Shown here: positions 1 to 64,000 of the stretch, in pieces
Position numbering within the stretch: the first letter of the stretch is position 1
Layout of the letters: each line of letters opens with the position of its first letter
Origin: Bacilli bacterium
Lineage (GTDB): Bacteria > Bacillota_I > Bacilli_A > RFN20 > CAG-826
Assembly (NCBI GenBank): GCA_900767605.1
Contig: CAAFZT010000029.1
Location: 860-64,859 of the forward strand
Direction: 5' to 3'
Length of the DNA stretch: 64,000 nt
Made by a program: the position numbers and the translations under genes
Notes under the pieces: model-generated
What the model was told of the DNA's origin: nothing
Databases searched by the model: none
The model's input: the letters and a program-made list of their open reading frames with translations, nothing else

Positions 1-82
1 TATCAAGACTTGAAACAAATTAAGAAAAACAAAAAAGCTTATCTTCTCAGCAAAGAAGAAAAAGAAGAACTCGGAGGTCGTT

Positions 83-1372
83 ATGCTCATTGATCGCGCA
101 GTAGTGGAAGTACGTTCTGGAAAAGGTGGTGATGGCGCCATTTCTTTTCACCGTGAAAAAAATGTTCCCAAGGGAGGACCCGATGGCGGAAATGGAGGAC
201 GAGGTGGGTCGGTATACCTTATCGCTAAAAAGAATGTAAATACCTTGTTGGCTTATCGTCATTCTCGCGTTTTAAAGGCGGAAGAAGGCGAAAAAGGGGA
301 TAAATGCATGCGTTTTGGCCATCAAGCCCCGGATGTAGTCTCGGAGGTACCGGTTGGCACCGTTGTTTACGAAGAAGACGGTAAGACGCTTATCGCCGAC
401 TTAAAACATGAAGACGACACGGTATGCGTGGCTAAAGGAGGAAGAGGCGGAAGAGGCAACGCCGCCTTCAAATCCTCTCGTATTCGCATCCCTCGGGTTG
501 CTGAAAATGGATTTCCAGGAATTACCAAGAGAATTGTCTTGGAACTTAAGCTTTTGGCCGATGCTGGCTTAATTGGTTTTCCTAGTGTGGGAAAATCCAC
601 TTTGCTCAATATCGTTTCTAAAGCCAACGTTCCAACGGCGGATTACCCCTTCACCACTCTTGTTCCTAACCTTGGAGTTGTGACCTTGGACGATGGCTAT
701 ACTCAATTCGTTTTGGCGGATATGCCGGGTCTTATCGAAGGCGCCCACGAAGGAAAGGGGCTCGGGATCCAATTCTTAAGGCATATTGAAAGATGCCGCG
801 TTTTGATTCACATGGTTTCCATGGATGGGGAAAGAGATCCCGTGGAAGCCTATAAAATCATCAATGAGGAGCTTCGAGATTTTGGGGCGGGTCTAGAAAA
901 ACGTCCTCAAATTGTTGTGGCGACGAAAATGGACTGCGATGGTGCAAGTGAGAGAAAGAAACGCTTGGATGAATTTCTGGGATTTGAATCCATCGGAATT
1001 TCTGCGTTAACGGACGAGAATGTTTCCTTCTTGATGAAAAAAGCCTACGAGATGATCTCGAAGACACCGGAATTTAAACTTGAATCGCTCGTGGAGAACG
1101 AAAAGGAAGGCGGCATGAAGGTTTATGACGCCCATTTGGAAGCCCCGGAAGCCCCGTTTGCCATTTTGCGTCCTTCCGAACATGTTTTTGTCATCACCGG
1201 GGATGAAGTTACCAAGAAATACGCGTTGATTAATTTGACAACCGACGCCGGCGTCAGCCAATTGATTTCTTATCTCAATCGATTGGGTGTAGATGAGGCG
1301 CTGAAGAAGAAAGGAGCGAAAAACGGCGATACCGTACGTTTGCAAGATTTTGAATTCGAATATTATGAATGA
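83..1372 (+). CDS. obg: GTPase Obg/CgtA
   Basis: 429-aa ORF. Glycine-rich Obg fold (GKGGDGAISFHREK, GGPDGGNGGRGG). GTPase motifs GFPSVGKST, DMPGLIEGA, TKMD. C-terminal Obg_CT-like tail. SD-like GGAGG lies upstream. Confidence 0.95.
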   Translation: MLIDRAVVEVRSGKGGDGAISFHREKNVPKGGPDGGNGGRGGSVYLIAKKNVNTLLAYRHSRVLKAEEGEKGDKCMRFGHQAPDVVSEVPVGTVVYEEDGKTLIADLKHEDDTVCVAKGGRGGRGNAAFKSSRIRIPRVAENGFPGITKRIVLELKLLADAGLIGFPSVGKSTLLNIVSKANVPTADYPFTTLVPNLGVVTLDDGYTQFVLADMPGLIEGAHEGKGLGIQFLRHIERCRVLIHMVSMDGERDPVEAYKIINEELRDFGAGLEKRPQIVVATKMDCDGASERKKRLDEFLGFESIGISALTDENVSFLMKKAYEMISKTPEFKLESLVENEKEGGMKVYDAHLEAPEAPFAILRPSEHVFVITGDEVTKKYALINLTTDAGVSQLISYLNRLGVDEALKKKGAKNGDTVRLQDFEFEYYE

Positions 1373-1487
1373 GGAAAAAAAGGAGAAAAAGTCGCCTGAC
1401 ATTTGGCTTTCTTGCGCTTTGTTAAGCTTAAGTTTCCTCCTCTCCCTTTTCTTGCTTATTGGGTTTCTATTGCTGTACCACTAAATT

Positions 1488-2063
1488 ATGATCTATTCCA
1501 TCAAAGGTAAAGTTGTGGAGCGGAATGAAAGTTCCGTGGCCATTGATTTGGGGAATATCGCTTACGAAGTATTCGTTCCCCGCCCTGCCGCTTTTATCAT
1601 TGGCCAGGAAAGCCTCGTCTATACGTATGAAGTGCTCACTCAAGATGACCATTATTTGGTTGGATTCGATAGCAAAAAAGAGAAAGATGCGTTTTTGCTT
1701 CTAGTTTCTGTCAAGGGGATTGGCCCGAAAACTGCATTAAGTGCCTTGTCGAAAACGACGCCCGATGAGCTTTTTTCTGCCGTTGAGAATTCCAATGCCG
1801 CCTTTTTAAAGCGACTTCCCGGAATCGGGCCCAAAGCGGCTCAACAAATTATCTTGGACTTAAAAGGTAGGTTAGTGGAAAGGCCACTTAAGAAAAATGC
1901 GGAAAATCGATATCCGGATGTTTATGGCGCTTTGAAGAGTCTTGGGTTTAAAGCCAAAAAAATTGAAGATGCCATCGACGCGTTGCCCGATGGGGTGGAT
2001 AAGACGGAAGTGGCTCTTAAAACTGCTCTTCGGTTTCTTTCTAAAGAAAGGAAGGCGTCATGA
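1488..2063 (+). CDS. ruvA: Holliday junction branch-migration complex subunit RuvA
   Basis: 191-aa ORF. Contains VKGIGPKTA and LPGIGPKAA helix-hairpin-helix motifs. Overlaps ruvB by 4 nt. Confidence 0.9.
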
Positions 2064-3064
2064 CGAGATTACTGGATGCCAAAAGGGAAAAGGAAGACGA
2101 ATCCTCCGAATTAACCCTGCGCCCCCAAACCCTGCAAGAATATGTGGGACAAAGCGAAATGAAGGGCAACCTTTCCGTTTTTATTCAAGCGGCGAAAGCG
2201 CGCCAAGAACCTCTTGACCATGTGTTGCTTTACGGTCCGCCAGGCTTAGGCAAAACAACGATGGCCTATGTAATTGGAAATGAACTAGGCGGAAAAGTGA
2301 AGATGGTCAATGGACCTTCCGTTGAAAAAACGGGGGATTTAGCCGCGATTTTAAGTGAACTCGAACCCGGAGACGTTCTTTTTATCGATGAAATTCATCG
2401 TTTGCCGCACGTTGTGGAAGAAGTTCTTTACGGAGCCATGGAAGATTTCACCTTGTCGTTTATGGTAAACCAAGGGGGCTCGAGTCGCGTATTGTCTCTC
2501 CCCCTGCCCCCCTTTACTTTGGTTGGGGCAACCACAAGAGCGGGGGATCTTTCCTCCCCTTTACGAAGCCGTTTCGGCATTAGTTTGAAGATTGATTTCT
2601 ATACGCAAGAAGAATTGGAGCAGATTTTATTTAGGACCTCCCGCGTTTTTAAAACTCCCATTGAGCCTGAGGCTGCTCATTTAATTGCGGCCCGCAGCCG
2701 CGGCACGCCCCGAATTGCCAACCGAATTTTTAAACGTGTTCGTGATTTTGCCACCATTGCGGGTGTCCCTTCTATTGATGCCGCGATGGCGGAAAGTTCC
2801 TTGGATGCTTTGAAGATCGATTCCTTGGGGCTCGACGATGTGGACGTCCATTATTTAAATTGCATCATTGATCGCTTTCATGGCGGCCCGGTTGGCTTAG
2901 AAGCCATTGCTTCTTCGATTGGAGAAGAAATTGGAAATTTAGAAGATGTTTATGAGCCTTATTTGACAATGATTGGTCTCATTAACCGTACACCTCGTGG
3001 ACGCGTAGCCACCGAAAAAGCCTACGCGCACTTGAAGAAGCGCCACCAAAAAACGTTATTTTAG
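2060..3064 (+). CDS. ruvB: Holliday junction DNA helicase RuvB
   Basis: 334 aa. Walker [10 protein letters not shown], Walker [18 protein letters not shown] sensor region. Confidence 0.95.
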
Positions 3065-3112
3065 AGTTCACGGCTTCTTTTTAATTGTTTCGGCAACGCT
3101 TTGAGCGTATCC

Positions 3113-3141
3113 TTAACGCGATAGCATGATTTATCTATAAA
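3113..3141 (+). promoter_or_regulatory. candidate sigma-A promoter for secDF (TTAACG-N17-TATAAA)
   Basis: Hexamers read by eye in the 112-nt gap upstream of secDF. No other support. Confidence 0.35.
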
Positions 3142-3176
3142 TCACCGCTCGCCTGCCACTGTTTGGAGGAATTTGT

Positions 3177-6038
3177 ATGCGTCGATTCATCGCTTATGTC
3201 GCCATGACCACGACCCTTATTGTTGGCGTTGGAGCCCTTGCCGCCCCGACGATGCTTCATATGGACATGGACTTAGCCTACGCCAATGGGAAAACCCTTT
3301 ATTTTCGCGCTAGCGAATTTAACGAAAGCTCGTTAAACGGAAATTATGATTCGTTCTTAGGGGATTCCGATAAACTGGATGTCGCAATGGACGGAGAAAC
3401 TTATATCGTTTCTCGCATGGCGGATACGATTCGCGATCGTTTGGATAATTGGGGAATTTCTGAGTATGACGTGACCACCGAAGGATACGATACGATTCGC
3501 GTTTCTTTGCGTACCTCCTTCAACAACAGCCAAGAATATACCCGGTTGCAAAATTATCTTTCATTTAGCGGGCAAAAATATGAATTGGATGCTTCTAACA
3601 CCGCCGGGGATTCTTCTAGCGGCGAAGATAGTAACGCTTACGAACATAACGATGCTTGGGAAACGATGCTCGATGGAAAGAAAGCGGAAGTGACCCTTCT
3701 TAATATGAATTCGTTCCAGGTTCCTGTTGTCATCGTTCCGATTGACGACAAGGATAAGAGCGCTTTCGATACGCTTCTTGATTACTGCAAAAAGAACACC
3801 GTTGCCGAAGAAACGGATTCTTCTGGGTCCGTCGTTACGGAAGGAAAGGACTGCAACGTCGTTTTGTGGGCGAATCGTGGAGATGAAGACCGCTATGAAA
3901 ACAAAGCGGATCCTAACGTTTCCTCTAAAATCCTTTTCGAACACAGCGCTAGCGACGATCAATGCGTTTACTACAAGGATGGGGATGATGATAAAGAACA
4001 TCCTTATTTCCAAATGATCCCCTCTAGCGAAGCGACTAGCAGCGGAACTTATGATCCGACGAAAGCCCAAAGTGCCACGGATGCCGCGAATTATTTGGCG
4101 AATCTATTTAACGCTTCGGCTTATAAATATCATTCTGATGCCTGCCAAAATGCTGGTGATGTTACTCAATATCGTTTGAATTTCATGTATAGCGAGGATA
4201 CCCAAGCAACGGTTGATCCTCTCATTCGACTCGGTGATTGGTCGATTTCCCCGGCCATGGGGCGTACCATGATTTCCGTTTTGGTTGGAATGGTGTTGCT
4301 GTTTGCCTTGCTTGGAATGTTCCACCGCGTTTTAGCTCTTCAAGAAATGGCGGTTGTCATGACTTCTGGGCTTGCTTCGCTTGCTACGTTCGTTGCCTTT
4401 GGCGCTCAATTTAATATTGCTGCCCTCATCGCCTTGATTACCTCTTCTATGGCCACCTTGTTCGGAGCGATTTTCTACGGAAGCCGCTTGCGGAACGAGC
4501 TTTATAAGGGCCGTACCCTCAAAAAGGCTTGCCAGGAAGCTTCCAAAGCTTCGAGTTGGCCCATGGTGGATGCCGGAATCATTAGCATCGTTATCGGTGT
4601 TTTCCTCTATGTTTTGGGCGGATCGGTCTGCAGAGCCGGCGGAGTTATGCTTACGCTGGGCGGTTTCTTCGGAATTTTCGCCAATTTAATCTTAACGAAA
4701 CTGTCCGGATGGCTTCTTTGCAACGATTCTGGAATGCAAAAATCTTTCCCAAAAATGCTTGGGGTAAAGAAGGAAGAAATTCCCAATCTCATGCAAGATG
4801 AGAAGCAAAAGTATTTCGGACCTTATTCGAAAAAATCCTTCCAAAAAGGCAAATTCTGGGCCTATGGCGTCTCTTCGTTAATGATTTTGGCTGGAATTGG
4901 CGGATGCGTTGGATTTGGGATTGCCAATGATGGCAACGTCTACAATGATGCGGCCTATCATTCTGAAACCACGACTCTTCGCTTGGAAGTTCGTTCCTCT
5001 AAACAGGATGCAATTACGGTCGTTCCGTTTGCTAACGCTGGCGATGTCTATACGGCCAAATCGACGGATAAAGGAGATTTACTCCATCGATACACCATTA
5101 ATGATGTGGTTCTTGGGGATATGGTTTCTTCTTTCTCCTTGTCCTCCACTCCAAAAGATGTCTATGAAACCCCAGAAGAAGGAACGGATGGCATCCATTA
5201 TTATTATTTCTATTACGAAGCTAAATTGAATCGTGTCTTGGATCCAAATAGCAGCTATACCATTGCCTCTTGGAATCGGGTAGAACAGCAATATTCCAAT
5301 GCGGTTGGAGATCAGTTGTCCTCTTTGAGCAGCGCTCTGGCTGAAGTGGGCGGAGAAGATGCTTCTGGAAATTATGTTCGCGTGAGCTTCAATACGGTTA
5401 CTCCTAAAACGTTGAATCCATATATTGGCGATGTTTGCCTCGGACTTGGCGTTGGTTTGGCTGTGTGTGCCGTCTATTTGGTTGCCCGTTATCGTTTTAG
5501 CCGTGGATTGGCCTTATCTCTAGTTGCTATTGCCACAACGTTTATGGCTTGGAGTTTCTTCGTTTACACTCGCATCTCGGTCTCCCCGATGGTTGCGCTA
5601 GGTATGATTTTTGGGGTTGTGGTGTCGCTTTGCGGCATGCTCTTCATCCTTTCTCGCGAAAAAGAATTATTCAAAGAAGACCGCGAAAAAGAAAAAGGAA
5701 CCCTCGCTTCTCGTTCTGAACGCTTGAATCGTTCTACCTCCTATGAAGCAGGCAATGTCTTTGTTTACGCCATTTTAGCCGAATATTTGGCTTTGGTAGG
5801 TTTTGCGATTGGCCCAGTTGCCTACGCTCCGGTTTATCTTTGCGCGATTTTAGGAATCGCTTTTGGAACGATTATTGGCCTAGTTTGCCTCGCCCCGATT
5901 TCCATTCGTTTTGCGACTTGGAATTCGAAGGTCCATTTGCCGAAATTCTCTCATAAAAAGAAGCAGGGCGGACAATTGATGAAAAAGAAACGGAGCGGTG
6001 AGCCGGAAGAGGCAATCTTCATCGGTATCAACGACTGA
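3177..6038 (+). CDS. secDF: fused protein-export membrane protein SecDF (divergent, enlarged extracytoplasmic domains)
   Basis: 953 aa. N-terminal signal-anchor helix. Two blocks of about six TM helices each. Their last helices and loops follow SecD-like and SecF-like patterns (GRTLKKACQEASKASSWPMVDAGIISIVIG..; SREKELFKED..RSTSYEAGNVFVYAIL). Sits in the secDF-recJ-rel position known from Bacillus. Confidence 0.65.
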   Translation: MRRFIAYVAMTTTLIVGVGALAAPTMLHMDMDLAYANGKTLYFRASEFNESSLNGNYDSFLGDSDKLDVAMDGETYIVSRMADTIRDRLDNWGISEYDVTTEGYDTIRVSLRTSFNNSQEYTRLQNYLSFSGQKYELDASNTAGDSSSGEDSNAYEHNDAWETMLDGKKAEVTLLNMNSFQVPVVIVPIDDKDKSAFDTLLDYCKKNTVAEETDSSGSVVTEGKDCNVVLWANRGDEDRYENKADPNVSSKILFEHSASDDQCVYYKDGDDDKEHPYFQMIPSSEATSSGTYDPTKAQSATDAANYLANLFNASAYKYHSDACQNAGDVTQYRLNFMYSEDTQATVDPLIRLGDWSISPAMGRTMISVLVGMVLLFALLGMFHRVLALQEMAVVMTSGLASLATFVAFGAQFNIAALIALITSSMATLFGAIFYGSRLRNELYKGRTLKKACQEASKASSWPMVDAGIISIVIGVFLYVLGGSVCRAGGVMLTLGGFFGIFANLILTKLSGWLLCNDSGMQKSFPKMLGVKKEEIPNLMQDEKQKYFGPYSKKSFQKGKFWAYGVSSLMILAGIGGCVGFGIANDGNVYNDAAYHSETTTLRLEVRSSKQDAITVVPFANAGDVYTAKSTDKGDLLHRYTINDVVLGDMVSSFSLSSTPKDVYETPEEGTDGIHYYYFYYEAKLNRVLDPNSSYTIASWNRVEQQYSNAVGDQLSSLSSALAEVGGEDASGNYVRVSFNTVTPKTLNPYIGDVCLGLGVGLAVCAVYLVARYRFSRGLALSLVAIATTFMAWSFFVYTRISVSPMVALGMIFGVVVSLCGMLFILSREKELFKEDREKEKGTLASRSERLNRSTSYEAGNVFVYAILAEYLALVGFAIGPVAYAPVYLCAILGIAFGTIIGLVCLAPISIRFATWNSKVHLPKFSHKKKQGGQLMKKKRSGEPEEAIFIGIND

Positions 6039-6039
6039 T

Positions 6040-7602
6040 ATGCCTGACGTCAAAAAACGGCTTCTCCGTTACTATTCCCTCACGGAAGACGAATACGAAG
6101 CCATGGCGAAACCCGCTACGTTTGACGATATTCCTCTTTTACCTGAAACCCCCGATTTAGTTCGTGCGAAAACCCGAATTGAGTTAGGGGCAAAAAAACA
6201 CGATCGTATCCTTATTTATGGCGATTATGACGCTGACGGAATCATGTCGGCGTCTATTATTAAAATTTGTCTCCGCAAAATCGGCTCAGAAGCCCAGGTT
6301 TTTATTCCGTCCCGCTATTTAGATGGATACGGTTTAACGATGGAGAACGCCGTTAGAATCGCCAATTGTTTTGATTTGGTTATCCTTGTGGATAATGGCG
6401 TCAGCTCCAGCTCGGAAATTAGTTATTTAAAAGAAAAAGGCGTAGACGTTATCGTTTTAGACCATCATGAAATCGGAGAATGCCTCCCTCTTGATGCGTT
6501 CGCCTTTGTTCATCCTGACCGCTTGAAATACGGTCCCTATCCGATTTCCGCAGGAGAACTTTGCTTTGGCTTTTCTCGCTATTTGCTGAATAAAAACGAC
6601 GAGTACTTGGCTATTTTGGCAGGCATTTCTACGATTTCTGATTGTATGCCACTAAGGGGATACAATCAAAAACTCGTTTCTCTCACCTTGCATTTGATCG
6701 TCAGAAATAATGTGAATCATATTTTGGATTTAACTAGCCGACGCCATATTGACGAAAAGGTTTTGGGAATGGAAATTATTCCTCAAATCAATTCTGTTGG
6801 AAGAATGGAAGAAGGGCATTTTGGCAATAAAATCGTCGATTATTTTGCTAATTCCGACCGTGGGCTTGAATTTGAACAAGCCATGGTCTCTTATTTGCGG
6901 AACACGAACCAAAACCGCAAAGACGCTACCAAAAAAGCGGAAAACGAATTAGATTTTGATCCCTCACTTCCCGGGATTTCGGTTGTGGGTAATCTTCCGG
7001 AAGGTCTAAACGGCCTTTTGGCCAACAAATTACTTAACGAATACGATAAACCAATCATGGTTTTTTCTCCTAGCAGAAAAGAGCCTGGCGTTTTTGTCGG
7101 ATCGGCACGAAGCAAAGAAGGCTTCAACGTCATGGAATTTTGGAAAGAAAATGAAAAGATTTTGGAGCGGTTTGGCGGACACGATTACGCGGGAGGGGCC
7201 AGCATTAAACAGGAAAATCTGGATCTTCTCCAAAAATCCTTCCTCGAGTTTTCAAAAAATCATCCTTTTTCCGTTGAACCGCCGCCTCATATTAATTTGA
7301 TTCTGAATGACCTTACCCCCGACTTATACCCGCTGATTCGGTCGTTTGGCCCTTTTGGAACCGAACATGAAGAACCTTTATTTCGAATTAACGAAGTTCC
7401 GGCGTCGATGCTTAGACTTGTTTCCTCGGGGAAATGCATGAAAACGAATTACCATTCCGTGGAGATTTTTAGTTTCCAAATCAATAAAGAACATCCTCTT
7501 AACCCTTTCAAACACATCGCGTTGGATGGGAGATTTAGAATTAACGAATATAATGGAAAAGCTGCCGTTCGTTTTGAATGCAGCCCCGTTATCGTTAAAT
7601 AG
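6040..7602 (+). CDS. recJ: single-stranded-DNA-specific exonuclease RecJ (short form)
   Basis: DHH family motifs IYGDYDADGI, VDNG, VLDHHE, and a GGHDYAGG DHHA1 motif. ATG at 6040 directly follows the secDF stop (TGATATG). The ORF track also allows a start at 5998. Confidence 0.85.
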   Translation: MPDVKKRLLRYYSLTEDEYEAMAKPATFDDIPLLPETPDLVRAKTRIELGAKKHDRILIYGDYDADGIMSASIIKICLRKIGSEAQVFIPSRYLDGYGLTMENAVRIANCFDLVILVDNGVSSSSEISYLKEKGVDVIVLDHHEIGECLPLDAFAFVHPDRLKYGPYPISAGELCFGFSRYLLNKNDEYLAILAGISTISDCMPLRGYNQKLVSLTLHLIVRNNVNHILDLTSRRHIDEKVLGMEIIPQINSVGRMEEGHFGNKIVDYFANSDRGLEFEQAMVSYLRNTNQNRKDATKKAENELDFDPSLPGISVVGNLPEGLNGLLANKLLNEYDKPIMVFSPSRKEPGVFVGSARSKEGFNVMEFWKENEKILERFGGHDYAGGASIKQENLDLLQKSFLEFSKNHPFSVEPPPHINLILNDLTPDLYPLIRSFGPFGTEHEEPLFRINEVPASMLRLVSSGKCMKTNYHSVEIFSFQINKEHPLNPFKHIALDGRFRINEYNGKAAVRFECSPVIVK

Positions 7603-7701
7603 CCCCATTTTTCTTTTTTGTTCCTGTGCTACGATATTTCCATTATGGATGAAAGCGCTCAAAAAAATTTAAAACCCTTACCCCCCAATGGAGGGTACCC
7701 C

Positions 7702-9876
7702 ATGCATACCATGGAGCAGCTCAAAGCGATTTATTTTCCTTATATTAAAAACGAAACCGATCGCCAAAAGATTGAAAAAGCCTATGAATTGGCCAAAAAA
7801 CAGCACGAAGGTCAGTTCCGCAAATCGGGCGAGCCCTATATTCAACACCCGATTGAAGTGGCCTATATTTGCGCTAAGCTGCAAGCGGGCCCTTCCACCT
7901 TGGCGGCAGCATTTCTCCATGATGTGGTAGAAGACACGGACACCACCGTTGAAGACATTGAACGCGATTTCGGCAAAGATGTCGCCAAAATTGTTGATGC
8001 ATTAACCAAAATTCAAAGAATGAAACTTTCGCATATGACGGCGGAAGATTTTGAAGCAGAGGATCATCGAAAAATCTTCCTCGGCATGGCTCAAGATGTT
8101 CGTGTAATCATCGTTAAACTTGCCGATCGGCTTCACAACATGCGCACCTTGGATTCCCTTTCTCCTGAAAGACAGCAAGCTTTGGCCAAGGAAACCATCG
8201 AAGTTTTTACTCCGATTGCCCATCGTCTTGGAATTTACACGGTGCAAAGCGAATTGGAAGACTTGTCCCTGAAGTATTTGGATCCTGAAAAGTACCAGCA
8301 TATTTTGGCGTTAGTTAACGATCGTTTTGAGCACCGAAAGGAATCGTTGGAAGGCTTAAAAAAGAGGATTGCCGACATCCTTTTTGAACACAAGATCCCT
8401 TTCAAGATGGAAAGTCGCGTTAAATCCATCTATTCCATTTATCGAAAAATGTATCAAAAATCCCATAATTTTGAGGATATTTATGATGTTTTGGCGATTC
8501 GCGTGATTACGAAAACCACGTTAAATTGCTATGAAATCCTTGGGATTATCCATTCGACATATAAACCGATTCCCGGCCGTTTTAAAGATTATATCGCCAT
8601 GCCAAAGCCCAACATGTATCAGTCGTTGCATACATCGATTTTGGCAGGGGATGGCAATGCTTATGAAATCCAAATAAGAACAGAAGAAATGGATCAAATT
8701 GCCGAAACTGGCGTTGCGGCTCACTGGAAATACAAGGAAGGAAATTACAACCAGGAATCCGAACAAAAAGATATCGAAAATCAATTATCCTGGTTCCGCG
8801 ATTTCGTCTCTCTTTCCGAAGATAACCAAAGCAAATCGGCGAAGGAGTACCTCCATTCTTTGACTAGCGATATTTTCGGAGCGAATGTTTATGTTTTTAC
8901 TCCGATGGGCAAGGTTATTGATTTGCCAAAAGGGGCTACCACCCTCGATTTTGCTTATAAAATCCATACAAAAGTCGGGGATTCGGCCGTTGGAGCATTC
9001 GTGAATGGAGTGGGCGTTTCCCTCAATACGGTTTTGAAAACCGGCGATGTTTGCGAGATTCGAACCTCAAAAACGGCCTATCCCAATGACTCTTGGCTTG
9101 AAATTGCCAAAACCACCTCGGCACAAAACCACATTCGCCGGGCTTTGCAGAAAAAACAAGAAGCCTTTATGCGCGAAGAAAAAATTCGTCAAGGAAGGCA
9201 ATCCCTTCTCGACGCCTTCCGCATGCAGGGAATCGAAGAAGAGGCGGCGATGAAAGCCTTAGAAGACCCTCGAATCGAAAATGAATACCATTTCGACAAT
9301 TTGGATGATTTATTCGTCGCGATAACGAACCGTAATCCCACGCCTGCCGCTGTATTGGATACTTTGAAGATTCGTCGCAAGCCTTCGATTACCGATTTTG
9401 CAAAAAGAACGAGACCAAAGAAAGCAGATACTAGTCCCGTTGTCGTAGGAGGCGGAGTGACCGGATTAATGATTAGCCTAGGCCATTGCTGCACCCCGAT
9501 TCCTGGAGATGACATTGTTGGATATATCACCAAAGGAAAAGGGATTACGATACACCGAGCCAATTGCCCCAATGTGCAAAATGAAAAAGCCCGTTTAGTT
9601 GATGTGAAGTGGAAGGAAGAACTCGCCATATCTTCTTATCCCGTTGACATTCAGATCTTTGCTAACGACCGTTCTAATTTGCTCGCGGATATTTTGTCTA
9701 CCTTCGGAGCAAAAGGAGTGGGGGTCAGCGATCTACGTGCTCACTTAAAAGAAGATACGATGGATGACGTTATTAACATGACCATTACCGTGTCTAATGC
9801 CAAAGTGCTGCAAGATTGCTTTGCAGATTTACTGGGCATCAAAGGCGTTTACGACGTTATTCGTGTTATTCATTAA
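7702..9876 (+). CDS. relA: bifunctional (p)ppGpp synthetase/hydrolase Rel
   Basis: HD hydrolase domain (HPIEV.., HDVVEDT), RelA/SpoT synthetase domain, and TGS and ACT-like C-terminal regions. ATG at 7702 has GGAGGG 7 nt upstream. The ORF is open from 7618 (TTG). Confidence 0.9.
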   Translation: MHTMEQLKAIYFPYIKNETDRQKIEKAYELAKKQHEGQFRKSGEPYIQHPIEVAYICAKLQAGPSTLAAAFLHDVVEDTDTTVEDIERDFGKDVAKIVDALTKIQRMKLSHMTAEDFEAEDHRKIFLGMAQDVRVIIVKLADRLHNMRTLDSLSPERQQALAKETIEVFTPIAHRLGIYTVQSELEDLSLKYLDPEKYQHILALVNDRFEHRKESLEGLKKRIADILFEHKIPFKMESRVKSIYSIYRKMYQKSHNFEDIYDVLAIRVITKTTLNCYEILGIIHSTYKPIPGRFKDYIAMPKPNMYQSLHTSILAGDGNAYEIQIRTEEMDQIAETGVAAHWKYKEGNYNQESEQKDIENQLSWFRDFVSLSEDNQSKSAKEYLHSLTSDIFGANVYVFTPMGKVIDLPKGATTLDFAYKIHTKVGDSAVGAFVNGVGVSLNTVLKTGDVCEIRTSKTAYPNDSWLEIAKTTSAQNHIRRALQKKQEAFMREEKIRQGRQSLLDAFRMQGIEEEAAMKALEDPRIENEYHFDNLDDLFVAITNRNPTPAAVLDTLKIRRKPSITDFAKRTRPKKADTSPVVVGGGVTGLMISLGHCCTPIPGDDIVGYITKGKGITIHRANCPNVQNEKARLVDVKWKEELAISSYPVDIQIFANDRSNLLADILSTFGAKGVGVSDLRAHLKEDTMDDVINMTITVSNAKVLQDCFADLLGIKGVYDVIRVIH

Positions 9877-9946
9877 TGTAGCCGCCTGATTGAAGAAAGG
9901 CTATGAATAGCCTATACTTATCAAGCCTAATCAGGAGAGTATTTTT

Positions 9947-11281
9947 ATGCCGTTTATTGCTGTCAAAGGAACCCACGATCTTTATGGGGCCGAAGCCGAT
10001 GGCTACGCCTACATTGAAAACGTGTTTCGCGCGGTTAGCGAACTGTACGGATATCGCCCCATCGAGACACCAATTTTAGAATATACCGAAGTTTTCGACC
10101 GTTCTACGGGAGAAAGCAGCGACGTTGTCCGCAAAGAAATGTATACCTTTATGGATAAAGGGAATCGTTCGGTGACGCTTCGCCCGGAAGGGACTGCGGG
10201 AGTCATTCGTTCCATTGTTGAACACAAAATGACCGCCACGAATGATTTACCTTTAAAGACTTTCTATATGGGGCCGGTTTTCCGCTACGAAAGGCCGCAA
10301 CTAGGAAGATATCGCCAATTTACCCAAGCGGGCGTGGAGTGTGTTGGCGTGGATTCCCCTCGTCTTGATGCCGAATGCATTTGCTTGGCGATGCAGGCCT
10401 TGGGCATGCTGGGATTCAAGAATCTCAAAATCAAGGTCAATACTTTGGGGGACGCCGCTTCTAGAAACGCCTACAAAGAAGCGCTGCGTTCCTACTTCGC
10501 TACAAAAATCGAGGAAATGTGTGATGACTGTAAGGAACGTCTCCGTCTAAATCCGATGCGCATTTTGGATTGCAAGGTGGAACATGACCATGAAATTGGC
10601 CTAAACGCCCCAAAGATGCGTGATTTCCTTTCGGAAGAAGCCGATGCAAGATTCTATCAAACTCTTTCGATCCTCAATGACATGGAAATCGAGTATGAAA
10701 TTGATGATTCCTTGGTTCGTGGGCTTGATTATTATGGTCATATCGTGTTTGAAGTTCACGCAATTTCCCCCAGCGGAAAAGATTACGGGGCCTTGCTTGG
10801 TGGAGGCCATTACGATGGCATGCTTGCCAATTTCAATGGTCCTAAGGATTACGATCATGGGGTTGGATTTGCGATGGGGGTCGAGCGTATCTATTCCTTA
10901 ATGGAAGAGCTAGGGCTATTGAAAGATGTGGCCCATCACGTGGATATTTATGCGATGCCCATCGGAGAAGAAGTTTTAGACGATGGTTTCCATTTAGTTC
11001 AGGAAATTCGCTCCCTTGGCTACAGCGTTGAGATGCCTTTTGTTCCGTCTAAACTAGGTTCTATGTTCAAAAAAGCCGAACGAAGCCAAGCCAACTTTGC
11101 TCTCATCTTCGGCACGGAGGATTTGCAAAAAGGCGTGGTTCAACTCAAAAACCTCAAAACCCATGAACAAAAAGAGGCTAAAATCGAAAACCTTGATGAA
11201 ATTCTGGATGCGGAATTTGAAAAAATCGACGATGAGGAAGAAGAAAACTGCTGCCATGAGCATCATCATGAAGGAGACTAA
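9947..11281 (+). CDS. hisS: histidine--tRNA ligase
   Basis: 444 aa. Class II aaRS motifs (MYTFMDKGNRSVTLRPEGT, FRYERPQLGRYRQF, GGGHYDGM). Unusual C-terminal tail ...EEEENCCHEHHHEGD. Confidence 0.95.
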   Translation: MPFIAVKGTHDLYGAEADGYAYIENVFRAVSELYGYRPIETPILEYTEVFDRSTGESSDVVRKEMYTFMDKGNRSVTLRPEGTAGVIRSIVEHKMTATNDLPLKTFYMGPVFRYERPQLGRYRQFTQAGVECVGVDSPRLDAECICLAMQALGMLGFKNLKIKVNTLGDAASRNAYKEALRSYFATKIEEMCDDCKERLRLNPMRILDCKVEHDHEIGLNAPKMRDFLSEEADARFYQTLSILNDMEIEYEIDDSLVRGLDYYGHIVFEVHAISPSGKDYGALLGGGHYDGMLANFNGPKDYDHGVGFAMGVERIYSLMEELGLLKDVAHHVDIYAMPIGEEVLDDGFHLVQEIRSLGYSVEMPFVPSKLGSMFKKAERSQANFALIFGTEDLQKGVVQLKNLKTHEQKEAKIENLDEILDAEFEKIDDEEEENCCHEHHHEGD

Positions 11282-11284
11282 AAA

Positions 11285-13018
11285 ATGGAACGCACCGATT
11301 ATAACGGAAATTTAAGGATTTCAGATGTAGGCCGGGAAGTAACGCTTCTTGGCTGGATTGCTACGAAGAGAAATTTGGGGTCTCTCGTATTCTTTGATTT
11401 GCGGGATTCCACTGGCATTGTTCAACTGATTGCCAAGGATCCCTCCATTTTGCCCGATTGCCGAAACGAGTATGTGGTGGAAGCAAAAGGCATTGTGGAG
11501 AAGAAAGACGTCCCAAATCCTCGCCTTGCCACGGGCGAAATCGAAGTTTCTTTAACTTCACTGCGTGTATTAAACAAAGCGGAAACTACGCCCTTTATCA
11601 TCGATGATAAAACGGATGCTCTTGAAGATACGCGTTTGAATTATCGTTATTTGGATTTGCGCCGTCCCTGCCTTTTGAACAATTTGAAAACGAGAGCAAA
11701 GATTGTTCGCGCTTGGCACGAATATTTTGACGAGCACGATTTCTTGGAGGTGGAAACCCCGATTCTTAACCTTTCCTCGCCGGAAGGCGCCCGTGACTAT
11801 TTGGTTCCTAGCCGTTTGCATCACGGATGCTTCTACGCCCTTCCTCAAAGCCCTCAACTTTGGAAACAGCTCCTTATGATTGGCGGAGTGGAACGTTATT
11901 ATCAGGTTGCAAAGTGCTTCCGCGATGAAGACCTTCGCGCGGATCGTCAGCCGGAATTCACCCAATTGGACGAAGAAATTTCGTTTATGGACCAAGACCA
12001 AATCTTGGCTTTAAATGAAGGTTTTTTGAAAAAAGTCTTTAAAGAAATCAAAGGGATTGATATTGAGACGCCGCTTCGTAGAATGCCCTATTGGGAAGCC
12101 ATGGACCGATTTGGTTCGGACAAGCCCGACACTCGATATGGATTGGAACTCCAAGATATTACCGAAATTTTGAAGTCGGCTCCATTCGGTGGCTTCGAGG
12201 GTGCGAATTACATCAAGGCAATTGTTATCCCGTCCATGGCCAAAGAAACCTCAAGAAAAGATTTGGACGCACTACAACTTGAGGCCAGAAAATTTAATTT
12301 GAAAGGCGTTTTGTCTTTAAAGTTTACCGACGGTGCCCTTAATGGTTCGTTTAAGAAATTCCTAACGGACGAAATGGAAACTAGCCTAAAAGAAAAACTT
12401 GGATTAAAAGAAGACGACTTGGTTTTGTTTGCATCGAGTCCCTATCGTCGGGATATCGACTTTGGCCTTGGGGCATTGCGTACTTTGTTCGCCAAAAAAA
12501 TGCAGCTGATCAAACCGAACACTTACGATTTGCTTTGGGTTGTTGACTTCCCGATGTTTGATCCTGTTGAAGGCCAACCGGGGAAATATACGGCGGAACA
12601 CCATCCGTTCACTCGCCCTCGCGACGAAGACCTGGCATTGTTGGATTCGAATCCCGAAGAAGTGCTTGCTTACGCTTACGACATCATCATCAATGGTTAC
12701 GAAGCTGGCGGTGGAACCCTGCGTATTTATGACCACGACACTCAATGGAAGATTTTCAACCTTCTTGGACTTTCGGACGAAGATGTCGCCAAAAAATTTG
12801 GTTGGTTTATCGATGCCTTCCAATATGGGGCTCCGCCTCATGGAGGAATGGCGTTTGGTCTCGACCGTCTTGCCATGATTCTCTGTGGCACGGATAACAT
12901 CCGCGATGTGGAGGCTTTCCCGAAAAACCTTCAAGCCGTGGACCCCACCTCCAAAGCCCCAACCCCGGTTTCCCCTGATCAGTTGGAAATCCTCGATATT
13001 GCCATTACCGAAGAATAA
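11285..13018 (+). CDS. aspS: aspartate--tRNA ligase
   Basis: 577 aa. OB-fold N-terminus (FFDLRDSTG), motifs FRDEDLRADRQPEFTQLD and GGMAFGLDRL. Confidence 0.95.
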   Translation: MERTDYNGNLRISDVGREVTLLGWIATKRNLGSLVFFDLRDSTGIVQLIAKDPSILPDCRNEYVVEAKGIVEKKDVPNPRLATGEIEVSLTSLRVLNKAETTPFIIDDKTDALEDTRLNYRYLDLRRPCLLNNLKTRAKIVRAWHEYFDEHDFLEVETPILNLSSPEGARDYLVPSRLHHGCFYALPQSPQLWKQLLMIGGVERYYQVAKCFRDEDLRADRQPEFTQLDEEISFMDQDQILALNEGFLKKVFKEIKGIDIETPLRRMPYWEAMDRFGSDKPDTRYGLELQDITEILKSAPFGGFEGANYIKAIVIPSMAKETSRKDLDALQLEARKFNLKGVLSLKFTDGALNGSFKKFLTDEMETSLKEKLGLKEDDLVLFASSPYRRDIDFGLGALRTLFAKKMQLIKPNTYDLLWVVDFPMFDPVEGQPGKYTAEHHPFTRPRDEDLALLDSNPEEVLAYAYDIIINGYEAGGGTLRIYDHDTQWKIFNLLGLSDEDVAKKFGWFIDAFQYGAPPHGGMAFGLDRLAMILCGTDNIRDVEAFPKNLQAVDPTSKAPTPVSPDQLEILDIAITEE

Positions 13019-13032
13019 ATAAGGAGAACAAA

Positions 13033-15021
13033 ATGTTTGAAAACGGAAAAACGAAACAAGACGCGGCGTTGTCCATCGCGGCGATGCGTTCCACAACATT
13101 AGACGTCATCAACAAAGCAAATTCCGGTCATCCGGGCATGGCCTTAGATGCCGCTCCGGCTGTTTATGCGCTTTTCCGCGACCATTTAACGGCCGACCCC
13201 AAACATCCGGATTGGATTAACCGTGATCGTTTCGTACTTTCTTGCGGTCACGTTTCCTCCTTGCTTTATACCACGCTTCACTGCCTCGGCTATTCGATAA
13301 GCATGGAAGACTTGAAGTCGTTCCGTCAGCTGGGCTCCATTACTCCTGGCCACCCTGAAGTGGGAATGACTCCGGGAGTAGACGCTACTAGCGGGCCATT
13401 GGGACAAGGAATTGCCCAAGCCGTGGGGATGGCGATGGCGGAAAAAGCCATTGAAGCCGAATATCCCGAAGGCTCCAAAATCATGAATCACTGGACCTAT
13501 TGCCTTTGTGGTGATGGGTGTTTGGAAGAGGGGATTTCCCACGAAGCCATTTCGCTTGCGGGGCATTACCATCTCAACAAATTGATTTTGCTTTACGACG
13601 AAAATGGTTCGACTCTCGACGGGCCGACTTCCGATTCCGCATCCGATAACGTCAAACTCCGCTTTTTTGCAGCAGGCTGGGATGTTATCGAGGTAAAAGA
13701 CGGCAACAATTGGGAGAAAATTTCTAAAGCTATTTCCAAAGCCAAGGAAAATAAAGACTTCCCAACTTTGATTATTTTCCATACTCAAATTGGATATGGA
13801 TCGGAGCACCAAGGGTCTCACGTAACGCACGGAGCTCCGCTAACGGAAGAGGACACGTTGCACGCCAAAAAGGTATTTGGCTACGATTATCCCCCGTTTA
13901 CGATTCCAGACTCCGTTTATTCCGACTTCGCCTCCTCGTTTGGAAAACGCGGCGCAGAAGCTTACGAAGCTTATCAAAGTGCAACCAAGGAATATAAGAA
14001 ATACCATTCCGAAGCCTATGAGCTTTTTCAAAATGCTTTTGCTCGTAATGTAACCCCATATCTTCCGGAAAGCCGGGACGCCAAAGGAGCAAAGCCGGAA
14101 GCAACCCGCAATAGCAGCGGAAAATTCTTGGAACGTTTGACGGGGAAAATGCCCTTTACGTTTGGCGGAAGCGCTGACGTGGCGGGATCGACAAAAACCA
14201 ATGTCAAAGGACTTGCTATTTTTGATGCGGAACATCCGGAAGGACGCGATATCCATTTCGGTATCCGCGAATTCGGCATGGCAAGTGCGCAAAACGGAAT
14301 CCTCTTGCATGGAGGATTGCTGACTTATTGTGCCACCTTCTTTGTTTTCTCGGATTATTTGAAGCCTGCAATTCGCATGGCGGCCATGGAAAATATTCCT
14401 TCTATTTATATTTTGACTCACGATTCCATTGCTGTTGGAGAAGATGGGACGACGCATGAACCCATCGAGCAGTTGGCGTCTTTGCGTTCCATTCCCAACG
14501 TCGACGTGATTCGTCCTGCGGACATCAACGAAACGGAAGCGGCGTGGCGCTTGGCCGTTGAAAGCAAAACCCGCCCCACTGCTCTTATTTTAACCAGGCA
14601 AAATCTTCCTCAGCTCGAAAATTCTTCTTTTGAGGGCGTTCAAAAAGGCGCCTATGTCGTTTATACCCCTTCCAAAAAGGCCAATATTCAATTAATTGCT
14701 ACTGGAAGCGAGGTATCTCTATGCATTGCCGCTTCTAAGATCCTCGAAGAAAAGGAAATTTACGCGGAAGTAGTTTCTATGCCGAGCTGGAATCGTTTCG
14801 TTGCCTTGCCGCCAGAAGAAAAAGAGAAAGTCCTCCATTTGCCTTATGATGCTCGCGTTAGCGTGGAAATGGGCTCCACGTTTGGCTGGGGAGGAATCGC
14901 AAAATATAACATTGGCATTGATGAGTTTGGTGCAAGTGGCAAGGCGGAAGATTTATTAGAGCATTTCGGCTTTACACCCATTCAAATTGCTGGGAAAATC
15001 TCTTCGTTTTTCAAGGAGTGA
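13033..15021 (+). CDS. tkt: transketolase
   Basis: 662 aa. NSGHPG, the GDGCLEEGISHEA thiamine-diphosphate motif, and THDSIAVGEDGTTHEPIEQ. Confidence 0.95.
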   Translation: MFENGKTKQDAALSIAAMRSTTLDVINKANSGHPGMALDAAPAVYALFRDHLTADPKHPDWINRDRFVLSCGHVSSLLYTTLHCLGYSISMEDLKSFRQLGSITPGHPEVGMTPGVDATSGPLGQGIAQAVGMAMAEKAIEAEYPEGSKIMNHWTYCLCGDGCLEEGISHEAISLAGHYHLNKLILLYDENGSTLDGPTSDSASDNVKLRFFAAGWDVIEVKDGNNWEKISKAISKAKENKDFPTLIIFHTQIGYGSEHQGSHVTHGAPLTEEDTLHAKKVFGYDYPPFTIPDSVYSDFASSFGKRGAEAYEAYQSATKEYKKYHSEAYELFQNAFARNVTPYLPESRDAKGAKPEATRNSSGKFLERLTGKMPFTFGGSADVAGSTKTNVKGLAIFDAEHPEGRDIHFGIREFGMASAQNGILLHGGLLTYCATFFVFSDYLKPAIRMAAMENIPSIYILTHDSIAVGEDGTTHEPIEQLASLRSIPNVDVIRPADINETEAAWRLAVESKTRPTALILTRQNLPQLENSSFEGVQKGAYVVYTPSKKANIQLIATGSEVSLCIAASKILEEKEIYAEVVSMPSWNRFVALPPEEKEKVLHLPYDARVSVEMGSTFGWGGIAKYNIGIDEFGASGKAEDLLEHFGFTPIQIAGKISSFFKE

Positions 15022-15026
15022 GGAAC

Positions 15027-15428
15027 ATGCCCTACATTTACATTAATAACTACGCCCAAAAAGGGAAGTTGGGCATTAGCCTTGCAACCATTGACACGAT
15101 TGCGTCGAAAGCGGTTGCCGAAATTCCAGGTGCCTCTGTTTATTCTGCTGCCGTGGAGGCGAAAAAAGACGCGAATTCCAAAAATTCGAAATCAAAAGAT
15201 AGAAAAACCCATTTTATTTCCCCTCTATTTTCCATTCCTTCCGGAGCGAATACTTCCTTATCCAAAACGGGGAAAGCCATCATTAAGCTAGATGTGGCCT
15301 TGGCCCCTGGACTTAACGTTTCAGAAATTTGCTTAAAAATCCAAAAGCAAGTCGCGGATGCCTTGCGACTCAATTGTGACACCTTGCCCTATGAAGTCAT
15401 GGTGCATGTTGCCAAAATCATGGATTAA
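15027..15428 (+). CDS. Asp23/Gls24 family envelope-stress protein (YqhY-like)
   Basis: The N-terminus (GKLGISLATIDTIASKAVAEIPG) fits the Asp23 family. Position upstream of nusB matches Bacillus yqhY. ATG at 15027 lies 8 nt after AAGGAG. The ORF track starts it at GTG 15018. Confidence 0.7.
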   Translation: MPYIYINNYAQKGKLGISLATIDTIASKAVAEIPGASVYSAAVEAKKDANSKNSKSKDRKTHFISPLFSIPSGANTSLSKTGKAIIKLDVALAPGLNVSEICLKIQKQVADALRLNCDTLPYEVMVHVAKIMD

Positions 15429-15458
15429 ACCCTCAACAATATAGAAAGACGAAACAGA

Positions 15459-15941
15459 ATGAATAACGAAAAAGAAAGTGCTTGGCTCGAAGAGTTTGAC
15501 GAACTAGAAGAAATGGCAAGGTCCCGCAATTCCTTGCAGCCTTTAGCCATGACTTGCATCTATGATGCTTTGACCTATATTTACATGGATTATTCCATCG
15601 ATGTGAAGGATATCGTCTCCGGGCTTTGCAATGAGCCTTATGAAGATTGCCCATTGTTCGTGAAACAATGCATGGTCTCTTCCGTTTCACATTTCCACGA
15701 CGTTGTCGATGCTTTTAAACCTCATTTACGGAACTGGCGATTTGAGCGTTTGCCTCGTTTGGAACAAGCAATCCTCATCCAAGCCTACGTTCATTATTAT
15801 TATGTGGACGATCACGTAGATAAGGGCGTGGTAATCGATATCGCGGTTAAACTGGCGAAAAAATATCTAAGCGGAAAGGATTATCGCTTTGTGAACGCTA
15901 TTCTTGATAATGTTTTAGGCGAAAGGAACGCGAATGCCTAA
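15459..15941 (+). CDS. nusB: transcription antitermination factor NusB
   Basis: 160 aa. NusB-like helical protein (RFERLPRLEQAILIQAY, DYRFVNAILDNV). Context asp23-nusB-xseA. Confidence 0.85.
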   Translation: MNNEKESAWLEEFDELEEMARSRNSLQPLAMTCIYDALTYIYMDYSIDVKDIVSGLCNEPYEDCPLFVKQCMVSSVSHFHDVVDAFKPHLRNWRFERLPRLEQAILIQAYVHYYYVDDHVDKGVVIDIAVKLAKKYLSGKDYRFVNAILDNVLGERNANA

Positions 15942-17127
15942 ATACTTATCGGTCAGCGATTTATCTTTTCAAATAAAAGAGGGCCTTGAGGCTCTTTTTC
16001 CTTATACCCTATATGTGACAGGTGAAGTAAGCAATTTTAAAATTTACCGATCCGGGCACGCTTATTTTAGTTTAAAGGATAGCCAATCTGTCCTTTCTGC
16101 TGTTATGTGGGCGTCGGCGGTAGAAAAAATGAAAATTCTAGGAAAGTCTATGCCCCAAGACGGCGACCAAGTCATTGCGGCTGGCCGGTTGACGCTATAT
16201 CCGCCTAGAGGAAATTATCAGCTTAGCGTTATCTCGATCGAAAAAAACGGGGTGGGTTTGGCGTTGCTTCAATTAGAAGAATTGAAGAAAAAATTGGCTA
16301 ACGAGGGAATATTTGATCCAGCAAAAAAGCGCAACATTCCTCAATTTCCTCGCAGCGTTGGCGTTGTGGCCGGACTCCATAGCGCCGGACTTAAAGATAT
16401 TGAGACCAATTTAAGGAATCGTTGGCCGATAGCGAAAATTTATGTTTTCCCTAGCTTAGTTCAAGGCAATGATGCTCCCAATGATATTATTCGGGCGATT
16501 ACGGAAGCGGAAAACTCTCCTATCGACGTTTTAATCGTGGGGCGCGGCGGCGGTTCTAGTGAGGACCTTGGAGCTTTTAATGATGAAATGGTAGTTCGTA
16601 AAGTTGCCGCTTGCCGTGTGCCCGTTATTTCAGCGGTCGGACATGAAGTGGATATCACATTGACGGACTTTGCTGCAGACAAAAGGGTTTCTACCCCGAC
16701 CGCGGCCGCTGTAGCCGCCGTTCCCAATAAAGATGAAGTTCGACTACGCTTAGATGATATGCAACGAAATTTGACGGCTTTATACACTTCCTGCATTCAA
16801 AGGAAGGCAGGAGAAGTGGATTCGCTTTCCCATAAGCCCTGTTTCACTAATTTAAAAAGCATTTATGAAAACAAAAGGGGCCAAATTGAGTTGCTTAAAC
16901 AATCCGTTTACAATGGATACGGAAGAAAAATTATGCTTTGGAAAGCAGAAGCGGCGTCCGCATTTGATCGAATCAACGCAATGGATCCTAAAAAAGTATT
17001 GGAACGAGGATACACGATGACTTTGGATTCTTCAGGAAATATTCTGAAGAACAAAAAAGAGGTTCATTCAGGAGACGAAATTAAAACAATGTTAGCGGAT
17101 GGAGAGTTAGTTTCCATTGTAAAATAA
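15934..17127 (+). CDS. xseA: exodeoxyribonuclease VII large subunit
   Basis: 397 aa. N-terminal OB fold (VTGEVSNFKIYRSGHAYFSLKD), RGGGSSEDL motif. Followed by xseB. Confidence 0.9.
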   Translation: MPKYLSVSDLSFQIKEGLEALFPYTLYVTGEVSNFKIYRSGHAYFSLKDSQSVLSAVMWASAVEKMKILGKSMPQDGDQVIAAGRLTLYPPRGNYQLSVISIEKNGVGLALLQLEELKKKLANEGIFDPAKKRNIPQFPRSVGVVAGLHSAGLKDIETNLRNRWPIAKIYVFPSLVQGNDAPNDIIRAITEAENSPIDVLIVGRGGGSSEDLGAFNDEMVVRKVAACRVPVISAVGHEVDITLTDFAADKRVSTPTAAAVAAVPNKDEVRLRLDDMQRNLTALYTSCIQRKAGEVDSLSHKPCFTNLKSIYENKRGQIELLKQSVYNGYGRKIMLWKAEAASAFDRINAMDPKKVLERGYTMTLDSSGNILKNKKEVHSGDEIKTMLADGELVSIVK

Positions 17128-17137
17128 GGAGAAACGC

Positions 17138-17329
17138 ATGGAAAATGAAAAGGAAATTACCTTTGAAGAAGGGCTAAAAAGGCTGAATGAAATCGCCACT
17201 AAAATGAATGAGAATGTTTTACCTTTAGCGGATGCGATGAGCCTTTATAAAGAGGCGAAAAATCTAATTGCGATTTTAAATTCTCAAATTGATGAAGCGG
17301 AAAAGCTAATAGAAGATAAAGTAGAATAA
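17138..17329 (+). CDS. xseB: exodeoxyribonuclease VII small subunit
   Basis: 63-aa helical protein (FEEGLKRLNEI...). Lies immediately after xseA. Confidence 0.85.
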   Translation: MENEKEITFEEGLKRLNEIATKMNENVLPLADAMSLYKEAKNLIAILNSQIDEAEKLIEDKVE

Positions 17330-17339
17330 AAGTAATATA

Positions 17340-17356
17340 TTAGTAGTTTATTAGTA
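17340..17356 (+). repeat. TTAGTA-N5-TTAGTA direct-repeat box, copy 1 (contains ATTAGTAGTT)
   Basis: TTAGTAGTTTATTAGTA lies between the xseB stop and the dxs ATG. The second hexamer ends on the A of the dxs start codon. Confidence 0.5.
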
Positions 17357-19245
17357 TGAAAAAGTGTCTAACCAAGCGTGTTTTTAAAGAAAATGATTTT
17401 AAAGACCAAAAAATGGTTAAATCTTTAACATACCCTGAACTCAATATCCTTTCTGACTATTTAAGAAAACAAATTATTGATACGGTTTCCACTCGGGGCG
17501 GACACTTGTCCTCCAATTTAGGGTCCGTTGAGATAAGCATCAGTTTATTCCGAAATTTCGATTTGCCAAATGACAAGGTAATCTTTGATGTCGGTCATCA
17601 ATGCTATGCCTATAAAATTTTAAGCGGTAGAAATCTCGAGTTTCTGTTTTGCAAAAACGGAATTGCCGGATTTCAAAAAAGAATAGAATCCCCTTTTGAC
17701 TGTTACGATGCTGGGCACAGCTCGAATTCGCTAAGCGCTGCTTTAGCGTTTGCACACGCTAGAGATATAAAAGGATCTAGCGATGAGCAAATTGTTGTTG
17801 TTATCGGCGACGCCTCGATTGCTAATGGTTTGGCTTTTGAAGGCCTAAACGCTATTGGGGGCAGTCAATCTAAAATCATCCTTGTTCTTAATGATAATGG
17901 AATGTCTATTACCCCTAGTGTCGGTGGCGTCAAAAGCTTTTTTCGCAAAATTAGTTCGGCTAAAACCTACAATTCCTTTAAGAAAAGTTTTCGAGAACAG
18001 GCTAGAAAAGGGCGTTTTTGGAAAAAAATTTACGACTTTTCGTATCACATAAAAAACTCGCTTAAGAGAAAATTGATCTCTTTTAACGGCTTTGAAAATC
18101 TCGGATTTACGTATATTGGACCGATTAACGGCAACGATATTAAAGAATTGGACAAAGCTTTTGAAAAGGCGAAAAGGACGACAAAACCCACATTAATCCA
18201 TTGCAAGACTCTTAAGGGCAAAGGATATCAACTCGCCGAGATGGATAAAACGGGGTTTTGGCATGCACCCGGTCGTTTTAAAATCAATGATCCAAAAGCG
18301 GAAGCCGCCCAAGTTCCTTCTTTACCATGGCAAATTCTTTTCTCGAGCCTAGTTGAGGAAAAACTTCGTTCGGACCCGAACTCTATGTTAATTTGCCCTG
18401 CGACTTCTTTCGGGAGCCGCTTGCAGCCTGTATTTTTAAAATTTCCTAAGCAATGTGTGGATTGTGGCATTGCCGAGGAACACGCGGCAACCTATTGCGG
18501 CGCATTATCCCTTAACGGTTTTCACCCGATTTTATCGATTTATTCTACTTTCTTGCAAAGAGCGTACGACGAAATCAGCCATGATTGTGCCCGAATGGGC
18601 GCAAATTTAACGATTTTGTTGGATCGATGTGGCTTAGTGGGAAAAGATGGCGAGACTCATCAGGGTATTTATGATGAAGCTTATTTAAAAAGCATTCCTA
18701 ACACGCATGTCTGGATGCCTTCTAATGCGGAGGAAGCTGAATTTTTATTCAACCTAAGTTTTGAGCAAAAGGGAATTACGGCCATTCGAATTACTTGCGA
18801 AGGCACAATTCCTGACCCCATAGAGCATAAAAACCCATTAGAGATTGGCCGGTTTCATTTCTATGGAATAACAACTACACAAGAAGCGATTCTTTTGTGT
18901 GTAGGGCCAAAAGCAAATGTACTGGCGCAAAAAATAAAGAATTCTGGAACGGACGTTGAAATAGCATGCCCTTTGTTCCTAAATGATTATAAAAAAGAAG
19001 AAATCGATCGATTGCTGCCTTATAAACAAGTCTTCATTTACGATGCTTATGGCACTAAAGAGGGGTTTTGCTCCTCCATTCTTTCTGACCTCATGGAAAA
19101 AGCCTACGAAGGTAAAGTAAAATGTTTCTGCGTTCCCAATTCCTTTATCCCCTTTTCGCCTACGCGCGCGGAACAAGAAAAGGAACTTCAATTAGACCCA
19201 GACCAAGTTTTTGAGCAAATCCTTGGGAGCGTAAAACATGGCTAA
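17356..19245 (+). CDS. dxs: 1-deoxy-D-xylulose-5-phosphate synthase
   Basis: 629 aa. GGHLSSNLG, the GDASIANGLAFEGLN thiamine-diphosphate motif, GKDGETHQG. No obvious SD. An alternative ATG exists at 17413. Confidence 0.9.
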   Translation: MKKCLTKRVFKENDFKDQKMVKSLTYPELNILSDYLRKQIIDTVSTRGGHLSSNLGSVEISISLFRNFDLPNDKVIFDVGHQCYAYKILSGRNLEFLFCKNGIAGFQKRIESPFDCYDAGHSSNSLSAALAFAHARDIKGSSDEQIVVVIGDASIANGLAFEGLNAIGGSQSKIILVLNDNGMSITPSVGGVKSFFRKISSAKTYNSFKKSFREQARKGRFWKKIYDFSYHIKNSLKRKLISFNGFENLGFTYIGPINGNDIKELDKAFEKAKRTTKPTLIHCKTLKGKGYQLAEMDKTGFWHAPGRFKINDPKAEAAQVPSLPWQILFSSLVEEKLRSDPNSMLICPATSFGSRLQPVFLKFPKQCVDCGIAEEHAATYCGALSLNGFHPILSIYSTFLQRAYDEISHDCARMGANLTILLDRCGLVGKDGETHQGIYDEAYLKSIPNTHVWMPSNAEEAEFLFNLSFEQKGITAIRITCEGTIPDPIEHKNPLEIGRFHFYGITTTQEAILLCVGPKANVLAQKIKNSGTDVEIACPLFLNDYKKEEIDRLLPYKQVFIYDAYGTKEGFCSSILSDLMEKAYEGKVKCFCVPNSFIPFSPTRAEQEKELQLDPDQVFEQILGSVKHG

Positions 19246-20425
19246 AATCATCGTACATGTGGACCTGAATGCCTTTTTTGCCACTTGCGAAGAGATTCGC
19301 GATCCTTCTTTGGCCAAAGTCCCGGTAGCAATTGGTGATAAAGGCCGCAGTGGAATTGTTTCGACGGCGAACTATTGTGCGCGTAAATTCGGAGTTCATA
19401 GCGGCCAACCGACTTTTCAAGCTTTAGGAAAATGCCCGAATTTAAAAGTAATTCACCCGGATTTTTCTTATTATCGAGTGATGTCCCATAGTTTTTTCGG
19501 CTATTTATCACGCTTTTCATCGCTAGTTGAAAAAGCCAGTGTTGACGAGGGATTTGTCGACATGACCGAATATTTATCTTCCAAAAAAGACCCTATCGAG
19601 GCTTTGCGATTATTTCAACTAGGACTGCAAAATGAAACGGGACTTAAATGTTCCATAGGCGTCGCTCCGACCAAATGGCTGGCCAAAATGGCTAGCGATA
19701 TGAAAAAACCGATGGGTCTGGTCTTGCTTCGTCGACGCGACATCCCAACTCTTCTCTATCCCCTTCCTATTGAATCCTTTTGGGGGATCGGAAAGAAAAC
19801 CGCCCCAGCGCTGAAAGAAGCGGGGGTACAAACCATCGGGGACCTCTATACCGCTTTGCAAAATAACGAATCCCCCGCTACAAAGATTCTCGGGAAATTT
19901 GCTTCTACGGCCAAAGAATGGATCTCTGGATACGGAGAGGATACGGTCAGCGGAGAAACCGAGGACGCAAAGAGCATCAGCTGTGCCGAGACTCTCCTTC
20001 GTGATGCAAATTCCTTCTCGGAAGTGGAGGAAACCATTAAACAATTGTGTCACGCTGTTTCCATTCGCGCTCTTCAAACGGGGAAGGTGGGAAAAACGGT
20101 CTCATTGGGTTTAAAAGATACCGATTTTCGGATGCATTTAAAGTCCGAAACCTTTGATTACCCGATTTTCGGCGAACATGATTTGTATCGAATCGCTCGG
20201 CAACTTTATTCGAATTTTGTGGGAGAGGGGGAATCGTTTAAGTTTCGCTTGGTTAGCATCGCTTTATCCAAATTGGATGATCGAGCCAAACAAAACGTTC
20301 AAATGTCTTTTTGGAATTATTCTTCTTTCGAAGAGCAAGACGCGACCAAACTTTTGATTGAGGAACTGAACCGCCAAATGGATGGGCCGTATTTAACACG
20401 GGCCAGTCAAGCCAAGGGAAAATAA
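19238..20425 (+). CDS. dinB: DNA polymerase IV (Y-family)
   Basis: 395 aa. N-terminus IVHVDLNAFFATCEE, SVDEGFVDMT. Typical Y-family palm motifs. Confidence 0.9.
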   Translation: MAKIIVHVDLNAFFATCEEIRDPSLAKVPVAIGDKGRSGIVSTANYCARKFGVHSGQPTFQALGKCPNLKVIHPDFSYYRVMSHSFFGYLSRFSSLVEKASVDEGFVDMTEYLSSKKDPIEALRLFQLGLQNETGLKCSIGVAPTKWLAKMASDMKKPMGLVLLRRRDIPTLLYPLPIESFWGIGKKTAPALKEAGVQTIGDLYTALQNNESPATKILGKFASTAKEWISGYGEDTVSGETEDAKSISCAETLLRDANSFSEVEETIKQLCHAVSIRALQTGKVGKTVSLGLKDTDFRMHLKSETFDYPIFGEHDLYRIARQLYSNFVGEGESFKFRLVSIALSKLDDRAKQNVQMSFWNYSSFEEQDATKLLIEELNRQMDGPYLTRASQAKGK

Positions 20426-20426
20426 G

Positions 20427-21317
20427 ATGGAAATCGCGGATGCCGTTGAAGAATATTTGCTTTATGTGAGCGTGGAACGCGAAGCTTCCACTTTAAGGTG
20501 CTACCGCGAGGATTTGAAAGTATTTTTCGAAACTTTCCCCGATAAAAAATCCCTTTCTGATTTGAATACGGATGATTTTGACGATTTTGCCGTTGAACAG
20601 GGGATGAAAGAAAGGGCCTCTTCCACGATAGCCCGCCGACTTTCTTGCCTTTATGGTTTCTATCGTTTTCTTTCTCGAAGAGGGTATGTTTCCTTTACCG
20701 TGGATAAAATCACGAGGCCAAAAGGAGAAAAAAGAATTCCTGTCGTCCTAAATTTCGATGAAGTAGAGGCTCTACTTGAGCAGCCTAACGAAGATAGTCC
20801 CTCAGGTGTTCGCGACCGAGCGATGCTCGAAACAATGTATGCAACAGGGCTGCGGGTTAGCGAACTCTGCAATTTGAAATTGTCCAACCTTAACCTCGAA
20901 AACGGCCTAGTGACCGTAGCAAAAGGGAAAGGCGAAAAGCAAAGAACCGTTCCAATCGGTGACTTTGCCATGGGTTATTTAAAAAAATATTTGGGCGGGC
21001 CGAGGAAGCAATTCCTTTCTCGTTCGAAAAAGAAACGTAACGCCTATCTTTTCCTTAACCAAAACGGAGAGGTAATATCTCGTCAATATTTCTTCATGGA
21101 AGTTAAAAAATATGCACTAGAAGCCGGGATCGACAAAAACGTCAGTCCCCACACCTTGCGTCATTGCTTCGCCACACATTTGCTTGAAAATGGAGCTGAT
21201 CTTCGCGCCGTTCAAGAAATGCTTGGCCACGCTCACTTGGAGACTACGGAAATTTACACCCACGTTTCCGAGCGAAGGATTATGGATGCGTATTCTAAAT
21301 ACGGAAGCCGAAAATAG
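20427..21317 (+). CDS. xerD: tyrosine recombinase XerD (RipX-like)
   Basis: 296 aa. Catalytic-region motifs ATGLRVSEL, HTLRHCFATHLLENGADLRAVQEMLGH and the nucleophile Tyr in EIYTHV. The xerD-deoB adjacency matches Bacillus ripX-drm. Confidence 0.85.
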   Translation: MEIADAVEEYLLYVSVEREASTLRCYREDLKVFFETFPDKKSLSDLNTDDFDDFAVEQGMKERASSTIARRLSCLYGFYRFLSRRGYVSFTVDKITRPKGEKRIPVVLNFDEVEALLEQPNEDSPSGVRDRAMLETMYATGLRVSELCNLKLSNLNLENGLVTVAKGKGEKQRTVPIGDFAMGYLKKYLGGPRKQFLSRSKKKRNAYLFLNQNGEVISRQYFFMEVKKYALEAGIDKNVSPHTLRHCFATHLLENGADLRAVQEMLGHAHLETTEIYTHVSERRIMDAYSKYGSRK

Positions 21318-21348
21318 GATATAATTTGTAATGGAGGAAATAAAAAAC

Positions 21349-22554
21349 ATGAGCAAAAAATACCCATTCCAACGAATCTTTCTCATCGTTGCTGACAGTG
21401 CCGGAGTCGGGGAAGAACCCGATGCCGCCGAATTCGGAGATTGCGGTTCCAATACATGGAAACACGCCGCGGAAAGTGTCGGGCAAATTCATGTGCCTTT
21501 CATGGAATCCATGGGCTTAGGCGATTTAGACGATATCCCCGGGGTTTCTAAAGTTGATCACCCCAAGGCTTATTGCTTAACCTGCCGAGAAACGAGTCGT
21601 GGAAAAGACACCATGACGGGTCACTGGGAAATGATGGGCGTCAATACGGTAAAACCGTTCCAAACTTTTACGGAGACGGGCTTCCCAAAAGAATTGATGG
21701 ACGAATTGTCTAAACAAACCGGTCATAAGCTTATTGGAAATTACTCCTCCAGCGGAACGGAGATTTTACGTGTTCTCGGGGAAGAGCAAATGAAAGAAAA
21801 TTCCTTGATCGTTTATACATCCGCGGATAGCGTTCTTCAAATCGCCGCGCACGAAGAAGTTACAGGTTTGCAAGAATTGTATCGGTGCTGTGAAATTGCT
21901 CGTCGCCTTTGCATGAAGCCGGAATGGAAGGTGGGTCGTGTTATCGCTCGTCCTTATGTGGGCACCAACAAAGATGATTTCCGCCGCGTTGGAGGCGACC
22001 GCCACGATTACGCGCTTTCCCCGGAAGAAGATACGGATATGAATATCCTACAGCAAAACGGGTTTACGGTGTCTTGCGTGGGAAAAATCTGCGATATCTT
22101 CAACGGAAAAGGAGTTACGGAAACCCAGCATACCGTCTCCAACGAAGATGGCATGGATAAGACGATTGATCAACTTAAAAATAAAGATTTCACTGGCATT
22201 TGCTTCGTCAATTTGGTGGAATTCGATAGCGAATTTGGCCACCGCAGAAATCCTGTTGGCTATGCTCGTGCCTTGGAAGCCTTTGATAAGAGGGTAGGAG
22301 AATTTATTTCTCATATGCGGGATGATGACTTGCTCATGATTACGGCCGACCACGGCAATGACCCGACCTTCCACGGAACGGACCATACGCGTGAAAAAGT
22401 TCCTTTGCTTATTTATTCCCCTTCCTTCAAGAAAGGCCGTCAATTGGAAGAGGCCCCAACATTTGGAGTGATGGGTGCGACAATTTTGGAAAATTTTGGC
22501 CTTAAGAGGAACAATGACCTTATCGGAGAGTCCCTTAAGGAGATTTTCGAATGA
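21349..22554 (+). CDS. deoB: phosphopentomutase
   Basis: RIFLIVADSAGVGEEPDA, MTGHWEMMG, ITADHGNDPT. ATG at 21349 has GGAGG 11 nt upstream. The ORF is open from 21331. Confidence 0.9.
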   Translation: MSKKYPFQRIFLIVADSAGVGEEPDAAEFGDCGSNTWKHAAESVGQIHVPFMESMGLGDLDDIPGVSKVDHPKAYCLTCRETSRGKDTMTGHWEMMGVNTVKPFQTFTETGFPKELMDELSKQTGHKLIGNYSSSGTEILRVLGEEQMKENSLIVYTSADSVLQIAAHEEVTGLQELYRCCEIARRLCMKPEWKVGRVIARPYVGTNKDDFRRVGGDRHDYALSPEEDTDMNILQQNGFTVSCVGKICDIFNGKGVTETQHTVSNEDGMDKTIDQLKNKDFTGICFVNLVEFDSEFGHRRNPVGYARALEAFDKRVGEFISHMRDDDLLMITADHGNDPTFHGTDHTREKVPLLIYSPSFKKGRQLEEAPTFGVMGATILENFGLKRNNDLIGESLKEIFE

Positions 22555-23561
22555 AAAAGCCTAAGTCTCTATTCGTTCTAGCGTTTGCCAGTTTGCTATT
22601 TTCCTGTGGGGGAGAAGAAAAGATTTCCTACGAATTATCCTGGCTTTCACCTACAGGCTCCCCGACTTTGGCCTTTTATAGCGAAGCGGAAAATTCCAAT
22701 TGGGTTTCTACCTCTACGCCGGCGGCGCTCATTCCTGCCGCGTTTGCTTCCACCTCCTATGATGCGATTGTCTTCGACGGCATTACCGGTTTAAACCTCA
22801 TCGAAAAGCAGCAACGCCCCTATCGCCTTGCCAGTTGGATCAATGAAGGCTCCTTCTATTTGGTTTCCGCTAAATACGATATGGATGGAGCGAAAAATCT
22901 AGAAAATAGGCCTACTATCGATGCTTTTGTTGCTAGTGGCACCGCATCGGTTCTTTTCCGTGACGTCGCAGCGAATACCTTTCAATGGGGGGAATATTCG
23001 AATGGAAGTTCCCCCGATGACAAAATCGTTTATGAGACCGGCGTTGACGTGGTCCAAAAGAATTTGCTTAGCAACCCTGAGGCGTTTGATTTTTATGTCG
23101 TGGCTGAGCCTGCGCTGAGCTTGTTAAAGCAAAAATTCGCCTCTCAGAATAAAACATTGCACGTGATTAGCGATCTTCAAGCAGACTTTGCTACCAATCA
23201 CAACGGAGTTAAGGTACCTGCAGCCGCTATATTTGTTCGTGAACGAACTTATTTAGAACATCCCTCTGAAACGGTGAATTGGCTTAATGATATTCAATTC
23301 AATATTCAATCCGTTCGACTTGGCAATCCCCAAGTTTTGCAAACCCTATCTTCCTATGAAGAAAAGGGAATGTCGTTGACGGAGAGATTTGGATTCCCAT
23401 CTTCGAATTTGGTAAAGCAATTAATTGAGGGTGGGTCTAATAAATTGCATTATTCAAACTGTGGCGTGGATTCGAAATCCTTGCTTGCAATGGCGAATGA
23501 TTTTCAATCGACTTTGGGTCTTCCTGCATTTAGCGAAACAAGCATTTTGAATTGGAGATAA
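22551..23561 (+). CDS. lipoprotein, probable ABC-type substrate-binding protein (NMT1/TauA-like; tentative)
   Basis: Signal peptide with lipobox (LLFSC at residues 15-19). 4-nt overlap with deoB. Followed by an ABC permease. The family call is weak. Confidence 0.55.
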   Translation: MKKPKSLFVLAFASLLFSCGGEEKISYELSWLSPTGSPTLAFYSEAENSNWVSTSTPAALIPAAFASTSYDAIVFDGITGLNLIEKQQRPYRLASWINEGSFYLVSAKYDMDGAKNLENRPTIDAFVASGTASVLFRDVAANTFQWGEYSNGSSPDDKIVYETGVDVVQKNLLSNPEAFDFYVVAEPALSLLKQKFASQNKTLHVISDLQADFATNHNGVKVPAAAIFVRERTYLEHPSETVNWLNDIQFNIQSVRLGNPQVLQTLSSYEEKGMSLTERFGFPSSNLVKQLIEGGSNKLHYSNCGVDSKSLLAMANDFQSTLGLPAFSETSILNWR

Positions 23562-23565
23562 ACTT

Positions 23566-24384
23566 TTGAAGAGAAAAAGCGGTAAAAAAGAATCCGATCG
23601 CATTGTCTATATTCTTATTGGCGTTCTTTTGATTATCGCTGCATGGTTCCTAATTTCCTATTTTTTAAAAAAGAATGGAAATATGGTTTTCCCTTATCCG
23701 CATGAAGCGTTTGGAAAGGCTTTCGTTTTTCTTTTTTCTCCCAAGGAAGCGAAAAAGAATTGGATTGCCATCGGTTGGACTTTATTGCGGTTGCTGATTG
23801 GCTTTTCGATTTCCTATGTCTTGGGAATTGTTTTGGGAACGTTGGCAGCGTGTCACCAAAAGGTAGAACTCATACTAAAACCATGGATAGTTCTAAGTCG
23901 AACTATTCCAACGGCGGCAGCCGTTTTACTTTTTATCGGAATTTTCTTCACCCCTAAATCAAGGAATGCGATCACGTTTATTCCATGCGCTTTGGTCTTT
24001 CTCGTAGCGTTCCCGTTGATTTATGAGTCCGTTCTAAAAGGTTTAAAAAATGATTCGAGCGAATTATTAGAAGCGTTGGATTTGGAATGTGGGAGGAATG
24101 CTGCACCGGCAGTAGCCTATGTCCGTTGGCCTAATGCCGCCCCCTATATCCGTTTGGGTGCGATACAAAGTTTTGGATTATCTGTAAAGGTTCTAATCAT
24201 GTCAGAGATTCTTTGCGCGACCTCTAATTCCAAACCATCCCTGGGCGGATTGATTTCTAATAGTCAGATTAATGGAGAGGTAGAGAATATTATTCCCTAT
24301 AGCCTGATCGCATTGGCGATGGTTGCTTTGGTTGACGTTGCATTAAATCTTGTTTCTTCTAGAATCAAGATAGACGAAGATTAA
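23566..24384 (+). CDS. ABC transporter permease (binding-protein-dependent, NitT/TauT-like)
   Basis: 272 aa with about 6 TM helices. TTG start. The TM layout fits an ABC importer permease; no EAA-loop motif was checked. No ATPase gene is adjacent. Confidence 0.7.
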   Translation: MKRKSGKKESDRIVYILIGVLLIIAAWFLISYFLKKNGNMVFPYPHEAFGKAFVFLFSPKEAKKNWIAIGWTLLRLLIGFSISYVLGIVLGTLAACHQKVELILKPWIVLSRTIPTAAAVLLFIGIFFTPKSRNAITFIPCALVFLVAFPLIYESVLKGLKNDSSELLEALDLECGRNAAPAVAYVRWPNAAPYIRLGAIQSFGLSVKVLIMSEILCATSNSKPSLGGLISNSQINGEVENIIPYSLIALAMVALVDVALNLVSSRIKIDED

Positions 24385-24657
24385 AAAAGATAAAACTGTT
24401 TTGAGGTTAAAATCAAAGCTTATTTTTGGTTTTGGTTTTTCAAGCATTTTATGGCCTTAATCTTATATATAACAAAACGGAAACTATAACTCAGTTTTCA
24501 TAATTATTTATAAATTTAGTCAAAAGACACCGGAGGAAGAATTTGAATCCAGGAACAAATTGGCAATGCCTAAAAAGAGGAAGCAGTACTAGAAAAAAAT
24601 ATTCTGTGTTTTTATGCATGCATGCTGAAAAAACAAATAAAAGTTTAAAATAGGCTA

Positions 24658-24674
24658 TTAGTAGTTATTTAGTA
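24658..24674 (+). repeat. TTAGTA-N5-TTAGTA direct-repeat box, copy 2 (contains ATTAGTAGTT)
   Basis: TTAGTAGTTATTTAGTA, in the AT-rich gap where gene orientation switches. Confidence 0.5.
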
Positions 24675-24779
24675 ATTGTTAAAAAGTGGAAAACTCATCT
24701 ATGATAGAGGTGTTTATTTATAAAGACAAAAAATCTTAATATTTAATAACCTCGATAAATTCATATTATTTATTTTATT

Positions 24780-24807
24780 ACTTAACATAATGGACATTAT
24801 ACGAAGT
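24780..24807 (-). other. dif: dif-like Xer recombination site (11-6-11)
   Basis: The - strand reads ACTTCGTATAA-TGTCCA-TTATGTTAAGT. Against B. subtilis dif (ACTTCCTAGAA-TATATA-TTATGTAAACT) each arm matches 9/11. Against the E. coli XerD arm (TTATGTTAAAT) the match is 10/11. It lies exactly in the gap where gene orientation switches. Confidence 0.75.
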
Positions 24808-24814
24808 TACATAT

Positions 24815-24845
24815 TTTAAAAAATAAAAGCCGCATTTAAGCGGCT
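24815..24845 (-). terminator. rho-independent terminator after rsfS
   Basis: On the - strand: stem AGCCGC / GCGGCT with a 6-nt loop, followed by TTTTATTTTTT. Confidence 0.7.
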
Positions 24846-24861
24846 ATGATTTGTTGACTTT

Positions 24862-25221
24862 TTAATCTTCTTTTTCTTTATTCTGGTTCTTTTCACGAAT
24901 GGATTCGATAAGCTTTTCCAAGGAGATCTTTTCTCTCATTTCCGCTAAGAAAACATGGACGATAACATCTCCGCCTTGGAGAATTACCCAACCGGATTCC
25001 TCTTCGGCATCGGAAACTGGTATTTCGATTCCGTTCTTAAAAAACGCTTCTTCAAGATAGTCAAAGTTTGCTTTTAATGCTCGGACGTTTTGTGCGGTCG
25101 CTAAAACATAATAGGAACAAAACGGATTCAAGTCTTCCACTTCGATGACTTGAATGTTTTCCGCCTTGTGCTCTTCCAATGTATTGACGGCAATTGTTAA
25201 TTCCTTTGGTTGCTCTTTCAT
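24862..25221 (-). CDS. rsfS: ribosome silencing factor RsfS (iojap)
   Basis: 119 aa. CSYYVLATAQNVRALKA and GWVILQGGDVIVHVF fit RsfS. Lies at the end of the yqeG..nadD operon, as in Bacillus. Confidence 0.9.
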   Translation of the reverse strand: MKEQPKELTIAVNTLEEHKAENIQVIEVEDLNPFCSYYVLATAQNVRALKANFDYLEEAFFKNGIEIPVSDAEEESGWVILQGGDVIVHVFLAEMREKISLEKLIESIREKNQNKEKED

Positions 25222-25224
25222 TTT

Positions 25225-26325
25225 TTATTTTCCTCCTAGATACAACTTCATGCAGGCTTCGGTCATGGGGTTATCTATTCGATATCCCTTCCCTTCCAAA
25301 TATATTTTATTCGCCTCCAAGACGCGAATAAATCCTTGGTAGCAATCCTTGATGCAGGCTTTGATTAGTTTGCTGGAATCGTAGCCTCGCAGCGGATCGA
25401 TCTTATCGCTTGAATAAATAATTTTGGCCAAGCGAGTCATATGGGGCTTTCCGGTTGCGTGGCACCGAATCGCATCCAGAATCTCTTCTTGTTCGATTCC
25501 GAACTTTTCTTTGGCGATCTCCGCGCCAATAAACTGATGGTAGGTCCATTCGGGGAATTGAGCCTGTTCAGAAAAGCGTTCTTTCATGAAAGCGATCTCT
25601 GTTTCTTTGGGCACATCCTTCCCGATGTCGTGGAGCATTCCGGCGATATAGGCGAATTTTGGGTTGCGCAAATGATTGCGATAGGCGATTTCGTAAGCCA
25701 AGCGGGCAACGGAAATTGAATGCAGCAAACGATGTGCGGAAAGCATTTTCGAAATATCGTTAATGTAATAAAGGTGTTTTTTCTCAATGTTGTTTCGAAC
25801 GGAAAGGGGGATATCCAAGGAATGCAGCCGGCGAACCTCCGAACTGCTTACCTCCCCCGACTTTTCATACGGCAAGCGCCGCATTCCATATTTTTGTAAT
25901 AAGGTGTCTTGAACATCGATTCCTGTTCGCGGCACGTAAATCGGCGTCGCGAGCTTTGAGATTTCATCCGGGGATTTCCAAGAAGGGAATTGATTGGCTT
26001 CGTCCGCGCCAATAATGAAAAACAATTTCCGCTTCGGGTAACGGTTTTTGAAGTAACGTAACGTGTCGATCCAGTAATGGGGTTCTGGAGTTAGTTCGGA
26101 CTCGAACAAAGAAACAGAAAAGGATGCTGATCCATCTTCCTTTAATGCGTCCTTAAGCATTTCTAAGCGATCTGAAAAACAGGCAATTGGTTTTTTACCT
26201 GGTGGATTTGCATTGGGAATGAAAATCACATCCGCGTTTAACGTTAAGCTTGCTGCCCGTGCGATGCGCAGATGGCCATTATGAATGGGGTCGAATGTTC
26301 CGCCGTAAAGAATTAGAGATTCCAT
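25225..26325 (-). CDS. nadD: fusion protein: nicotinate-nucleotide adenylyltransferase NadD + HD-domain YqeK
   Basis: The N-terminal half has GGTFDPIHNGHL and the ...SSSEVR motif of NadD. The C-terminal half has the HD motif HSISVARLA...GMLHDIGKD...H of YqeK. One uninterrupted 366-aa ORF. Confidence 0.85.
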   Translation of the reverse strand: MESLILYGGTFDPIHNGHLRIARAASLTLNADVIFIPNANPPGKKPIACFSDRLEMLKDALKEDGSASFSVSLFESELTPEPHYWIDTLRYFKNRYPKRKLFFIIGADEANQFPSWKSPDEISKLATPIYVPRTGIDVQDTLLQKYGMRRLPYEKSGEVSSSEVRRLHSLDIPLSVRNNIEKKHLYYINDISKMLSAHRLLHSISVARLAYEIAYRNHLRNPKFAYIAGMLHDIGKDVPKETEIAFMKERFSEQAQFPEWTYHQFIGAEIAKEKFGIEQEEILDAIRCHATGKPHMTRLAKIIYSSDKIDPLRGYDSSKLIKACIKDCYQGFIRVLEANKIYLEGKGYRIDNPMTEACMKLYLGGK

Positions 26326-26336
26326 TCCGAATTGAA

Positions 26337-26636
26337 TTAATCGCGAGTGGGAACAACGATTTTTGGATTCTTTTTCGATTTGCGGTAATAAACCATGACA
26401 CGCCCAATGACTTGGACGAGGTCTGCATCGAGACGCTCCGCCAACTCATCGGCAATTTGTTTTGGTTCGCAGGATGCGTTCTGCAAAATACCGACTTTAA
26501 TTAACTCGCGGGCTTCTAACGCATCGTTTAGTTCGGCTACGAACTTATCGTCCAATCCGCCTTTCCCAATTAAGTAACGATGAGAAATGGGGTTGGCTAA
26601 TTTTTTCAAATAGGCTTTTTGATAGGGTTTTAACAT
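26337..26636 (-). CDS. yhbY: RNA-binding CRM-domain protein YhbY/YqeI
   Basis: 99 aa. LKKLANPISHRYLIGKGGL...ELIKV fits the CRS1/YhbY domain. Confidence 0.85.
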   Translation of the reverse strand: MLKPYQKAYLKKLANPISHRYLIGKGGLDDKFVAELNDALEARELIKVGILQNASCEPKQIADELAERLDADLVQVIGRVMVYYRKSKKNPKIVVPTRD

Positions 26637-26648
26637 AGTAATAAATCC

Positions 26649-27794
26649 TTATTTCTTTACTGGAATTTTCGAACGACTGGTGTAAATCGCGACATCTTTC
26701 GGAACAAAAATTCGGAAGGTTTGTTTCTTTCCACGGAATCCAATCCACCCATATCCTTCGATGCCGATATCCCGGCTGCCCGTTTCGTCTACGACCAATT
26801 CGTAGGCCGCAAGGTCCACAGGTCCCAGCAAAAAAGGGCTTTGCGGGAATAAAAATCCCTTTTGAATCATCTGGAAAAAGTCGGCTTCGGCGTGTTTAGA
26901 ACGGGTTTTGGCTAATTTGACGTTTTTGGAGCCGAAATAGGTGATGGGGGTTTTGTCTCCTTTAACCAATTCGATCCGCGCTAAGCCCCCAATGCAAAGG
27001 GATTCCCCTGCCGATAAAGCAACGATACGCGGTTTTATGGGGTCGGAAGGATAGGCGAGGCGAACTTGGTCTACACTAAGCAGATGCGTCATGGAATTGT
27101 CCGTTGGAGTCCCTGGGGTATCGTAAATAAAGGTCGACGAATCCAAGGGAATTTGCATCACGCGAATCGAGGTTCCTGGGTATTTAGCTGTCACCACGCT
27201 GTTGAACGTGTTGTTCTTGTAGCTCCGCAAAAACGAAGAAAGGAAAAGGGTTTTTCCGGCGTTAGACGCCCCGATGAGATAGACGTCGTGTCCGCGACGC
27301 CTTTTTCCAATTTCCTTGGCAATGGGTGAGATATCGGCCATACCGGTGAGAGAGGTCAAAACGACATCGCTAGCTTCGACGGAAATCTTGGATACCCGGA
27401 AACGGTGGGCAACGTATTCTTTTAATTTTTGGTCATCGGCATCCGCTGGCAAAAGATCTCTTTTATTGGCAATAACGAGAACGGGATTATCGGAAATGAT
27501 ATCGACGACATCCTTGGGAAAGCCGGCTTCGAAACTAAATAAGTCAATGACGCAAACAATTAAGGCGTCGCTAGCACGTGCATCCTTTAACATGGAAAGG
27601 TATTCATCGGAGCAGCCCAGTTCGTGTTTGCTGAAATTGTAACGTTGTTTCGCGTAACAGGAATCGCAAAAAACGACCAAAGCATTGGTGTTTTTGATGA
27701 CTTCCGGGGAGACATAGCCTTCCGCTTCTTTGTCATCGGTTTGGAGGATGGCGCCGCAATTGTAGCAACGGCGCACGATGTTTAATTTGCTCAT
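26649..27794 (-). CDS. yqeH: ribosome biogenesis GTPase YqeH
   Basis: N-terminal zinc ribbon (CYNCG...CDSC). Circularly permuted GTPase motifs (NKRDLL, GASNAGKT, DTPG). ATG at 27794 overlaps the yqeG stop (ATGA). The ORF track extends to 27884. Confidence 0.9.
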   Translation of the reverse strand: MSKLNIVRRCYNCGAILQTDDKEAEGYVSPEVIKNTNALVVFCDSCYAKQRYNFSKHELGCSDEYLSMLKDARASDALIVCVIDLFSFEAGFPKDVVDIISDNPVLVIANKRDLLPADADDQKLKEYVAHRFRVSKISVEASDVVLTSLTGMADISPIAKEIGKRRRGHDVYLIGASNAGKTLFLSSFLRSYKNNTFNSVVTAKYPGTSIRVMQIPLDSSTFIYDTPGTPTDNSMTHLLSVDQVRLAYPSDPIKPRIVALSAGESLCIGGLARIELVKGDKTPITYFGSKNVKLAKTRSKHAEADFFQMIQKGFLFPQSPFLLGPVDLAAYELVVDETGSRDIGIEGYGWIGFRGKKQTFRIFVPKDVAIYTSRSKIPVKK

Positions 27795-28342
27795 GTTTCG
27801 ATCTCCTTCCATTCTTTGATCCAGTGTCTGGCAAACATCTTTTTTCGTTTGGGTTTGTCGAAGAGGCGATTGAATTTGGTCCAAAGGGGTTCATAAGTCC
27901 CGAGAGGTTCCGTCAATAAGACCCGAATTCCTGCGCGATTTCCGCAAAGAACATCGGTTTGGATTTGATCCCCCACCAATAAGACTTCGCTTGGTTTCCA
28001 ACCTTTTTCTTTCATTAGTCGAACTAGAGGACCTTTGAAGGGTTTCTTCATCCATCCACGGGCTTCTAAGCCGGCTTTCTGAGAAACCTCCAAAACTCTT
28101 CCGCCCCTTCCGTTCGAACAAACAACCATTTGAATCCCTTTTTCAGCAAGAACATCCCTATAGGTGATAAGCTCCGGGGTTGGTTCTTTGCTTCCGTAAG
28201 GAATGAGGGTATTGTCCAAATCGCAAAGAAGGACTTTGACCCCGATTCTTTCAAAGAAAGAGGGAGGGACTTCGAATAGCGATTTGGCGTGAGCGAAGGG
28301 AAGCGATTTCTTCATAAAGACATTGTAGGAGGATTTGCTCAT
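27791..28342 (-). CDS. yqeG: HAD-IIIA phosphatase YqeG
   Basis: 183 aa. LLCDLDNTL, VCSNG, VGDQIQTDV. Confidence 0.85.
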   Translation of the reverse strand: MSKSSYNVFMKKSLPFAHAKSLFEVPPSFFERIGVKVLLCDLDNTLIPYGSKEPTPELITYRDVLAEKGIQMVVCSNGRGGRVLEVSQKAGLEARGWMKKPFKGPLVRLMKEKGWKPSEVLLVGDQIQTDVLCGNRAGIRVLLTEPLGTYEPLWTKFNRLFDKPKRKKMFARHWIKEWKEIET

Positions 28343-28380
28343 TCCGTAAATGCGGGCAAGAAAGGAATTTGAATCGATTT

Positions 28381-31005
28381 TTAGAAGTCTCCATCTCCAA
28401 ATATGGAGATTTGCTCAAATTTTTCTGGGCCTTTAGATTTTTGTTCCGTCGTATCTTCTACTTCCGAAGTAGAGTTTTCTTCTTCGCTTTCTTTTACAGC
28501 TTCCACGTGATAACTGACCATCGAATCGTCAATTAAGGTGGAATCCCTGGTGAAAATAGTGGCTACGGTAGCTCCTTTTGGGAGTTGGATGGAACTGCCT
28601 TTGGCATATTTATCCATGGGGGTTAAATAGAAGTCCTCAAAAGTAATCGAAGCAGTTTCGCCGTTACTAAGGGTAGCCGTAAGGGTGTAAGGGGGTTCCA
28701 CATCTGGTGCTTTTTGGGCGTAGACAAGGAAATGCGGTTCGTTTTTAAAGGATTTGAAAAGGGTGGTTGCTTTATTCAGACGACCCGTTCTCGTTACGTT
28801 GCTCGAACTGGCCACCCGAGTATATCCTAGTTGAGTAACTAGGAGCAATTTGGCGCTTTCCTCCGGGAGGAACGAAAGCATACCTGCCACGAGCCCCCCG
28901 CGGAAGGAGGCGGCTTTTACCCCAGCGGAATTGGTGGAACTATAGGCAATTTCATTTTCATTATAGAAGGTGGCAAGCCCCGTATCGCTGAAAATCATTA
29001 AATCGCTATTGCCACTTGTTAAGGCGACATCCACTACTTCGTCATCGCCAAGTAAACGCATAGCGCGAATCGGGCGATTGAAACGGGAAACCTGGAAAGA
29101 AGATAACTTCGTGCGTTTAATTTGGCCTTTTTTGGAAACTAAGGCGATGAAAAGATCGTCGCGGAATTTCCGTACCGCAAAGGCGCGAACAAGTTTTTCT
29201 TCTGCAGGAAGAGAAATCGCATAATTGACGTGAATTCCTTCATCATTCCATTTATTGGCCTTGATCAAATGGACGGGAATATAAAGGAAGTTGCCCTTGG
29301 AGGTAAAAACAAGCATCCAATCGGTGGTGTCGCATTGGCCATCGAAAATGAGAGTATCGCCATTTTTAAGGCCGGGCAGCTCTCCGTTAGCTCCGCCGCT
29401 AGAACGCCAAGAAGCGAGCGAAGAACGCTTAATATATCCGTCGCGAGTCACCACAACCATCACGGTTTCTTTGGCTACCAAATCCCTTTGGTTGATGGAA
29501 CGCATGGAAACATCTTCTTCTTCGATGGCGGTTCTCCGCGGGGTGTCGAAGCGTTTTACGATGGCTTTTAAACTGGAGATGATCAGCGAATTCATCTTAT
29601 CTGGATTTCGCAAAGTTTCCTTCAAATCCGCTATTTCAAGGTCTAAACGCTTCTCTTCGTCTAAAACGGTTTCCACATCGAAATTGCTTAGCTTGTATAG
29701 AGGCATCATGACGATGGCTTCGCTTTGAGCTTCCGTAAAACCGAATTCTGCGGCAATGTTAACTTTGGATTCTGCTTTGTCACGGCTACGTTTGATGACT
29801 CGAACGATTTGATCGATGAGGTCACTCGCCCGGATCAATCCTTCTACGATTTCTAGTCGAGCAAGGTCCTTCTTTAAATCGAATTGGCAACGTCTAGTTT
29901 CCACATCGACTTGGTGAGCAATATAAGTGTCGCAATAAGAAAGCAGGTTCATGACCTGGGGTCGACCATTGACAATAGCTACCATATTGGCCGTATAGGA
30001 AGAGCGTAGCTGCGTTTTTTGCATTAAATAAGCCAATATGGACTCCGGCTTGAAGCCTTCTTTGATATCGACGGCGATACGAAGCCCGCTTTTATCGGTT
30101 TCGTCGCGAACTTCATCAATGCCGGCAATGGTTTTGTCATGCCGCAATTTGTCAATCGCGTATACGAGTTGGGATTTATTCACCCCATAGGGAATTTCGG
30201 TGATGATGATTTGACTAGTCCCGTCCTTGGCTTCTTCAATGGACGTTTTGCTAGCCACGTCGATTTTTCCACGCCCCGTAAGATAAATATCGCTTAATCC
30301 TTGCGATTCGTAGATGATTCCGCCAGTAGGAAAATCCGGCCCTGGGACAAAACGCATTAGGGTTTCAATGGGGCAATTGGGGTGCTGGATTCGATAGATG
30401 ATTGCAGAAGTTACTTCGCCCAAATTGTGCGGAGGAATTTCCGTAGCCATGCCAACGGCAATCCCGCTGGACCCGTTCACGAAAAGATTGGGGAAATGGC
30501 AAGGCAAAACCTGAGGCTCAAATTCGGTGTCATCGAAGGTTAGGCCCATGTCGACGGTGTTTTTGTCGATATCGCGGATTAATTCTTGGGATAAAGCCGC
30601 CAAACGAGCTTCCGTATAACGATAAGCCGCAGCGGGATCGCCATCCATGGAACCGTTATTTCCTTGGAAGTCGATTAACGGAGCACGAACGCGCCAGGTT
30701 TGGGACATACGGACGAGGGCGTCATAAATGGAACTATCGCCATGAGGGTGATACTTCCCCATGACTTCACCCACGATATGAGCACATTTCTTGGTCGGTT
30801 TATCAATCGTGTTGCCTGTTTTCCACATGGCAAAAACAATACGACGCTGAACCGGTTTTAAACCATCTCGAGCATCAGGAATCGCACGGTCTTGAATTAC
30901 GTCTTTGGCGTAGATGTCAAAACGATCCCCCATCAAGTCATCCAAAGTGGATGGCACGAGGTTTTCTATGATTTCTGGGGTTTCGTCCTTCCTTTTTTTC
31001 GCCAT
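28381..31005 (-). CDS. parC: DNA topoisomerase IV subunit A (ParC)
   Basis: 874 aa. Type IIA A-subunit motifs (DGLKPVQRR, AAAYRYTEARL with the catalytic Tyr). The GyrA-box position reads SSGGANG rather than QRRGGKG. Adjacent to plsY, as in Bacillus and Streptococcus, and terminus-proximal. ParC is therefore favoured over GyrA. Confidence 0.75.
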   Translation of the reverse strand: MAKKRKDETPEIIENLVPSTLDDLMGDRFDIYAKDVIQDRAIPDARDGLKPVQRRIVFAMWKTGNTIDKPTKKCAHIVGEVMGKYHPHGDSSIYDALVRMSQTWRVRAPLIDFQGNNGSMDGDPAAAYRYTEARLAALSQELIRDIDKNTVDMGLTFDDTEFEPQVLPCHFPNLFVNGSSGIAVGMATEIPPHNLGEVTSAIIYRIQHPNCPIETLMRFVPGPDFPTGGIIYESQGLSDIYLTGRGKIDVASKTSIEEAKDGTSQIIITEIPYGVNKSQLVYAIDKLRHDKTIAGIDEVRDETDKSGLRIAVDIKEGFKPESILAYLMQKTQLRSSYTANMVAIVNGRPQVMNLLSYCDTYIAHQVDVETRRCQFDLKKDLARLEIVEGLIRASDLIDQIVRVIKRSRDKAESKVNIAAEFGFTEAQSEAIVMMPLYKLSNFDVETVLDEEKRLDLEIADLKETLRNPDKMNSLIISSLKAIVKRFDTPRRTAIEEEDVSMRSINQRDLVAKETVMVVVTRDGYIKRSSLASWRSSGGANGELPGLKNGDTLIFDGQCDTTDWMLVFTSKGNFLYIPVHLIKANKWNDEGIHVNYAISLPAEEKLVRAFAVRKFRDDLFIALVSKKGQIKRTKLSSFQVSRFNRPIRAMRLLGDDEVVDVALTSGNSDLMIFSDTGLATFYNENEIAYSSTNSAGVKAASFRGGLVAGMLSFLPEESAKLLLVTQLGYTRVASSSNVTRTGRLNKATTLFKSFKNEPHFLVYAQKAPDVEPPYTLTATLSNGETASITFEDFYLTPMDKYAKGSSIQLPKGATVATIFTRDSTLIDDSMVSYHVEAVKESEEENSTSEVEDTTEQKSKGPEKFEQISIFGDGDF

Positions 31006-32954
31006 TATTTCTTAACCTCTTTAATGAATGTGTCCTCTTCGTTGAAGGAGACGTTTTCCTCAATCCAGGCCCGACGCTGCGAAGGATCGTTTCCCATGAG
31101 GATGCTAATGCGCTTTTCAACCACCAAGGGGTCTTCTATCGTAACCTTATATAATTTACGCGTGGCTTTATTCATGGTCGTGTTATAGAGTTGATCGGCG
31201 TTCATTTCGCCCAACCCTTTATACCGGTTGATTCCATATCCTGGGCCGATTTTCTTTTTAGCCTCTTCCAAAGATTCGTCGTCCCATGCGTATACAAATT
31301 TATGCGCTGGATCGCTTTTTTTATAAACGCGATAAAGAGGCGGGCAAGCAATATAGACCATTCCGTGGGTGATAAGGGGCTTCATATAATTATAGAAGAA
31401 GGTTAAAAGCAAAATTTGAATGTGAGCACCATCGGTATCAGCATCGGTCATGATGATGATTTTGCCGTAGTGACTATCTTCTACATCAAAATTCGCGCCG
31501 ACTCCCGCTCCGATCGTTTGAATAATCGTGGAAAATTCCGTGTTAGCCAACATGCGCTCCATGGTAACGGAATCGGTATTGAGAGGTTTGCCGCGTAAGG
31601 GAAGAATAGCTTGGTGCATGCGGTCACGGCCCGATTTCGCCGAGCCTCCCGCGGAGTCGCCCTCTACAATAAAGAGCTCGTTATTGCGATAATCCTTGCT
31701 CTGTGCGGAAGCGAGCTTGTCCGAAATAATGAAGTCTTGTTTTTTGGTTTTTCCGTTCCTTGCGGCCTGCTTTGCTTTTCTTGCCGCGTCTCTAGCGGCT
31801 TTCGAAGCTTGGCACTTCTTCACCAAATCCACCGCGAAATCCTTGTGCTCTGCGAGGTAGTGAACAAGGTTATTATAAACGAAGTCGTTGACAACGGACG
31901 TTGCCTCCGGAGTTCCTAATTTTCCTTTGGTCTGTCCTTCGTATTCGAGCTTATCTTCGGGAATTTTAACAGCAATAATAGCCGTTAAGCCTTCACGAAT
32001 GTCAGTGCCATCTAGTTTTTGATTTTCTTTGATTACGCCGTTTTGGAGGGCCCAATCATTCACGGCACGGGTAATGCCTAATCTCAAGCCCGTTTCATGC
32101 GTGCCGCCGTCATGAGTACGAACCGAGTTGGCATAGGAATAGACGTTTTCATTGTAATCTTCGTTGCACCATTGCATGGCGACTTCCATGCGAATGGACG
32201 AGGTTTCATCATCAAAACCGATTACGCCGCCGATTGGCTTCTTGTTTTGGTTTAAAACACTGATGTATTCGATAAGGCCTTGGGGATAAAAGAATTCGTG
32301 ACTGAGACCCGTACGTTCATCTTTAAGGAAAAAGTGAACCTTTTTGAGCAAAAAAGCTTCTTCCTGAAGGTGGTTATAAATCGTGTCCCACTTAAATTCG
32401 ACCGTGGAAAAAATTCTTTTGTCCGGCTTGAAACGTACCAAGGTTCCGTGCTTTTTTGTCGGTCCGAGTTCCTCAAGGGGTTGGACAAGTTTGCCACCGT
32501 CTTCGAATCGAATGTGGTATATTTTCCCCAATCGATAAATAGTAACGTCGATCCATTCTGAAAGCGCGTTGGTAACAGTCGCACCGACACCGTGTAGACC
32601 GGCTGAAGTCGTGTAATTTTTGCTAGAAAATTTTCCGCCAGAATGGAGCGTAGTGTAAATCAACTGTACTGCGGGGATGCCTGTTTGAGGGTGAATGTCG
32701 ACGGGGATGCCGCGCCCTTCGTCTTCCACGGAAACCGATCCATCTTTATGGATGCAAACGGAAACACGATCCCCATACCCGTTGACTGCTTCATCTACCC
32801 CGTTATCGACGATTTCCCAAACCAAATGGTGAAGTCCCGTGGAATTAGTAGAACCGATGTACATGCCCGGGCGTTTGCGCACTCCTTCCATCTCGCTAAG
32901 GAGTTCAATGTTGCGCGCGCTATATTGCTTTTCGGCTTCCTCAATGTTGACCAT
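31005..32954 (-). CDS. parE: DNA topoisomerase IV subunit B (ParE)
   Basis: 649 aa. GHKL ATPase (VDNGVDEA, GLHGVG), Toprim (EGDSAGGS, DADTDGAHI). Its stop overlaps the parC start by 1 nt. Confidence 0.75.
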   Translation of the reverse strand: MVNIEEAEKQYSARNIELLSEMEGVRKRPGMYIGSTNSTGLHHLVWEIVDNGVDEAVNGYGDRVSVCIHKDGSVSVEDEGRGIPVDIHPQTGIPAVQLIYTTLHSGGKFSSKNYTTSAGLHGVGATVTNALSEWIDVTIYRLGKIYHIRFEDGGKLVQPLEELGPTKKHGTLVRFKPDKRIFSTVEFKWDTIYNHLQEEAFLLKKVHFFLKDERTGLSHEFFYPQGLIEYISVLNQNKKPIGGVIGFDDETSSIRMEVAMQWCNEDYNENVYSYANSVRTHDGGTHETGLRLGITRAVNDWALQNGVIKENQKLDGTDIREGLTAIIAVKIPEDKLEYEGQTKGKLGTPEATSVVNDFVYNNLVHYLAEHKDFAVDLVKKCQASKAARDAARKAKQAARNGKTKKQDFIISDKLASAQSKDYRNNELFIVEGDSAGGSAKSGRDRMHQAILPLRGKPLNTDSVTMERMLANTEFSTIIQTIGAGVGANFDVEDSHYGKIIIMTDADTDGAHIQILLLTFFYNYMKPLITHGMVYIACPPLYRVYKKSDPAHKFVYAWDDESLEEAKKKIGPGYGINRYKGLGEMNADQLYNTTMNKATRKLYKVTIEDPLVVEKRISILMGNDPSQRRAWIEENVSFNEEDTFIKEVKK

Positions 32955-32984
32955 ACGTGAATATTCAGTCTAATGACTGGGGGT

Positions 32985-32990
32985 ATTATA
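32985..32990 (-). promoter_or_regulatory. candidate -10 box (TATAAT) for parE
   Basis: A perfect TATAAT on the - strand 30 nt upstream of the parE ATG. No good -35 box. Confidence 0.3.
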
Positions 32991-33003
32991 ACGCATGAAA
33001 AGT

Positions 33004-33031
33004 TTGAAAAGCACCATTAAATCGCCATAAT
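33004..33031 (+). promoter_or_regulatory. candidate sigma-A promoter for plsY (TTGAAA-N16-CATAAT)
   Basis: Read by eye in the divergent parE/plsY gap. Confidence 0.4.
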
Positions 33032-33052
33032 GGATAAGTTAGGAATTAAATT

Positions 33053-33820
33053 ATGAATCTCATATTGATTAATGTCCTCTACGGATTGTTCGCCGCTGCC
33101 CTTGGATATTTTGTTGGATCTATTCCAACAGGCGTGTTTGTTGGCAAATTATTTTTTCACGAAGACCCGCGAGATAAGGGGTCACATAATAGCGGTGGCA
33201 CCAATGTGGCAAGAACTTTTGGCAAAAAATTCGGGGTATTGGTCATTGTGCTCGATATGATTAAGGCCTTGATACCGGTTTTTGTCATTTGGGCCATTGG
33301 AGAATTTAGCCCATTGAACCAATATTTAGCTTGGAGCGCCACATGGGGGAACGCGCAAGTTGGCGGAAATAAAATGTTTTACTGGATGGCGGGACTCTTT
33401 TCCGCGATCGGTCATTGCTGGCCCATTTACATCCATTTCAAAGGCGGGAAAGCGGTCGCCTGTTTCATGGGGCTGAATTGCTTAACCTCGTGGCTTCAAT
33501 TCGTTTGTTCTGGTTTTTCTTATCTTTATATCGCGCATAAATCGAAATATATATCGTTAACTTCCATTATCGTCTCTGGGATTGGAATGATTGTTGCTTG
33601 GATTGTCTTTGTCATTCAAGTTTCCGTTCCGTCACAAATTTTTAACACCAATGTATTCCTTTGGAATTTTGGCTTTGGCCCCTTCTTAGAATACGGATTT
33701 GAATATGCGATTATGGATACGGCTATCACTGTTTTACTGATCGTTCGCCATAAATCCAACATTGAGCGGTTAAAAAAGCATACGGAAACAAAAAATCCTT
33801 TCTCTAAAGACGCAAAGTAA
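33053..33820 (+). CDS. plsY: glycerol-3-phosphate acyltransferase PlsY
   Basis: 255 aa. GSIPTG...GSHNSGGTNVAR and HCWPIYIHFKGGKAVA motifs. Longer than I would expect for PlsY. Confidence 0.9.
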   Translation: MNLILINVLYGLFAAALGYFVGSIPTGVFVGKLFFHEDPRDKGSHNSGGTNVARTFGKKFGVLVIVLDMIKALIPVFVIWAIGEFSPLNQYLAWSATWGNAQVGGNKMFYWMAGLFSAIGHCWPIYIHFKGGKAVACFMGLNCLTSWLQFVCSGFSYLYIAHKSKYISLTSIIVSGIGMIVAWIVFVIQVSVPSQIFNTNVFLWNFGFGPFLEYGFEYAIMDTAITVLLIVRHKSNIERLKKHTETKNPFSKDAK

Positions 33821-33824
33821 ATAA

Positions 33825-33841
33825 TTAGTAGTTTTCTAGGT
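33825..33841 (+). repeat. TTAGTA-N5-CTAGGT box, copy 3 (contains ATTAGTAGTT)
   Basis: TTAGTAGTTTTCTAGGT lies 5 nt after the plsY stop. Its left flank AAAGTAAATAA resembles that of copy 1 (AAAGTAATATA). Confidence 0.4.
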
Positions 33842-34016
33842 ATTTAAAATAAAAGAAAAACCTAAAAGGAATTTGAAAAAACATTCGAAAAATACTTTGT
33901 TTTTGATTGACAAAGTTTTGTAATTTAATTATTGGATTCTGATTTTTTAAAAATTGGACTATGTGTTATTATTTTTAGCATTTTGTCTTCGATGCATTCC
34001 TTACCCGCTTCTACTA

Positions 34017-34094
34017 CACCCTGGGCAATTAAACTCCGCACGTAATTTATTGTTAAATTATTTGTATTGAGAAAAGGATTGCTGCTCCAGGGTG
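34017..34094. repeat. 78-nt imperfect inverted repeat (CACCCTGG-GCAAT ... ATTGC-tgct-CCAGGGTG)
   Basis: 8-bp plus 5-bp complementary arms with a 4-nt bulge and a 48-nt AT-rich loop. No T-run on either side. Confidence 0.5.
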
Positions 34095-34177
34095 CAAAGA
34101 CAGAGGTGAAAAAGGAAAACTTACTTTAAATCTTTATGACTTTAATATACGACGAGTTTCCGAATCGTTATGACTAA

Positions 34178-34420
34178 CTACTCGAAAGATATTATCAAGT
34201 TATATACAGGCTGGTTTCCTTCAAATTCCACTAAATCTACTACACCAACATCTTTAAAAATCTTTCGCAGTTCTTCTTTTCCTGCTTCCAAGCATTCCTT
34301 GCCATAGAAAACTTTTATAACGTTGCAAGAAGAGATGTTCGCCGCATGGCTGAACGCGGTTTGGATGCAATCAGAAAAAACTAGACGAGGATGCAATAAT
34401 TTGCCAGTCGGAAATCTCAA
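34178..34420 (-). CDS. hypothetical small protein (80 aa, no recognised family)
   Basis: ORF with a TTG start, preceded by AAGGAG/AGGAGA. Lies in an AT-rich islet. Coding status is uncertain. Confidence 0.35.
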   Translation of the reverse strand: MRFPTGKLLHPRLVFSDCIQTAFSHAANISSCNVIKVFYGKECLEAGKEELRKIFKDVGVVDLVEFEGNQPVYNLIISFE

Positions 34421-34452
34421 TGCAATCTCCTTCTTTCACTCCTTTTTATGAT

Positions 34453-34819
34453 TTACTGTGGAACAAATGGTTTTGCTAAAGGAAATTTCTTCAACTTCCG
34501 ACAGATGGTTTCGATTTCCCTTGGAATAGATTTTGGTTCAGTCCAATAAGCGTCTCTAGAGTTAAAAAAAACAAACCACAAAGTTTTGCAGATGCCACAT
34601 ATATCGAACCAGGATCCTTGTACATGGATTGTGTTTGTTTTGCCGTAAGCAAAATGTTGGAATTTTTTGGAAAACGTCAAAGAAATCAGCATAAGTTCCG
34701 CCAACGCTTTTAAGAAATCTTTCGGGGGAGGATTCTTCGTTTGACTTGTCCGACATCCATCGTTCAGTGCCGCGCTGCGATTGTGTCGCGAACAGACGCT
34801 GCAATTTTGAAAGGATCAA
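34453..34819 (-). pseudogene. possible frameshifted orphan gene (two overlapping - strand frames)
   Basis: Frames 34562..34819 and 34453..34704 overlap. They could be joined at an A6 run (T6 on + at 34663..34668). No SD before the first ATG. No recognisable family. Confidence 0.25.
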
Positions 34820-34854
34820 GAGGCTCTTTACCCCGTGGATGGGACTGAAAAGAC

Positions 34855-34878
34855 AAAAAAGGCACCCATCTGGATGCC
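34855..34878 (-). terminator. rho-independent terminator (GGCAUCC-AGAU-GGGUGCC + U6)
   Basis: 7-bp stem (one G-U pair), tetraloop, then TTTTTT on the - strand. It closes a structured segment of about 100 nt. Confidence 0.6.
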
Positions 34879-34969
34879 CTGTTCGTCTAACGCCTTAAGG
34901 GTATAACTTTGGGCGGCCGCTTTCGCAAAACCGCCTTAAACCACCTTAGACGTTAGATGGCCATTATTA

Positions 34970-34995
34970 CAAAAAGCACGCTATTATAGCGTGCT
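34970..34995 (-). terminator. terminator of the efp-yneF transcript (potentially bidirectional)
   Basis: Stem AGCACGCT / AGCGTGCT with a 5-nt loop, overlapping the last yneF-like codons. T-runs follow on both strands. Confidence 0.65.
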
Positions 34996-35208
34996 GTTTT
35001 TCTTCATGGAATTCATGATTTTGCGAATGTCCGCTTCGCTGGGCTTACGTCCCATTTGAAGGTACATTGCACGAATCATTTGTTCGTTGATTGGAGGGTT
35101 CTTTTGGATTTCCTTTTTGATAATGACTCTAGCGCCGAAGAAACCGCCTACTAGGCCCAAAATCAATGCAGCGAGAACGAGGCAAAACCAGCCAACGTTC
35201 CATTCCAT
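34984..35208 (-). CDS. yneF: UPF0154 family membrane protein (YneF-like)
   Basis: 74 aa. One N-terminal TM helix, then KKNPPINEQMIRAMYLQMGRKPSE. This closely resembles B. subtilis YneF as I recall it. Confidence 0.8.
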   Translation of the reverse strand: MEWNVGWFCLVLAALILGLVGGFFGARVIIKKEIQKNPPINEQMIRAMYLQMGRKPSEADIRKIMNSMKKNSTL

Positions 35209-35771
35209 TAGTTGGCCCTCCCGTCGTATTTGCCAGTGGTGGTATCGACGGAGATCTTATCGCCTTGGTTGATGAAGAGAGGGACGCGGATGTTCATTCC
35301 GGTTTCAAGCTTAGCATCTTTGGAGCCGCCGTTAGAAACGGTGTCGCCACGGACGCCCGGCTCACATTCAACAACCGTTAAAGCAACTTTAGACGGAAGT
35401 TGAACATCCAAGATTTCATCTTCGTATGAGACGATGGTCACTTCTTGGTTCGGGGCGAGGAAGGGGATGATGTCGCCATAGTTATTTTTGGCGAGTTCGG
35501 CTTGTTCATAGGTTTTGCCGTCCATAAAGACAAGGGTTTCGCCGGAATCATAAAGATATTGCATGATTTTCTTGTCGATGTGAATGTCTTCGACTCCATA
35601 GCCCGAGTTTCTGGCGAGCTCGGTGATGGCTCCAGTGCGCAAATTTTTGACTTTGACTTTGGCGACCATTTTTCTCATGGCCGTTTTGTTAAGAAGGATA
35701 TCGATAACACGATAAAGATTTCCTTCATCAATGAAATAATTGCCAGGACGTAATTCGGTAACGTTGATCAT
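35208..35771 (-). CDS. efp: elongation factor P
   Basis: 187 aa. LRPGNYF..., KPGVRGDTVSNGGSKDAKLETG. Confidence 0.95.
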   Translation of the reverse strand: MINVTELRPGNYFIDEGNLYRVIDILLNKTAMRKMVAKVKVKNLRTGAITELARNSGYGVEDIHIDKKIMQYLYDSGETLVFMDGKTYEQAELAKNNYGDIIPFLAPNQEVTIVSYEDEILDVQLPSKVALTVVECEPGVRGDTVSNGGSKDAKLETGMNIRVPLFINQGDKISVDTTTGKYDGRAN

Positions 35772-35830
35772 TTTTCTACTCCTAAAAGCGTATCAAACGC
35801 GGTAGATATTATAAATAAATTTATAATCCG

Positions 35831-36487
35831 TTAAAAGCCCCAGTTCTTTGAAGAAAGATAGGGGTTATATTGCAACTCATTTTCGAGGGTGGTTTTCGGG
35901 CCGTGTCCTGGGAAAACGGAAGTATTTGGTGGCAATTTCATCAATTTTCCCAAGGAATCATCGCGAAGCCGGGGCGCAGAACCCGCAAGGTCATCACGTC
36001 CAATGCCCAAATGAAACAACGTATCCCCGGTGAAACATAGGTCGAGTTCTGAAAAATAAAAGCAGCAGGAACCTACTGTATGGAAGGGCGTATGAAGGAC
36101 CTGGCAACGAAGAGGACCCTCAAAAAGTTCCAATCCATCATATATTTCTTGTGCCTTCCCTCCCCAAACGAAGGGCTCGCCAATTAAATCTTCGGAGGCG
36201 TTTCGCTTTGGGGAAGATAAACAAGGAATATCCTGGGTATGAAGAAATACCGGGATTTCTTGGCAACCGCCGGTTCGCTGAGATAAGCCATAAATATGGT
36301 CGAAATGCCCGTGGGTCAATAAGATTCCTAGGCATCGACTATAATGTTTTTGTATAAATTTTCCAATGCGATCTGCACGATTGTCACCCGTGTCGATAAC
36401 AATGCAGGGGCCGTCTTCTTCCCCTAGACAATAAACATTAGACCAAAAACCTCCGTTATAGAGGTTTGTTACTTTGTAATTGCTCAT
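35831..36487 (-). CDS. MBL-fold metallo-hydrolase
   Basis: 218 aa. Metal-binding motif LTHGHFDHIYG plus downstream H/D ligands. Confidence 0.8.
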   Translation of the reverse strand: MSNYKVTNLYNGGFWSNVYCLGEEDGPCIVIDTGDNRADRIGKFIQKHYSRCLGILLTHGHFDHIYGLSQRTGGCQEIPVFLHTQDIPCLSSPKRNASEDLIGEPFVWGGKAQEIYDGLELFEGPLRCQVLHTPFHTVGSCCFYFSELDLCFTGDTLFHLGIGRDDLAGSAPRLRDDSLGKLMKLPPNTSVFPGHGPKTTLENELQYNPYLSSKNWGF

Positions 36488-36882
36488 AGCGTGATAATCA
36501 GTTCATCAAAATGCTCACTCGCGTAAGAATAACTATACCAATTCATCCAAATAGAATCGGCCATTTCTTTGTTTTGTCTTAGTTCCTCGTTATACCAGGC
36601 GATTTCTTTCGTGACCTTTTTTAGTTCGGATTCTTTGCTTTCGTCGTTTTTAGCTTCGAGATAACGAGACATTAAGTCCTCTCGGTTTTGCAAGGATATT
36701 TCGTAAGCTTTTTGATTGCCGAATGCATGATAGGTAACGCTAGTAAGATTAAAAACAAAAGCCATCCCCAAAATCAAAGAAGAAAATGCACCGATCCCTT
36801 CAGGGATTTTTTTCTTCTTGGTTAATACACTTAGGGGGATAAACCCAAGGGAAACAATGGTGATGAAAAAGAAAAGAAGCAT
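36484..36882 (-). CDS. hypothetical membrane protein
   Basis: 132 aa. Two TM helices, then a charged helical region. 4-nt overlap with the MBL gene. Confidence 0.5.
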   Translation of the reverse strand: MLLFFFITIVSLGFIPLSVLTKKKKIPEGIGAFSSLILGMAFVFNLTSVTYHAFGNQKAYEISLQNREDLMSRYLEAKNDESKESELKKVTKEIAWYNEELRQNKEMADSIWMNWYSYSYASEHFDELIITL

Positions 36883-36915
36883 GCTTTAGTTTAACAAAAA
36901 AATAAGGCCGAGGCC

Positions 36916-37074
36916 TTATTTTTTCTCTTTGTGCAACGTCTTTTCCCTGCAACGGTGGCAATATTTTTTGATTTCCATTTTAGCAGGGTGAGAGTGCTTA
37001 TTACGGGTGGTGATGTAATTTTCTTCACCGCACACGGTGCACTTCAAGATGACTTCATCGCGTTTGCTGGCCAT
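36916..37074 (-). CDS. rpmG: 50S ribosomal protein L33 (zinc-ribbon form)
   Basis: MASKRDEVILKCTVCGEENY...CHRCREKTLHKE. GGGAG lies 9 nt upstream of the ATG at 37074. The ORF track extends to 37113. Confidence 0.9.
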   Translation of the reverse strand: MASKRDEVILKCTVCGEENYITTRNKHSHPAKMEIKKYCHRCREKTLHKEKK

Positions 37075-37169
37075 TTTTCTTCTCCCTCTATTGAGCGTTG
37101 ATGAGTTTACCATAGTAAAAAGGGAAAATCTATAAGCAAAATCGGGCGAAAAGGCATTACAATGAAGTT

Positions 37170-38225
37170 ATGGTAAAACGCAAAGACACAAGACCTGTTC
37201 ACGTTGGGAACATTCAACTGGGCGGACAAGAAAAAATATTGATTCAAAGCATGTGCTCCATTAAAACGAGTCGCACGGATCTCGTGGCAGAGCAGCTTCG
37301 AAAATGCCGCGAACTTGGAGCCGATTTAATGAGACTTTCCGTCCTAGACGAAGAGGATGCAAAAGCTTTCTCTATTTTGAAAAAGGAAACCACTATTCCT
37401 TTAATCGCCGATATTCACTTTGACTATCGTTTGGCACTTTGCGCCATCGAAAATGGGGCAGACGCCATCCGCGTCAACCCCGGCAACATCGGCTCCAAAG
37501 AACGAATTTGGCAAATTGCCGCAAAATGTGCCTCTAAAAGGATTCCCATTCGCATCGGCGTGAACTCTGGCTCTTTGAAAAAAGATGCTAATGCTAACGA
37601 ATCGCGCCCTGCATCCGCAATACAGCTGATGGATGATTTATCCGAATGCGTCGCGATTTTTGAAGAGATGGGTTTCCATGATTTGGTCTTATCCGCCAAA
37701 GGAAGCAATGTTCTTGAAACCGTGGAAGCCTATAAAGAGGCCTCCAAACGTTTCCCTTACCCCCTTCATTTAGGAATCACGGAAGCGGGGCCTAAAGACA
37801 TCGGCCTTATCCGTTCCACTGCCGGACTTGCCCCCTTATTAATGGAGGGAATCGGTGACACCATTCGTATCTCCCTTAGCGATGCTCCAGAAGAAGAAAT
37901 TAAAGCCTGCTGCCGCCTTTTACATGATTTGGGGCTAAAACCAGATTACCCGACCTTCATTTCCTGCCCCACGTGTGGGAGAACCCAAGTAAATTTGATT
38001 CCTACGGCCAAGGCGCTTCAATCTTATATGGAAGAAAACCACATCAATAAAACGGTTGCCGTAATGGGGTGCGTCGTCAATGGTCCCGGCGAAGCCAAAC
38101 ACGCGGACTTAGGGTGCGCGGGCGGAAAAGGATGCTGGGTTATCTTTCAAAAAGGAAAGATCCTTAAGGAAGTAAAAGACGAGGAGATTATCCCCGCCAT
38201 GATCGAAGAATTGAAAAAACTTTAG
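37170..38225 (+). CDS. ispG: 4-hydroxy-3-methylbut-2-en-1-yl diphosphate synthase (flavodoxin)
   Basis: 351 aa. VQSM, RINPGNIG-like (VNPGNIG), C-terminal 4Fe-4S cysteines (SCPTCGRT...GCVVNGPGE). Confidence 0.9.
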   Translation: MVKRKDTRPVHVGNIQLGGQEKILIQSMCSIKTSRTDLVAEQLRKCRELGADLMRLSVLDEEDAKAFSILKKETTIPLIADIHFDYRLALCAIENGADAIRVNPGNIGSKERIWQIAAKCASKRIPIRIGVNSGSLKKDANANESRPASAIQLMDDLSECVAIFEEMGFHDLVLSAKGSNVLETVEAYKEASKRFPYPLHLGITEAGPKDIGLIRSTAGLAPLLMEGIGDTIRISLSDAPEEEIKACCRLLHDLGLKPDYPTFISCPTCGRTQVNLIPTAKALQSYMEENHINKTVAVMGCVVNGPGEAKHADLGCAGGKGCWVIFQKGKILKEVKDEEIIPAMIEELKKL

Positions 38226-39605
38226 TTATTTCCCTTCTAGTTTTTGTTTCGCCCTTTGCGCGTAACGAGCATCCTTTTTGGCTTTAATTGATTTTTGGAT
38301 GGCTTTCCGGCGGTACTTGTTCTTCACTTTTTCCACCGCGCGCATTTGCTTCTTTTTATAGCCGGGTTTCACGGTTTTCGAGGAAGTTTTTGCCTTGGCG
38401 ATTTTAACTTCCTTCAATTCCTCTTCCGAGAATTTTTTCTTCCCGGAGAATTTCTTTTTGGCATCCAACCCCAATTCGTTTTTCTCAAGGCGGTCATTCT
38501 TTAAGATATAGTAATCGAAAGGTAGGCCTTGGCTGAGCAATTCTTTGGGACGAGAAAGGGAATCTACGTTATAGAAAACCCAGGAATCACCGGTTTTATC
38601 GAATCGACCGGTTCTTCCCGCGCGATGATAGTAATAGGAAAGATCCATGGGCAAATCCACAGAAATTACATCCGTTACGTTATCCAAATCAATGCCACGG
38701 CTTAGCAAGTCGCTGCACACAACAATTTGATATTCGTCAGCGCGGATTCTTTTCAAAACCTGTTTTCTTTCTCGGCTGTCTAAATCGCCTGAGAAATAGG
38801 TAACGGAATATTTCTTGGCTTTCAATCCTTCGTATATGGTTTTGACGTCTTCTTTTTTAGAGGCGAAGACAAGGCAAAAATAGGGGCGTCGAATATCGAG
38901 AAACTTGGATAGTGCTTCCACGGTGCCGACATGCCTAACATCAACGAAATGATGAGCAACGCGGGAACTGGTTTTTTGCTCTTCTCCCTCGTACAAAAAT
39001 TCGGAGCCAATATATTTTTCAAGTTGAAGCTTAAGATTTTCGTTCATGGTCGCAGAAAACACCATGGTTTGAACGTTTTCTGGAAGTTTTTGATAAATTT
39101 CATCGATGTCTTGGAAGTATCCGAGTTCTAAAAGCATATCCGCTTCATCCAAAACAAGGCTGCGAACTCCATGCAAATCAAAAACATATTCCTGCGAAAG
39201 GAGCTCTTTTAAACGGCCGGGGGTTCCCACAATCATTTGAGGGGGGACAGTTTGTCCTTCTTTATTTTGGGCGATTTCGGTTTCGCTAGAGAAGAGTCGC
39301 ACTTTGAAGGTGGGGAAGAAACGGGTAAAAGCGAAGGCAAAGTCATAAACCTGACGTGCCAATTCTCGACTCGGACAAATAATAATCGACTGTAAACGGG
39401 GCAAATGCGTGTCAATTTTTTGCAAAATGGGAATCAAATAGGAATGGGTTTTCCCACTCCCCGTTTCACTTTGGCAAACAATGCGTTTGCCTTGCAACGC
39501 CTTGGGAATGACCCGAGACTGCACCGGGGAAGGCGAAGTGTAGCCCATTTTTTCCAGTGCGCTCGTTAGCGCTGAACTTAAGTTAAATTCTTTAAAGGAT
39601 TTCAT
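38226..39605 (-). CDS. DEAD-box ATP-dependent RNA helicase (CshB-like)
   Basis: Q motif (FKEFNL...PSPVQ), SETGSGKT, DEAD, SAT, HRAGRTGR. Lys-rich C-terminal tail. Confidence 0.9.
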   Translation of the reverse strand: MKSFKEFNLSSALTSALEKMGYTSPSPVQSRVIPKALQGKRIVCQSETGSGKTHSYLIPILQKIDTHLPRLQSIIICPSRELARQVYDFAFAFTRFFPTFKVRLFSSETEIAQNKEGQTVPPQMIVGTPGRLKELLSQEYVFDLHGVRSLVLDEADMLLELGYFQDIDEIYQKLPENVQTMVFSATMNENLKLQLEKYIGSEFLYEGEEQKTSSRVAHHFVDVRHVGTVEALSKFLDIRRPYFCLVFASKKEDVKTIYEGLKAKKYSVTYFSGDLDSRERKQVLKRIRADEYQIVVCSDLLSRGIDLDNVTDVISVDLPMDLSYYYHRAGRTGRFDKTGDSWVFYNVDSLSRPKELLSQGLPFDYYILKNDRLEKNELGLDAKKKFSGKKKFSEEELKEVKIAKAKTSSKTVKPGYKKKQMRAVEKVKNKYRRKAIQKSIKAKKDARYAQRAKQKLEGK

Positions 39606-39665
39606 ACCGCACGATTATATAGGAAATCTCTTCATTTTTCCTAGATTCTCAACGAAAATACTTGC

Positions 39666-40532
39666 ATGGATGTCTTACTTCTCGAACCAAACGGATATTG
39701 CTCTGGCGTGCAAAGGGCCTTCTTTCTCGCTTTAAGGCTAAGGAAGGAACAACCCAACGTTGAAATTTATTGCCTTGGGATGCTTGTTCACAACGAGGAT
39801 TCCATGATGGAATTTCAAAACCATCACATTCATATTATCGATGAGAGAAAAGAAAATTTAGAAGTCGCCTTGAAGAGCATCCCCAACGGCTCCTACGTGA
39901 TCTTTTCTGCCCACGGGCACCCCTTGGGTTGGGAAAAATTGGCAGCGGAAAAAAATCTTAAAATATTAGATTGCACTTGTCCTTTCGTGGAAGCAAACCG
40001 AGTGGCTGGGGCTTCCCTCCGGTCCTCTTTCTTCTATTTTGGGGTAAAAGGCCATTTAGAAGCCGATGCGTTTATGGCCAATAACCCCAATGCTATTTTT
40101 ATCGATGTGGTCCACCCTGAACTCAAAAGCATCGACATTATTCCATCCATCGTCTATCCCGCCATATGCCAAACTACGATTTCTGGAGAGGAAATAGAAT
40201 CCGCGATTTCTTTTTTATCCAAAAAAGGAATTTCGATTCAATTGATTAAATCCCAATGCCAAAGCACGTATTTACGGCAAAAGACAATTATGGATTTGCC
40301 AGAATCCATTACCACTTTAGTGGTCCTTGGCAGCCCTCGTTCCAATAATTCGGTTAAATTGTACGAAATCGGGGTAAAGAAAAACCTCCGCTGCTACCTT
40401 GTTAGGAATCTTGCAGAACTTCAAAATATTTCCTTTAAAAAAGGCGAGAGAATCGCCCTTTCTAGCGGCGCTTCCACTTCGCCATCCATCCTAAAGGAAT
40501 GTTACGATTATTTATCGGCTATGCAACGCTAG
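39666..40532 (+). CDS. ispH: 4-hydroxy-3-methylbut-2-enyl diphosphate reductase
   Basis: 288 aa. Conserved Cys positions (NGYCSGV, CTCPFV, ICQTT) and SSNS-like (RSNNS). Confidence 0.85.
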   Translation: MDVLLLEPNGYCSGVQRAFFLALRLRKEQPNVEIYCLGMLVHNEDSMMEFQNHHIHIIDERKENLEVALKSIPNGSYVIFSAHGHPLGWEKLAAEKNLKILDCTCPFVEANRVAGASLRSSFFYFGVKGHLEADAFMANNPNAIFIDVVHPELKSIDIIPSIVYPAICQTTISGEEIESAISFLSKKGISIQLIKSQCQSTYLRQKTIMDLPESITTLVVLGSPRSNNSVKLYEIGVKKNLRCYLVRNLAELQNISFKKGERIALSSGASTSPSILKECYDYLSAMQR

Positions 40533-41205
40533 CCCGATTCTTTTCATCGCGAATCAATCGATATAAATCCAAATAGTAGTCCCGTTTCTCGCGGGGCAAA
40601 TTCAAATTCAAAATATCATTGACGTGTTTCAGTTGAATTTTGAGCCAATTTTCGAAGATTTCACCGCGTTTTTTTCGAAGTATCGGGCCGAAAAGAAGAT
40701 CGCTTCGGCTGTATTCAACGGCGACATCCGTTTTGACAAAACGAATAATGGTATAGAAGATTTTATCTTCGTAAACCATGGTTTCTTCGTCGATTTTATA
40801 TCCAAGCGCAGTCACGCGCTTTCTTACGGATACTAGATCTTTGTGAGGGTCTACGATAATAGTTTGAACATGGAACAATTTTTCGGTGTGTGCTTCCAAA
40901 ATGTCGCAAGCAAGCATTCCACCCATCCCACAAATCAAGACGGTGTCTACTCCCTCGTTAAGGTCGGATATTCCATCACTTCGGCTACAATCAATATGAC
41001 CCTCTAACCCACTTTCTTGAATTGCGTGAGTCATATGCAAAAAAGGACCCGTTTTATTTTCGACCGCTTGAGCCCAAGATACAGTTCCCGTTTCACATAA
41101 ATAGATCGGAAGCTGTGCATGATCGCTTCCGATATCGGCGATATAACTGTTTTTTGGGACAAGATTAGCGATGGATTGAAGTCTTTTGGATAATTTCTTA
41201 GGCAT
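40519..41205 (-). CDS. trmK: tRNA (adenine22-N1)-methyltransferase TrmK
   Basis: 228 aa. LSKRLQSIANLV...IADIGSDHAQLPIYL...ICGMGG. Confidence 0.85.
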   Translation of the reverse strand: MPKKLSKRLQSIANLVPKNSYIADIGSDHAQLPIYLCETGTVSWAQAVENKTGPFLHMTHAIQESGLEGHIDCSRSDGISDLNEGVDTVLICGMGGMLACDILEAHTEKLFHVQTIIVDPHKDLVSVRKRVTALGYKIDEETMVYEDKIFYTIIRFVKTDVAVEYSRSDLLFGPILRKKRGEIFENWLKIQLKHVNDILNLNLPREKRDYYLDLYRLIRDEKNRASVA

Positions 41206-42133
41206 CGTCGTCTCCTAAAGCCTTCCTCATTTTGGATAAGGCAGTTTCTCGAATTTGGCGCACGCGTTCTCGGCTGATTCCATACCGATTTCCCACTTCT
41301 TGCAAAGAAAGCGGAGCATCTCCATTTAAACCGTAGAGTAAACGAATGAATTCGCGCTCCCTATCGGTTAAAGCAGCTAAAACACTAGCCACAGTTTTTT
41401 CGTCTTCTTCTTGAAGAATACTTTTGTCGACATCGGAATCCGAGTCGGGAATTAAGTCTTGCAGAGAATAAGAATCGTTTTCAGGGCCGATGGGGTTATC
41501 GGTGGACACCACTTGAAGAGGCATCTTTAAAAGGGATGCCACCTGTTCCGGGGTAAATCCCTCCATCGATTCGGCGATTTCTTTGGAGGAAGGCTCGCGC
41601 ATCAATTTTTGTTCCAATTGTTTTTTGGCGCGGTTAACCTGAGAATACTGGAGTATTTTTTCTTCGGGAATTCGAATCGCGTGACCATTTGCCATAATCG
41701 TGTGCGAAATTTCATCGCGAATCCCACGAGTAGCATAGGTTGTAAAACGGGCTTTCCGATAATCAAATAGTTCTGCCGAATGCAATAATCCCACATTTCC
41801 CGCCGAAATCAAATCGATAAGCGGCAAACCGCGATTCGTGTATTCCTTGGCGATGGAAATCACGAGACGAAGATTGCCGTTGGCCAGCTGTTTTGCCGCT
41901 TCTTTAGCGGAAGCTTTCTCTTCCAAGGAGGCCTCGACACTCCGGCCCTTCAGGATGGCTTCACCAAGGTTTTTTTCTTCTTCCTCTGTCAAAAGGGGAA
42001 GGTTAGCAATCCGACTTAAATAGTTTTCTACTTCTCCTTTTTGACTAAGGTGATTTCCCTTCGCCTTTTTAGGGGAACGAGCATTGGAACTGATATTCCC
42101 CTGTGATGAAAGCTTGGTATCCTGAATGGCCAT
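41198..42133 (-). CDS. divergent sigma-70 family factor (RpoD paralogue lacking region 1.1)
   Basis: 311 aa. It aligns by eye with regions 1.2-4.2 of the upstream RpoD ([27 protein letters not shown]). Region 2.3/2.4 reads FTTYATRGIRDEISHTI instead of [17 protein letters not shown]. Confidence 0.8.
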   Translation of the reverse strand: MAIQDTKLSSQGNISSNARSPKKAKGNHLSQKGEVENYLSRIANLPLLTEEEEKNLGEAILKGRSVEASLEEKASAKEAAKQLANGNLRLVISIAKEYTNRGLPLIDLISAGNVGLLHSAELFDYRKARFTTYATRGIRDEISHTIMANGHAIRIPEEKILQYSQVNRAKKQLEQKLMREPSSKEIAESMEGFTPEQVASLLKMPLQVVSTDNPIGPENDSYSLQDLIPDSDSDVDKSILQEEDEKTVASVLAALTDREREFIRLLYGLNGDAPLSLQEVGNRYGISRERVRQIRETALSKMRKALGDDDA

Positions 42134-42142
42134 TATTTCTCC

Positions 42143-43570
42143 TTATCGATCGTTGGGGTTATCCGAGAAACCAGTGATAAAACTAGAATCCCGATAATCT
42201 CCCAATTTTTTAGCGCGCGTCGGGTGGCGCAATTTGCGAATGGCTTTCGCCTCAATTTGACGAATGCGTTCGCGGGTAACGCCGAATTCACGCCCCACTT
42301 CTTCCAAAGTACGGGGACGATTATCATCAAGTCCATAACGTAGCCGCAACACTCTTTCTTCGCGGTCGGTTAAGTCTTTCATGATGTCATAGAGTTCATC
42401 TTTCAGAAGCGCTTTGGTCGTGTATTCTTCAGGCGATTCTGCGTCTTTATCTTCAATGAAATCACCCAAATGAGAATCGTCTTCTTCACCAATCGGCGTT
42501 TCTAACGATACGGGTTCAAGAGCAATTCGTTGAATATCGCGGATTTTTTCCGGAGAGAGCTGACCTTCCATTTTTTCGGAGATTTCCTCTGCGGTGGGAT
42601 CGCGCCCCAATTCCTGGACAAGCTGACGCTGGACGCGAGTCATTTTGTTGATCGTTTCCACCATATGGACGGGGATACGAATGGTACGAGCTTGGTCGGC
42701 GATCGCGCGAGTGATGGCTTGGCGAATCCACCAAGTGGCGTAAGTAGAGAATTTAAAGCCTTTGGTATAATCGAATTTTTCAACCGCTTTAATCAAACCC
42801 ATATTTCCTTCTTGAATCAAATCCAAGAAATGCATGCCACGTCCGATATAGTGTTTAGCGATGGAAATAACAAGGCGTAAGTTCGCCGTGATCAACTGAT
42901 CTTTGGCAAGTTTGCCATCTTCTTTTTCTTCTTCGGTCGCATTGGGTTGATTTCCGGCTACAATGCGTTTGGCCAAATCCGTTTCTTCGGCGGCAGTTAA
43001 AAGGTTAACCTTGCCGATTTCTTTCAGGTACATCTTGACGCAGTCGTTGTTTTTGACTTCGCCAATGGACATGCGGGATAAATCCGCTTCAGAAATTTGA
43101 GCGACTTCTTGCTCGTCCGCGCTTAATTCCGAGTCCCCTTCCACTTCGGCGTCGGCTTCGTCCTCGGCGATTTGTTGCTCCACATCCATCAAATCGGCAG
43201 GCATATCCGCATCCATGTCGTCCTCGGTTTCATCCGATTCCACTTTGATGTTGTTTTTACGGAAGAATTCGATGATATCGCTCAATTGTTCTTCTGTGAT
43301 ATCCAATTTTTCCGTTTCGAACAAGACATCCTCCATATTGATGGAGCCTTCTTCTTTTCCTTTTTTCAAGAAAGACTTTTTGATGTCTTCAATGGCTTTT
43401 TTCTTGGCGAGGTCTTCTTCTTCCTCTCCGTCAAAAATCTCTTCGGGCGCCTCTTCTTCCTTCTTGGGGGCGCTTGTTTTCTTCTTCGTTTTTTTCTCCG
43501 AACCAACTTCATCTTCTTCGCTTAAGAAGTCAAGTTCGTCATCCACGATGGTTTCTTTTTGTTTTTTCAT
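42143..43570 (-). CDS. rpoD: RNA polymerase sigma factor RpoD/SigA
   Basis: 475 aa. Canonical regions 1.2-4.2 ([50 protein letters not shown]). Long acidic/basic N-terminal extension. Confidence 0.95.
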
Positions 43571-43616
43571 ATGTTTTGATCCTCCCTATTCCTATTTCAC
43601 GAACGCGTTTCCGCGA

Positions 43617-45467
43617 TTAATCTTTTTCTTTTATTTGCTTTTTCCACTCCTCTCCACGTTTTTCAGCAAACGCCTTTAAGGCAGACGCGGCTAGTCGGCT
43701 ATCGCCGGTTTCCACCGCTTTAATAATGAGTTTCTTTTGCCCCAACCGTTGTTTTTCTTCCGCAATCACTTTGCTGCATCGATCCAGCAAAGAAGGGCTA
43801 TAAGGCAAGGTGGGGGCTTCGTCAGCGACCGAAGCAATGATGTTGCTCATAGGATTGCTAGAGGCCGACGGTTCGTTTTCTTCAATAAAAGATAGCAATC
43901 CGGCGATTTCAAATCCGTCATTGGCGACTTCGGATGCGTATTGAAGCAAATAGAATAGTATTTGCCGGTAATTCTCTGAATAGAACGGGTTATCTCGCGA
44001 TTGAATATCCTTGCGAGCCTTACCATTGGTCAACAAATAATAGAGAATAGTGTTTTCGGCGAAATCAAGACGTTGAGTCCCTTTGGCAGTCCCCTTCGAT
44101 AAGGATCGAACAGCCTGATTTTTTCCATTTCTTGAAGATGCGGAGGGCACTTCAATAGAATGCACAACCGGCCGATTGTTTTGAGATAAGACGATTCGAA
44201 GCGCGCTTTCTTCGTATTGGAGAGCTTTCGCCAACTTGGCAATGTGATTTTCCTTTTCAATACCCGATTCCCTCATAATCGAAGGGCCAAGGCGTTCGAT
44301 GATCTCCTTCTTTTCCTCTGGGCGATTGGTTTTTTTGAAGTGAAGCAAATAGGAAAGTTGGAAGTCAATGGGGTCGGAGAGAGTTTGCATTCTCTTAACC
44401 AAAGCATCCTTTCCGTCTTCTTGAAGAATGTCGTCGGGATCGCGCAAATCGTTTCCGTAGTCTACGATTTGGAATGGGATGTTGGCGGCAGAGAGCTCTT
44501 CCATTGCCCCCATCATTCCCGTTTGCCCCGCCAAGTCCCCATCAAGGCAAAGGCGAATTTCACAGCGCAACCTTTTTAGCAGAGAAACCTGATTTTTGGT
44601 AAGGGCGACTCCCATGAGGGCTATCGCATTGGGAAGGCCGGCTTTGTTAAGGGCCATGACATCCATAAAGCCTTCCAAAACATAGCAATAACCATCGTGA
44701 TGAGCAGATTCGGCGACATTGTGGTAGTTGTACAGAACGTCTCCTTTATGAAATAGCGGAGTCTCCGGCGAATTACGGTATTTACCGGATTGGGGGTCAC
44801 GGATGATTTGTCGCGCACTGAAGCCGATAACGGCGCCGCGGTTATCCCAAAGAGGGAAGGTGATTCGCCCGGCGTTAACATCACGCATCTCCGAATCCGA
44901 AACATTGGAAATTCCGATTTCTTCGATGTTTTTCGGGGAAAATCCCTTTGCTCTAAGGAAGCGGACTGTAGCAGACCCGTCTAGGGGTGCATAGCCAATT
45001 CCAAACTTAGCCTGCGTGGCTTCATCAAGGTTTCTTTTGGCCAAATAATCTCTTGCAGCGGCCCCTTCCTCGGTGGAAAGTGCATAACGATAATAGTTTT
45101 GTAGGGTGTCAATGCAATCCAACAACCGCTTCTTTTGCGGGTCTATCGTTGGCAGGGGAACATCTTTTTCCAATCGGGGGTCGTGGAATCCAGCGATTTC
45201 CGCCGTTTTACGCACCGCTTCCATGAAGGAACAATGGGTGTATTCCTGGACAAAACGAATGGAATTTCCCCCGTGCCCACAAACGAAGCAATGGTAAATT
45301 TGTTTTTCTACATTAATAGAAAGAGAGGGGTCGTGATCGTCGTGAAAAGGACACCGAGCCGCATAATTCTTTCCTTTTTTCTGAAAAGAATCCGGAAGAT
45401 AGTGTCGAACAACATCCGCGATATCAGCGGCTTTCAAAACGTCGTTAATCAATTCGCGGTCGTACAC
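43617..45467 (-). CDS. dnaG: DNA primase
   Basis: 616 aa. Zinc ribbon CPFHDDHDPSLSIN...YHCFVCG, Toprim domain (VLEGFMDVM, DGDLAG). Confidence 0.95.
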   Translation of the reverse strand: MYDRELINDVLKAADIADVVRHYLPDSFQKKGKNYAARCPFHDDHDPSLSINVEKQIYHCFVCGHGGNSIRFVQEYTHCSFMEAVRKTAEIAGFHDPRLEKDVPLPTIDPQKKRLLDCIDTLQNYYRYALSTEEGAAARDYLAKRNLDEATQAKFGIGYAPLDGSATVRFLRAKGFSPKNIEEIGISNVSDSEMRDVNAGRITFPLWDNRGAVIGFSARQIIRDPQSGKYRNSPETPLFHKGDVLYNYHNVAESAHHDGYCYVLEGFMDVMALNKAGLPNAIALMGVALTKNQVSLLKRLRCEIRLCLDGDLAGQTGMMGAMEELSAANIPFQIVDYGNDLRDPDDILQEDGKDALVKRMQTLSDPIDFQLSYLLHFKKTNRPEEKKEIIERLGPSIMRESGIEKENHIAKLAKALQYEESALRIVLSQNNRPVVHSIEVPSASSRNGKNQAVRSLSKGTAKGTQRLDFAENTILYYLLTNGKARKDIQSRDNPFYSENYRQILFYLLQYASEVANDGFEIAGLLSFIEENEPSASSNPMSNIIASVADEAPTLPYSPSLLDRCSKVIAEEKQRLGQKKLIIKAVETGDSRLAASALKAFAEKRGEEWKKQIKEKD

Positions 45468-45503
45468 GTCGATTTCTCCTCCTTTCTTTCCATATTTCGT
45501 TTG

Positions 45504-46883
45504 TTATTCCCCAATTTTATTTTCCAAATAAGTCTTTAAATCCGCTATCGCGATACGCTCTTGTTCCATGGAATCGCGGTCACGGACCGTAACCATATGG
45601 TCTTCAGCGGTTTGGAAATCGACACAAATGCAATAGGGGGTGCCAATTTCATCTTGTCGGCGATAACGTTTGCCAATAGATCCCGTTTCGTCGTAGCAAA
45701 TCGAGAAATGCTTATTGAGGGAATTTGCAATTTCTAGCGCCCCTTCATTTAGTTTTTTAGAAAGGGGCAAAACGGCAACTTTATACGGAGCAAGGGCTGG
45801 CTTTAAGTGCATAACAACGCGCTTATCTCCATTAGCCAGTTCTTCTTCGTCGTAGGCATCCACGGCGACCATGAGGAATAAACGGTCAAGGCCCATAGAA
45901 GGCTCAATGCAGTAAGGAACGTACTTTTCGTTGGTTTCAGGGTCAAAATAAGTAAGGTCTTGACCGGAGAAATCCATGTGGCGTTTTAAATCGTAATCCG
46001 TACGGTCGGCCACGCCCAAGATTTCGCCCCATCCTAGCGAAGGGAAGAGGTATTCGACGTCCGTAGTTGCTTTCGAGTAAAAAGCTAATTCTGCCGGTTC
46101 GTGGTCGCGATAACGAAGATTTTCATCCTTTACGCCGAGAGAATCGACGAATTTACGGCAATATTCTTTCCAATAAGCAAACCATTCAAGGTCTGTTCCC
46201 GGCTTGCAGAAGAATTCCATTTCGCACTGATCAAACTCGCGAGTGCGGAAGGTGAAATTCCCCGGAGTAATTTCATTGCGGAAACTTTTGCCTGTATTGC
46301 AAATGCCAAACGGAAGTTTTTTACGGGTTGCGCGTTGAACGTTTTTAAAATTCACAAAAACACCTTGCGCCGTTTCAGGGCGTAAATAAACAACACTGCT
46401 CGCATCGTCGGTGACACCGATATGGGTTTTAAACATCATGTTGAACTTGCGAATCGGGGTGAAATCACTTTTGCCGCAAACAGGGCAAGTCATCGCGTGT
46501 TCTTTGATGAAAGCATCCATTTGCTCAAACGTCATTCCATCCACGTCCGCATCCGGATATTCGCTTTTAATTAACTCGTCCGCGCGGTGGCGAGCTTTGC
46601 AGGCTTTGCAGTCCACCATCGGGTCGTTAAAGGTCGAAACATGACCCGTGGCTTCCCAAACTTTCGGGTTCATTAAAATTGCGGAATCAATGCCGACATT
46701 GGTCGGGGATTCTTGAACGAATTTTTTCCACCAAAGATTGCGGATATTCCTTTTCATTTCCGAACCCAAAGGCCCGTAGTCCCAAGTGTTGGACAATCCG
46801 CCATAGATTTGGCTTCCTTGGAAGACGAATCCGGCATTCTGGAGATGTTGAGTAATGGTTTCAAATGAGAATTTGTTTGGCAT
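45504..46883 (-). CDS. glyQS: glycine--tRNA ligase (homodimeric GlyQS type)
   Basis: 459 aa. IYGGLSNTWDYGPLG, FRNEITPGNFTFRTREF, EPSMGLDR. Confidence 0.95.
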   Translation of the reverse strand: MPNKFSFETITQHLQNAGFVFQGSQIYGGLSNTWDYGPLGSEMKRNIRNLWWKKFVQESPTNVGIDSAILMNPKVWEATGHVSTFNDPMVDCKACKARHRADELIKSEYPDADVDGMTFEQMDAFIKEHAMTCPVCGKSDFTPIRKFNMMFKTHIGVTDDASSVVYLRPETAQGVFVNFKNVQRATRKKLPFGICNTGKSFRNEITPGNFTFRTREFDQCEMEFFCKPGTDLEWFAYWKEYCRKFVDSLGVKDENLRYRDHEPAELAFYSKATTDVEYLFPSLGWGEILGVADRTDYDLKRHMDFSGQDLTYFDPETNEKYVPYCIEPSMGLDRLFLMVAVDAYDEEELANGDKRVVMHLKPALAPYKVAVLPLSKKLNEGALEIANSLNKHFSICYDETGSIGKRYRRQDEIGTPYCICVDFQTAEDHMVTVRDRDSMEQERIAIADLKTYLENKIGE

Positions 46884-46990
46884 TGGAGCCTCCTTATCTT
46901 CGAATTGTTACAGATAAAAAACCTGTCAAATGTTACGGGGGATATCTATCGTGTCAACCCACTTTAAGAGTACGTTGAAGAACAGGGCAA

Positions 46991-47722
46991 TCAAATCTTA
47001 GATAATAAATCCAAGGTCCGCAGTTTTACGCCCGTATTCTTTTCTAAATAATGACCAAGGGACAAATAAATGGGTCGACAAGTTTCCCAACCTAAATTCA
47101 CGCGCCCGTAATCGACAAGGGGCGCTTTAAAAATGTAACGATAAATTTTCAAAACCTCCCTCGATACCTTGCCCATGGTTTCAGTCCGAAAACAAGAGGG
47201 GCATACAAATCCGCCTGTATCGAGATCAATGGTTTCGATTTTATTTCTCGCACCGCAGCAAACGCATTCGTCCACATCAAGGCCAATTCCGCCGATTACC
47301 AATAGGTGCGCAAAACAAATTAATCCAACGCAATAAGGGTCGCCCCCCTTTTTAATGGCTTGAAATGCGCCCAATACCCAAGGGAACGCTTCTGCGGCTT
47401 CATCTTCTTGCAAAAAACGCAAAGACAATTCAATGAGTAAATTATCGATGGAAAATGCGTCTAAATTTTCACTTGAAAGCAAAATTTCTACCAAGGAAGC
47501 TTCTTTTAGAGTCGCATTTCCTTTTGAATCTATGGACAAAGAAAACTCACAAGAACTCAACGGCTGTAGCGACATGGCCGATTTGGACGTTATCTTCTTA
47601 ACGCCATGGGCATAAAAACTGAATAAGCCTTCCTTAGACAAGCAGGTAATAACTCCATCGCTTTCTTTGGACGTGGAGTTTCGCAAGACTATCCCGCTTC
47701 TTTTGATCCAATCACTTGTCAT
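46991..47722 (-). CDS. recO: DNA repair protein RecO
   Basis: 243 aa. N-terminal OB-like region and a C4 zinc motif (CVCCG...CPSC). Follows era, as in Bacillus. Confidence 0.85.
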   Translation of the reverse strand: MTSDWIKRSGIVLRNSTSKESDGVITCLSKEGLFSFYAHGVKKITSKSAMSLQPLSSCEFSLSIDSKGNATLKEASLVEILLSSENLDAFSIDNLLIELSLRFLQEDEAAEAFPWVLGAFQAIKKGGDPYCVGLICFAHLLVIGGIGLDVDECVCCGARNKIETIDLDTGGFVCPSCFRTETMGKVSREVLKIYRYIFKAPLVDYGRVNLGWETCRPIYLSLGHYLEKNTGVKLRTLDLLSKI

Positions 47723-48593
47723 TGTACCCTAAATCCATTAAGGCTTTTGGGGAGTTTCTCCAGCCAGGAATGGCTTCAACTTCAATGGTTAGATGAGTGA
47801 CGTGTTCATGCCACATTCTTTCCAATTCATGGCGAGCAGACATCGATATTTTTTTTATCATTTGTCCGCCTTGACCAATCACAATTCCTTTGTGAGCCTT
47901 CTTTTCCACGATGATGGTGGCGGAAATGTTGTAACCTCCGCCTTCTTTGGTGAACTCGTCGATACGAACAGCGCTTTGATGAGGAATTTCGTCAAAAAGG
48001 AAATGCAATAATTTTTCGCGAATCACTTCTTTAGCTTGGTATTCTCGGTCCTTATCGGTCAAATAATCTTTAGGATAAAGGGGTTCCCCTTCCGTGAGAT
48101 AAGGCTCGAGGGCCGCTTTAACCTCTTTGATGCCGAAATTTTCTTTAAACGATGCTTCAATCACCAAAGAATTCGGATAAGCGATTTTAAGTTTTTCTTC
48201 GATTTCCCGAGCTTTTTCCACTTTAATAAGGTCGATTTTATTAAGGACGAACAAAAGTGGGGAATCCGTTTTAATCGAAGCCACAATTTTTAAATCTTGG
48301 TCCAGCGAATCGGAAGACGCGTCAAGAAAGTACAAAATTGCATCCACTCCACGGGAACTTCCAAAGGCAGCACGACGCATGTGGGATTCCAGTTTGCCAT
48401 CCCCATAGTAAATCCCCGGAGTATCTACTAAGACATACTGACGATCCTTTTCCGTCAAAATACCACAGATCGAGTCGCGGGTAGTTTGAGCCCTGGGGGA
48501 AACGATTGAAATCTTTTTTGAAAGTACACAATTTAAAAAGGTGCTTTTCCCCACGTTGGGGCGCCCCATAATGGCGATTGTTCCAATTTTCAT
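47712..48593 (-). CDS. era: GTPase Era
   Basis: GRPNVGKST, DTPG, NKIDL, C-terminal KH domain (VEKKAHKGIVIGQGGQMIK). ATG at 48593 overlaps the cdd stop by 4 nt. The ORF track extends to 48728. Confidence 0.95.
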   Translation of the reverse strand: MKIGTIAIMGRPNVGKSTFLNCVLSKKISIVSPRAQTTRDSICGILTEKDRQYVLVDTPGIYYGDGKLESHMRRAAFGSSRGVDAILYFLDASSDSLDQDLKIVASIKTDSPLLFVLNKIDLIKVEKAREIEEKLKIAYPNSLVIEASFKENFGIKEVKAALEPYLTEGEPLYPKDYLTDKDREYQAKEVIREKLLHFLFDEIPHQSAVRIDEFTKEGGGYNISATIIVEKKAHKGIVIGQGGQMIKKISMSARHELERMWHEHVTHLTIEVEAIPGWRNSPKALMDLGYNDK

Positions 48594-48994
48594 AAATCTT
48601 CTCCTCTGAATGCGAACGGCAAGAGTTCTTTCGCCGTTACGTATTTTGTTTCGTTTTTTAGATTTCCTAGATAAATGGGCGCATCTAGTGGGAACAGTTC
48701 CCACAAGACCTGGCGGCAAGCCCCACATGGAGAACAGGGTTCATCCGTATCGGCCACAATAGCGAGGGAAACAAAATCCTCTTTCTTTTTTCCACGCATC
48801 AAGGCGTGATAGATGGCGTTTCTTTCTGCGCACATGCTAAGAGGGAACGATGCGTTTTCAATGTTGGCTCCACAAAAAACGCTTCCGTCAGCACATTCTA
48901 ATGCCGCCCCTACTGCAAAATGCGAATAAGGGGAATAAGACAAGGCGCGTGCCTGCTTTGCTTTATCAAGCAGCTCTTCCGGGCTTAATTTCAT
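48590..48994 (-). CDS. cdd: cytidine deaminase
   Basis: 134 aa. Zinc motifs CAERNA and PCGACRQ. Confidence 0.95.
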   Translation of the reverse strand: MKLSPEELLDKAKQARALSYSPYSHFAVGAALECADGSVFCGANIENASFPLSMCAERNAIYHALMRGKKKEDFVSLAIVADTDEPCSPCGACRQVLWELFPLDAPIYLGNLKNETKYVTAKELLPFAFRGEDL

Positions 48995-49461
48995 GGGTTA
49001 ATCTCCTTCCAGGCTTTTAAAATCTTTTCTTGAAGAGGAAACATCACTTCTTCTTGTTTCTTTGTCACGTGGTCATATCCAAGCAAATGAAGCATTCCGT
49101 GGACGAAAAGGAAGGAGAGTTCGCGCTCAGGGGTATTGCCAAATTCTTGGGCTTGACGGAGGGCCTGGGGGATGCAAATAAAGATTTCTCCGAGCAAGAC
49201 GGGAACATCATCTCCCCCTACGATTTTTCCCAAATCACTATGATCATCCTCAAAAGCAAAGCTAATAACGTCAGTTACCCGATCTATGCCACGATAATCG
49301 CGATTAATCGTGTGTATTTCTTCTTCTCCGACCAAACTTAGGTCAATTTCATAATTTTTACGAATCGATAAAAGGGAGGCAATCACATTCAAAAGCGATT
49401 CATATTTGCTTTCCCATTCGTCAAATTGGGCATCAAATCGATTATCAAATTCTAATTCCAT
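48991..49461 (-). CDS. ybeY: rRNA maturation endoribonuclease YbeY
   Basis: 156 aa. HGMLHLLGYDH metal motif. Confidence 0.95.
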   Translation of the reverse strand: MELEFDNRFDAQFDEWESKYESLLNVIASLLSIRKNYEIDLSLVGEEEIHTINRDYRGIDRVTDVISFAFEDDHSDLGKIVGGDDVPVLLGEIFICIPQALRQAQEFGNTPERELSFLFVHGMLHLLGYDHVTKKQEEVMFPLQEKILKAWKEINP

Positions 49462-50591
49462 TAATGCTTATCCTCCTTTTTCCTTTCCGCCTTACGCCAT
49501 TGGTAATAGCAGGCCAAATAGCATATCAAAGGAGAGGCCCCATAGGGAATTGCAAAGTAAGAAATAATTCGTCGCTCCTCTGCCGATAAAGAGAAAACAA
49601 CGGAAAGAACAATGCCAACAACGGCAAGCACAAAACTGCAAGCAAAGCCGAATTTAAGAGAAGGGGTCAGTTGGTCGTTGCCGTTATCTTCTGCAATAAA
49701 AGAGACGGGTAGAGCACACAAAAAGGCAAACAGCGCGTTTAATCCAATGGATAATCCAAAAAACAGCGGAGTAACATTTTGAGAACATTTGCAAAGAATC
49801 AAAACACAGAAGGAAAGAGCTTCAAAAAGGAAAAAGAATGCATGATTAACCCAATTTTTCTTGAAGTCATTGGAAATTTCGCTCCAATTGAGCCTCCCAT
49901 TCCTTTTTGCGGCCTGCGAATGTTTTCTATTTGTATCATCTTCTTTTTGGGAGATTGCTTTTGCGTCTTTTTGATTTTCATTTTGGCGGTTGTTCGATTC
50001 TTCCGCGTCTAAGGGCTCGGGGAGAGAGGGGGTTTTTAGCCAAACGGTTTTCAAGTCTTGGATCAAGGATCCTTCTGGCGGTTCTTTATCCCACGCCAGA
50101 TCCCCAATGAGACCATCAAAAGCTTGGGCCAACCGCGTTTTGTCCTCCACGCAACCAATCTCTTTATAAGGGGACCATTCATTTCCAATGTTTACACCCA
50201 ACGAGCGAGGCGTAATTTTAGGAGCATAAATAAGAAGGCGGCATAAAGACATTTGGTCCAGAATTCGTTGTAGAGAAAGCGATTGTTCCAATGCATTCAA
50301 ACAGGAGAAATCCAAGAAAAGAAAATTGGGATTCTCTTGGTTTTTAACTTCTTCTAAGAAAAGGGCTAAATCTACGTATTTCCTTAGAATATAAGCCGAA
50401 ATTGGATTCGAAATGGGTCGGCCATCTAGTGAAAATTCCCCATGCCAGTCAGGTTGTGGATGGATAAAGAAATTGGCAATGGCGCTTGAATCATCGCCAT
50501 ATAGAAAAGTGACTCCCTTTAGCGTTCCACAGAGATGAAACGCGGGACCATTTTCAGCTTCGCGCCAAACAAACCCTTCGAGCATGAGCAT
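49461..50591 (-). CDS. membrane protein with degenerate, truncated ABC-ATPase-like N-terminal domain and four C-terminal TM helices
   Basis: 376 aa. The N-terminal part follows the NBD order, but the ATP motifs are lost: Walker A position LYGDDSSAI, signature ISAYI, Walker B FLFLDF, H-loop YAPK. A charged linker follows, then 4 TM helices. Its stop overlaps the ybeY ATG (TAATG). Confidence 0.6.
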   Translation of the reverse strand: MLMLEGFVWREAENGPAFHLCGTLKGVTFLYGDDSSAIANFFIHPQPDWHGEFSLDGRPISNPISAYILRKYVDLALFLEEVKNQENPNFLFLDFSCLNALEQSLSLQRILDQMSLCRLLIYAPKITPRSLGVNIGNEWSPYKEIGCVEDKTRLAQAFDGLIGDLAWDKEPPEGSLIQDLKTVWLKTPSLPEPLDAEESNNRQNENQKDAKAISQKEDDTNRKHSQAAKRNGRLNWSEISNDFKKNWVNHAFFFLFEALSFCVLILCKCSQNVTPLFFGLSIGLNALFAFLCALPVSFIAEDNGNDQLTPSLKFGFACSFVLAVVGIVLSVVFSLSAEERRIISYFAIPYGASPLICYLACYYQWRKAERKKEDKH

Positions 50592-50623
50592 ATTTTAACC
50601 GATTTTATCGACCTTTGCTTGAT

Positions 50624-51829
50624 TTATTTCCCGTTTGTGCGAACAAAATGATACCAAAAATAGGATGCTTCGTTCCGGTTACTTAAAATTGAGGGCAAAT
50701 AGGACGCCAAATCGTTAATCTGAATAGAAAATAACAGGCAAAGGATCAAATTTTCTAAGTAAGATGATCCCACGAGATTCTGTTTGGTTAAACTGCTGCC
50801 TAAGCAAAACAAAAGGGAAACGAGCAGGACGGTTAAAATTTTAAGAAACCATAAACGAGAATACCTAACCCCCTTCTTTTGGTAGGATTTTTGTTTATTT
50901 TCTAATCCTATTTTGTCGCTCTCTCCCCTTAAAAAATCGTCTTCGTCTTTTTCCACATCTTTCGCTATTTGGGCGGAATGTTTTTGAATAAAACAGAGCA
51001 TAATCAGCAAAACTACCCCCGCAATTCCCAACATCACGCCTTGCCAAGGGCTAGTAAAACTGATGTAGAACAACAACGAACAAAGAATTCCAATTTCACA
51101 GGAAACACGAGGGATTGTTCCAAATATCGCGTTTTTATAAGTGTAATAATGGGTAAATAGCTCTTTGCGTAGCTCAGGATCTTCCTCCAACAAGCCTCGT
51201 TGATATCTCCGATCAAAGACAGACTGGAGATAACGGGAACAAACTAAAAATAGGCCTAAACTCGTTAAACCGACGAGATAAAAAGGCAAAGCAATCCATT
51301 TGGATACTCTTTCTGATAAAAGGAAGCCCATTCCAATCAAAAATACGGACGCGAACGATAATAACATTGGAATCCATCCGTTTTTTACGGAACGAATGTT
51401 TGGCTTGGGGACATCCTTTTTTCGAGACACGACGCCCAAATCCGTTACCATCACAACGCCAGAGAATATCCTTTCAAATCGTCTAATCTTAATTTTTCTT
51501 TTTCCTCTAGAGGGATCCAATATGGTCAAATCTGACTTTGAGGCCTTTACTAAAACACACATATGCTGAAGCCCGTCTTCTTCTAGAAGCACTAGTGCAT
51601 TTTTAGAAGCCAAAAACCTCCAATCATAGGGGCTTCCAACGCGATAGGATCGAAGATTTAGGCCATGCTTAGCTCCGTATTCCTTTATCTCGTTTAGGGA
51701 AGGGGCGTTTTGCTCGGCCTCCGGTTCATCGGCGTACGCCCAATTTCGGTTTTTATCGCGTTTGCATAACAGCATTTTAACGCAGGCATAACCGCATCCT
51801 TTGCTTTGACATTGATAAATAATTTTCAT
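50624..51829 (-). CDS. C39 peptidase domain fused to ABC-exporter-like 6-TM domain (no nucleotide-binding domain)
   Basis: The N-terminus YQCQSKGCGYACVKML has a Gln 6 residues before the Cys. LQHMCVLV and TILDPSRG supply His and Asp. About 6 TM helices follow. The ORF is open to GTG 51874, but that start lies inside the deoC terminator. Confidence 0.65.
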   Translation of the reverse strand: MKIIYQCQSKGCGYACVKMLLCKRDKNRNWAYADEPEAEQNAPSLNEIKEYGAKHGLNLRSYRVGSPYDWRFLASKNALVLLEEDGLQHMCVLVKASKSDLTILDPSRGKRKIKIRRFERIFSGVVMVTDLGVVSRKKDVPKPNIRSVKNGWIPMLLSFASVFLIGMGFLLSERVSKWIALPFYLVGLTSLGLFLVCSRYLQSVFDRRYQRGLLEEDPELRKELFTHYYTYKNAIFGTIPRVSCEIGILCSLLFYISFTSPWQGVMLGIAGVVLLIMLCFIQKHSAQIAKDVEKDEDDFLRGESDKIGLENKQKSYQKKGVRYSRLWFLKILTVLLVSLLFCLGSSLTKQNLVGSSYLENLILCLLFSIQINDLASYLPSILSNRNEASYFWYHFVRTNGK

Positions 51830-51883
51830 ACATACATTTAACGAATAGATTTGCGTTTCCGCGAAAAAATGCACATATGAATC

Positions 51884-51923
51884 AAAAAAGCCAGCATTAA
51901 TCGAATTGATTTTTGCTGGCTTT
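51884..51923 (-). terminator. rho-independent terminator after deoC
   Basis: On the - strand: stem AAAGCCAGCA / TGCTGGCTTT (10 bp) with a 17-nt loop, followed by a T-run (TTTTTGAT). Confidence 0.7.
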
Positions 51924-51963
51924 CTGAAAAATCTTAACGTTTTTTAAAAAGAGGTTTCCAAAA

Positions 51964-52620
51964 TTAGAACAGCTCTTTTTCTTTCGTGATGTTAACAGAG
52001 GCGCTGCAACCAATGCGGTTCGCCCCGGCTTCCACCATTTCTTCCACTTCGGACAAATGGTGAATTCCACCGCTGGCTTTTACACCAACGTTTTTTCCAA
52101 CGGTTTCTCTCATAATACGCACGGCATGAACGCTTGCTCCGCCCGCTTTATTAAACCCCGTGCTGGTTTTTACGAATTGTGCGCCGCCACGAACGGAGGC
52201 CAGACAAGCCTCTTTAATTTCCTCGTCGGTTAGAATGGATGTTTCCAAAATGACCTTCAAAGTAGTATCCCCGATTGCTTCCTTAACCCGACGAACTTCT
52301 TCTTCCGTGTAGGCAAAATCGGCCTCTTTCACCTTTCCGGTGTTGATGACCATATCTACTTCTTGAGCCCCTTCATCCACGGCAATAGAGGCCTCTGCAG
52401 ACTTGATTGAGACGCTATTGGCCCCCAAGGGAAAGCCAACGACGGTGCATACCTTCACGTCGCTCCCTTCCAATTCTTTGGAACAAAGAGGGACAAAGCA
52501 GGGGTTAACACAAACGGAGGCAAAGCGATATTGTTTTGCTTCGCTGCACAAAGCGATAATTTCTTTCGATGTTGCCTCTTGTTTTAAAAGGGTGTGATCA
52601 AATAGTTTATTGAATTCCAT
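51964..52620 (-). CDS. deoC: deoxyribose-phosphate aldolase
   Basis: 218 aa. DHTLLK, VCTVVGFPLG, and the Schiff-base Lys context FVKTSTGF. Confidence 0.95.
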   Translation of the reverse strand: MEFNKLFDHTLLKQEATSKEIIALCSEAKQYRFASVCVNPCFVPLCSKELEGSDVKVCTVVGFPLGANSVSIKSAEASIAVDEGAQEVDMVINTGKVKEADFAYTEEEVRRVKEAIGDTTLKVILETSILTDEEIKEACLASVRGGAQFVKTSTGFNKAGGASVHAVRIMRETVGKNVGVKASGGIHHLSEVEEMVEAGANRIGCSASVNITKEKELF

Positions 52621-52636
52621 AAATGCTCCTTATGTG

Positions 52637-52660
52637 AAAAAAACGTGCCGAAGGGCACGC
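52637..52660 (-). terminator. rho-independent terminator after rpmF
   Basis: On the - strand: GCGTGCC-CTTC-GGCACGT followed by T7. Confidence 0.75.
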
Positions 52661-52665
52661 TTGCA

Positions 52666-52857
52666 TTATTTCTGTTCTTTCTTTTTAACAGAGATAACTT
52701 CTTTGCCGTTGTAATAGCCGCATTCGGGGCAAACGCGATGGGAACGGATCATCGCGCCACAGTGCGGGCAGGCGACCAATCCGGTGACCTCGAGTTTGAA
52801 ATGCGTACGGCGTAGACGTTTACGAGTTTTGCTCGTGCGACGTTGTGGGACTGCCAT
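52666..52857 (-). CDS. rpmF: 50S ribosomal protein L32 (zinc-ribbon form)
   Basis: [19 protein letters not shown]...CPHCG...CPECG. Confidence 0.95.
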
Positions 52858-52945
52858 TTGAAAACTCCTTTCGAACGAAGGAATTATATGAAATAAAGAT
52901 TAGACTTCAACTCGAATTATTAGAAGATGTCCAAAAAATTTAAAA

Positions 52946-54226
52946 TTAATCCGATGCCGTCTCATTATTATATGTTACTAGAATCATTTCCCCATGGAGC
53001 GGTTTTTCCGATTTTATCTTAACTAGCAGATAGTTGGAGGTGTGGCCATAGGCATAACCGGATTTAGGATCAAAATCTTCAAAAAGCACGGGCAGATCTT
53101 GGCTAAAGAATCGTTTTTTGTAATTTTCACGAAGTTCACGAGACAAATCCAATAATTGGTGAACGCGTGCTTTTTTTATTTTAGGTTCCACATCGGGCAA
53201 GGCGTGTGCGAGTGTGCCAGGCCGTGAAGAAAAAGGAAAGACATGTATCTCGGCAAAATCAGCTTGTCTGCAAAAATCCATGGTTTCTTGCCATTCTACG
53301 TCATTTTCCTGAGGAAAACCCGCGATGACGTCTGTTGTTATTGCGATTTGGGGTCGAATTCGACGAATGGCCACTAACTTAGAAAGAAAAGATGCCGTGT
53401 CGTACTTCCTTTTCATGCGCTGGAGCACGGTGACCGATCCGGACTGCAGAGGGATATGTAAATGATCGACAACTTGGGGGTAACGAGCTAGCAAATCCAA
53501 GAAATCATCTTGTATTTCTGACTCTTCGATGGAAGAAATCCGAATTCGAGGCAAGGAAGGACAGGCAACTAAAATGCTTTCAATTAACTGAGGAAGGCGA
53601 AAAGAACCGTCTCCAAGGTCCAAACCATAGGCGCCGATATGAATTCCCGTGATGACGATTTCTTTATATCCATTGGAGACAAGCTTTTTAGCCTCATCAA
53701 TTACCATGCGAGGGTCACGAGAGCGCGAATTTCCGCGTAAAAAAGGGATAAGGCAATACGAGCAAAAATTGTTGCACCCATCTTGAACTTTTAAATAGGC
53801 ACGCGCATTGTCACAAAAAGCTGAAAAGCCTAACTCTTCATAGGTTTCTTTTCGAACGTTAGATTTAATGTCAATGCAATTAATTTTAGTTTTTAAAAAG
53901 GTTTCAATGGCCTCGTAAATCTTGGAACGATCCGCCGATCCAAAAACGAGGTTAGCTCCCAGGGATTCCGCTTCCTCTCCATGTTTTTGTGAATAGCACC
54001 CCATCACGACAATAATCGCATTAGGGTTTCCTTTTCGATAGGAAGAAATATGCTGGCGAGATTTTTGATCCGCTCTACCAGTTACAGAGCATGTATTAAT
54101 AATAATGACATCAGCGTCTTGCGCGTTTTCGCATGGGGAATATCCATGGGACGAAAGCTCAGTCCCGATTGCGGATAGTTCATAGGAATTTACCTTGCAT
54201 CCTAAAGAATGTAGAAAATATTTCAT
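52946..54226 (-). CDS. mtaB: radical SAM methylthiotransferase MtaB (tRNA ms2t6A)
   Basis: 426 aa. N-terminal UPF0004 cysteines (GCKVN...TCSV...GC) and radical SAM CNNFCSYC. Position after rsmE matches Bacillus yqeV. Confidence 0.85.
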   Translation of the reverse strand: MKYFLHSLGCKVNSYELSAIGTELSSHGYSPCENAQDADVIIINTCSVTGRADQKSRQHISSYRKGNPNAIIVVMGCYSQKHGEEAESLGANLVFGSADRSKIYEAIETFLKTKINCIDIKSNVRKETYEELGFSAFCDNARAYLKVQDGCNNFCSYCLIPFLRGNSRSRDPRMVIDEAKKLVSNGYKEIVITGIHIGAYGLDLGDGSFRLPQLIESILVACPSLPRIRISSIEESEIQDDFLDLLARYPQVVDHLHIPLQSGSVTVLQRMKRKYDTASFLSKLVAIRRIRPQIAITTDVIAGFPQENDVEWQETMDFCRQADFAEIHVFPFSSRPGTLAHALPDVEPKIKKARVHQLLDLSRELRENYKKRFFSQDLPVLFEDFDPKSGYAYGHTSNYLLVKIKSEKPLHGEMILVTYNNETASD

Positions 54227-54231
54227 GTTAT

Positions 54232-55029
54232 TTAAATCCCTTTATCTATTTTCCTAAAAAACTTGTGTTCATCGAGTTTATTTTTATAGACAAAACTACT
54301 AGATATTAACTTATTATCAACCAGTCTTTTCACAAATTCTTCCTTATTGTTCTCAAAGTATGCATTAAGGACAGGTTCGATTCTTTCCAACATATGGTTG
54401 GTATTTTTTCGATGTAATCCGCGGTCGAACAAAGGAATGGACACCTCAAGTCTCCCTTCTTCGTTTACAATATAAATTTCATAGGAATCGTAGTTATAAT
54501 ACACCGCCTCTCCTTTAACGGTTTTAACCTTTACCAGTTTCGTGAAAAAAGAATTGTAAAGTTCAGGACCGTATGTGTCGAACGGATCAATGAGCAAAGC
54601 TTCAAAATGAGTTAGCAATTTCTTAAAATTTTTATCTTGAAACGAGAAAAAATTATCCGAATATATATTGTTAATAGAACGAGGAAATACGGGGACAAAA
54701 ATCTTGGTGTTCCCATCTTGGAAATAAGGCAAATCGAGCATCTTCTTTTTTATATCCGAGACAATGCATTCTTGGCTAGATTCCACTCCCAATTTTCGAT
54801 CTTCTTTCAAACGTTCCATAAACATCGTTTCGATGCATTCTTTGTTGGATAAAGCGGCAATTAGAATATTTGCTCGAATGATATCGAAAGGTTTGGTGGC
54901 CTTAGAAAAATTCGAATAGGAGGGAATATCCGCTAAAATCCCTGAATTACGGAGAAAGTAGTCCATTGCAGCGCTACGGGAAAACGGAGTGGAGGACTGC
55001 TTCTTTTCTAATTCTTTGAAAAAATCCAT
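54232..55029 (-). CDS. hypothetical protein (no recognised family)
   Basis: 265 aa from the ATG at 55029, which overlaps the rsmE stop as TAATG. The ORF track gives a TTG start at 55065. AT-rich relative to its neighbours. Inserted between rsmE and mtaB. Confidence 0.55.
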   Translation of the reverse strand: MDFFKELEKKQSSTPFSRSAAMDYFLRNSGILADIPSYSNFSKATKPFDIIRANILIAALSNKECIETMFMERLKEDRKLGVESSQECIVSDIKKKMLDLPYFQDGNTKIFVPVFPRSINNIYSDNFFSFQDKNFKKLLTHFEALLIDPFDTYGPELYNSFFTKLVKVKTVKGEAVYYNYDSYEIYIVNEEGRLEVSIPLFDRGLHRKNTNHMLERIEPVLNAYFENNKEEFVKRLVDNKLISSSFVYKNKLDEHKFFRKIDKGI

Positions 55030-55742
55030 TATTTCCTTTTCTCCATCATAGATCCAATAAGGCAAGCTCCGTATAATCCGGCTGTTTCAGCCCTTAGAAT
55101 ACGTTTCCCTAACGATACGATGCGGAATCCCGCCTTTTGGGCTTGTTCCACTTCTGCGGGCGTAAAGCCACCCTCAGGACCGATTACAAATAAGGTGTCA
55201 TCCATTTTCATTTCTTCCAAAGCGACCAAAAGAGGGTCGCCATGAAGGGATTCATTCTCATAGGCGAGGATTTTATTGGGATATGGCAAAACTAATATTT
55301 CGTTCCAGCTTTGATAGGCGGATAGTTCTGGCAAACGTCCCCGTCGGCACTGTTTTGCCGATTCGTTCGCTATTTTTTGGAGCCGTTCCCATTTCGGATC
55401 CTTTTTCACTTTGGGCCGAACCACGCATCGCTCGGTAACGCAGGGATAAAACGAAGTCGCCCCTAACTCCGTCGATTTTTGTACGAGCCATTCAGAATGT
55501 TCGCTTTTTAAGACGCTGAAAGCGATTCCTAGCCGATAAGGCAATTCCCGGCTGGGCAACGCTATTTTCTTTTCAATCTTTAAAGGATAGACGGAAGCAA
55601 CCGTGCATAAATAAACACATCCATCGGCACCTACTTCGATTTCCTCACCGACTTGAGCCCGTTTAACATGAACCAAATGGTGCTCATCTTCAGGGCTAAG
55701 GATTACGCGGTTGTCGACAATTTGACCAAAGAAATGTTGCAT
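55029..55742 (-). CDS. rsmE: 16S rRNA (uracil1498-N3)-methyltransferase RsmE
   Basis: 237 aa. N-terminal PUA-like region (HHLVHVKRAQVGEEIEV). C-terminal SPOUT knot (IGPEGGFTPAEV...LGKRILRAETA). Confidence 0.9.
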   Translation of the reverse strand: MQHFFGQIVDNRVILSPEDEHHLVHVKRAQVGEEIEVGADGCVYLCTVASVYPLKIEKKIALPSRELPYRLGIAFSVLKSEHSEWLVQKSTELGATSFYPCVTERCVVRPKVKKDPKWERLQKIANESAKQCRRGRLPELSAYQSWNEILVLPYPNKILAYENESLHGDPLLVALEEMKMDDTLFVIGPEGGFTPAEVEQAQKAGFRIVSLGKRILRAETAGLYGACLIGSMMEKRK

Positions 55743-56212
55743 TAGCGGAGGAACTCCCCGTTGCCGTCTTTAGGAGATTCTTTCTTTAAGAAAAGTAGTC
55801 CACGAACAAAATGGAAAAGCCAAAATGCGAGAAAAGGTAAAACGAAAGACAGAGGATTTTTCCATAATACAAAATATAAAACGCTGCCAATTCCGGCAAC
55901 TCCAAGTAATGTAATTAAAAGCCAAATCCAACCTTTCTTCGGTTCAAGCAAATAGAATTCCTTGACGCCTAAATTCCCAAAAAACATGCACAACAACGCA
56001 GCTTTTTTTTGGGATTTGCATCGATAAAGATTTTGAGATTTTAACCCGGCGATATTCTGGGTCACGTCCATAGTTTGATAGGTATCGGTGATCGGATCCT
56101 TTACGCCGCAATAAGGGCAAACGTCCGAATCAAGTCTCGATATTTCGTGATGACAATTCTTACAATAAGGCATAGGATGATTATAGGTCTTCTCTCTAAC
56201 TTGCTTAAGCAT
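55742..56212 (-). CDS. zinc-ribbon + TM2-domain membrane protein
   Basis: 156 aa. CKNCHH...CPYCG zinc ribbon, then a TM2-like segment (ALLCMFFGNLGVKEFYL...GW) and further TM helices. Confidence 0.6.
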   Translation of the reverse strand: MLKQVREKTYNHPMPYCKNCHHEISRLDSDVCPYCGVKDPITDTYQTMDVTQNIAGLKSQNLYRCKSQKKAALLCMFFGNLGVKEFYLLEPKKGWIWLLITLLGVAGIGSVLYFVLWKNPLSFVLPFLAFWLFHFVRGLLFLKKESPKDGNGEFLR

Positions 56213-56251
56213 TTTTAAAAACCTTGTTTCAAATTAGAAGCAAGGTTCGAT

Positions 56252-57391
56252 TCATTTAACGAACTTGTCCTTCCATTTCTGGTAAGGAGAATCTTTTGAA
56301 CTCGATTGATTTTGGAATTCCTGCAGCAATTGCTTCTGATTCTTTCCAAGTCGAGTCGGTGTTTTCACCTTTACATGAATAAATTCATCGCCGGGCTTAC
56401 CGCTACGAAGGTCTTTAATTCCTTTTTCACGAATCTTCAAGATATCGTCAGGCTGTGTCCCTTCTGGAATACGAACCGAAACTTCCCCATAAACTGTCGG
56501 AACGTCGATTTCGCAGCCGAGGGCGCAATCTACGAAACTCAAGGGAACTTCGATATGGACATTGTTTCCATCGCGACGGAAATAAGGATGATCTTGTACC
56601 AATACTTCGACATACATGTCTCCATTTGGCCCACCGTTTTCTCCACGTTCCCCCTTTCCAGAAACGCGAATTTGCTGGCCGTTATTGATACCCGCAGGCA
56701 CATTCACGGTCAAATCTTTTTTAACATGCGTATAGCCACTACCGCCGCAAAGATGGCAAGCGTGGGAAATTTTCTTCCCCGTTCCATGGCAATCAGAGCA
56801 AGTGGTCTTCGATTGCATGTTGCCAAAAATCGTGCGCTGTGTTGTCGTCACATAACCACGGCCTCCGCAAGTGGGGCAAGTCGTAAAGTCACTGGGGCTT
56901 TCCGCGCCCGTTCCGCCACAATGAGCGCACGGCTCATCATAGGAAACGGGGAACGTAATCTTGGTTCCAAGAATCGCGTCCATGAAGGTGATGCGAACTC
57001 GGCGCAAAACGTCCGCTCCTTTTGTTGGACCCGAAGAAGCTGAACGCCTCGAAGATCCGCCTCCACCAAAGAAACTGGAGAAAATATCGTTTAAATCGAC
57101 ATCGCCAAATCCCTGGCTGCTGAATCCTTGGCCAAAAGGGCCCGCTCCACCGGTAGAACCACCGTTTTCAAACGCGGCAAAACCAAAACGATCGTAGTTT
57201 TGACGTTTTTGTTCATCGGAGAGAACTTCATAAGCCTCGGTCACTTCTTTGAATTTATCCGCGGCATCGGGAGCTTTGTTCAAGTCGGGGTGATATTGTT
57301 TGGCCAATTTGCGATAGGCGCTTTTGATTTCATCTTGGGTAGCATTTTTGCTGACGCCAAGAACTTCATAATAATCTCTTTTTTCCGCCAT
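56252..57391 (-). CDS. dnaJ: molecular chaperone DnaJ
   Basis: J domain with HPD (KQYHPDLN), G/F-rich region, four CxxCxGxG zinc motifs. Confidence 0.95.
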
Positions 57392-57417
57392 AAGCGCTCC
57401 TTCCTAAATTGCATAAA

Positions 57418-57448
57418 GGCGCGGCGCTCCGATTAGAACGCCGCGTCC
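57418..57448 (-). terminator. GC-rich stem-loop between dnaK and dnaJ (partial terminator or processing element)
   Basis: The arms GGCGCGGCG and CGCCGCGTCC (+ strand) pair around a 12-nt loop. Only a weak T-run (TTTAT) follows on the - strand. Confidence 0.35.
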
Positions 57449-57460
57449 AACATCTAGTTT

Positions 57461-59284
57461 TTACTTCTTATCGGTGAAATCGGCATCAACGACATCGTCT
57501 GCCGTTTCATGTCCTTCCCCCGTAGAAGTCGCATTTTGAGCACCAGCAGCGGATTGTTGCTGTTGAGCCGCCATGCGCGCCGCATCTTCCAAGCGTCCGA
57601 CGATTTCGCGCAATTTCTCGATATCGTTAGCTGCGATGGCACCGGAAGCTTCATCGCGAAGTTTGGTGAGTTCTTCTTTCTGCTTGGCATCCAAAGAATC
57701 ACCTTTTTCTGAGAGCGTGCGGTTGATTTCGTCCACATAGGTTTGCGCCTTGTTTTTGATTTCAATATCGCCTTTTCTCTTTTCGTCTTCGGCTTTATGT
57801 TCCTCGGCTTCCTTCACCATGCGATCGATATCGCTCTTGGAAAGGCCATTGCTATTTTGAATCGTGATATCCGCGGTCTTTTGAGTATCGAGGTCTTTGG
57901 CCGAGACTTTGACGATACCGTTGACGTCGATGGAGAATTTCACTTCAATGCGAGGTTCGCCGCGACGAGCCGGGCGAATTCCGGAAAGTTGGAAGTGCCC
58001 GAGTAATTTGTTATCGTGGGCCATCGGACGTTCGCCTTGGTAGACCATGATATCAACAGCGGGTTGATTGTCTTCCGCCGTGGAGAAGACTTGGCTCTTC
58101 TCCGTCGGAATCGTGGTATTGCGTTGGATAAGCGGAGTCATAACCCCGCCCAAGGTTTCAATGCCGAGGGTAAGCGGGGTGACATCGAGAAGAACGACGT
58201 CTTTGACATCCCCAGCGATAACGGCCCCTTGAATCGCCGCACCAGCGGAAACCGCTTCATCTGGGTTGACCGAGAGGTTAATAGAACGACCAGAAACTTG
58301 CTTCACCATTTCTTGGACAGCTGGCATACGGGTCGAGCCACCAATCATCAAGATATCGGCAAGGTCAGAATAGGAGAGCCCAGCATCGTGCATCGCTTTT
58401 TCCATCGGAACCTTGCAACGTTCAAGTAGCGGACGGGTCAAATCTTGGAATTTAGCGCGGGTAAGCGTGGTTTCGAAGTTGATCGGACCAGAGCTGCTCA
58501 TGCCAATGAAAGGAAGAGAGATCGTCGTTTCCACCGAACTAGAAAGTTCGATTTTCGCGCGTTCAGCCGCATCAAGGAAACGTTGACGGGCCATTTTGTC
58601 GGTCAAATCAACACCATTTTGAATCTTGATTTGCGCCTGGATCCAATCCGCGATCGCGTGGTCCCAGTCGTCGCCGCCAAGTTGGGTGTCCCCGGAAGTA
58701 GAAAGAACTTCGAAGGTTCCATCGCCAATATCCAAAATCGAGACATCGAGAGTGCCGCCGCCAAGGTCGAAGACCAAGACTTTACCACTCTTATTGGTAT
58801 CTACGCCGAAGGCCAAGCAGGCCGCGGTCGGTTCGTTAATAATGCGAACAACGTCGAGTCCGGCGATGGTACCGGCATCTTTGGTCGCCTGACGTTGGGC
58901 ATCGTTGAAGTAAGCCGGAACCGTTATGACAGCCTTTTTAATTGGCTGACCAAGGTTCTTTTCGGCATAGCCCTTCATATAGGCGAGGACTTTGGAAGAG
59001 ATTTCCTGTGGGGTGAAGTCTTTATTGATGCAGTTAATGTGGAATTTCTCCGAACTGCCCATCTTCCTCTTCGCGCTGGAAACGGTATCCGGGTTGGTGA
59101 TCGCTTGACGCTTCGCCGCGTTGCCAACGATTTCTTCGCCACTTGCTTTAAAAGCAACGACGGAAGGGGTCGTATTGGTTCCTTCCGGATTGGGGATGAC
59201 TTTGACATTCCCGTCTGCTTGGCGATAGCTGATGACCGAATTGGTCGTGCCAAGGTCAATGCCAACAATAATTTCTTTTGCCAT
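57461..59284 (-). CDS. dnaK: molecular chaperone DnaK (Hsp70)
   Basis: 607 aa. [18 protein letters not shown], and other canonical Hsp70 signatures. Confidence 0.98.
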
Positions 59285-59301
59285 AATTGATTTTCTCCTT
59301 T

Positions 59302-59925
59302 TTAGGCTTCATGAGCCTTTGTTTCATTTTGAATCGGTTGAGCCTTGCTTTCCTCGCTTGATTTGGGGGCTTCTGCCACATAAACCATCGCGGCTCGAAC
59401 AAGACGATCGTGTAATTTATATCCCTTCGCTCCAACGCGGGCCACCGTGCCTTCCGGATAATCCGTTGTTGGAATTTTATCGACGGCGTGCATCGTATTC
59501 ACGTCGTAGGCATCGCCAGGTTTTGGACAGATTTCACTCACCCCTTCGCTGCTAAGAGAAGCAACGATTTGGTTGTAAATGTAACTGAATCCAATTTGGT
59601 AATTCCTCGATTCGGGGTTCGGCGCGGGGGATTCTAGCGCCATATGGAAGCTATCTAACGCTGGAAGAAGCGTATCGAGGAACCCTTCGGCCCGATAACG
59701 GATGGCGGAGTTCTTCTCTTCTTCTAGCGCTTTACGGAGATTCATCATATCCGCATAAGCTTTGTAATATTCATTTTTCCAATGATCCCGATCGGAGGAG
59801 GCTTTTTCGAATTCCTCTTGAAGTTTGTCAAATTTCGCTTTGCTTACTTTCTTTCCTTCTTCGGGGGCTTCGGCTTGCTGCTTTTGCTCGGCGGTGTCGT
59901 TGGGTTGCTTGTTTGCTTCTTGCAT
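59302..59925 (-). CDS. grpE: nucleotide exchange factor GrpE
   Basis: 207 aa. Coiled N-terminal half and a C-terminal beta domain ([14 protein letters not shown]). AAGGAG lies 10 nt upstream of the ATG. Confidence 0.9.
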
Positions 59926-60950
59926 TCTTCGCTTTCTCCTTTCGGTTTAAAATATTCGTCCAAGGTTTTGGTGACGTAATCAAGTAACGTCACGGCACGG
60001 TCATAATCCATTCGGGTTGGGCCCAGTAGATTCAGGGTGGCGTTTTGCCCACCTGGAATTTGGACGGTCGCGGAGACGATGGCCATGTTTTTGAGGCCCG
60101 TTTCCTCGTTTCCGATTCGCACATTCACATCTCCTTCGCTAGGAACCGCTTCTTCCATGGCTTTCCGCAATTCTTTAGGATTATCCAGAAGTGTCAGCAC
60201 GCGGCGTAATTTCTGCGCATCGTCGACGAATTCCGGCTGATCCAAGAGATTGGTTTTGCCATAGAGGTTCATGCGTTCCCCTGCAAAACGGAGGAAGGCG
60301 CCAAGCAAGGCTTGGTAAACGGCGTCTTGCCCGACCATGTAGTCGGTAAGCGCGGGTTTCATGGCTTCCATCTTCGGCACAAGGTCGCAAATCGAAGTTC
60401 CTATTAACCGTTCGCTTAAGGCGTCCACACCTTTTTTCAGTTCGCTTTGTTCCATTCCTTCGGGAAGAATGAAGGTTTTGTTTTCCACATAGCCCTTGTC
60501 GGTAACAAATACCGCCGTCGCGCTATTGGTGCCACTGGGGAAGATTTGAAGGGACACCAAGTGTTCTTCGTTAATCTTCGGACCCAGGAATACCGAGGCC
60601 AAGTTCGTCATGTTGGAGAGAATTTCGCAGCTTTGAGCAATAATCTCCTCGACGGATTGGCTCCGTTGATCCAAAACCTTTTGGAGGGCGTGCTTCACAC
60701 CATCATCGATGCGTTCTTCGCGAAGATTATCTACATAATATTGGTAACCTTTCGCAGAAGGGACGCGCCCAGCGGAGGTGTGGGGCTTCTCCAAATATCC
60801 TTCTTTCTCCAAGGATAGCATTTCATTACGGATCGTGGCACTCGAAACAGTGAGACCGTATTGTTCAATCAGGGTCTTGCTGGCCACCGGTTGAGCTGTT
60901 TTGATGTAGTGTTCAACGATCAATTTCAAGACTTGTTCACTTCTTGTCAT
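59844..60950 (-). CDS. hrcA: heat-inducible transcription repressor HrcA
   Basis: 368 aa. N-terminal wHTH (RSEQVLKLIVEHYIKTAQPVASKTL). CIRCE operators lie upstream. The C-terminal tail overlaps grpE by 82 nt. Confidence 0.9.
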   Translation of the reverse strand: MTRSEQVLKLIVEHYIKTAQPVASKTLIEQYGLTVSSATIRNEMLSLEKEGYLEKPHTSAGRVPSAKGYQYYVDNLREERIDDGVKHALQKVLDQRSQSVEEIIAQSCEILSNMTNLASVFLGPKINEEHLVSLQIFPSGTNSATAVFVTDKGYVENKTFILPEGMEQSELKKGVDALSERLIGTSICDLVPKMEAMKPALTDYMVGQDAVYQALLGAFLRFAGERMNLYGKTNLLDQPEFVDDAQKLRRVLTLLDNPKELRKAMEEAVPSEGDVNVRIGNEETGLKNMAIVSATVQIPGGQNATLNLLGPTRMDYDRAVTLLDYVTKTLDEYFKPKGESEECKKQTSNPTTPPSKSSKPKPPKKERK

Positions 60951-60966
60951 GATTTTATCACCTCAC

Positions 60967-60993
60967 CTAGCAGTCCGCACCTTTGAGTGCTAG
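60967..60993 (-). promoter_or_regulatory. CIRCE operator (HrcA binding site)
   Basis: The - strand reads CTAGCACTC-N9-GACTGCTAG, against the consensus TTAGCACTC-N9-GAGTGCTAA. It lies immediately downstream of the -10 box. Confidence 0.85.
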
Positions 60994-60997
60994 TGTC

Positions 60998-61025
60998 ATT
61001 ATAGGCGTGACTTTAGCACTGTCAA
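60998..61025 (-). promoter_or_regulatory. sigma-A promoter of the hrcA-grpE-dnaK-dnaJ operon
   Basis: The - strand reads TTGACA-N16-TATAAT, with both hexamers at consensus. GGTGAGGTGA SD precedes the hrcA ATG. Confidence 0.75.
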
Positions 61026-61039
61026 GGATTCGTTGCTAA
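61013..61039 (-). promoter_or_regulatory. second, degenerate CIRCE-like inverted repeat overlapping the -35 box
   Basis: The - strand reads TTAGCAACG-N9-CAGTGCTAA (6/9 and 8/9 matches to the consensus half-sites). Confidence 0.5.
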
Positions 61040-61042
61040 ATT

Positions 61043-62161
61043 TTATGGAATTAGTTCCAAAAGGACGGAATCGAGCAAACGAATCCCCCTTTCGCTGCAA
61101 TGAAACCGACCGCCTTCTTGGACCAAAAGGCCCGATTTCAAGCAGTTTACATAGTTGGGACAAACGGATTCAAAAGTCTTGCCAAATCGGAGTTTAAAAT
61201 CTTTTTGGTCAAACCCTTCCGCCAAACGAAGGTTGCACAGCAAAAAATAGAGCAAGTCATCATGGAGGGAAACGGTTTCTTCTTTTCTTTCAATTCGTCC
61301 TTCTTTTGCCCCTTTTATATATAAAGATAGGGATTTAGTATTCGTGTAACGAAGGGACCCGACGTAGCCAGAGGCACCAAGGCCCACCCCATAATAAGGC
61401 TCATCCTTCCAATAAACGAGGTTATGGTGGCATTCATGCCCCGGGATAGCGAAATTAGAAACTTCATAATGCCGGTATCCATGACGTTTCAAGGCCTCGA
61501 TGACGAATTCTAGCATTTCCCCTTGGACATCCTGACTCGCTTCTTGAATGCCTTTAAACGAAAAAATGGTTGCATCCTCTAAAATCAAAGAATAGGCGGA
61601 TAAGTGAGGGATTTGGAGGGAACAAAAAGCTTCGATATCTTCCTTTAGTTCTTCTAAGGTCTCTCCTGGCAAAGCATAAATTAAATCGCAATTAATGTTG
61701 GTAATTCCTTCTTTTTTAAGAAGGGAAACGGCACTTTTGGCATCTTCAAAACGATGATTTCTCCCCATGAAGGAAAGGAAAGACGGATGAGAAGATTGCA
61801 CACCAATCGAAACGCGGTTTACTCCATATTTTTTCCAAATGGCGACTTTTTCTTCTTGGCACGATTCGGGATTTGCCTCGCAACTAAATTCGCCCCCTTC
61901 TTTAAGGTAAGGCGATAAAAAAGCGAACAATGCCTCGGTTTGGTCTAAATTCAAACAACTTGGGGTCCCTCCGCCCACATAAATCGTATGAAGGCTTTTA
62001 GGAACAAGGTGAAGAGCGTTGATTTCCGAAAATAAAGCCAGCAAATAAGAATCCGCCCAGTCCGGGCGGTAATAAAGTTTCGTAAAATCGCAATAGCCAC
62101 AGATGCTTTCGCAAAAAGGGATATGAACGTAGAGAGAGGAAGGAAGAGTTTTATCCATCAA
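61043..62161 (-). CDS. hemW: radical SAM heme chaperone HemW (HemN-like)
   Basis: 372 aa. LYVHIPFCESICGYCDF radical SAM motif. Lies upstream of hrcA, as in Bacillus. Confidence 0.9.
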   Translation of the reverse strand: MMDKTLPSSLYVHIPFCESICGYCDFTKLYYRPDWADSYLLALFSEINALHLVPKSLHTIYVGGGTPSCLNLDQTEALFAFLSPYLKEGGEFSCEANPESCQEEKVAIWKKYGVNRVSIGVQSSHPSFLSFMGRNHRFEDAKSAVSLLKKEGITNINCDLIYALPGETLEELKEDIEAFCSLQIPHLSAYSLILEDATIFSFKGIQEASQDVQGEMLEFVIEALKRHGYRHYEVSNFAIPGHECHHNLVYWKDEPYYGVGLGASGYVGSLRYTNTKSLSLYIKGAKEGRIERKEETVSLHDDLLYFLLCNLRLAEGFDQKDFKLRFGKTFESVCPNYVNCLKSGLLVQEGGRFHCSERGIRLLDSVLLELIP

Positions 62162-62409
62162 TCCGAATCTTTTTTATCGTAATCCGCCATTTGCTTTTTG
62201 GCTTCCGGGTCTTCGATTGGCTCGAGCAAACGATCCAATTCTTCCGCCGCCACTTCTTTATCACTTTTGGGCTGTTCGTGGCTTTGAAATAGTTTCACGT
62301 GCTTTTTAAGCAAAATCACAATCAAGACAATAACGCCGAAAATTCCAACGATTAAAACAGGGACGGCCCAAGCGGGGAAAGAGGAAGAGAGGATGACGTT
62401 CGTTTTCAT
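62158..62409 (-). CDS. small single-pass membrane protein with acidic tail
   Basis: 83 aa. One TM helix (AVPVLIVGIFGVIVLIVILL). 4-nt overlaps with both neighbouring genes. Confidence 0.5.
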   Translation of the reverse strand: MKTNVILSSSFPAWAVPVLIVGIFGVIVLIVILLKKHVKLFQSHEQPKSDKEVAAEELDRLLEPIEDPEAKKQMADYDKKDSD

Positions 62410-63965
62410 TTGGATGATTCTCCTTTTTGATTAAGCGGGGTATAAACGAATTTGTTTTTGAATTGCAATTTTCGATAGAAGCCGTACCGAGTCAAATTGT
62501 CCATCGAAGTACGAGCGGTTTCATAGGCACAGCGCACATGGCGTTTGTAGTCCTGGATGCTATAATAGCACCCCATCGTGCAATGCGTCGCGAAAAACGA
62601 TGCTTGAGCTCGGCTAATTTGCGGATTCGTCTCGTAAATATATTTAGCGGCGTCCCGCAAATCTTTACCGGCGATTTCTTTTTTCGGAATAACAACGGCT
62701 AATTCGCCTTCGTCGATCCTTTTTTCAGGCAAAACAGGCGCAGGGCGATTCGAATTTGGCTTAGAAGGAGCTTCTTTAAATTCCGGGGTGGGCGAAGGAG
62801 TTTCCGTTTCGGCAACTTCTTCTTTTTCCACGTCGAGTTTTGGCTCTTCTACAGCAGGAACGGGAATTTCATCCTGCTTGGTTTCGGGAATCGGAGAAGG
62901 GGCGGGTTCTTCCTGAGGAATTACCTTCGAAATAGGAGTTTCCGTTTCGTTAGAAGCAGGCAAAGCGTTGATTTCACTTTGGATTCCTTCTTTTTTAATC
63001 TTTAAAAAGAAATTAAGTTCTTCGGATAAAGAAGACGAAGAACGTTCCATGAAATAATAGAAAATATAGGTGAGGTCCGCTTGACGCTGAATTTCAGAAT
63101 CCATCTCATCCCAATCAGGAGATTTAGCCAATAAATTCTCCAAAGGCAAAAGGGCGGAGCAGGGGCCAAGTTTACTTTGCGAAAGAATCGTTTTGCAGCA
63201 AAGCAAGGCCATTAAATCATTGCAGGATTCGAAGGGTTTGAGATAGTGGAAGAAATAAAGCGTAATCATCGCTTTCATCAACGGAGAAATCGCTTCGGTT
63301 CGATAGAAATACCAATAAGAGGACATGCACGCTTCAATTCGGTCTGCCGGGCATTCATCATAGACGGCTTCCAAAGACGATCTTGCATAACGGGAACGTT
63401 GGTCTTTTTCGCGGAAGAACGACACGAGCTCTCCTTCTTGACCCGTCAGCATCCCGTAAATTTCCGCCAAATAATCTTCGTTATATTCGATGCGACGCCC
63501 CGATTCGATGGCCCGCAAGACGTCACGATACCCTAAAATCGGATAATGTTCGGGATTGTCTTCTCGGTAAAGACCATTAATCATTGCCTTAAGCGTGAGA
63601 TCATCCACCGTCTTTTCGTCTAATTGAGAAGCAGCGCGAAGTAACGTCAAATAGACGGCGTTGTTCATCTTCCGCCTTTCATCGGAACGTTCCGAAATAT
63701 CGGAGAAAATTTCCTTCATTCGATTCAACCGATCTTCATAATCGGCGAATTTTCGATCTAGCGTTTGCGTAGAGGTATATCCAAGGCGACTGTTATTAAT
63801 GGAGCGTAGGAAAAGATTGCAGCGGTTTTCGTCCCGAAATTTACGGAGAATATTCCATTGGTAGTCGATCAATTGGCTGCCTAAGATGCGGCGAAGTTCG
63901 TAGCGCGTAACGTAACGCTTCTCGCAATATTCGATGCACAAATCTTCGGAACTATAACCCGCCAT
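62406..63965 (-). CDS. Fic-like domain protein with degenerate active-site motif, Pro/Glu-rich linker and C-terminal winged-helix-like domain
   Basis: 519 aa. LKPFESCNDLMAL occupies the place of the Fic motif HPFxxGNGRxxR. The C-terminus AYETARTSMDNLTRYGFYRKLQFKNKFVYTPL resembles the wHTH of Fic family proteins. Assignment is by eye only. Confidence 0.5.
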   Translation of the reverse strand: MAGYSSEDLCIEYCEKRYVTRYELRRILGSQLIDYQWNILRKFRDENRCNLFLRSINNSRLGYTSTQTLDRKFADYEDRLNRMKEIFSDISERSDERRKMNNAVYLTLLRAASQLDEKTVDDLTLKAMINGLYREDNPEHYPILGYRDVLRAIESGRRIEYNEDYLAEIYGMLTGQEGELVSFFREKDQRSRYARSSLEAVYDECPADRIEACMSSYWYFYRTEAISPLMKAMITLYFFHYLKPFESCNDLMALLCCKTILSQSKLGPCSALLPLENLLAKSPDWDEMDSEIQRQADLTYIFYYFMERSSSSLSEELNFFLKIKKEGIQSEINALPASNETETPISKVIPQEEPAPSPIPETKQDEIPVPAVEEPKLDVEKEEVAETETPSPTPEFKEAPSKPNSNRPAPVLPEKRIDEGELAVVIPKKEIAGKDLRDAAKYIYETNPQISRAQASFFATHCTMGCYYSIQDYKRHVRCAYETARTSMDNLTRYGFYRKLQFKNKFVYTPLNQKGESSK

Positions 63966-63990
63966 TTTGTAACCTCTTGTCTTTAGAAAT

Positions 63991-63996
63991 ATTATA
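63991..63996 (-). promoter_or_regulatory. candidate -10 box (TATAAT) upstream of the Fic-like gene
   Basis: The - strand reads TATAAT-N15-AGAGG-N7-ATG. Any -35 box would lie outside the window. Confidence 0.3.
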
Positions 63997-64000
63997 AAAA

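Follow-up and report, generated by a model that had tools for sequence, protein, structure and literature searches.

An ABC-exporter-like C39 peptidase protein that lacks a nucleotide-binding domain is conserved upstream of ybeY in uncultured gut Bacilli

Introduction

Peptidase-containing ABC transporters (PCATs) such as PCAT1 of Clostridium thermocellum and those of the ComA/LahT/CvaB type carry an N-terminal cytoplasmic C39 peptidase domain, with Gln, Cys, His and Asp as its catalytic residues, followed by a six-helix exporter membrane domain and a nucleotide-binding domain (NBD). In the older scheme they are type I ABC exporters, and their fold is that of type IV. To our knowledge, the NBD is almost always fused in exporters of the PCAT1-like fold. 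The cytoplasmic helix extensions of ABC exporters touch the NBD, and in PCAT1 they also touch the peptidase domain. Two other described groups are close to these transporters. In HlyB-type transporters of type 1 secretion, the C39-like domain (CLD) has no catalytic Cys and is non-proteolytic (PMC6363468). SbmA/BacA, of the SLiPT family, uses protons to drive peptide transport; its membrane domain is like that of ABC exporters, and it has no NBD (PMC8442886, PMC13316013).

Here we describe two adjacent genes, P1 and P2, that lie directly upstream of ybeY in a 64-kb stretch of DNA from an uncultured member of the Bacilli (the window, meaning this whole stretch). An original prediction made from the sequence had read them as a split exporter with a live protease and a dead ATPase, and we compared both genes with protein families, predicted structures and related loci.

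Results

Locus layout

The coordinates that had been predicted for both open reading frames are correct, and both are on the minus strand (Table 1). P1 was listed with a GTG start at 51874, but we prefer the ATG start that puts the beginning of the gene at 51829 because distant homologues begin at the equivalent Met; the GTG start is probably an over-extension. The terminator predicted upstream of P1 is supported by its fold, since the hairpin has a folding energy of -20.6 kcal/mol (z=-5.5, with 0/200 shuffles as stable) and is followed by UUUUUU. A simple consensus scan for terminators did not pick it up because of its long loop. From P2 through ybeY, cdd and era to recO the junctions overlap along the whole chain. 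The stop codon of P2 and the start codon of ybeY share bases in TAATG, as had been noted earlier and can be read in the sequence, and there is an AAGGAGG 8 nt upstream of the ybeY ATG, within P2.

Table 1. Positions of P1, P2, their domains and the neighbouring features in the window.
Feature	Position	Strand	Description
Intrinsic terminator	51884..51923	-	downstream of deoC, upstream of P1
P1	50624..51829	-	401 aa, ATG start; C39 peptidase and predicted six-helix ABC-exporter-type membrane domain, no NBD
P1 C39 peptidase domain	51443..51829	-	residues 1-129
P1 membrane domain	50642..51382	-	residues 150-396; six long helices (predicted)
P2	49461..50591	-	376 aa; N-terminal domain, linker, four putative TM helices
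P2 N-terminal alpha/beta domain	50187..50591	-	residues 1-135; may be a vestige of an ABC-type NBD core; no ATP motifs
P2 charged linker	49857..50186	-	residues 136-245
P2 C-terminal four-helix membrane domain	49461..49856	-	residues 246-376
ybeY, endoribonuclease	48991..49461	-	translationally coupled to P2; Pfam YbeY in homologous loci
cdd, cytidine deaminase	48590..48994	-	ATGA overlap with ybeY
era, GTPase	47712..48593	-	ATGA overlap with cdd
recO	46991..47722	-	11-nt overlap with era

The peptidase domain of P1

P1 had been described as opening with a C39 peptidase in which the catalytic Gln, Cys, His and Asp are readable, and profile searches agree. Pfam PF03412 matches residues 2-129 (profile positions 3-128 of 133) with 58.9 bits against a cut-off of 22 (E=6.3e-16), and the four residues are encoded at the implied codons: Gln6 at 51812-51814, Cys12 at 51794-51796, His89 at 51563-51565 and Asp105 at 51515-51517. 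They are invariant in an alignment of 20 homologues at 20-30% identity and, in PDB profile matches, align with the catalytic positions in the peptidase domains of LahT (LahT150), PCAT1 and ComA. The oxyanion-hole Gln6 lies six residues before Cys12, and the Cys-His-Asp spacing of 77 and 16 residues is close to that of ComA (3k8u), which we take to be 79 and 16. The AF2 model has a pLDDT of about 75-90 in residues 1-130, and this predicted structure matches the peptidase-domain structures of ComA, LahT and PCAT1 with Foldseek TM-scores of 0.65-0.79 on the target. Judged from its residues, the C39 domain has a complete catalytic set and is predicted to be protease-competent, and because Cys12 is present and invariant we assign it to the catalytic type of C39 domain and not to the HlyB-type CLD.

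The membrane domain of P1

Six exporter-like helices had been predicted behind the peptidase. In the AF2 model of P1 (pLDDT 84.8 and pTM 0.76 overall) there are indeed six long helices, placed by DSSP at residues 152-174, 177-213, 218-259, 261-301, 306-348 and 357-396. Both the model and hydropathy pair them as TM1-2, TM3-4 and TM5-6, with long cytoplasmic extensions. PCAT1 chains take ranks 1-13 in a Foldseek search with this model (about 460 aligned columns, E down to 1e-12, TM-score 0.63-0.66), followed by HlyB and then by the membrane domains of McjD, MsbA, TAP and CydDC; the alignments to the membrane domains of these last four and of IrtAB cover about 300 columns with E of about 1e-4. 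By sequence the match to exporter membrane domains is marginal (hhalign P=0.059, in register at TM3-TM4), and Pfam ABC_membrane has no match in P1. Structural modelling nevertheless predicts an ABC-exporter fold for the membrane domain.

P1 ends after TM6, where the NBD would begin, just as had been predicted. The P1 family is carried by 24 species-level genomes of uncultured gut Bacilli, and all 39 matches are about 390-440 aa long with PF03412 as their only domain; none has an NBD (ABC_tran). Because the C-terminal NBD is absent in P1 and in all 39 family members, we regard P1 as derived from the PCATs and not as a member of them.

P1 and the ybeY operon

P1 lies upstream of ybeY-cdd-era-recO in 36/37 related loci, which together cover the 24 species-level genomes, and in the 37th the contig ends first, which upholds the prediction that P1 is embedded in this operon and extends it to a conserved arrangement. 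The genes do not sit in an islet, as had also been stated, and synteny is conserved across the lineage. In 23 of the 37 loci the gap between P1 and ybeY is 3-47 nt, and in most lineages P1 stands alone beside ybeY. The stronger wording, that the genes are wired into a ribosome-maturation operon, holds for the conserved gene order, but it is gene order alone, and an IS-like transposase gene or unrelated ORFs lie between P1 and ybeY in some loci.

The prediction had noted that no double-glycine precursor gene is adjacent. Motif scans found no ORF with a canonical double-glycine leader in the 64-kb window and none in 422 kb of related loci; both scans gave scattered chance matches only.

P2 is optional

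Homologues of P2 were found at 70-91% identity, and distant relatives came from an exhaustive search. Only in three scattered lineages is the space between P1 and ybeY occupied by P2 or a distant relative. At four related loci (L031, L034, L035 and L026), P2 relatives with 19-22% identity stand between the C39-TM gene and ybeY with overlapping or near-abutting junctions, while two others, P0047 and P0050, are in polysaccharide clusters beside Wzy-like proteins with no C39 gene. P1 and P2 had been presented as a pair. Both are real and they are adjacent here, but P1 is alone beside ybeY in most lineages and the P2 family also occurs away from C39 genes; P2 is optional and the pair is not obligate.

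The linker of P2 is charged, poorly conserved and variable in the alignment (dN/dS 0.17-0.44). The C-terminal membrane domain is the most conserved part of P2 and is nearly invariant within the genus, with dN/dS of about 0.08. Four TM helices had been predicted after the linker, and the hydrophobic segments are consistent with this: a low-confidence AF2 model (pLDDT 41) places helices at residues 247-269, 275-298, 310-332 and 338-375, and the hydropathy peaks agree.

Discussion

Alternative explanations

The gene order, with a peptidase and membrane domain followed by a possible NBD remnant, is what would result if a frameshift or stop had recently split an ordinary PCAT gene and the two resulting ORFs were decaying. 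The data contradict this, and we give it practically no weight. Relatives at 64-73% identity, with dS up to 1.8, have both ORFs unchanged in length and frame, and dN/dS is 0.14-0.26 for P1 and 0.19-0.21 for P2 (0.01-0.11 for neighbouring genes). Homologues of P1 at 20-30% identity in the 24 species are all about 400 aa long, their catalytic residues are invariant, and no relative has a fused NBD. The question of a recent frameshifted pseudogene, which the original prediction had raised against itself, is settled in its favour: P1 and P2 are genuine genes that purifying selection maintains, and not the remains of a transporter. It also seems unlikely that P1 belongs to a canonical PCAT that is merely split, with a catalytically competent NBD encoded elsewhere that docks on the coupling helices and drives export with ATP. 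The sequence in view is part of the genome, and the most conserved residues of the P1 membrane domain (F205, D206, R221, Y231, K232, E296, E387, Y390, F391 and F395) lie in cytoplasmic loops and helix extensions, the usual docking sites of NBDs. However, there is no NBD gene within or adjoining the operon in any of the 37 loci, no ORF in the 64-kb window or the related loci carries both Walker A and LSGGQ, the sole candidate neighbour, P2, is without ATP motifs, and the NBD is nearly always fused in exporters of this fold, as we said above. Another explanation would place the function at the level of the operon, with P1 (with or without P2) as a membrane-tethered protease that acts on, or is co-regulated with, the YbeY/Era machinery and replaces the PhoH/PgpH genes in this clade. 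In all loci that extend as far as ybeY, P1 precedes it, even where ybeY identity is down to 53%, and the linkage is kept where the upstream flank has changed (L002, L027); there is also the terminator upstream of P1, the overlapping chain from P2 to recO, and a PhoH-like gene at the same position in E. coli. Against this, the whole dnaK-to-sigA region is syntenic throughout these genomes, so the adjacency may reflect vertical inheritance only. The IS-like transposase gene and unrelated ORFs can separate P1 from ybeY, ybeY and era evolve much more slowly than P1, and we know of no C39 protease that acts on ribosomal factors; a literature search found no paper on one. We consider a function of this kind quite improbable.

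Whether P2 derives from an NBD is a separate question and bears on the P2 part of the finding alone. The prediction had read its N-terminal domain as a sequence in ABC NBD order with every ATP motif lost, and we put the chance that it is a vestige of an ABC NBD core at about even. The loss of motifs stands. In the P2 family the conserved residues of this domain are G32, D94, S96, L120 and P124, and all that the family conserves of the NBD motifs is the first Walker A Gly (G32) and, in FLFLD, a Walker-B-like Asp (D94). Lys-Ser/Thr and LSGGQ are missing, Phe replaces the catalytic Glu and Pro replaces the H-loop His. The NBD order is supported by weak matches in register. With hhalign against five E. 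coli NBDs, where the hhalign probability of the matches is about 5-25%, the whole domain gives P=0.007-0.014. Residues 38-65 align with the helix that follows Walker A and with the GxIxxDG strand (P=7.7e-4; the score is 22.2, while shuffles reach 9.4+-1.8), and residues of about 82-123 match the stretch from Walker B to the H-loop (P=0.057). These two separate segments are colinear and in the expected register, cross-combinations are not significant, and the scores exceed those of 200/200 and 199/200 column shuffles. The register is the same in two sub-alignments from which the window's genus was left out, and P2 sits exactly at the expected place of the ancestral NBD coding sequence. Nearly as probable, in our view, is that P2 does not come from an NBD: it would be a membrane protein of other origin, carrying a small alpha/beta domain, that came to lie beside P1 or Wzy-like proteins according to lineage. 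No P2-family member of 11 matches Pfam ABC_tran (PF00005), even at E<=10, a PDB hmmsearch with the N-domain profile returned no ABC protein and spurious matches only, and the whole-domain hhalign match with P=0.007 has a probability of about 5%. In single-sequence tests all five NBDs aligned in register with P2, yet the unrelated control ycaK scored higher. P0047 and P0050, in their polysaccharide loci without a C39 gene, also favour an origin unrelated to NBDs. In the AF2 model of P2, which is unreliable, the order of strands and helices is compatible with an NBD core, and Foldseek with this model gives non-significant matches to generic P-loop proteins.

A proposed PCAT derivative without an ATPase

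The best explanation as a whole, which we hold somewhat more probable than its negation, is that P1 is a stable and functional PCAT derivative that lost its NBD. It is preferred because of the intact C39 set, the PCAT1-like predicted fold, the absence of an NBD in the family, purifying selection and the fixed operon position, P1 being the first gene of the ybeY-cdd-era-recO operon throughout this clade. By analogy with PCAT1, P1 would form a homodimer in the membrane with the protease on the cytoplasmic face, and it may cut a leader, probably of the double-glycine type, off at least one substrate whose gene lies elsewhere in the genome. It would work without ATP, either in processing alone or also in letting the product pass through the membrane cavity. 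Such passage might be driven by downhill movement or by a proton gradient, as in SbmA, proton coupling of P1 being purely conjectural. P2 would be an accessory subunit in the membrane that most lineages do without. If its N-terminal domain is an NBD vestige, the helical subdomain would have been deleted, Walker A shortened and the catalytic Glu and H-loop His replaced, and P2 may bind beneath P1 and serve there as a scaffold or regulator without catalysis.

A wider reading is speculative and, in our view, unlikely. An ancient PCAT without its ATPase may have become an ATP-independent protease-channel that is a vertically inherited core part of this reduced-genome clade of gut Bacilli, is co-expressed with YbeY and Era, and processes, perhaps also exporting by the proton gradient, a conserved cellular substrate and not a bacteriocin. 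P2 would then be a pseudo-NBD subunit with a structural or regulatory role, and other membrane machines, Wzy-like polymerases among them, would have taken it up later.

Comparison with known systems

In its position, the locus resembles phoH-pgpH (yqfF), which we take to be upstream of ybeY in Bacillus, and ybeZ (phoH-like), which is directly upstream of ybeY in E. coli; all occupy the same slot. If the P2 N-terminal domain is an NBD vestige, P1-P2 and phoH-pgpH would both consist of a P-loop-like protein and a polytopic membrane protein, but there is no sequence relationship to phoH-pgpH or ybeZ. P1 is of the protease/exporter type and not a 7TM-HD phosphodiesterase, and the P2 N-terminal domain does not align with the P-loop region of YbeZ (P=0.32, out of register).

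The best NCBIfam match of the P1 peptidase region is NF045998, the Mbov_0121 family peptidase domain-containing ABC transporter of Mycoplasma (E=9.7e-15, P1 residues 44-167). Members of that family are about 673 aa long and have an NBD, and P1, with 54 bits against a cut-off of 500, is not one of them. Its source, a related lineage that is wall-less or low-GC, makes NF045998 a plausible ancestral type. The HlyB-type CLD transporters also have a C39 fold fused to an exporter membrane domain, and HlyB is among the structural matches of P1, but in P1 the Cys, His and Asp are all present and the NBD is missing. With SbmA, P1 shares the principle of an ABC-exporter-type membrane domain without an ATPase. 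This is a functional analogy: P1 has no SbmA_BacA Pfam match at E<=10, SbmA is absent among the best 50 Foldseek matches, and SbmA is without a peptidase domain and imports peptides.

The closest likeness is to the PCATs, whose C39 and membrane domains P1 has in common and on whose member PCAT1 its predicted structure superposes over both domains. Its membrane-domain sequence is too diverged for Pfam ABC_membrane, the NBD is absent from every member of its family, and it has no adjacent double-glycine precursor, immunity or accessory gene. P1 occurs as one conserved copy within a housekeeping operon and not in a variable bacteriocin or quorum-sensing locus. An intact protease head without an ATP motor suggests an undescribed, ATP-independent variant of this well-known machine.

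Locus layout

The minus strand carries, in order, deoC, P1 (the gene for a C39 peptidase with a six-helix membrane domain), P2 (an optional membrane protein gene), ybeY, cdd, era, recO, glyQS, and dnaG. As listed, the P1 ORF opens at GTG 51874, and because distant homologues begin at the equivalent of ATG 51829, we took P1 to be the shorter form. RNA folding places a hairpin (-20.6 kcal/mol, z=-5.5), with a U-run directly after it, between deoC and P1. P1 and P2 are spaced by 32 nt, the P2 stop and the ybeY ATG overlap as TAATG, and the overlaps continue with ATGA at both ybeY/cdd and cdd/era and with 11 nt at era/recO. The AAGGAGG Shine-Dalgarno sequence of ybeY sits within the 3' end of P2; unlike ybeY, neither P1 nor P2 has a Shine-Dalgarno sequence upstream. 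A consensus promoter scan from the deoC terminator to the P1 start (51830-51883) found no sigma-70-like site. GC is ~0.39-0.44 across P1-P2 versus 0.42-0.47 in neighbouring genes, close enough that the pair has no island signature.

We also noted that the era ORF as mechanically listed is over-extended, since its conserved start MKIGTIAIMGRPNVGKS is at ATG 48593, in an ATGA overlap with the cdd stop. Elsewhere in the window, an ORF without a Pfam family lies between an rsmE-like methyltransferase gene and an mtaB-like radical-SAM gene. Those related loci whose genes were called (L001-L004 and L034) have a 264-271 aa gene in this slot.

Coordinates of features in the window and in related loci (L numbers)
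Feature	Sequence	Position	Strand	Length (aa)
deoC	window	51964-52620	minus	
Hairpin	window	51884-51923		
P1	window	50624-51829	minus	401
P2	window	49461-50591	minus	376
ybeY	window	48991-49461	minus	
era ORF as listed	window	47712-48728	minus	338
ORF without Pfam family	window	54232-55065		277
Transposase-like ORF	L042	4274-5254	minus	326
Small basic protein	L011	3175-3477		
Small basic protein	L040	4689-5090		
Intervening protein	L027	7122-7604		160
deoC-side insertion	L002	6517-7915		
P2-family and Wzy-like proteins	L032	6001-9430		
P2-family and Wzy-like proteins	L036	5001-8593		

P1 is a C39 peptidase with an exporter-type membrane domain

Pfam assigns P1 residues 2-129 to Peptidase_C39 (E=6.3e-16; 58.9 bits, cut-off 22), with no other substantial match in the protein. 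The top NCBIfam match, far under its cut-off, is to the peptidase region of Mbov_0121, a Mycoplasma family of peptidase-containing ABC transporters (PCATs). A 20-member family profile matches the peptidase domains of known structure from LahT, PCAT1, and ComA, with the His and Asp motifs aligned. Most sequences in the 20-member alignment share 20-30% identity with P1, and the positions invariant among all of them include Q6, Q8, G11-C12-G13, H89, and D105-P106. The catalytic Gln, Cys, His, and Asp that the original prediction had read in the sequence are thus correct, and judging from this alignment the active site is strongly constrained. On the criteria tested, P1 belongs to family C39.

The AlphaFold2 model of P1, built from this 20-sequence alignment, has a pLDDT of 84.8 and a pTM of 0.76 and predicts six helices of 23-43 residues each. 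When the model was compared with the PDB using Foldseek, PCAT1 chains ranked first (E=1e-12 to 1e-8, TM-score 0.63-0.66 on the query), in an alignment of ~460 columns that spans both peptidase and membrane domain; HlyB came next, followed by the membrane domains of McjD, MsbA, IrtAB, TAP, and CydDC (~300 columns, E ~1e-4). Sequence likeness to five E. coli exporter membrane domains is marginal by hhalign (P=0.059), in register at TM3-TM4. P1 is thus, on its predicted structure, a PCAT-type peptidase joined to an exporter membrane domain, and it stops after TM6. Beyond the peptidase, its most conserved residues are F205, D206, R221, Y231, K232, E296, E387, Y390, F391, and F395, which alignment and model together place in cytoplasmic helix extensions. 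In complete transporters these extensions touch the nucleotide-binding domains (NBDs), and in PCAT1 also the peptidase.

Conservation of P1 and its neighborhood

Protein searches returned 39 P1 relatives, all of ~390-440 aa save a few contig-truncated fragments. One is named 'cysteine peptidase family C39 domain-containing protein [Mollicutes bacterium]' and others 'hypothetical protein [Bacilli bacterium]'; public-database naming of such proteins goes no further than this. Scanning one genome per GTDB species placed the family in 24 species, and its hosts are uncultured Bacilli, 'Mollicutes' and 'Erysipelotrichaceae' MAGs, plus Candidatus Alloenteromonas and Enteromonas. Downstream of the P1 gene, ybeY-cdd-era-recO follows in 36 of 37 loci, that is, in all that extend far enough, and in 23 loci the gap to ybeY is 3-47 nt.

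Several loci carry additional genes. In L042 a transposase-like ORF separates the C39-TM gene from ybeY, which shows that these two genes need not be tightly coupled. A small basic protein of 100-133 aa occupies this junction in L011 and L040 (~95% identical to each other), and a 160 aa protein does so in L027. We considered the L011 and L027 ORFs as P2 remnants and rejected this, as they have no similarity to the P2 N-domain profile. In one sub-clade (L002, L003, L012, and L014), a 222 aa protein, an ECF-type sigma factor (164 aa), and rpsU lie between deoC and the C39-TM gene, and the junction with ybeY is unaltered.

Nei-Gojobori comparisons with four relatives, at dS values of up to 1.8, gave dN/dS of 0.14-0.26 for P1 and 0.19-0.21 for P2, against 0.01-0.11 for ybeY, era, and deoC. 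The original prediction held that relatives with a single intact PCAT gene would turn the two ORFs into a recent frameshifted pseudogene; apart from the truncated fragments, the 39 relatives are full-length and carry the peptidase domain (PF03412) alone, so that explanation is hardly credible. P1 and P2 are not pseudogenes, and the P1 family is not limited to one genome. A functional link of P1 to YbeY/Era would account for the universal adjacency of P1 and ybeY, but the entire region is syntenic and an IS element or unrelated ORFs may stand between the two genes, and we consider such a link very unlikely. An NBD encoded in trans could also serve P1, but no ORF combining Walker A and LSGGQ was found in the window or related loci, which makes this rather unlikely. 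Canonical double-glycine leader ORFs were likewise absent from the window and from 422 kb of related loci. The genes for its substrates, and for an ATPase acting in trans if there is one, would therefore have to lie elsewhere.

P2 and its possible NBD ancestry

Close P2 homologues are confined to the genus of the window. When 1.8 billion representatives were searched exhaustively by profile, seven more distant relatives came up. Of the metagenome scans for additional P2 relatives, the one seeded with alignment A6 found none and the one seeded with A3 contributed only six loci. The genes for P0045, P0046, and P0048 (19-22% identical to P2) have a C39-TM gene on one side and ybeY on the other in L031, L034, and L035, with junctions that overlap or abut, and L026 carries a further analogue. 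Two others, P0047 and P0050, share the layout of N-domain, long charged linker, and four TM helices and are found in polysaccharide-synthesis clusters without a C39 gene, so the P2 family is not bound to C39 or ybeY loci. The gene for each runs into the start of one for a polytopic Wzy/O-antigen-ligase-like protein of 722-724 aa, for which Pfam gave no match. A diverged P1 was one candidate identity for P0047's 724 aa neighbour; that protein has no similarity to the P1 profile and resembles a Wzy-type polytopic protein, and we rejected this reading. Because P2-bearing lineages are scattered on rough NJ trees, we suggest that P2 is an old accessory gene that has been repeatedly lost. Its most constrained part is the four-helix C-terminal domain (dN/dS ~0.08) and its least constrained the linker.

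Neither Pfam nor NCBIfam gave a relevant match to P2, no member of the family matches ABC_tran, and hmmsearch of the PDB with P2 profiles returned spurious matches only. The AlphaFold2 model (4-sequence alignment) is unusable, with a pLDDT of 41, and its Foldseek matches, to generic P-loop and AAA+ proteins, were all non-significant. We aligned the family N-domain profile with the NBDs of MsbA, CydC, CydD, MdlA, and MdlB using hhalign. Against NBD ancestry, the hhalign probability was only ~5%, and in single-sequence tests the unrelated control ycaK scored above the NBDs. In its favour, residues 38-65 align with the post-Walker A helix and the 'GxIxxDG' strand (P=7.7e-4) and residues ~82-123 with a stretch that starts at the pre-Walker B helix, includes the D-loop, and reaches the H-loop strand (P=0.057), while cross-combinations of the halves were non-significant. 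These scores beat 200 and 199 of 200 column shuffles, sub-alignments without the window's genus give the identical register, and all five single NBDs align in register. Read this way, G32 matches the first glycine of Walker A, with the P-loop shorter by about three residues, the invariant D94 is the Walker B aspartate, F95 takes the place of the catalytic Glu and P124 that of the H-loop His, and the helical subdomain is absent. NBD ancestry fits gene position, order, and register, and we give it about an even chance. PhoH precedes ybeY elsewhere, so we also tried a degenerate PhoH; the N-domain has no similarity to E. coli YbeZ (PhoH-like), and this candidate was rejected.

Proposed function and comparison with known systems

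We propose that P1 is a PCAT derivative operating without ATP. It would be a membrane-embedded C39 leader peptidase facing the cytoplasm, probably a dimer, that processes substrates encoded elsewhere; these may then traverse its exporter-type cavity, with energy, if any, coming from the proton gradient. P2 would be an optional accessory subunit, possibly a pseudo-NBD. PADLOC defence-system models gave no match. The housekeeping-like conservation of P1 implies a substrate other than a strain-variable bacteriocin; its identification might bring to light a new step of maturation or secretion in uncultured gut Bacilli, which are abundant. Should P2 turn out to be the vestige of an NBD, it would count among the few pseudo-ATPase subunits documented in ABC-type machines. 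The original prediction was largely right in what it observed. Its 'ATPase-dead pair' is better described as a PCAT-like core gene that lacks an NBD, accompanied by an optional partner that may derive from one.

Our literature search found no description of NBD-less PCATs and no link between C39 and ybeY, although domain-architecture databases may list such architectures uncommented. PCATs are the textbook case of leader cleavage coupled with ATP-driven export in a single protein. The NBD is their defining criterion, and since P1 lacks one, we class it not as a PCAT but as a variant derived from PCATs and devoid of the NBD. It differs from the C39-like domain of the HlyB type in keeping the catalytic Cys. 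The family retains protease and translocation domain under selection, with the ATPase missing throughout a deep clade, and is thus a natural experiment on whether a peptidase and membrane domain can function without ATP. The question parallels that posed in peptide import by SbmA, which has no NBD, and BacA/Rv1819c, which has one. That an ABC-like membrane domain can do without an NBD has its precedent in SbmA (PMC8442886, PMC13316013).
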